NCBI GenBank assembly: GCA_964549615.1
Contig: CAZJVP010000021.1
Location: 1 to 14,719 of the forward strand
Reading direction: 5' to 3'
Length of the DNA: 14,719 nt
Source of the DNA: an uncultured Thermococci archaeon
GTDB lineage: Archaea; CAYQAE01; CAYVLA01
Shown here: piece after piece, positions 1 to 14,719 of the stretch
Layout of the letters: the number at the start of each line of letters is the position of its first letter
Position numbering within the stretch: the stretch's first letter is position 1
Program-made: the position numbers and the translations under genes
Notes under the pieces: model-generated
What the model saw: the letters and a program-made list of their open reading frames with translations, nothing else
The model's database searches: none
What the model was told of the DNA's origin: nothing

Positions 1-1476
1 TCTCTTGGCGTAGAGTTTTCGGTTCCTTCCATAATCCTTCACAAGTTCAAACTCCTCCTCCACGTAGGAGACGAACTGCCCCAACCTTTCAAGCCTCCCG
101 GTCCAAAGGAGAACAACTTGCACGTCGTATTCCTGAACGGATTCGATGGCGGCTGAGGAATCGAGGAGGCCGCTGCTGATTCTCATGTGGGACGTGTCAC
201 ACATATTAGGTGGAACTTTTCTTCTGGAGATGAACGCGAGGCCCTGTTGATCGGTAACCATGAAACCATCCGGATCGCAGAGCCTCTGTATGTCGGGGAC
301 CACCTCGGACAGATACCAGGCGACGTCCTTGTACCCGATGATCTCCATATCCCTCCTGCAGATCGCGGGAATGCGTGCCGCGTAAAACAGGACTAGGCAC
401 AAAGCCACGGCGAGCGGGGCGGCTCGGACTGCGCGCTGCTTCACACAGCCCTCGCGTGAACGGTCCGACAGGAGGCCGGCCAGGCGTCCGATCGCAACCC
501 CGGCAAGGACGGCTAGCGGCGGAAGCAAGATCACGAGATGATGGCCAAATAATGACCTGTAGGCCAGCAGCATCGCAACCATGAAGCACATCAACCCCAC
601 CATCAGTTGGCCTTCAGATCCTTTGAATGCGACGCAAAGGGCGGCTCCTGGAATCGCGAGGACAAGCAGCCCAGCATCGCCCCAGAGGAACTCGGCCATG
701 CTCGCCACCCGTTCGCCGAGGGTCATTGTCCTCGGCTTGCGGGCATGGAAGGCGAGGGTCTGATCGATGGCCTGACCAGTTCCAAAGTAGGGGATGACGA
801 GGGCCGGGAGGGCTAGCCCTATGAGCAGGAAGGGCAAGGCCCTCAACTGCCTCTCCAGAGCCAGACCCAGTACGAGCAAGGGCACGATGCAGGCCGCGAA
901 CAACTTCATCAGGATGGCCAGGGAGAGCACGATTCCACAGACGAACAGCTCCCTGGCACGCCTAGCATGAAGATATCGGAAGCATAACCAGACGGAAAGC
1001 ATGCCCAAGCCTATGCTTGGCACCTCCGCCATGGCAGCCCGGCTGTAGAACAGGAAGTTTGGCGACAAGGAGAGGAAGAGGGCTGATGTCAGCCCCGCCG
1101 CTGGCCCCGATATCCTTCTTGATATTAGATAGCACGAAACGATCGCCAGCATGGAGGCCAGAATCGAGACTAGCCTTGCCGCCGCAAGCGACCTTCCCGC
1201 GAGAAGGAAGGAGCCGGCTATCGAGCTGACAAACAGGGGCGGCTGGGAGCTGAAGATCTCGGAGAAGAGCTTGTAGCCCTCCAGCATCATGGATGCGCTC
1301 GCCATGTAGACGCCCTCGTCGTAGTCGTACAGGAATCGACCGCTAATGTTGTGGGCTCTGATCAGGAGGGCGACGAGGAGGGTTGCGAGTAGCAGCCCAA
1401 CTTCTATTGGTTTTGCGAGCGTCCGCCCACGCTCCGACCGCCTAAAGATGGATATCATGCCGAGCGACCTGCCCAT
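1..1476 (-). CDS. ArnT/PMT-like (GT-C fold, GT39/GT83) membrane glycosyltransferase, 3'-truncated by window edge (at least 492 aa)
   Basis: Manually translated open frame from ATG 1476 (alternative ATG 1458) to base 1 with no stop. Reads MGRSLGMISIF...LLVALLIRAHNISGRFLYDYDEGVYMASASMMLEGYKLFSEIFSSQPPLF...ARLVSIL...LSPNFLFYSRAAMAEVP...LAILMKLF...GHHLVILLPPLA...RKLYAKR. The DE motif after TM1, the xPPL motif and many TM segments are typical of GT-C enzymes. Missing from the ORF track because its stop lies outside the window. Confidence 0.85.
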   Translation of the reverse strand, partial: MGRSLGMISIFRRSERGRTLAKPIEVGLLLATLLVALLIRAHNISGRFLYDYDEGVYMASASMMLEGYKLFSEIFSSQPPLFVSSIAGSFLLAGRSLAAARLVSILASMLAIVSCYLISRRISGPAAGLTSALFLSLSPNFLFYSRAAMAEVPSIGLGMLSVWLCFRYLHARRARELFVCGIVLSLAILMKLFAACIVPLLVLGLALERQLRALPFLLIGLALPALVIPYFGTGQAIDQTLAFHARKPRTMTLGERVASMAEFLWGDAGLLVLAIPGAALCVAFKGSEGQLMVGLMCFMVAMLLAYRSLFGHHLVILLPPLAVLAGVAIGRLAGLLSDRSREGCVKQRAVRAAPLAVALCLVLFYAARIPAICRRDMEIIGYKDVAWYLSEVVPDIQRLCDPDGFMVTDQQGLAFISRRKVPPNMCDTSHMRISSGLLDSSAAIESVQEYDVQVVLLWTGRLERLGQFVSYVEEEFELVKDYGRNRKLYAKR

Positions 1477-1494
1477 CGCGACCGCGGGATTAGG

Positions 1495-1510
1495 TTTTGT
1501 TAACGGTTAC
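1495..1510 (-). promoter_or_regulatory. putative BRE/TATA for the glycosyltransferase (probably leaderless)
   Basis: Minus strand GTAACCGTTAACAAAA, an AT-rich element about 25 nt upstream of ATG 1476 in GC-rich context. Confidence 0.4.
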
Positions 1511-1597
1511 TGTGGGGGTTAGCGTTCGCAGCCAGCTTCTTCTCTCCGGTGTCGATATCAGACCCGCCCCGTCTGTTGCGCCAGCCCCTTATGGCAT

Positions 1598-1633
1598 TAT
1601 CTCCTTGCCTAATCTTGTCTCCTTGTCGAATCT
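1598..1633. repeat. imperfect 18-bp tandem duplication
   Basis: TATCTCCTTGCCTAATCT (1598-1615) and TGTCTCCTTGTCGAATCT (1616-1633), 15/18 identical. Confidence 0.6.
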
Positions 1634-1867
1634 TTGGCAAAGGTCGAGGGTGCCGAAACGTCCAGACGAACCGAAGGGAGGTCGCGGAGAAAGGCCGCCG
1701 CACCCGGGATTGAGAGGCCTGCGGTAAGCCTCCGGCGTAGTGAGTCGGCCTGGGCAAGAAACTGCGAGGAGGGCAGATGCCGGACGGCGCGCCTCCTTTC
1801 TCATCTCGACGAGTGATCCATTACCGTATGCCCGAGAGCAAGGCAGGCACCGCATGAGGCTCTGCAA

Positions 1868-2854
1868 CTACAGCAGCTTTGTCCTGAGTTCCTCGGGAGG
1901 TCTTGGGGATAAGTATGCCGCGGGGATATCGAAAACGGTCCTCGCGCCGATCTGGCCCTCCCTGTTCAGCCTGTATGCGGCCCTGGCATATGCCACCAGA
2001 ACATTCCCGGTGAACTCCGGGTTGCTGTCAAGTTTCAGCGCGAACTCCATCACATGTCTGTGATTTGCCCCGGTTGTCCCGGTTCTCAGGACGAACCCCC
2101 CATGGGGCATGCCTGAGTGCTTCGCTTTCAGCTCCTCTTGGGTGATGAATGTCACGCTCGTGTCGTAGTCCGCGAAGTAGTTGGGCATCGTCTGTATCTC
2201 GTGTCTTATTCTATCTAGATCCGCGCCGGTCTCGGCAACCACGTAGCATTCCCGTCGATGTCTTTCCCGGGGCGTCAGATCAGGGTTCTCGCCTGCCCGA
2301 ACTCTCTTGACCGCGGCTTCTATGGGGATGGTGTATTGCACTGCGTCCCTAACGCCCTCAATCCCACGTATGGCATTGGAATGTCCCTGGCTGACGCCCG
2401 GGCCCCAGAAGGTGTAATCCTTGCCGTTGGGCAACGACACCTCTCCGATCAGCCTGAGCAGCGAGAACAAGCCCGGATCCCAACCTACCGAAATCACGCT
2501 GGTTTTGCCGGCCCCCCTGGCTGCCTTGTCAACGGACCGGAAGTACTCCGAAATCTTGGCGTGGGTGTCGAAGCTGTCCACGGTGTTGAACATTGATGCG
2601 AACTTCGGACCCTGCTCCGGCAGGTCGGTGGCCGAGCCGCCGCAGAGGATGGCAACGTCCAGGTCATTGACGTGGTCCGCAATCCGGGATATGTGAAAAA
2701 CCCTAGAGGTTGGAAGCTGCGTCGCAAGTCTGGTGGAGGCCCTCCTCGTGAAGATGCCCCCCAGCGCCATGTCGGGATTCTGTTCCAGCGCAAGCTCAAC
2801 GCCCTTACCCACGTTGCCATAACCGATGATGCCGAGTCGTATCCGCTCGCCCAT
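1868..2854 (-). CDS. ddh: meso-diaminopimelate D-dehydrogenase (NADP-dependent, type A-like)
   Basis: 328 aa with Rossmann GYGNVG, FTRR, LCGGSATDLP, DSFDTHA, GWDPGLFS, YTFWGPGVSQGHS, AVQYT, MPNYF, GMPHGG and SNPEFT motifs, all diagnostic of Ddh. GGTGG RBS-like sequence upstream. Confidence 0.96.
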   Translation of the reverse strand: MGERIRLGIIGYGNVGKGVELALEQNPDMALGGIFTRRASTRLATQLPTSRVFHISRIADHVNDLDVAILCGGSATDLPEQGPKFASMFNTVDSFDTHAKISEYFRSVDKAARGAGKTSVISVGWDPGLFSLLRLIGEVSLPNGKDYTFWGPGVSQGHSNAIRGIEGVRDAVQYTIPIEAAVKRVRAGENPDLTPRERHRRECYVVAETGADLDRIRHEIQTMPNYFADYDTSVTFITQEELKAKHSGMPHGGFVLRTGTTGANHRHVMEFALKLDSNPEFTGNVLVAYARAAYRLNREGQIGARTVFDIPAAYLSPRPPEELRTKLL

Positions 2855-2949
2855 CGTGAACCACCATCCTCATCCTTGGCATCTTCGTGGCATCGCAGCC
2901 CCGATCCCAGTCCGAGCCAGGGATTTAGTCAGACTAGGGTACCCGGTCG

Positions 2950-2962
2950 GAAAAAGTTTTTC
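2950..2962. promoter_or_regulatory. AT-rich palindrome in divergent intergenic region (candidate promoter/operator)
   Basis: GAAAAA-G-TTTTTC between the divergent starts at 2854 (-) and 3002 (+). Confidence 0.35.
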
Positions 2963-3001
2963 TCCGGAGATCAGCCGGCCTCGCTTAGCCTGGCCGGATC
3001 C

Positions 3002-4228
3002 ATGAACGCTGAGGGAGTTGGTGGCACCGGTCGAACCGGTCGGTCGCCTGATTGGGCGGTCGCGTTCGTTATCTCCTTGCAACTGGCCCCACTGGTGCTG
3101 GGCGGGGTCGACGGCAGGAGGATTTCCTGTCTTGTGATCGGCGATTCCGTACAGGCTCCGTACAACCCATTTACCGCCCTCTTCGTGCAGGACCCGCTCT
3201 TCCGTTACGCCCTCTATCCACTTCCCCATCTTGGGGATGCTGAGAAAAGGAAGCTGGATCGGGTTTACTACCCGCGGACGTTCGAATCTCTTGTGGATAG
3301 CTACGACGTGATGATCTTCAGGGACGCCATGGTCAGCCATTTCAGTCCCGCCCAGTTCAGGGACTTGGAACGCGCGTTTCGAGAGGCCGGCATGGTGTCG
3401 GTCACTGTCCACAGCCTGTCCTGGAACGACGTCTGGGTGCCGACCGTACTCTACGACCTCTCCCCGATATCGGCGTATGATTTTCGCTTCTCTTTAACCT
3501 GGAGGGTGAGGTTCCGCAAGGACAGGGATCCGGTTTTCCTGCCCTTCGTCGAGCTTGGAATGGAGAAGGTCTCGGGCTGGGAGTACGGGGTGCCCGAGGC
3601 CAAGGAGGGGGCAACGATCTGGGCCGAAATGGTCCCGCCGGGATGTCCATGGCTGGTTTCCTGGAGGCCAGGCGGGAACAAGGCCGGCCTACAGTGGGTG
3701 TTTGCGGACAAATTCGATGTGACCTGGTGGGGGACGGCTCCAGGGGCCAGGGAAACCAACCCCTACGCGATCGATCTTGCGACAAACCTCCTTCTCTACT
3801 CCCTTGACAGGGCTCTGATCAGCGACATCCATGCCCGGAGGGAGGCGCGGCGGCTGCTGTCCACATTCCAGTCTAGGAAGATCCTCATCCTGTCGGTGCT
3901 CGACTGGGCCGAGAAGTTCGGGGCAAGCATCCTCGACCTTACCGATCGCCTCGCGGAACTCGAGCGTGAAGCTGGAACGGCTGTGGAGGACTACCTGGAT
4001 CAGGACTACGCCTCGACGATCCAGTTCATGGAGTCGATGTTGTCCGAGGCTGCCGAGATGACAGCCGCGGCACTGCAGAGGAAGGATCGGGCCCTGTACT
4101 GGGTGTACACCTCCGAATGGCTGTCGGTCACCTCGGCGAGCGTCTTGGGGGGAGCGATGGTCTGGAGCCTCATGGTCCGTAGGCGGAAGTACAGGGAGAC
4201 GGGGAGAACGAGGCTCCGGACCTGCTAG
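3002..4228 (+). CDS. membrane-anchored protein of unknown function (about 408 aa), possible class I glutamine-amidotransferase-like extracellular domain
   Basis: Part of the 2672-4228 ORF; start moved to ATG 3002 to avoid overlap with ddh. N-terminal hydrophobic segment WAVAFVISLQLAPLVLGG, alpha/beta region (ISCLVIGD...YYPRTFESLVDSYDVMIFRDA...ATIWAEM...PWLVSW), helical stalk, C-terminal TM (WVYTSEWLSVTSASVLGGAMVWSLMV) followed by RRRK. Fold assignment is tentative. Confidence 0.75.
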   Translation: MNAEGVGGTGRTGRSPDWAVAFVISLQLAPLVLGGVDGRRISCLVIGDSVQAPYNPFTALFVQDPLFRYALYPLPHLGDAEKRKLDRVYYPRTFESLVDSYDVMIFRDAMVSHFSPAQFRDLERAFREAGMVSVTVHSLSWNDVWVPTVLYDLSPISAYDFRFSLTWRVRFRKDRDPVFLPFVELGMEKVSGWEYGVPEAKEGATIWAEMVPPGCPWLVSWRPGGNKAGLQWVFADKFDVTWWGTAPGARETNPYAIDLATNLLLYSLDRALISDIHARREARRLLSTFQSRKILILSVLDWAEKFGASILDLTDRLAELEREAGTAVEDYLDQDYASTIQFMESMLSEAAEMTAAALQRKDRALYWVYTSEWLSVTSASVLGGAMVWSLMVRRRKYRETGRTRLRTC

Positions 4229-4473
4229 CTCTTTCTCAGGGCAAATTCTTCGGTTCGGTCTGTGACGTTCTCAGCTTCGACCTTCGCACTAGACCGGGGT
4301 TCTGTTCGCTTCGGCCTTTCTGAGACCCAGATCATTCCCACACCTATACGCCGAAATGAGAAGATGTCGTTTAGGTCGCTCGGTGTTCCCGGTTTCCTCC
4401 TTCCCGCATCGTGGAGCGAACCAGGGGAAACCCATCTCCTGTAGGTGCTCGCAGGCCATCGTGGGCCTGATCG

Positions 4474-4872
4474 CTACTCCCAGATGCGTGACACCGTCTC
4501 AACTCGGTCGAAGTCCTTGTCGTTGGAGTAGATTTCGCTGACGCCGCTCCTCTGCATGATCTGAACCGAAAGAGCATCGACGTAGTCGATCTTGTGGCTT
4601 TCCATGCGGTCCAAGGCGGAGATCATATCGCTCCATGAGGCGCTTTCCTTTCTCAGGCTCGGATAGGAATTCACCGCCGTCAGGAAGGTCTTGACTTGGT
4701 CCCTTCGGTCGTTGTACTCCAGCCAATCGACAACCTCTTGGAGGACTGCGGTGCTGGTGATGGCTTCCTCGCCGTCTAGAATCCTCTGCATGATCTTACG
4801 CGATACTTCAAAGGACGCCCTCGGACGACCGGTTAGTAAAAAGATGAAGACGTTGGCGTCAACGAACCTCAT
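4474..4872 (-). CDS. vapC: VapC-family PIN-domain toxin
   Basis: 132 aa with FVDANVFI, TSTAVLQEV, DYVDAL and IYSNDKDFD, giving the four acidic PIN catalytic residues. ATGA overlap with the antitoxin. Confidence 0.93.
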   Translation of the reverse strand: MRFVDANVFIFLLTGRPRASFEVSRKIMQRILDGEEAITSTAVLQEVVDWLEYNDRRDQVKTFLTAVNSYPSLRKESASWSDMISALDRMESHKIDYVDALSVQIMQRSGVSEIYSNDKDFDRVETVSRIWE

Positions 4873-5138
4873 CTGGCGACCCTCGAGGTCTTCTTCTCGA
4901 TCCTCATTGCGGCAGCCTTCCTTGCCTCGTTCTTCGGCTCGCCCCTGCCCCCGATTTCTCTCACGAGTCCGCTCAGCATTTCGATCGGGTTCGCCACAGT
5001 CTTCTCGGGGGACAGCACCAGTTGGCCCGCTCTCACTGCGAGCGTGAGCGTATCGCCCTCTTTGATGGCCAGCCGTTCCCTAATCTCAAGGGGGATTGTG
5101 ATCTTGCCTTTTTGAAGCACCTTCACCTGGGTACTCAT
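4869..5138 (-). CDS. vapB: AbrB/MazE/SpoVT-family antitoxin
   Basis: 89 aa with VKVLQKGKITIPLEIRERLAIKEGDTL swapped-hairpin signature, directly upstream of the PIN toxin. Confidence 0.92.
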   Translation of the reverse strand: MSTQVKVLQKGKITIPLEIRERLAIKEGDTLTLAVRAGQLVLSPEKTVANPIEMLSGLVREIGGRGEPKNEARKAAAMRIEKKTSRVAR

Positions 5139-5140
5139 TC

Positions 5141-5188
5141 GGGTTACCCAAATTGGATATCCAAAAAGATAACCCTTAAATGTTACCC
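5141..5188 (-). promoter_or_regulatory. vapBC promoter with palindromic operator sites
   Basis: TATA-like TTTAAG on the minus strand at 5180-5175; perfect palindrome TTGGATATCCAA at 5153-5164; GGGTTACCC at 5141-5149; GTTACCC repeated at 5182-5188. Confidence 0.6.
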
Positions 5189-5367
5189 CGCCTCAGCCCG
5201 AACGACGCGTTGAGGTCTCTGCCCCGGTCTCCGGGCAGCGGCCCTCCAACCTCTTCTTTATTCGGCACCATCACGTTGTGGAGAGTCTCTTCTCGCTAGG
5301 CTGTGGCGTGCGGCCTCCTCGAGCTTTCTACCCTGACACTGATACGGAGCGATTATGCAACCAGCGG

Positions 5368-5469
5368 GTCCAGGTTAAGTCCAAATCCTCGTTCAAATCC
5401 GAGTTCAAGTCGAAACCGAAGTACAGAGCGTGGTCGAGACCCAAGGTCAAGCGCCAGACTAGCATCTAG
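5368..5469. repeat. degenerate hexamer-periodic tract
   Basis: gtccag gttaag tccaaa tcctcg ttcaaa tccgag ttcaag tcgaaa ccgaag tacaga ... cccaag gtcaag cgccag; loose consensus TYCAAR. Confidence 0.5.
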
Positions 5470-5660
5470 GTCTCCGCATCCCATCGGAGGCCTTAGGCTA
5501 GCTAGAAAGGATGTATGAGAGGCTTCCAAGCCTTCTTGCCATATTGGAGCAGAGAGGCCTGGACCCATCCCAGACATTATCCGAAGCCCTAACCCAGAGC
5601 TGGAACGAGACCTGCTCACACGACCAGACCAACCAAGGCGCGAGCCAAAACGCACCGCCG

Positions 5661-5674
5661 GAATCAAATTTAAG
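5661..5674 (+). promoter_or_regulatory. putative BRE/TATA of ppcA
   Basis: GAATCAAATTTAAG with TTTAAG at 5669-5674, about 25-35 nt upstream of TTG 5698 / ATG 5707. Confidence 0.5.
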
Positions 5675-5706
5675 CAGAGAGTGGCCCACGAGCAAGATTG
5701 TTCGAA

Positions 5707-7278
5707 ATGGAGCGAAAGATACCTCACACGATGTCGACCCAACACCCGGACAACGCTCGTTCTCCGTCTTGGTGCGCAAACAGCGTAGTGTCAGGCGAAG
5801 ACGAGGTCACGGAGGCATGCTTTGCATACAGCGAGATGGGTTGCGAAGAGGTGATGTGGGACTCGGAAGGAAAAGACGTTGACACTCGCGTCATCCGAAA
5901 GATGTTAAGCAAGTCCCCCGATTACTTCGAGGAGAACGTCATCGGTAGGGATATCTTTCTCACGTACAGACTCCCTAACCCTAGGACCGAAGTCTCGGAA
6001 AGAAAAGTGGTCTTGGAGACTCTCTTCAACATACCGGTCGCCGCTGACGTTGCATCAAGTTTCTACGGAAGGGAGGTTGAACCGATCTTCGAGGTGATCC
6101 TTCCGTTTACAACATGCGCAGAGGACCTCACACGACTGCACGACTGCTACGTCAAGGGCGTTTCCGGGTTCGCAGATATCCCGTTGAACGGGTCATCAAC
6201 CATCGCCGACTGGGTTGGCTCCATAAGACCACGTGACATTCAAGTGATCCCTCTCGTCGAGGATATGGACAGCCTTCTGAAGATCGACAGGATAGTCGCG
6301 CCGTATCTGGATGCCGTCAGGCCTCCGTATCTGCGGGTTTTCTTGGCTAGGTCGGATCCGGCCCTCAACTACGGGATGTTTGGCGCGGTCATACTCTCGA
6401 AGATTTCGATATCTAAGCTTTCGACCCTTGCTGAGGAACGTCGGATTGAGATGCATCCGATCATCGGGGCGGGTTCGATGCCCTTCAGGGGTCATCTCTC
6501 ACCTGAGAACGTCTCGCGCTTCCTTGAAGAATATCCAGGCATTAGCACAGTCACCATCCAATCAGCATTCAAGTACGATTACGACCTCACCCAGGTACGA
6601 AGGGCGATTCGCACTCTTAACCGAAGGCTTCCGACCGAAGATCCCCAAACGCTATCCCGCGACGAGGAGACAGCCTTGGAATCGGTCGTGAAGAAGCTCA
6701 TGGCCGGCTACCAGAGTACCGTGGAAAAGCTGGCCCCCCTGATAAACAGCGTAGCTCGGTACGTGCCTCCCCGCAGGGCAAGGAAGCTTCACATAGGTCT
6801 ATTTGGATATAGCAGGACCGTCAGGGGCATAGCCCTGCCAAGAGCAATCCCCTTTGCCGCGGCACTTTACTCGATCGGATTGCCCCCCGAGTTCATCGGT
6901 GCACGGGTGCTTTCCGATCTCAGCGAGGATGAGTGGGAGCTCCTTAAGAAATGCTACGCGAACATGAAGCATGACCTGACTCACGTCTCCCAGTACCTCT
7001 CTTGGAGAAACCTGCAGATGATCGGAGACATGCACTCGGAGGTCGCCAGGAGGGCTTGTATGAGCGATCAAGATCTGGAATGCGCACTTGGGCAGCTCTC
7101 AGTCGACTTGGGCGTCGTTGAGAAGAACTTGGGTGTCAAGCTTGGACCAAGGAATCTTGCCCAAAGGAAGTACGAGAACATCCTCTGCAACTTCCTCATC
7201 GCCTACATCGAGAGAGAGGATCAGGAAGCCGAAGCCAATCTGGTCCGTGCAGCCGTTCTCAGGAAATGCCTAGGCTAG
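5707..7278 (+). CDS. ppcA: archaeal-type phosphoenolpyruvate carboxylase
   Basis: IPHTMSTQHPDNA (catalytic His), EVMWDSEGKDVD, EVILPFT, VIPLVED, RVFLARSDPALNYG, GAGSMPFRG, TIQSAFKYD, RKLHIGLFGYSR, LPRAIPF and C-terminal R..LG motifs. Start is ATG 5707 or in-frame TTG 5698. Confidence 0.96.
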   Translation: MERKIPHTMSTQHPDNARSPSWCANSVVSGEDEVTEACFAYSEMGCEEVMWDSEGKDVDTRVIRKMLSKSPDYFEENVIGRDIFLTYRLPNPRTEVSERKVVLETLFNIPVAADVASSFYGREVEPIFEVILPFTTCAEDLTRLHDCYVKGVSGFADIPLNGSSTIADWVGSIRPRDIQVIPLVEDMDSLLKIDRIVAPYLDAVRPPYLRVFLARSDPALNYGMFGAVILSKISISKLSTLAEERRIEMHPIIGAGSMPFRGHLSPENVSRFLEEYPGISTVTIQSAFKYDYDLTQVRRAIRTLNRRLPTEDPQTLSRDEETALESVVKKLMAGYQSTVEKLAPLINSVARYVPPRRARKLHIGLFGYSRTVRGIALPRAIPFAAALYSIGLPPEFIGARVLSDLSEDEWELLKKCYANMKHDLTHVSQYLSWRNLQMIGDMHSEVARRACMSDQDLECALGQLSVDLGVVEKNLGVKLGPRNLAQRKYENILCNFLIAYIEREDQEAEANLVRAAVLRKCLG

Positions 7279-7649
7279 ATCCGCCAGCGAGCCTTCACAT
7301 TACGGAAACGACGGGAACGGTTGGTCTGCGAAGGCATCCCCATCGGAGATACGCTGCAGTTGCCGATTGGGCGTCTGCCATGTATCGAGGGGGCACTTGA
7401 GTTCCTTGTGGGACTCGGCAGTCTTTTCGGTCGATTGCGGGTACAAGGCTCCTAGGTTGTTGGTGTTGTGAGCCATGTCGAAGTGCGCTGTAGGGATTCC
7501 GCAGGCCGGGTCAGCGAGGGGCCCTGGATCATGCACGGGGACATTTTGGGACTCGCAGGATCCCGGTGATCTGCCAGTTCGAAGAATTCCGCGGGGACGA
7601 GTCACAGCTCAGTTGGCACCCATTATGGAATCCCTCGCGGAATGCTGGT

Positions 7650-8696
7650 TCATGCCAATCGAAGGTACTTGACGGAGATCACTCTAATATAGTCAGCGGT
7701 GTTTTCGCAGGCATCCGCGAGGTCCTCAAGCCTCATAATGACCTCATTGACCACGAAAAATGAGGCCGCATCCAGCAGCTGCGACTCTCTGAGCAATCGC
7801 TTCACAAGGTTTCTACGGAGACCGTCCACATGGTCCTCCAGCTGGGATACCAGGTCGGACAGATCCTCGGCCGCGACAAGATCGGTGTTGAGTTGCGTAA
7901 CCGCTGCGGATAGTGTTTCCACCGTCTCGGCGACCGCCTCTGCCAGTTCCCGTAGGCCTGGAACCACTGCGCTTGGGAAGTGGTACTCCTCTGCAAGCTC
8001 GAGTCTGTAGGCGAGGGCCTTCGCCGCCGTGCCGATGTGTCTTATGTGGTAGACAAGGTTCAGCAAATCGGCCCTGTCCTCGGGCAGGAGTTGCGACTTG
8101 GTTATCACCTCCAGAGCCCGGACGGCCAGCGCATCGGCCTCGTTCTCCAGCTTAATCGTGCGGGATGCTTCCTCCTCCATGGTAGCAAGGTCACCCTTGA
8201 GGAAGTCTTGCACGGCCCTGTGCATGACGCGGACGACCTCCAGAGTCCGTTGCATGCGCTGGCTCACGAGCTCGTAGACGTCCCTTTGCGTCTTCTCTCC
8301 AAGCCATGCTCGACCACGGACTCGGGCTTTCAGCAGCTTCTCCCTCTTTTCCGCGATCGCGTGGGTCTCGTAGTCATCCTTTGCCGTTTCGGGACACATC
8401 CTGACACCGCTGTAATACCCTGCTCTTCCGATGGCATGCGAGCTTATCGGTGCGGTGAGGAATAGGAAGATGACCGACAGTAATATCTTTGCCCCTGAAG
8501 CGACGCTGGGGCCCATGAGCAAGGAGCCCACCGCGACTCCGCCGATGCCCAGTGTAACCACCTTCGAACTGGCATGTAGCCTCGTATACAGATCGGGAAA
8601 CCGGATAATCCCCAAGCTTCCGGCGAAGGTGAAAAAGCATCCTAGGAGAATCAGCGCCACGCCCGCGGCGTCTAGCAATAGGCTGGCCAAGCTCAT
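7650..8696 (-). CDS. mrpG: Mrp/Mnh subunit G fused to a C-terminal DUF47/PhoU-like domain
   Basis: aa 1-110 are MrpG (GIIRFPDLYTRLHASSK, LTAPISSHAIGRA). aa about 131-348 form a two-repeat helical DUF47-type domain (LENEAD...PEDRADLLNL; LEDHVD...LEDLADACENTAD). Single 348-aa ORF with ATGA overlap with mrpF. Confidence 0.88.
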   Translation of the reverse strand: MSLASLLLDAAGVALILLGCFFTFAGSLGIIRFPDLYTRLHASSKVVTLGIGGVAVGSLLMGPSVASGAKILLSVIFLFLTAPISSHAIGRAGYYSGVRMCPETAKDDYETHAIAEKREKLLKARVRGRAWLGEKTQRDVYELVSQRMQRTLEVVRVMHRAVQDFLKGDLATMEEEASRTIKLENEADALAVRALEVITKSQLLPEDRADLLNLVYHIRHIGTAAKALAYRLELAEEYHFPSAVVPGLRELAEAVAETVETLSAAVTQLNTDLVAAEDLSDLVSQLEDHVDGLRRNLVKRLLRESQLLDAASFFVVNEVIMRLEDLADACENTADYIRVISVKYLRLA

Positions 8697-8953
8697 TCCA
8701 GCTCTCCCTCCAAGAACCTCGCGATGAGTAGGACGGCCACGAAGGAGACGAGGGTCAGAGGCACGAGGGCCTCGAGAAACACAGGGTCTTGCCTCATCCC
8801 AAGAATGATGAAGATTGCTATTGAGATGGAATTGATGGTCCCATATGCCATGAGTTGATCGGCCGCCGAGGGACCTCTAGCCAACCTGATGATGCAGAGG
8901 GAGACCGATATGAACAGAACTGCGAGGCAGATCCACGCCACTAGGTCGATCAA
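8693..8953 (-). CDS. mrpF: Mrp/Mnh subunit F
   Basis: 86 aa, 3 TM, RLARGPSAAD and SFVAVLLIARFLE; lies between E and G; TTG start overlaps the mrpE stop. Confidence 0.87.
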   Translation of the reverse strand: MIDLVAWICLAVLFISVSLCIIRLARGPSAADQLMAYGTINSISIAIFIILGMRQDPVFLEALVPLTLVSFVAVLLIARFLEGELE

Positions 8954-9450
8954 CCGAACACCCTCGAAAGGATGCGCTCGTATCTGCCAGCTATCATGCG
9001 TTTCACCTCGTCCAGAGATTCCGACCTTATCGTTATCCAGTGAACGTACATAGTCTTCGATCTCTCATCTAGATCCAGGAAGAAGGTGCCTGGGGTCAAG
9101 GTGATGGAGTTGGCCAGAAGGGTCAGCTCCCATCGCTTTGAGAGATGGGTCTTTATCCCGACGACCCCGGGTCTTATCGCCAGTTCTCGCTTGAGGACGA
9201 TCCCTGTGACGAAGACTCCTGCCTTTACGACCTCCTTTATCAGGACCAGAAGATACAGCAACATGAACCCCCATCTCCTCGGGTCCAGCATCTTTCTTGC
9301 CGGTCCTTCGAATGCATAGGTTCCGAAGAACCAGCCGAGGGGCACACAGATCATGAGCCCGGCGAGGAGGAAGTCCACATCCGTTGTTGGCGCTAGCAAT
9401 GCCCAGACCGCGTAGGACAAGGCCCCACAAGCAAGACATCTGCCTTTCAT
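8950..9450 (-). CDS. mrpE: Mrp/Mnh subunit E
   Basis: 166 aa with IRPGVVGIKT, LLANSITLTPGT, MYVHWI and YERILSRVF motifs. Confidence 0.93.
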   Translation of the reverse strand: MKGRCLACGALSYAVWALLAPTTDVDFLLAGLMICVPLGWFFGTYAFEGPARKMLDPRRWGFMLLYLLVLIKEVVKAGVFVTGIVLKRELAIRPGVVGIKTHLSKRWELTLLANSITLTPGTFFLDLDERSKTMYVHWITIRSESLDEVKRMIAGRYERILSRVFG

Positions 9451-10914
9451 TCAGATCCCCAACATCGCGGTGATTGCGACCAGCCTGTCCATCATCTGGG
9501 CAGCGACCGTCTTCGATGCCCCGAGTATGGCCCATCCGGCCATGCCCAATGCAATACAACCGAGGGTCAGGATCGATGTTGGCACCTTCATTAATATTGG
9601 TAGATCGGCCGGCGAAATGAAGGCTGGCTCCGAAGAAATCATGCTCTGAATGACGCGTAGGTATGCGGCTGCGGTGATCAAGATTGCGACCGCCAAGACG
9701 ACCAGTGCGATCGAGTTGGTCTCAATAAGCCCCAAGAACAGGTAGACCTTGCTCAGGAATCCCAATGATGGACCGCCGATGTCCGCAACTGAACCGACGA
9801 CGAATGCGATGCAGATGCCTGGCATCAGGGTCCAGGCTCCCTTCATCTTCCCGAACTCCCTCCTGGAAAAGGAGTGGACGAGGCAACCAGCAGACATGAA
9901 GAGCAAGGCCTTCGCCGTGGCATGGTTCATGATACTGAGAACGAGGGATTGGAAGCCTACCATGCTCTGCATGCTCAGCAGGACGACTGAGAACCCGTTG
10001 CTGCTTATCGTCGTGTAAGCAAGAAGCCTCTTGATGTCGGTCTGGCATAAGGCCAATATCGATCCGAAGAGGGCAGTGGCAAGCCCCAGCCAGGGAAGGA
10101 GCGCGGCCGCCCTGAATGACTCAAGTCCCACCGATTGGTGTAGGATCCGGATCATGGCATAAATACCGACCTTCCCCGATGCTCCCGACAAAAGCGCGCT
10201 TACGGCCGTTGGAGCACTCCAGTAGGCATCAGGCACCCAGGTGTGAAGCGGGAATATGGCTGACGTCATCCCAATGCCAATGAGGACCATAAGCATGGCG
10301 AACTCGAGGGCTGCGTCTGCCCCCTGCTGTCTAAGGAACATGCCGATGGCGCCGAGGTTGAGGCTTCCGACCCGATCATAGATCATCACGATGCCGACGA
10401 GGAAGAACAGGCCCGAGAGGGTACTCAATATGACATACTTGATGGACGCCTCAATCTCCTCCGACCCACCCAGAAACGCGACCAGTACACAAGTCGAGAT
10501 GGCACTCAGTTCCATGAACACGAAAAGGTTGAAGAGATCCGTGGCCATAGCTACTCCATTCATGCCCGCTACGAGGAAGTACACGGCCGAGTGGAGCTTG
10601 GATAGGGCTCTTCCCCGCGCTTCGTCGATGCTGAAGACCAGGGCCAGTAACGCAAGGGAAAGGATGATCAGCATTACCAAGCTCCCCATAGCGTCGGAGA
10701 TGAGACCGAGCCCCAAGCCGACCTGCCAGTTGCCTATGCGGTGGATCAACACCTCGCCTTTCCAGGTCTCTCTGAGAATGAACAAGCTGCTTGCACCCAT
10801 CGAGCAACCGACGCCGGCAAGCAAGCAAAGGAGTGCGCGTCTTGAACTCCCAGTGAGTAGACTGACGAGTCCGCCCGTCAGAGGTATGACTATCATGAGG
10901 GGCAGTGCGATCAA
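9451..10914 (-). CDS. mrpD: Mrp/Mnh subunit D (antiporter-like, NuoN/M homolog)
   Basis: 487 aa with IGNW, DLFNLFVFMEL (TM5 Glu), EASIKY, PLHTWVPDAY..AP..SALLSG...KVGIYAMIR, DIKRLLAY, NHATAKALLF and GFLSK. TTG start overlaps the mrpC stop. Confidence 0.92.
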   Translation of the reverse strand: MIALPLMIVIPLTGGLVSLLTGSSRRALLCLLAGVGCSMGASSLFILRETWKGEVLIHRIGNWQVGLGLGLISDAMGSLVMLIILSLALLALVFSIDEARGRALSKLHSAVYFLVAGMNGVAMATDLFNLFVFMELSAISTCVLVAFLGGSEEIEASIKYVILSTLSGLFFLVGIVMIYDRVGSLNLGAIGMFLRQQGADAALEFAMLMVLIGIGMTSAIFPLHTWVPDAYWSAPTAVSALLSGASGKVGIYAMIRILHQSVGLESFRAAALLPWLGLATALFGSILALCQTDIKRLLAYTTISSNGFSVVLLSMQSMVGFQSLVLSIMNHATAKALLFMSAGCLVHSFSRREFGKMKGAWTLMPGICIAFVVGSVADIGGPSLGFLSKVYLFLGLIETNSIALVVLAVAILITAAAYLRVIQSMISSEPAFISPADLPILMKVPTSILTLGCIALGMAGWAILGASKTVAAQMMDRLVAITAMLGI

Positions 10915-11252
10915 CCCTGAAGTCTCCTTAGTGCCCTCGTGTCCGTGTCTCCCGTCGCGTTGAAAACCCTCATCGCAAGAGACAGCATAAACATCGTCAA
11001 GCCGAATTCGATGACGATGGCCGTGAGAACGAAGGCCTGAAGCAGGGGATCCACCACCGTTGCTCCGAGAGGCGGAACCGGAGCGCTTGCGCCTCGAACG
11101 TAGCCGAGTTGGACGAATAGCAGATTCACCCCACAGCCTGAGATCGAAAGACCGAAGATGATCTTGATCAGATCTCTGTTGGACAGCACGCAGTAGACGC
11201 CGATCATGACGAGGAGGAAGGATAGCACGTACGGTAGGGTTGATAGGTCCAT
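10911..11252 (-). CDS. mrpC: Mrp/Mnh subunit C (NuoK homolog)
   Basis: 113 aa from ATG 11252 (GGAGGAG 8 nt upstream): IGVYCVLSNRDLIKIIFGL, GVNLL, DPLLQAFVLTAIVI, RRLQG. The track's 253-aa ORF is over-extended. Confidence 0.9.
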   Translation of the reverse strand: MDLSTLPYVLSFLLVMIGVYCVLSNRDLIKIIFGLSISGCGVNLLFVQLGYVRGASAPVPPLGATVVDPLLQAFVLTAIVIEFGLTMFMLSLAMRVFNATGDTDTRALRRLQG

Positions 11253-11254
11253 CG

Positions 11255-11668
11255 TCAAGACTCCTCCGTTATGCCGAGCATCTCTCCTAGGGCAATGATC
11301 ATCTCGCTCCCGACGAGGGCACCAATGACGAGTCCGAGAAACACGAGACCCGGGGAGGCAAGAAGCGTTCCTGCGCCCGCCAGCATTGCCGTCTCTAGGA
11401 AGCGTCCCGTGACCGCTAGGGTGACGCAGGACGCGGCGGTCAACAGCCCAAAGGCCAAGTTCCTCACACTTACGACCCATCGCACTCTGGTGAAGAAACC
11501 GATTCCCTTCTCCTCCGCCACAATCATAAGGCAGACGGCCACTCCAGCAACGACTCCCCCAGCAAAGGCCCCGCCTGGGGACTGGACCCCGGTGACAACC
11601 AAGTAACACGCGTAAACCATGATCAAGGGGCTCAGAAGCTTGCAGACAGTCCTGACGGGCAGGGACAA
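11255..11668 (-). CDS. mrpB: Mrp/Mnh subunit B (MbhF-like)
   Basis: 137 aa hydrophobic protein with SPGGAFAGG (PGGGF-type motif). TTG start 8 nt after GGAGG. Confidence 0.85.
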   Translation of the reverse strand: MSLPVRTVCKLLSPLIMVYACYLVVTGVQSPGGAFAGGVVAGVAVCLMIVAEEKGIGFFTRVRWVVSVRNLAFGLLTAASCVTLAVTGRFLETAMLAGAGTLLASPGLVFLGLVIGALVGSEMIIALGEMLGITEES

Positions 11669-12193
11669 TCATGTTGCCTCCTTCACTTTCTTCGTGACAA
11701 CAGCGATACCGAGGATGGAGACGAACAGCACGCAGACCTCGCCGAGGGTATCGTAGGCCCGGAATCCAAGCAGGATGGCCGTGACAAGGTTGCTGCTTCC
11801 CGTCTCCGACCTTCCCGAATCAGCATACTTGCTCACGAGTTCAGGCGCCTCTCCACCGAAAGGTGACAGGGCCGGAGCCACGAAAGCTGCAAAGATCAAC
11901 AGGGCTAATGCCAGGGACAGCGCAACTAGCATCCTTATGCGACGTGGTTCTACCGCCACGGCAACCCTGTGGGTCTTGGCGACGACGAGGACAAGGATGC
12001 AGGTCTTGATGACCTCCGTGACCATCTGGACAACGCCGAGATCAGGTGCCCGGAGGGCGAAGTAGCTGCAGGAGATGAAGAAGCCAACGGCTCCTAGGCA
12101 TACCGCAGACGACAGAAGGTCCTTGAGACGGAGGACTAGGACGGAGCAGGCGATAGCAGATGCGAGGGCGAAGAGGTGAAAGAGTTCAATCAA
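11669..12193 (-). CDS. MrpA C-terminal module as a separate gene (DUF4040/MbhD + MbhE-like), 174 aa
   Basis: LKDLLSSAV, LRAPDLGVVQMVTE and NLVTAILLGFRAYDTLGE motifs. Start reassigned to TTG 12193 (TTGA overlap, GGAGGTG upstream) rather than ATG 12289. Confidence 0.85.
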   Translation of the reverse strand: MIELFHLFALASAIACSVLVLRLKDLLSSAVCLGAVGFFISCSYFALRAPDLGVVQMVTEVIKTCILVLVVAKTHRVAVAVEPRRIRMLVALSLALALLIFAAFVAPALSPFGGEAPELVSKYADSGRSETGSSNLVTAILLGFRAYDTLGEVCVLFVSILGIAVVTKKVKEAT

Positions 12194-13947
12194 CCCGCGC
12201 CACCTCCAAGAACGAAGAGCATGCCGCCAACCCAGAGGGCAAGAACGTATGCGACGTAGTCCCGAGTGTTTCCAGAGGCCATCATACATAGGAGGCCGGC
12301 CGCTCGTAGTACAAGGCCCGCCATGCCCTCGAAGAGCCGGTCAAAAAACATCTCCTCCCGGGCCAGCAGCACTATTCCTCCGAAAACGCCCTTGGAGCAG
12401 AGTGCGTAGGCTTCCCGTCTTTTCACCCACACGCCCAGCGCCAGCATCGATGCCAGGTACCCGAGAGTGGTTGTCCATGCTGGCTCCAGGGCCGACGGGA
12501 CGGGAGTGGTCTCGCCGGCCGGGTGGAGGGCAGAATCGATGGTCCTGATCACCCCGGGATGAAGAAACCCAAGTGCCAGACACAGAACTGCCAGGATTGC
12601 GCACGCGGCGATCACGGCCCGGCCAGCCTTCCGATCGCCCTCCCGACGACCACTGCCCCAGAAGAGGTACCAGCCCAGCCTCATGAAGGAGAGGAGAGTC
12701 AGCACCCCGACGAAAATCGACAGACCAGCCAGGGCCGGGAACCGTGCTGCCACGGCCTTTGCGACTATCGACTTGCTGTAGAACCCATTGAAAGGAGGGA
12801 TTCCAGACACGGATAGCAAGCCGACGGCGTAGAAAGGCAAGATCGCCCGGGCATGCCCGCCGATTCTGGAGCGTGCAAGCGCCAGGTCTCTCGTTCCCGC
12901 GGACGACATCGCCCACCCAGCAGACAAGAAGAGAAGTGCCTTGAAGAGACTGTGATTCAGCAAATGCATGGTTGCGCCCGTCGCTCCCTGTGGGGTTCCA
13001 AGGCCAAGCCCCATGAAGATCAAGCCGACCTGGGAAATTGTGCTCATAGCAATGAGCCGCTTCCCGTCCATCTGAAAGAGGGCAAGGAAGACCCCAACGT
13101 AGGCGGTGACCAGTCCGAGGGGCACCACGAAATTGGAGAAGGCTTCCGGCACGGAGCCGAGGATGTGGAAGAACCTGATCATTCCGTATACGCCGGTCTT
13201 GACCACGATGCCGGATAGGAGGGCGCTTATGGGAGTCGGGCTTTCGGAGTGGGCATCCGGAAGCCATATGTGGAAGGGCACAACCGCAGCATCGATGCCA
13301 AAACCGAGGAAGGCGATGGCGGTGAAGACGATGCGAGCAATGGAAGAGCGGAACCCGATCAGGCCGCCCTCAGCCATGTCAGAGGTTCCCGTTTCCGCGA
13401 GGGCTATTGCCACCGATACGATCAGCAGGACGGCCGCTCCCTGGGCCATGATGAAGTACTTCCTGCCCGCTGCCCCGGCGGAGGATTCTCCGGAGTGAAC
13501 AATGAGCATGTAGGAGATAACCACCATCAGCTCCCAGAAGAACATGAGAAGCACCATGTCGGATGAAAGGAATATGCCGTTAAGGGCCGAGCAAAGGACC
13601 AGAATTGAGCAGAAGTACCTGCCTGGATGCATGCCTGCATCCGGATAGGAACCGGACACGATAGAGGACACCAAGCAGAGGAATGAGCTGAGGAGAGCAA
13701 GGATGACGCCTAAAGCGTCGGCATTGAGACGCAGTGCTGGCGACCCGTTCGTGGCCAGCGCAACCCGAATGGGGCCCTGATCCAGAACCCTGAGGCAAAG
13801 ACATAGAGCCGTTACGGTCGTGACCGCAAGAAACGCGGCGGCCAAAGGAAGGACGGATCGGCGAGCCACCCTGGAGGCACCGGCAGCTATCAAGGACCCG
13901 ACCGATGGCAAGCTCACCAGAAGAATCGGAAGGACAGTCCACTCCAC
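12190..13947 (-). CDS. MrpA N-terminal / NuoL-like antiporter subunit
   Basis: 585 aa with FFWELM (TM5 Glu), AGRKY, PFHIWLPDAHSESPTPISALLSGIVVKTGVYG, NHSLFKALLFL, GIPPFNGFYSK, and a lateral-helix-type tail (FFDRLF...SGNTRDY). GTG start with GAGGA upstream. Confidence 0.9.
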   Translation of the reverse strand: MEWTVLPILLVSLPSVGSLIAAGASRVARRSVLPLAAAFLAVTTVTALCLCLRVLDQGPIRVALATNGSPALRLNADALGVILALLSSFLCLVSSIVSGSYPDAGMHPGRYFCSILVLCSALNGIFLSSDMVLLMFFWELMVVISYMLIVHSGESSAGAAGRKYFIMAQGAAVLLIVSVAIALAETGTSDMAEGGLIGFRSSIARIVFTAIAFLGFGIDAAVVPFHIWLPDAHSESPTPISALLSGIVVKTGVYGMIRFFHILGSVPEAFSNFVVPLGLVTAYVGVFLALFQMDGKRLIAMSTISQVGLIFMGLGLGTPQGATGATMHLLNHSLFKALLFLSAGWAMSSAGTRDLALARSRIGGHARAILPFYAVGLLSVSGIPPFNGFYSKSIVAKAVAARFPALAGLSIFVGVLTLLSFMRLGWYLFWGSGRREGDRKAGRAVIAACAILAVLCLALGFLHPGVIRTIDSALHPAGETTPVPSALEPAWTTTLGYLASMLALGVWVKRREAYALCSKGVFGGIVLLAREEMFFDRLFEGMAGLVLRAAGLLCMMASGNTRDYVAYVLALWVGGMLFVLGGGAG

Positions 13948-13988
13948 GGGGGTTTCCTCGCGGGGTGCTGGGTCGGCGGATGCTTTCC

Positions 13989-14002
13989 TGATAAATCTAT
14001 GG
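13989..14002 (-). promoter_or_regulatory. putative TATA element of the mrp operon
   Basis: Minus strand CCATAGATTTATCA with TTTATC at 13995-13990, about 45 nt upstream of GTG 13947. Confidence 0.4.
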
Positions 14003-14012
14003 TCTGTCCCTA

Positions 14013-14337
14013 TGCCTGTGCGTGTTAGGTAAAGGGACGTATGTTACGCTTTTCCGCCTTCCCGCTCCGGCGGCCTTCCACCGAGCAATCAAGTTTGGTA
14101 TGCCCATCGATGCACAGGACTTCGAACAAGACATTCGGGAGGCGGGTTGAGTCCTTTCTCTCCTCCGGGGAGGAAAAAACCTCAGGAGGCCAGTCCACCC
14201 ATTCGAGACACTTGCTCACGGGCCGGGGGCCGTCACTTCCCCTAACTCCTCGGACTCAGGCACGGAGAGTGCTCTGCAGAGTGTAACATGTGTGGGTCTA
14301 CCCAACGGGTCTGTGCCTGTGCGTGTGTGCGCGCGTG
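14013..14337. repeat. 13-bp direct repeat pair with an alternating purine-pyrimidine tract
   Basis: TGCCTGTGCGTGT at 14013-14025 and 14314-14326, each with GGTCTGT just upstream. 14318-14337 TGTGCGTGTGTGCGCGCGTG is strictly alternating. Confidence 0.6.
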
Positions 14338-14487
14338 ACGGGTCGAAGGCCTTTGAGGCAGAGCCCTAAGCAAGAGATCTTTCTGCTCGTCGGAGCTTCA
14401 GCCGCAGCCCTTGTCGAGATTTCGGCTCGACCTTCAGCAGCCCCACCAGTCTTTCCTCCTTCCACACCCCAAGAAAACCCGCTCCGT

Positions 14488-14508
14488 ACCGTAGACCGTA
14501 GACCGTAG
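14488..14508 (+). repeat. perfect heptamer tandem repeat (ACCGTAG)x3
   Basis: ACCGTAG ACCGTAG ACCGTAG, preceded by a partial CCGT. Confidence 0.9.
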
Positions 14509-14509
14509 G

Positions 14510-14524
14510 CGAAAAAGACTTAAG
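14510..14524 (+). promoter_or_regulatory. BRE/TATA promoter of alba
   Basis: CGAAAAAGA followed by CTTAAG (14519-14524); GGAGGT RBS at 14595-14600 before ATG 14607. Confidence 0.6.
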
Positions 14525-14606
14525 TTCGTAGTTTCAACCGCTGGTTGCCGGATGGTTTCCGGACGATGCATCGGTACAGACAAGTATACAGAACGGAGGT
14601 AGCAGC

Positions 14607-14719
14607 ATGAAAGAGAACACGGTTTTCATCGGGAACAAGGGACTGATGAACTATGTACTGGCGATCGTGACCCAGTTCAACACGACTGATGCCAGCGAGG
14701 TCGTGGTGAAGGCGCGGGG
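14607..14719 (+). CDS. albA: DNA/RNA-binding protein Alba (Sac10b family), 3'-truncated by window edge
   Basis: Manual translation [37 protein letters not shown](G) matches the Alba signature IG.K..MNYVLA...VxxKARG. Strong RBS; not in the ORF track. Confidence 0.94.

Follow-up and report, generated by a model that had tools for sequence, protein, structure and literature searches.

A stand-alone archaeal Mrp-type operon with an MrpG–DUF47 fusion and clade-conserved charge changes

The locus raises the question of what a complete, stand-alone Mrp complex does in a hot-spring archaeon when charged residues regarded as essential in textbooks have been replaced or moved, and when its last subunit continues into a PhoU-like domain, a regulator normally paired with phosphate transporters. 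Losing residues called essential might indicate another substrate, altered coupling or a complex that no longer transports.

Operon layout and boundaries

The window, i.e. the whole stretch of 14,719 nucleotides that was analysed, was annotated using Pfam and NCBIfam. The Mrp operon is made up of eight packed genes on the minus strand (13947–7650), in the order MrpA-N-like, MrpA-C, B, C, D, E, F and a fusion of MrpG with a DUF47/PhoU_div (PitR-type) domain, so that all seven canonical Mrp subunit types lie in a single operon with MrpA split in two (Table 1). The original prediction of a complete eight-gene operon with intact reading frames, bounded by a divergent alba and a convergent ppcA, was borne out; alba is truncated, and ppcA marks the operon boundary and lies outside the operon. 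Its tight overlaps were found at four junctions (4 nt each at g1/g2, g4/g5, g6/g7 and g7/g8), whereas g2/g3 and g5/g6 abut directly and g3/g4 are separated by a 2-nt gap.

Table 1. Features of the Mrp operon and its surroundings
Feature	Positions	Strand	Basis
g1 MrpA-N-like antiporter-like subunit, 585 aa, GTG start	12190–13947	−	PF00361, 1.2e-52
g2 MrpA-C (TM17–21 equivalent)	11669–12193	−	MbhD + MbhE: PF13244 + PF20501
g3 MrpB (MnhB)	11255–11668	−	PF04039
g4 MrpC, NuoK-like	10911–11252	−	PF00420
g5 MrpD	9451–10914	−	PF00361, 4.9e-54
g6 MrpE (MNHE)	8950–9450	−	PF01899, 1.1e-34
g7 MrpF	8693–8953	−	PF04066
g8 MrpG–DUF47 fusion, 348 aa	7650–8696	−	PF03334 + PF01865
mrp–alba intergenic region, 659 bp	13948–14606		sequence read directly
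alba, divergent, first 37 codons only	14607–14719	+	weak PF01918 match
ppcA, archaeal-type PEP carboxylase, convergent	5698–7278	+	PF14010, 7.6e-175

The most likely start of g2 is the TTG at 12193 rather than the ATG at 12289 of the longest ORF, because it overlaps the stop codon of g1 as TTGA and agrees with the N termini of orthologues. MrpC starts at the ATG at 11252; the codon at 11261 is GTC and not a start codon. The MrpA model of NCBIfam (NF009287) aligned to g1 over residues 16–578 and the NuoL model (TIGR01974) over residues 8–542; in one relative (G002, L015) the g1 orthologue is split into two ORFs. A GAGGA motif lies 6–12 nt 5′ of the g1 start, and a TTTAT-containing stretch ~45 nt 5′ of it was assigned by eye as a putative promoter. 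The mrp–alba intergenic region contained no Rfam family and no ORF matching Pfam; alba itself is cut off by the contig end and scored 24.4 bits against PF01918 positions 1–34 (cut-off 25). The description of the operon as stand-alone also held: no hydrogenase or NuoB/C/D/H/I genes were found within the window, and across the four different contexts compared, no neighbour gene was conserved and neither a redox gene nor a NuoH-like anchor occurred inside or close to the operon.

The MrpG–DUF47 fusion and its distribution

The membrane domain of g8 (PF03334, 91.2 bits) spans residues 15–94 (8415–8654) and retains the canonical MrpG motifs, and the six-helix domain of the PhoU_div/PitR type (PF01865, 81.7 bits; cut-off 24.4) spans residues 140–342 (7671–8279) and retains the acidic motifs found family-wide. 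Between them lies a basic linker helix at approximately residues 109–133, conserved among homologues. In the AF2 model, pLDDT was mostly 84–97 across residues 141–340, and the linker was of low confidence (pLDDT <50 for residues 83–129). Foldseek searches returned the PhoU-like structures 2iiu, 3l39 and 2olt as best matches (TM 0.84–0.85), as well as 7qru_G (TM 0.74).

Both domains were present in 18 of 18 homologous clusters (44–90% identity), with invariant linker and domain residues, and the fusion was uninterrupted on at least nine loci. When 1.84 billion representatives were searched exhaustively, one further representative carried the fusion, and one of the 150 matches listed spanned both domains. 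Four of the five genomes in a small phylum of archaea, called Hadarchaeota in NCBI titles, have the fusion. The fusion described in the original prediction is genuine, rare and conserved. Two homologues carry the JGI automatic annotation 'predicted phosphate transport protein (TIGR00153 family)'. No published description of such an Mrp variant was found in the literature, which agrees with the earlier impression of novelty.

Selection was estimated from pairwise comparisons, in which dN/dS ranged from 0.04 to 0.25: ω was 0.195 (G) and 0.25 (F) for the window against L026 (dS 0.42–0.47), and 0.075 (F) and 0.18 (D) for L024 against L015 (dS 0.47–0.56). Purifying selection therefore maintains the fusion, together with a defined set of charge changes, in a small clade.

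Charged residues along the ion path

Residue states were determined by residue-by-residue alignment to the solved Mrp, MBH and MBS chains, combined with tallies of the clade against the background. Changed residues were found in six of the eight genes (A-N, A-C, B, C, D and F), with MrpE and the MrpG membrane domain canonical, and the claim of substitutions in most subunits was thereby confirmed. Not every difference is peculiar to the clade, however: MrpA His248 is Ser here as in MbsH′, and Asn766 is replaced by Thr in MBH and MBS also, so that neither state is unusual among archaeal complexes.

The Glu/Lys pairs of MrpA and MrpD have been described as strictly conserved (PMC9568556). In MrpA-N, the canonical TM7 Lys is Asp219 (13293–13291). 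Of the 13 best homologues, 12 have Asp and one has Glu at this position, and 104 of the 129 rows aligned have Lys; MbsH E219 provides a precedent for an acidic TM7 residue (PMC7684303). The remaining states are Glu139 in TM5 (13533–13531), Ser245/Lys250 in TM8, His332/Lys336 in TM11 and, in TM12, Lys392 with a clade-specific Lys397, followed by a C-terminal tail of the NuoL/MrpA type homologous to the lateral helix/TM16 region. In MrpD, alignment to 7qru_D placed Thr217 (10266–10264) at the TM7 Lys, where the 15 best homologues have P, T, A or V and the remaining 105 of 120 have Lys. Glu135 of TM5, Lys248, His331, Lys335, Phe339 and Lys389 are retained, although the TM8 Lys is Gln in most clade members. 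The TM12 region of MrpD gains Asp378 (9783–9781), which is present in 15/15 clade sequences at a position where 92 of 105 background sequences have Ile, and Asp180 is also clade-specific.

For MrpA-C, numbered from the longer ORF starting at 12289, comparison with 7qru_A and 6z16_A showed that Asp83 (Asp678), Glu92 (Glu687; 12016–12014) and Glu184 (Glu780) are retained and that Val87 (Thr682), Thr170 (Asn766) and Gly175 (Asp771) are altered. A new Lys95 (12007–12005) lies three residues beyond the key Glu92 in five of five distinct subgroup-I sequences, compared with Ser in 29 of 33 background rows. MrpB keeps its gate Phe (Phe35, equivalent to Phe41) but has Val28 (11587–11585) in place of His34, reading GVQSPGGAF against the GHxxPGGGF of solved homologues; the position is His in all five solved homologues aligned, V/I/A in subgroup I, and His in nine and Glu in two of 11 background rows. 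MrpC gains a membrane-embedded Glu in TM3 (codon 11009–11007; VIEFG, compared with VISFG and Ser80 in Bacillus), present in all fused operons and in the unfused relative L030, which contributes the only Glu among 42 background rows (Gly 33, Ser 5, Ala 1, gaps 2); in TM2, Cys/Asn replace His37/His40 of Bacillus. The canonical NSITLTPGT motif and His137 of MrpE are both invariant in the alignment. MrpF retains Asp32 but has Gln for Arg33 (8857–8855) and Gly for Asp38 (8842–8840), i.e. always DQ..G in subgroup I as opposed to DR...D in five solved homologues; among 60 background rows, position 38 is Asp in 49, Asn in 10 and Gly in one, and Arg33 is retained in 59. In A. flavithermus, MrpF D35L is described as abolishing activity (PMC7419157).

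Judged by these alignments, the charge changes are real and clade-conserved. The original prediction asked for a test of whether they co-segregate with the fusion, and only the acidic MrpA-N TM7 residue does so; they do not move as a block, as L030 shares three (a non-Lys MrpD TM7 residue, the MrpC Glu and the absence of Asp at MrpF position 38), and several are confined to one of the two fused subgroups. Since the changes are shared beyond this genome and purifying selection acts on them, substitutions private to this genome under relaxed selection are excluded.

Genome context and candidate functions

No antiporter of families PF00999, PF03553 or PF06965 was found in the 99.5% complete genome, and its other Mrp-like genes occur only in a group-4 hydrogenase cluster on another contig, which has its own Mrp-like module. 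With these three common families tested, the Mrp operon is the only recognisable cation/H+ antiporter in the genome, so it probably still performs cation/proton antiport. On this sequence evidence the locus would encode, with a probability of roughly 55%, a working antiporter of the Mrp type (CPA3), a multisubunit complex of a thermophilic archaeon that stands alone and exchanges cations for protons; it would be a lineage-specific variant with a PitR-like cytoplasmic regulator next to the proposed site of cation entry.

A change of substrate or stoichiometry appears rather unlikely. The complex would then move another cation (e.g. Ca2+, Mg2+, Mn2+ or K+) or another number of ions per proton, with the PitR-like domain coupling flux to phosphate or metal–phosphate status. 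We know of no residue pattern diagnostic for a divalent-cation Mrp. The charge map is nevertheless conserved in the clade, and the MrpD/MrpC/MrpA-C cavity is more acidic (Lys lost, Glu gained), with a Glu/Asp pair in MrpA-N. The new MrpC Glu falls on Ser80, described as cation-coordinating in the coupling cavity of A. flavithermus (PMC7419157), Ca2+/H+ activity is on record for the Thermomicrobium roseum Mrp (PMC5703873), and Pit, the usual DUF47 partner, adjoins two DUF47 paralogues in this genome. However, Lys95 beside Glu92 partly offsets the extra negative charge in subgroup I, and Na+/K+ handling would be left uncovered in a genome lacking the three antiporter families.

A complex that has ceased to transport by itself and acts as a membrane-potential or ion sensor through the PhoU-like domain, or that forms the membrane arm for a soluble partner with its gene at another locus, is improbable. 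Residues regarded as essential for transport (both TM7 lysines and MrpF Asp38) are lost, PhoU-family proteins are described as signalling adaptors in bacteria (PMC13170248), and Mrp modules have been reused in MBH and MBS (PMC7684303), but the core of the proton and cation paths is for the most part retained and conserved, the four contexts offer no anchor or redox partner, the hydrogenase cluster has its own module, and eight genes of ~2,100 codons under purifying selection would be costly for sensing alone. Transport of phosphate or another anion, also raised in the original prediction, is very improbable: beyond the link of DUF47 to phosphate transporters (PMC13170248) and the JGI annotations nothing favours it, the same source describes DUF47/PitR as a soluble cytoplasmic accessory regulator and not a carrier or permease, two Pit genes with their own DUF47 genes are already present, and the net shift of the membrane core towards acidic residues runs counter to the requirements of an anion path. 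No sequence feature indicating an anion path was found. Decay or an assembly artefact, for which the split g1 orthologue (G002, L015) might speak, is refuted at the level of the sequence data by eight intact frames, a fusion continuous in 18 clusters from several sources, the dN/dS values and the conservation of substituted positions (Asp219 in 12 of 13 best matches, Asp378 in 15/15, Gln33/Gly38 in all subgroup-I loci).

For the regulated antiporter, the PhoU-like domain is predicted to lie at the MrpE/F/G tip, facing the cytoplasm, because MrpG has three TM helices, its TM1–TM2 loop (RFPDLYTRLH) is cytoplasmic in solved complexes and the basic linker follows TM3. Steiner and Sazanov placed cation entry at the MrpE/G tip (PMC7419157). 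The ion path would be remodelled rather than destroyed, given that the equivalents of Glu687 and Glu780, the MrpB gate Phe, the TM5 Glu and the TM8, TM11 and TM12 residues remain. The MrpF entry Asp and both TM7 lysines are lost, and charges are regained as the MrpA-N TM7 Asp, the MrpC TM3 Glu, the Lys beside the key Glu and the MrpD TM12 Asp. This exchange suggests cation uptake by a direct cytoplasmic route to the key Glu, as in Bacillus simulations, where a second Na+ route to Glu687 is independent of Asp38 (PMC9568556), and a coupling or affinity different from that of Bacillus Mrp. A monovalent cation (Na+ or K+) is still the most likely substrate.

Two of the three stand-alone DUF47 genes in the same genome directly follow a Pit (PHO4) gene, a pairing shown in S. 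aureus to serve regulation (PMC13170248). A function of PitR has been established solely in combination with Pit, and solely in bacteria, where it works in part through a two-component system. If PitR–Pit and the NptA-fused PhoU domain are taken as models, the domain on MrpG may be a built-in regulator that opens, closes or reports ion flux in response to a signal from the cytoplasm. Phosphate, or else a metal/phosphate species, is the most likely signal and would bind at the conserved ExxxD motifs.

The operon, its surroundings and its host

All Mrp subunit types from A to G were assigned by Pfam and NCBIfam profiles across eight minus-strand genes joined by 4-nt overlaps, direct abutments and a single 2-nt gap. 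The first two genes encode an MrpA-N-like protein (g1) and MrpA-C (g2), the next five MrpB to MrpF, and the last (g8) an MrpG fused to a DUF47 domain (PhoU_div, the PitR-type domain). MrpG scored above curated cut-offs (TIGR01300, 94.1 bits against 63.1; NF009314, 112.8 against 102). The operon is bounded at its 3' side by a convergent archaeal-type PEP carboxylase gene and upstream by 659 bp followed by a divergent alba gene, cut by the contig end after its first 37 codons. No hydrogenase or Nuo gene was found within the window. The original prediction had described the operon in these terms, with all subunit types, the fusion, both flanks and the missing hydrogenase and Nuo genes, and this description was confirmed. 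Subunits resembling the NuoH anchor or NuoB/C/D/I, or those of a hydrogenase, were likewise absent from the window and from beside the operon in L015, L027 and L030, three loci with related operons. Operon neighbours differed among these four contexts and so offered no clue to a partner.

The other window genes encode a PMT_2 glycosyltransferase, a diaminopimelate dehydrogenase, a 518-aa ORF and a PIN/MazE pair. In this pair, a MazE/AbrB-type antitoxin gene is followed, with a 4-nt overlap, by a PIN-domain (VapC-like) toxin gene. The 518-aa ORF has no Pfam match and its 5' end overlaps the opposite-strand diaminopimelate dehydrogenase gene by ~180 nt, so that it may be a true gene beginning at a later codon, or else spurious. 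Small ORFs in the 659-bp upstream region and at 7300-7605 belong to no Pfam family, and Rfam at gathering thresholds gave 0 matches over the whole window. The mrp-alba intergenic region holds two copies of a 16-nt direct repeat, 301 nt apart, which may be due to chance. The alba start has a Pfam score identical to that of a site on another contig of the same genome, reflecting either a contig overlap at an assembly break or two alba copies.

The window corresponds to an entire contig (C21, 14,719 bp) of the host genome (G000). This genome is 3.2 Mb in size and 99.5% complete, and its phylum is represented in the genome collection by five species only. The full-length fusion was present in 4/4 members of one family and absent from the fifth genome of the phylum (G004, a sister family), in which the query used found no MrpD relative either, an empty answer that shows little. 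Database genomes with the closest fused gene were two Candidatus Hadarchaeota archaeon MAGs. One DNA sequencing run labelled as hot springs metagenome contains the whole window and may be its source; a second run contains a small share (0.16), and no RNA run containing it was listed.

When the eight proteins were compared by phmmer with every ORF in the host genome, no second Mrp operon was found. Other matches were confined to a single contig, C104, and fell in a cluster of the group-4 energy-converting [NiFe]-hydrogenase type that includes an Mrp-like module of its own, in the order MNHE-like, unassigned small ORF, MnhG-like, MbhD, NuoK-like, PF00361, MbhE-MnhB, 13-repeat polyferredoxin, NuoB-like and NuoD/NiFe large-subunit-like. 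Profiles for CPA1/2 (PF00999), NhaC (PF03553) and NhaA (PF06965) had no match in the host genome, and as controls matched in 13, 7 and 3 of 14 reference genomes, respectively. Among the families tested, the window's Mrp operon thus appears to be the only recognisable cation/proton antiporter in this genome.

Coordinates of the operon and of the other features discussed
Feature	Location	Strand	Remarks
Mrp operon, eight genes	window 13947-7650	minus	
g1, MrpA-N-like		minus	585 aa; PF00361 + NuoL/MrpA-type C-terminal tail
g2, MrpA-C	start TTG 12193 (corrected)	minus	MbhD + MbhE domains
g4, MrpC	start ATG 11252 (corrected)	minus	
g8, MrpG-DUF47		minus	348 aa; PF03334 (MrpG) residues 15-94, then PF01865 (DUF47/PhoU_div) residues 140-342
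Direct repeat CTRTGCCTGTGCGTGT	window 14010-14025 and 14311-14326		
alba, start of gene	window 14607-14719		
Site with identical alba score	G000 C44:42523-42624		
518-aa ORF	window 2672-4228	plus	
MazE/AbrB-type and PIN-domain genes	window 4474-5138	minus	
Hydrogenase-type cluster	G000 C104, ~77.3-85.5 kb (L103 5377-13515)		
Pit (PHO4)-DUF47 pair	G000 C104:107.7-109.4 kb (L104)		
Pit (PHO4)-DUF47 pair	G000 C20:103.8-105.5 kb (L106)		
Third stand-alone DUF47	G000 C45 (L105 4135-4821)		
Stand-alone DUF47	G001:C16:22068-22736		
Stand-alone DUF47	G002:C1:59369-60037		
g1 orthologue of G002	L015 4568-6508		two ORFs, 192 aa + 439 aa

The MrpG-DUF47 fusion

The C-terminal domain of g8 matched PF01865 with 81.7 bits over positions 9-213 of 214, and TIGR00153 with 57.2, under the cut-off of 104.3 for that model. 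AlphaFold2, run on a 19-sequence alignment, gave a confident six-helix domain at residues ~135-347. Using Foldseek, this domain resembled the PhoU-like structures 2iiu, 3l39 and 2olt (TM 0.84-0.85), and the N-terminal part of g8 resembled MrpG of 7QRU (TM 0.74). In an alignment with nine stand-alone members, the invariant or near-invariant columns of the acidic motifs LE.EAD, E...D and LE..AD..E were retained. The fused domain is therefore a PF01865 member by profile, fold and motifs, without the family's usual Pit partnership: it is joined to MrpG instead of being encoded beside Pit, and the window holds no PHO4 (Pit) gene. The host genome has three stand-alone DUF47 genes, two of them directly downstream of a Pit gene. 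The third adjoins genes for DUF790 and a LonB-like protease, and not Pit. None of the three exceeds 26% identity to the fused domain; the nearest stand-alone copies (35-38% identity) are in genomes G001 and G002, where each shares a contig with the fused gene and lies 13-17 kb downstream of it.

For the distribution of the fusion, a word-indexed search of 5.8 billion proteins matched 18 clusters, all with both Pfam domains; identity was 44-90%, with 96-100% of the query covered. Exhaustive HMMER of 1.84 billion cluster representatives gave one protein below 1e-30, itself fused (345 aa, 49% identity), and 149 of the 150 matches listed in that pass cover just one half, MrpG or DUF47. Metagenome contigs contributed seven fused loci among 80 retained. 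The fused operons form two subgroups, one being the window's own family (subgroup I, 68-90% identity in the fused gene) and the other being represented by L027 and L029 (subgroup II, 44-49% identity, 44% G+C). Across the aligned fused proteins the MrpG core is invariant, the basic linker is conserved and the DUF47 part holds many invariant residues. Automatic annotations call the fused protein "antiporter subunit G" or "predicted phosphate transport protein". No published mention of an MrpG-DUF47 fusion was found, in agreement with the original prediction, which knew of no description, in a literature search with little reach into subscription journals; passages of an Mrp review name MrpA-MrpB as the only fusion (PMC5703873).

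Selection was assessed by dN/dS, as the original prediction had proposed, relying on pairs with dS 0.4-0.6, since those with dS above ~1.5 were saturated. In the unsaturated pairs omega was 0.075-0.25: between the window and L026 it was 0.195 for the fusion gene and 0.25 for MrpF, and between L024 and L015 it was 0.075 for MrpF and 0.18 for MrpD. The operon's gene set is under selection, and the fusion is real, conserved and rare. In L015, the g1 orthologue is read as two ORFs, for which a frameshift, a faulty assembly or a true gene split could be responsible.

A large-subunit tree was built from 40 hand-picked rows (21 ORFs from the loci and 19 database proteins); it is unrooted, has several long branches and carries SH-aLRT support only. 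In both paralogue subtrees, L030, an unfused relative operon, was sister to fused subgroup II (SH-aLRT 99), and subgroup I formed its own clade (100). This grouping implies that the fusion arose once and was lost again in L030, or that it arose twice; the shared conserved linker tentatively favours a single origin.

Residues kept and changed along the ion path

The subunits were aligned to solved Mrp, MBH and MBS chains, using B. pseudofirmus numbering as in the published structure account (PMC9568556), with g2 residues counted from the longer ORF starting at 12289. Much of the conserved set is kept. The TM5 Glu is present in both large subunits (E139 in g1, E135 in MrpD), as are the TM8/TM11/TM12 Lys/His/Lys/Lys residues (K250/H332/K336/K392 in g1, K248/H331/K335/K389 in MrpD), with Gln at the TM8 position of MrpD in most clade relatives, unlike the window's Lys. 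MrpA-C retains the equivalents of Asp678, Glu687 (Glu92) and Glu780 (Glu184), and MrpB the gate Phe41 (Phe35). The MrpE motif NSITLTPGT and His137 were invariant in the alignment of that subunit, and MrpG has the loop His41 and the TM3 Pro83.

The TM5 Glu/TM7 Lys pair of MrpA and MrpD, called strictly conserved in the part of the literature consulted (PMC9568556), is broken in both subunits: the Glu is present, and the Lys is replaced by Asp219 in g1 (for Lys223) and Thr217 in MrpD (for Lys219). Tallies were taken from query-anchored HMMER alignments, in which columns of looser regions are less reliable; the TM7 column, lying 6-8 residues before the conserved PxHxWLPDAH motif, should be reliable. 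Its MrpD residue was Pro (12), Thr, Ala or Val in the best 15 of 120 homologues and Lys in the other 105. For g1 it was Asp (12) or Glu (1) in the best 13 homologues, with Lys in 104 of 129 aligned rows overall. MrpF has Gly for Asp38 and Gln for Arg33, so that neither the Asp nor the Arg expected of this subunit is present. Every subgroup I locus has this Gln33/Gly38 combination; among 60 background rows, from loci gathered via an MrpG pattern and thus not a random sample of Mrp diversity, position 38 was Asp in 49, Asn in 10 and Gly in one, and Arg33 was found in 59. His34 of MrpB is changed to Val (V/I/A across subgroup I; His in 9/11 background rows). In MrpA-C, Thr682 is Val, Asn766 is Thr and Asp771 is Gly, the last being shared by 2/40 background rows. 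Ser80 of MrpC (TM3) is replaced by Glu, found in all fused operons and in 1/42 background rows, the exception being L030.

Charges have also been gained, as revealed by a clade-versus-background charge screen. Lys95 lies three residues past the key MrpA-C Glu in 5/5 clade sequences (Ser in 29/33 background rows), Asp378 lies in the MrpD TM12 region in 15/15 clade sequences (Ile in 92/105) and Lys397 was gained in g1. The clade thus shows a conserved redistribution of buried charges.

The claim that conserved ion-path residues are substituted in most subunits was confirmed for six of the eight genes (A-N, A-C, B, C, D and F). Two of the substitutions are ordinary for archaeal complexes. The MrpA His248 switch is missing, with Ser245 at its position, and both this Ser and the Thr at Asn766 were rejected as clade-specific: each occurs in MBH/MBS and many near homologues, Ser also in MbsH' and most of the nearest homologues.

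Residues at changed positions in fused and unfused operons
Position	Subgroup I (fused)	L027 (subgroup II, fused)	L030 (unfused)
MrpA-N TM7	Asp	Glu	Lys
MrpD TM7	Thr/Ala/Pro	Val	Val
MrpC TM3	Glu	Glu	Glu
MrpF position 38	Gly	Asn	Asn
MrpF Arg33	Gln	Arg	Arg
MrpB His34	V/I/A	His	His
MrpA-C Asp771 equivalent	Gly	Asp	Asp
MrpA-C position 95	Lys	Thr	Met
MrpD position 378	Asp	Ile	Ile

That the substitutions would co-segregate with the fusion as a block was rejected on comparing these operons. L030 resembles the fused operons in its split-A gene order and in its MrpG (53% identical over residues 15-125), and shares three of the changes: the MrpD TM7 Val, the MrpC TM3 Glu and the Asn at MrpF position 38. 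It differs in that its MrpG stops after the linker (130 aa), with no DUF47 within 1.9 kb downstream, in that its MrpA-N (P0301/P0303 type) has the TM7 Lys together with Gly for the TM8 Lys, and in retaining the MrpB His, MrpF Arg33 and the Asp771 equivalent. Changes at MrpB His34, at MrpF Arg33, to Gly175 (the Asp771 position) and Lys95 in MrpA-C and to Asp378 in MrpD are confined to subgroup I. Across the two subgroups and L030, the acidic TM7 residue of MrpA-N was the only change to track the fusion exactly.

Proposed working and comparison with known systems

In published structural work, cations are proposed to enter at the cytoplasmic tip formed by MrpE and MrpG and to pass the Asp of MrpF on their way to the key Glu of MrpA-C; an A. 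flavithermus D35L mutant (Asp35 corresponding to Asp38) was inactive (PMC7419157). The Bacillus structure and simulations show another route from the cytoplasm, which runs directly to the key Glu and is more hydrophobic (PMC9568556). We put at roughly 0.55 the probability that the complex is a monovalent cation/proton exchanger with a regulator domain at the entry tip, a direct route to the key Glu and relocated charges, a proposal drawn from sequence comparison. The C terminus of MrpG is probably cytoplasmic, so that the DUF47 domain would hang at the entry tip, where it may regulate or report ion flux upon a phosphate or metal-phosphate signal. Cations would reach the retained key Glu via the direct route, and the relocated charges would functionally replace the lost TM7 lysines. 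With no other common antiporter family in the genome, the complex is expected still to exchange a monovalent cation for protons, possibly balancing an ion gradient made by the hydrogenase.

The main rival, a changed cation or stoichiometry, is judged improbable. Some Mrp complexes carry K+ or Ca2+, according to passages of a review (PMC5703873). In a bolder reading, which we likewise regard as doubtful, Mrp would in this clade have become an ion valve controlled by phosphate status, its ion path rebuilt through the loss of the two TM7 lysines and of the entry Asp in MrpF and through the gain of a Glu/Asp pair in MrpA-N, the MrpC TM3 Glu, the Lys beside the MrpA-C Glu and the MrpD TM12 Asp. Such a complex would move another cation or change the ratio of ions to protons. 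At the cation entry, the PitR-like domain would couple this flux to cytoplasmic phosphate or metal-phosphate. The acidic TM7 residue of MrpA-N would then be functionally tied to the regulator; both fused subgroups have Asp or Glu there, and the unfused sister has Lys. Set against this rival is the expectation of ordinary cation/proton exchange in a genome with no other common antiporter. A role as a sensor, or one that depends on a partner, is less probable still; the domain is of a regulatory family, and the four operon contexts suggest no partner. Phosphate or anion transport, an option in the original prediction, and decay are both judged unlikely, the low omega values speaking against decay.

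The membrane arms of complex I, MBH and MBS are presumed to descend from Mrp, and current mechanisms for all four rest on TM5 Glu/TM7 Lys pairs, that of Mrp also on the MrpF Asp. A phosphate-controlled valve with a rebuilt path, if true, would be a natural, working counter-example to the indispensability of this pair in Mrp/complex-I-type antiporter-like subunits; a conserved variant that lacks the two TM7 lysines as well as the MrpF Asp, has its charges relocated and appears to be the only cation/proton antiporter of its host offers a ready-made test of residue necessity and of how coupling can be rewired. PhoU-fold accessory regulators serve the phosphate importers Pst, Pit and NptA, and the fusion widens their range to an ion-gradient machine. 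This points to a connection of phosphate homeostasis with Na+/H+ energetics in a lineage of thermophilic archaea that has hardly been studied. Even if the domain did no more than regulate and the complex proved to be an ordinary Na+/H+ antiporter, this would still be a new regulated Mrp subtype.

Among regulators, the closest parallels are PitR and NptA. Published excerpts describe PF01865 proteins (PitR) as regulating phosphate homeostasis together with Pit, and the fused PhoU domain of NptA as contributing to regulation in S. aureus (PMC13170248). The fused domain is like PitR in matching PF01865 well above cut-off and in fold and acidic motifs, the classical Pit-DUF47 pair occurring twice in the host genome; it is unlike PitR in being covalently fused to an Mrp subunit and not encoded beside Pit, and a PhoPR-type partner is not demonstrated for the archaeal context. 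With the NptA Na+/phosphate cotransporters it shares a PhoU-fold regulator inside a secondary transporter polypeptide. The PhoU subfamily (PF01895 in NptA, PF01865 here) and the transporter family differ, as does the substrate, which is phosphate in NptA and presumably a cation here.

The complex itself is an Mrp by gene content and probably works like one. It has the seven subunit types in the order A-B-C-D-E-F-G of Group 1 Mrp (CPA3; B. pseudofirmus and A. flavithermus, PDB 7QRU and 6Z16), with sequence identity of roughly 30-45% over aligned stretches, and shares the TM5 Glu, the TM8/TM11/TM12 residues, Glu687/Glu780, MrpB Phe41, the MrpE TLTPGT motif and His, and MrpG PD..R.H and Pro. Unlike Group 1 Mrp, its MrpA is encoded by two genes, with an MrpD-like TM8 in MrpA-N (Ser at His248); TM7 Lys is Asp (A-N) or Thr (D), MrpF has Gly38 and Gln33, MrpB Val and MrpA-C Gly at Asp771; the MrpC TM3 Glu, the Lys beside the Glu687 equivalent and the MrpD TM12 Asp are new; and MrpG carries a 220-residue PhoU-like domain. 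Among PDB entries, chains of P. furiosus MBH and MBS (PDB 6CFW and 6U8Y) ranked first or close to first for MrpD (6cfw_H), MrpC (6u8y_G) and MrpF (6cfw_B); MrpA-C shows the same MbhD/MbhE split, with Thr at the Asn766 position, and MbsH' is likewise an HL-bearing subunit that lacks the TM8 His. MbsH has an acidic TM7 residue, E219, and is still regarded by its authors as a proton pump (PMC7684303). In the present complex the acidic residue at TM7 lies in the HL-bearing subunit and the neutral one in the MrpD type, the reverse of MBS. The operon further differs in its A-to-G gene order, which is E-F-G-first in MBH/MBS, and in lacking the NuoH-like anchor and the NuoB/C/D/I-like or hydrogenase subunits, whereas MBH and MBS retain the MrpF Asp and the MrpB His. 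Because three residues called strictly conserved are missing (both TM7 Lys and the MrpF Asp), the complex is filed as an Mrp variant and not as a plain member of the family.

What the first reader, a model, noticed from the sequence alone, without database searches (positions are those of the whole stretch)
7650..8696. MrpG fused in frame to a full DUF47/PhoU-like domain
Seen: 348 aa against roughly 110-130 for ordinary MrpG. A charged linker (AIAEKREKLLKARVRGRA) joins MrpG to a two-repeat helical bundle, and there is no in-frame ATG between M100 and M148, which argues for a real fusion rather than a lost stop. Known: DUF47 proteins normally accompany PiT-family phosphate transporters, and none is in this window. 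Inference: with three TMs and a cytoplasmic RFPD loop, the domain hangs on the cytoplasmic face near the E/F/G region, where it could regulate transport or oligomerisation.
Basis: partly seen in the sequence, partly recalled or inferred. Interest (0 to 1): 0.8.

Follow-up and report, generated by a model that had tools for sequence, protein, structure and literature searches.

The report
Mrp antiporter subunit with PhoU-like domain
In an uncultured hot-spring archaeon, the last subunit of a sodium/proton antiporter carries a built-in copy of a domain that normally accompanies phosphate transporters, a rare, strongly conserved and unstudied combination.

Summary
ORF 7650-8696 (-) encodes 348 aa: MrpG (PF03334, res 15-94) followed in frame by a complete DUF47/PitR domain (PF01865, res 140-342). 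The AlphaFold model folds the C-part as six helices that match the DUF47 crystal structures 2IIU, 3L39 and 2OLT at TM 0.84-0.85.

It is the last gene of an eight-gene stand-alone mrp operon. It is not a lost stop:
- 18 homologous clusters at 44-90% identity keep the fusion.
- No ATG, GTG or TTG lies between residues 100 and 144.
- A second assembly gives the identical sequence.

The "linker" is MrpG's own basic C-terminal tail.

The architecture is very rare. Among 1.84 billion representatives only one other protein matches both parts. It occurs in 4 of 5 genomes of the window's phylum and sporadically in two other archaeal lineages.

Within the family, the DUF47 part is the best-conserved piece of the operon, at 68-77% identity against 35-68% for the other parts. 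It keeps the acidic motif residues shared with its nearest free DUF47 relatives.

The most likely role is a built-in PhoU-family regulator on the cytoplasmic MrpE/G face. The ligand and its effect are inferred, not shown. No paper on it was found.

The parts
7650..8696 (-). mrpG-DUF47 fusion gene (348 codons plus stop), last gene of the operon
   Evidence: ORF and translation; Pfam and NCBIfam matches; 18 fused homologous clusters
8322..8696 (-). MrpG module, residues 1-125: three TM helices with the invariant kink proline P83, followed by the native basic C-terminal tail
   Evidence: PF03334 residues 15-94. The profile of A1 matches MrpG/MbsC/MbhC chains 6u8y_C, 7qru_G, 6z16_G, 7d3u_G and 6cfw_C; P83 aligns with the P86 of 6z16_G. 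Model helices 3-28, 36-61 and 65-95.
8307..8414 (-). Junction, residues 95-130: MrpG's own charged tail runs straight into the DUF47 N-terminus, with no start codon inside it
   Evidence: Unfused ortholog L019 and P0021 align through this tail. No ATG, GTG or TTG between residues 100 and 144. Invariant K120, A124, R125. Model pLDDT below 50 for residues 83-129.
7653..8306 (-). DUF47/PitR (PhoU_div) domain, residues 131-348: two repeats of three helices
   Evidence: PF01865 residues 140-342. Helices 135-167, 170-199, 205-233, 245-268, 273-303 and 310-347 at pLDDT about 77-97 by ten-residue block from residue 141. Foldseek to 2iiu, 3l39 and 2olt at TM 0.84-0.85. Motif residues shared with the free DUF47 set are kept: E186, R231, E287, D291, R294, E318, E324, D328, E331, R338.
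8693..8953 (-). mrpF (86 aa); its stop overlaps the mrpG start (ATGA)
   Evidence: PF04066; overlap; alignment to solved MrpF/MbhB chains
8950..9450 (-). mrpE (166 aa)
   Evidence: PF01899 at 1.1e-34; NCBIfam MrpE models match but below their cut-offs
9451..10914 (-). mrpD (487 aa)
   Evidence: PF00361
10911..11300 (-). mrpC (NuoK-like). The true start is uncertain; the listed 253-aa ORF overlaps mrpB.
   Evidence: PF00420 on the translation of 10911-11300; ORF list
11255..11668 (-). mrpB (137 aa)
   Evidence: PF04039 MnhB
11669..12289 (-). Separate MrpA C-terminal module (MbhD+MbhE-like). The real start is probably near 12190.
   Evidence: PF13244 and PF20501; matches positions of about 600-790 in MrpA models
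12190..13947 (-). MrpA N-terminal antiporter-like subunit (585 aa), first gene of the operon
   Evidence: PF00361; NCBIfam

Best explanation
A genuine fusion kept by selection. In this archaeal lineage the last subunit of a stand-alone Mrp-type cation/proton antiporter (split MrpA, then B, C, D, E, F, G) continues from MrpG's own basic cytoplasmic tail straight into a complete PitR/DUF47 six-helix domain.

The domain therefore hangs on the cytoplasmic face at the MrpE/F/G end of the complex. That is where a cytoplasmic Na+ entry path and the dimer interface have been proposed in solved Mrp structures.

The most likely role is that of a built-in PhoU-family accessory regulator. It would sense a cytoplasmic signal, most probably phosphate or a metal-phosphate species as in its PiT- and phosphatase-linked paralogs, and modulate antiporter activity in cis. 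This would tie the Na+/H+ cycle to phosphate status. It parallels PitR with PitA and the C-terminal PhoU domain of NptA.

Shown: the fusion, its fold, its conservation, its operon context and its rarity. Inferred: cytoplasmic placement, the ligand, and any effect on transport. The confidence of 0.55 is for the regulatory reading; that the fusion itself is real and conserved I put at about 0.97.
For: - Both domains score above the Pfam cut-offs.
- The fold matches DUF47 crystal structures at TM 0.84-0.85, and the N-part matches MrpG chains 7qru_G, 6u8y_C and 7d3u_G.
- All 18 homologous clusters found are fused and 341-348 aa long.
- The junction residues are invariant, and no start codon lies between residues 100 and 144.
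- The same operon order is present in L015, L016, L017 and L019; the short locus L008 (3952 bases) holds only the mrpD-to-fused-mrpG end, in the same order.
- Against L015, L016 and L008 the DUF47 part is the most conserved piece: 77, 73 and 68% identity. The other parts compare as follows: MrpG part 61-68%, MrpF 58-61%, MrpE 43-50%, MrpD 40-50%, MrpA-N 35-48%.
- Residues shared by 60% or more of the 24 nearest free DUF47 proteins are kept, including E287/D291/R294 and E318/E324/D328/E331.
- Paralogs in this phylum are tied to phosphate. In G000, 2 of 4 copies directly follow PiT genes. A G002 paralog follows a purple-acid-phosphatase-like gene on the same strand.
- There are precedents for PhoU-family domains fused to transporters: NptA-PhoU (PMC13170248, sections 5 and 12), and Atlas clusters of MFS+DUF47 (64 members, Archaea) and Na_Pi_cotrans+PhoU.
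- The MrpG C-terminus accepts other cytoplasmic sensor domains: MrpG-Usp in P0126, P0052 and P0149.
Against: - No experiment or expression data exist, and no RNA run was available.
- Mrp is not known to move phosphate, and no phosphate gene lies in the window.
- The fused domain does not group with the two PiT-adjacent copies of this genome. It lies on the other side of a split with 99% SH-aLRT support, among 'orphan' DUF47s whose neighbours are mostly unrelated to transport.
- It is below the TIGR00153 cut-off (57.2 against 104.3 bits).
- Several positions are invariant only in the fused set (for example D164, F165, E174, Y238, N270, N317, K343), which is compatible with a changed function.
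- The model gives no fixed orientation of the domain relative to the membrane part: linker pLDDT is below 50 and pTM is 0.62.
- What DUF47/PitR binds is not established in the papers read.
Confidence: 0.55

Rival explanations
1. The domain has been repurposed as a structural module, such as a brace, oligomerisation element or assembly element at the MrpE/G dimer interface. It would have no ligand sensing and no link to phosphate.
For: MrpG lies at the monomer-monomer contact in the A. flavithermus structure (PMC7419157). Many residues are invariant only in fused proteins. The fused domain is only 37% or less identical to any free DUF47. It is not in the PiT-adjacent branch.
Against: The acidic motif residues shared with the nearest free DUF47 proteins are all retained; a pure brace would not need them. 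The tail is predicted flexible. The closely related operon in L019 works with an unfused MrpG, so the domain is not needed for assembly of this Mrp subtype.
Confidence: 0.25
2. MrpG serves only as a membrane anchor. The tethered DUF47 domain would act in trans on another partner, such as a PiT transporter or a signalling protein, or recruit it into a supercomplex with Mrp so that Na+-coupled phosphate uptake and Na+ extrusion are co-localised.
For: PhoU and PitR act together with a transporter and a sensor kinase in bacteria (PMC13170248, section 12). The genome holds two PiT genes and several PhoU-domain genes.
Against: Each PiT already has its own adjacent DUF47. The fusion travels with the whole mrp operon into unrelated lineages that need not share partners. 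Nothing phosphate-related is syntenic with the operon.
Confidence: 0.12
3. Artefact: an assembly chimera, a sequencing frameshift, or a recent loss of the mrpG stop that joined two neighbouring genes without any functional meaning.
For: The window comes from a metagenome-assembled genome with 104 contigs. The only full-length DNA holder is probably the source sample.
Against: The fusion is found in 18 further protein clusters from several sources, down to 44% identity, with the same junction. It is full-length in G001, G002 and G003 without stops. The DUF47 part is the best-conserved part of the operon. GC and GC3 are equal in both parts. No close split form exists: the best free DUF47 is 37% identical and the best free MrpG 53%.
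Confidence: 0.01

Closest known systems
MrpG / MnhG / PhaG subunit of Mrp (CPA3) antiporters (PF03334, TIGR01300); solved in 6z16, 7qru and 7d3u, and as MbhC/MbsC in 6cfw and 6u8y
   Same: Three TM helices, the R-F-P-D loop, the kink proline in TM3 (P83 aligned to P86 of 6z16_G), last position in an mrpA-G operon, and translational coupling to mrpF.
   Different: It carries about 220 extra C-terminal residues. Ordinary MrpG proteins in the searches are about 100-170 aa. The operon's MrpF has Gly where 43 of 72 sampled MrpF proteins have Asp.
PitR / DUF47 (PF01865 PhoU_div), the accessory regulator encoded beside PiT/PitA; crystal structures 2IIU, 2OLT and 3L39
   Same: Full-length domain with a six-helix fold at TM 0.84-0.85. 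The acidic motifs in the second repeat are retained.
   Different: It is not a free protein and not beside a PiT gene. It is below the TIGR00153 cut-off and 37% or less identical to any free member. It branches apart from this genome's PiT-adjacent copies.
NptA-type Na+/phosphate cotransporters with a C-terminal PhoU domain; archaeal MFS+DUF47 proteins
   Same: A PhoU-family helical domain fused to the cytoplasmic C-terminus of a membrane transporter (PMC13170248; Atlas rows 2 and 6).
   Different: Those carriers are, or may be, phosphate importers. Here the carrier is a subunit of a multisubunit cation/proton antiporter.
MrpG-Usp fusions (P0126, P0052, P0149)
   Same: A cytoplasmic sensor-type domain attached to the MrpG C-terminus.
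   Different: The domain is different (universal stress protein, PF00582), and these proteins lie on a different branch of the MrpG tree.

Membership tests
MrpG/MnhG/PhaG (PF03334, TIGR01300) | Sequence match above the curated cut-offs | tested here: met
   PF03334 91.2 bits (cut-off 23.4), TIGR01300 94.1 (63.1), NF009314 112.8 (102)
MrpG/MnhG/PhaG (PF03334, TIGR01300) | Three TM helices with the conserved proline kink in TM3 | tested here: met
   Model helices 3-28, 36-61 and 65-95. P83 is invariant in 19 of 19 sequences and aligns with P86 of 6z16_G, which PMC7419157 calls essential.
MrpG/MnhG/PhaG (PF03334, TIGR01300) | Encoded with mrpA-F in one operon | tested here: met
   Seven upstream same-strand genes with Mrp Pfam families. 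The same order is present in L015, L016, L017 and L019, and in the part of the operon that L008 holds.
MrpG/MnhG/PhaG (PF03334, TIGR01300) | Cation/proton antiport activity of the complex | not testable with these tools
   Needs a vesicle assay
DUF47 / PitR (PF01865 PhoU_div) | Sequence match above the Pfam cut-off over the whole profile | tested here: met
   81.7 bits (cut-off 24.4), profile positions 9-213 of 214
DUF47 / PitR (PF01865 PhoU_div) | Two three-helix repeats, as in the DUF47 crystal structures | tested here: met
   TM 0.84-0.85 and rmsd 2.6-2.8 A to 2iiu, 3l39 and 2olt
DUF47 / PitR (PF01865 PhoU_div) | Membership of the NCBIfam equivalog TIGR00153 | tested here: not met
   57.2 bits against a cut-off of 104.3
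DUF47 / PitR (PF01865 PhoU_div) | Gene adjacent to a PiT/PitA phosphate transporter (the PitR role) | tested here: not met
   No PF01384 on this contig; the two PiT genes lie on C104 and C20 with their own DUF47 copies
DUF47 / PitR (PF01865 PhoU_div) | Regulates phosphate homeostasis | not testable with these tools
   Genetic evidence exists only for S. aureus PitR (PMC13170248)
Classical PhoU (PF01895) | Match above the Pfam cut-off | tested here: not met
   21.5 bits against a cut-off of 23.5. The structural match to PhoU chains is weaker, TM 0.62-0.76.

The most novel reading that the evidence does not exclude
A PhoU/PitR-family domain has been recruited as a built-in sensor that gates a cation/proton antiporter according to cytoplasmic phosphate, polyphosphate or metal-phosphate status. 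This would be the first PhoU-family regulator of a transporter that does not carry phosphate. It would couple the Na+/H+ cycle to phosphate homeostasis in thermophilic archaea. It would also be a natural regulatory handle sitting at the disputed Na+ entry site at the MrpE/G interface.
Probability: 0.3. Interest if true: 0.7.

Novelty: new variant of a known kind. Interest (0 to 1): 0.5.

Why it matters
No cytoplasmic regulatory domain of an Mrp antiporter is mentioned in the passages of the three Mrp structure papers that I read. A recent survey of 926 bacterial genomes concluded that each PhoU-family clade is tied to one family of phosphate importers (PMC13170248).

A PitR-type domain hard-wired to MrpG, and conserved better than the antiporter's core subunits, breaks that pattern. 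It suggests that PhoU-like domains are general cytoplasmic sensor modules for membrane transporters.

Because the sensor is covalently attached to its presumed target, the question of what a PhoU-family domain senses and does to a transporter becomes testable in a defined complex. The limits are that the hosts are uncultured archaea, the clade is small, and the function is entirely inferred.

Tried and rejected
- Self-association of the DUF47 part (residues 126-348, two copies, alignment A1) with complex prediction: verdict 'no answer', score 0.01 against a mark of 0.42. This is no evidence either way.

- Expression: no RNA holder was listed. X2 holds only a 172-base piece (7730-7901), so nothing can be drawn from it.

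- Lost stop or assembly artefact: rejected.

- Split-gene ancestor nearby: the unfused ortholog operon in L019 has no DUF47 gene after mrpG. The next long ORF is convergent (382 aa; its family was not scanned).

- Conserved phosphate genes next to the operon: none. The window has PEP carboxylase downstream, and G001 has a TctA-family gene.

- Order of events. The MrpG tree places the unfused L019 and P0021 with fused clade 2 (support 90, internally unresolved). An AU test does not reject all fused proteins forming one clade (p 0.409), but the group was named after the tree had been seen. One origin, one origin plus loss, and domain transfer therefore stay open. The DUF47 tree joins the two fused clades plus P0022 at only 80% support. 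Both trees used the 'quick' method.

- MrpF Asp-to-Gly as a special feature tied to the fusion: only partly. Asn is common at that site (21 of 72), and L017 (fused) and L019 (unfused) both have Asn.

- Literature searches:
  - 'DUF47' by word start returned mostly unrelated DUF47xx papers.
  - 'MrpG' plus 'PhoU' gave one false hit, 'pHout'.
  - 'PhoU_div/TIGR00153/PF01865' gave 7 papers, none on Mrp judging by titles and abstract starts.
  - 'Hadarchaeota' plus 'Mrp' gave 6 papers; only the listing was seen.

Full report
WHAT IS THERE

The minus-strand ORF 7650-8696 is open for 348 codons.
- Pfam finds PhaG_MnhG_YufB (MrpG) at residues 15-94: 91.2 bits against a cut-off of 23.4.
- Pfam finds PhoU_div (DUF47) at residues 140-342, covering profile positions 9-213 of 214: 81.7 bits against a cut-off of 24.4.
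- Classical PhoU (PF01895) stays just under its cut-off.
- NCBIfam confirms MrpG (NF009314 and TIGR01300, both above cut-off). It places the C-part near, but below, the TIGR00153 equivalog: 57.2 against 104.3 bits.

An AlphaFold2 model built on 19 homologs gives three N-terminal helices, a low-confidence stretch (residues 83-129, pLDDT below 50) and six confident helices from 135 to 347 (ten-residue block means about 77-97 from residue 141). Foldseek matches the C-part to the DUF47 crystal structures 2iiu, 3l39 and 2olt at TM 0.84-0.85 and rmsd 2.6-2.8 A. It matches classical PhoU structures less well, and it matches the N-part to MrpG chains of solved Mrp and MBS complexes (sequence-profile matches).

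OPERON

The gene is the last of eight same-strand genes running from 13947 to 7650:
- MrpA N-part (585 aa)
- a separate MbhD/E-like MrpA C-part
- MrpB
- MrpC
- MrpD
- MrpE
- MrpF
- MrpG-DUF47

The mrpF stop and the mrpG start overlap as ATGA. No redox-module gene is present. The genome (99.5% complete) has only one strong MrpG match plus one weak one on another contig, so this is its main or only Mrp.

IS THE FUSION REAL?

Yes.
- A word-indexed search of 5.8 billion clusters found 18 proteins. All are 341-348 aa, all carry both Pfam domains, and identity ranges from 44 to 90%.
- In their alignment the junction is conserved: K120, A124, R125, W131, L132 and G133 are invariant.
- Between residue 100 and V144 there is no ATG, GTG or TTG, so the domain cannot be started separately. 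GC and GC3 are the same in both parts.
- Full-length matches without stops occur in the three other genomes of the same family.
- A contig made by another assembler, probably from the source sample and so not independent, is identical over 7400-9100.

The closest free DUF47 (P0020) starts with the same W-L motif. The fusion therefore joined a complete MrpG to a complete DUF47 with essentially nothing added.

HOW COMMON IS IT?

Rare.
- An exhaustive HMMER scan of 1.84 billion representatives gave 3593 hits at E<=1e-3 but only one at E<=1e-30. That one is P0016, the representative of the second fused clade.
- The other 149 listed rows match one part only. The best free DUF47 is 37% identical and the best free MrpG 53%.
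- In the species-level genome collection, 4 of the 80 kept loci reach into the DUF47 part: L015 and L016 are full-length, while L017 and L018 are cut by contig ends. The other 76 are ordinary MrpG.

Counts by lineage:

| Group searched | Genomes with the fused gene |
|---|---|
| The window's phylum | 4 of 5 (all 4 of one family) |
| Class of G041 (holds L017) | 1 of 197 |
| Class of G042 (holds L018) | 1 of 5 |
| Phylum of G043 (holds the unfused L019) | 0 of 66 |

Record titles of the relatives name Candidatus Hadarchaeota, a Thermoplasmata archaeon and Candidatus Methanolliviera. The two DNA holders are labelled hot-spring metagenomes. The patchy spread, with the whole operon conserved, suggests transfer of the operon between archaeal lineages. 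The trees do not settle the order of events.

SELECTION

Compared with the three family relatives (L015, L016, L008), the DUF47 part is the most conserved piece of the operon:

| Part | Identity to the window |
|---|---|
| DUF47 part | 77, 73, 68% |
| MrpG part | 61-68% |
| MrpF | 58-61% |
| MrpE | 43-50% |
| MrpD | 40-50% |
| MrpA-N | 35-48% |

Residues shared by at least 60% of the 24 nearest free DUF47 proteins are kept in the fused set. These include E186, R231, E287, D291, R294, E318, E324, D328, E331 and R338. A further set is invariant only in fused proteins. The free set consists of nearest relatives, not the whole family.

PHOSPHATE CONTEXT

In 926 bacterial genomes, PitA is present in 97.8% of those that have PitR (DUF47), and the two are adjacent with one exception. 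NptA carries a fused PhoU domain, and each PhoU clade acts with its own importer (PMC13170248: abstract, sections 5 and 12).

This genome has four DUF47 copies:
- two directly follow its two PiT genes
- one is an orphan between DUF790 and a LonB-like gene
- one is the fusion

In the DUF47 tree, the fused domains lie apart from the two PiT-adjacent copies, across a split with 99% support. They sit with orphan copies of this phylum. One such orphan in G002 follows a purple-acid-phosphatase-like gene. Another, in G001, has no transport neighbour.

The Atlas's structure search shows other transporter fusions: MFS+DUF47 in Archaea (64 members) and Na_Pi_cotrans+PhoU. Three other MrpG proteins carry a C-terminal Usp domain.

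PLACEMENT

The loop after TM1 carries R32, R39 and K45, and the tail (residues 91-130) carries ten K/R. This places both in the cytoplasm by the positive-inside rule (read from the sequence).

Published structures agree:
- Parts of the MrpG helices and the MrpE ferredoxin-like domain face the cytoplasm.
- TMH3 bends at the essential proline where it touches that domain.
- MrpG S72 is at the monomer-monomer contact.
- C-terminal tags on MrpG were used for purification (PMC7419157 passages; PMC9568556 passages).

READING

The best-supported explanation is a built-in PhoU-family regulatory module acting in cis on the antiporter, probably responding to phosphate or a related species. The rivals are a purely structural role, action in trans from a membrane anchor, and artefact; the last is excluded by the relatives. 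The homodimer test gave no verdict. No paper describing the architecture was found. InterPro could not be queried, and the supplements were closed.

VERDICT

This is a new variant of known kinds (MrpG and DUF47/PitR), rare and uncharacterised, of moderate interest.

Noticed in passing
window 8693-8953 (-), MrpF residue G38: At the MrpF position where all five solved homologs have Asp (called invariably conserved and important for activity in PMC7419157), this MrpF and its family relatives L015, L016 and L008 have Gly. L017 and L019 have Asn. The motif was found in 72 of the 79 loci examined: D 43, N 21, Q 4, G 2, L 2. This may mean an altered cation path in this Mrp subtype.
   Followed up: partly
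proteins P0126, P0052, P0149: Other MrpG proteins carry a C-terminal universal stress protein (Usp, PF00582) domain. The MrpG C-terminus therefore seems to be a recurrent attachment point for cytoplasmic sensor domains.
   Followed up: partly
ESM Atlas clusters (rows 2 and 3): There is an archaeal cluster (64 members, commonest Thermoproteota) of about 612-aa proteins combining MFS_1/Sugar_tr with DUF47. There is also a 655-aa bacterial DUF47-containing cluster. These are further transporter-DUF47 fusions.
   Followed up: no
L105 (G002:C10) 1480-2145 (-) and 2407-3555 (-); L099 (G001:C16) 12774-17149: A free DUF47 paralog follows a purple-acid-phosphatase/PhoD-like metallophosphoesterase gene on the same strand. 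The closest free paralog of the fused domain lies about 2.3 kb downstream of a TrkA_N-DHH-DHHA1 gene and about 16 kb from the fused gene.
   Followed up: partly
window 4474-5138 (-): A PIN-domain gene (132 aa) is preceded by an overlapping MazE/AbrB-type antitoxin gene (89 aa). This is a VapBC-like toxin-antitoxin pair.
   Followed up: no
window 5698-7278 (+) and 1868-2854 (-): An archaeal-type PEP carboxylase (PF14010, 7.6e-175) converges on the mrp operon. A meso-diaminopimelate dehydrogenase (TIGR01921, 452 bits) lies further along.
   Followed up: no
window 2672-4228 (+): A 518-aa ORF has no Pfam or NCBIfam match. Its listed start overlaps the DAP dehydrogenase gene on the other strand.
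   Followed up: partly
window 11669-13947 (-): MrpA is split into an N-terminal antiporter-like gene and a separate MbhD/MbhE-like gene, as in MBH-type complexes. The listed ORFs overlap by 100 bases, so the second gene's true start is probably internal.
   Followed up: no
G000 contigs C84, C30, C104, C57 (loci L112-L119): The genome holds about five PhoU-domain (PF01895) genes, some in open frames of 333-433 aa, in addition to its four DUF47 copies. That is an unusually rich PhoU-family repertoire.
   Followed up: no
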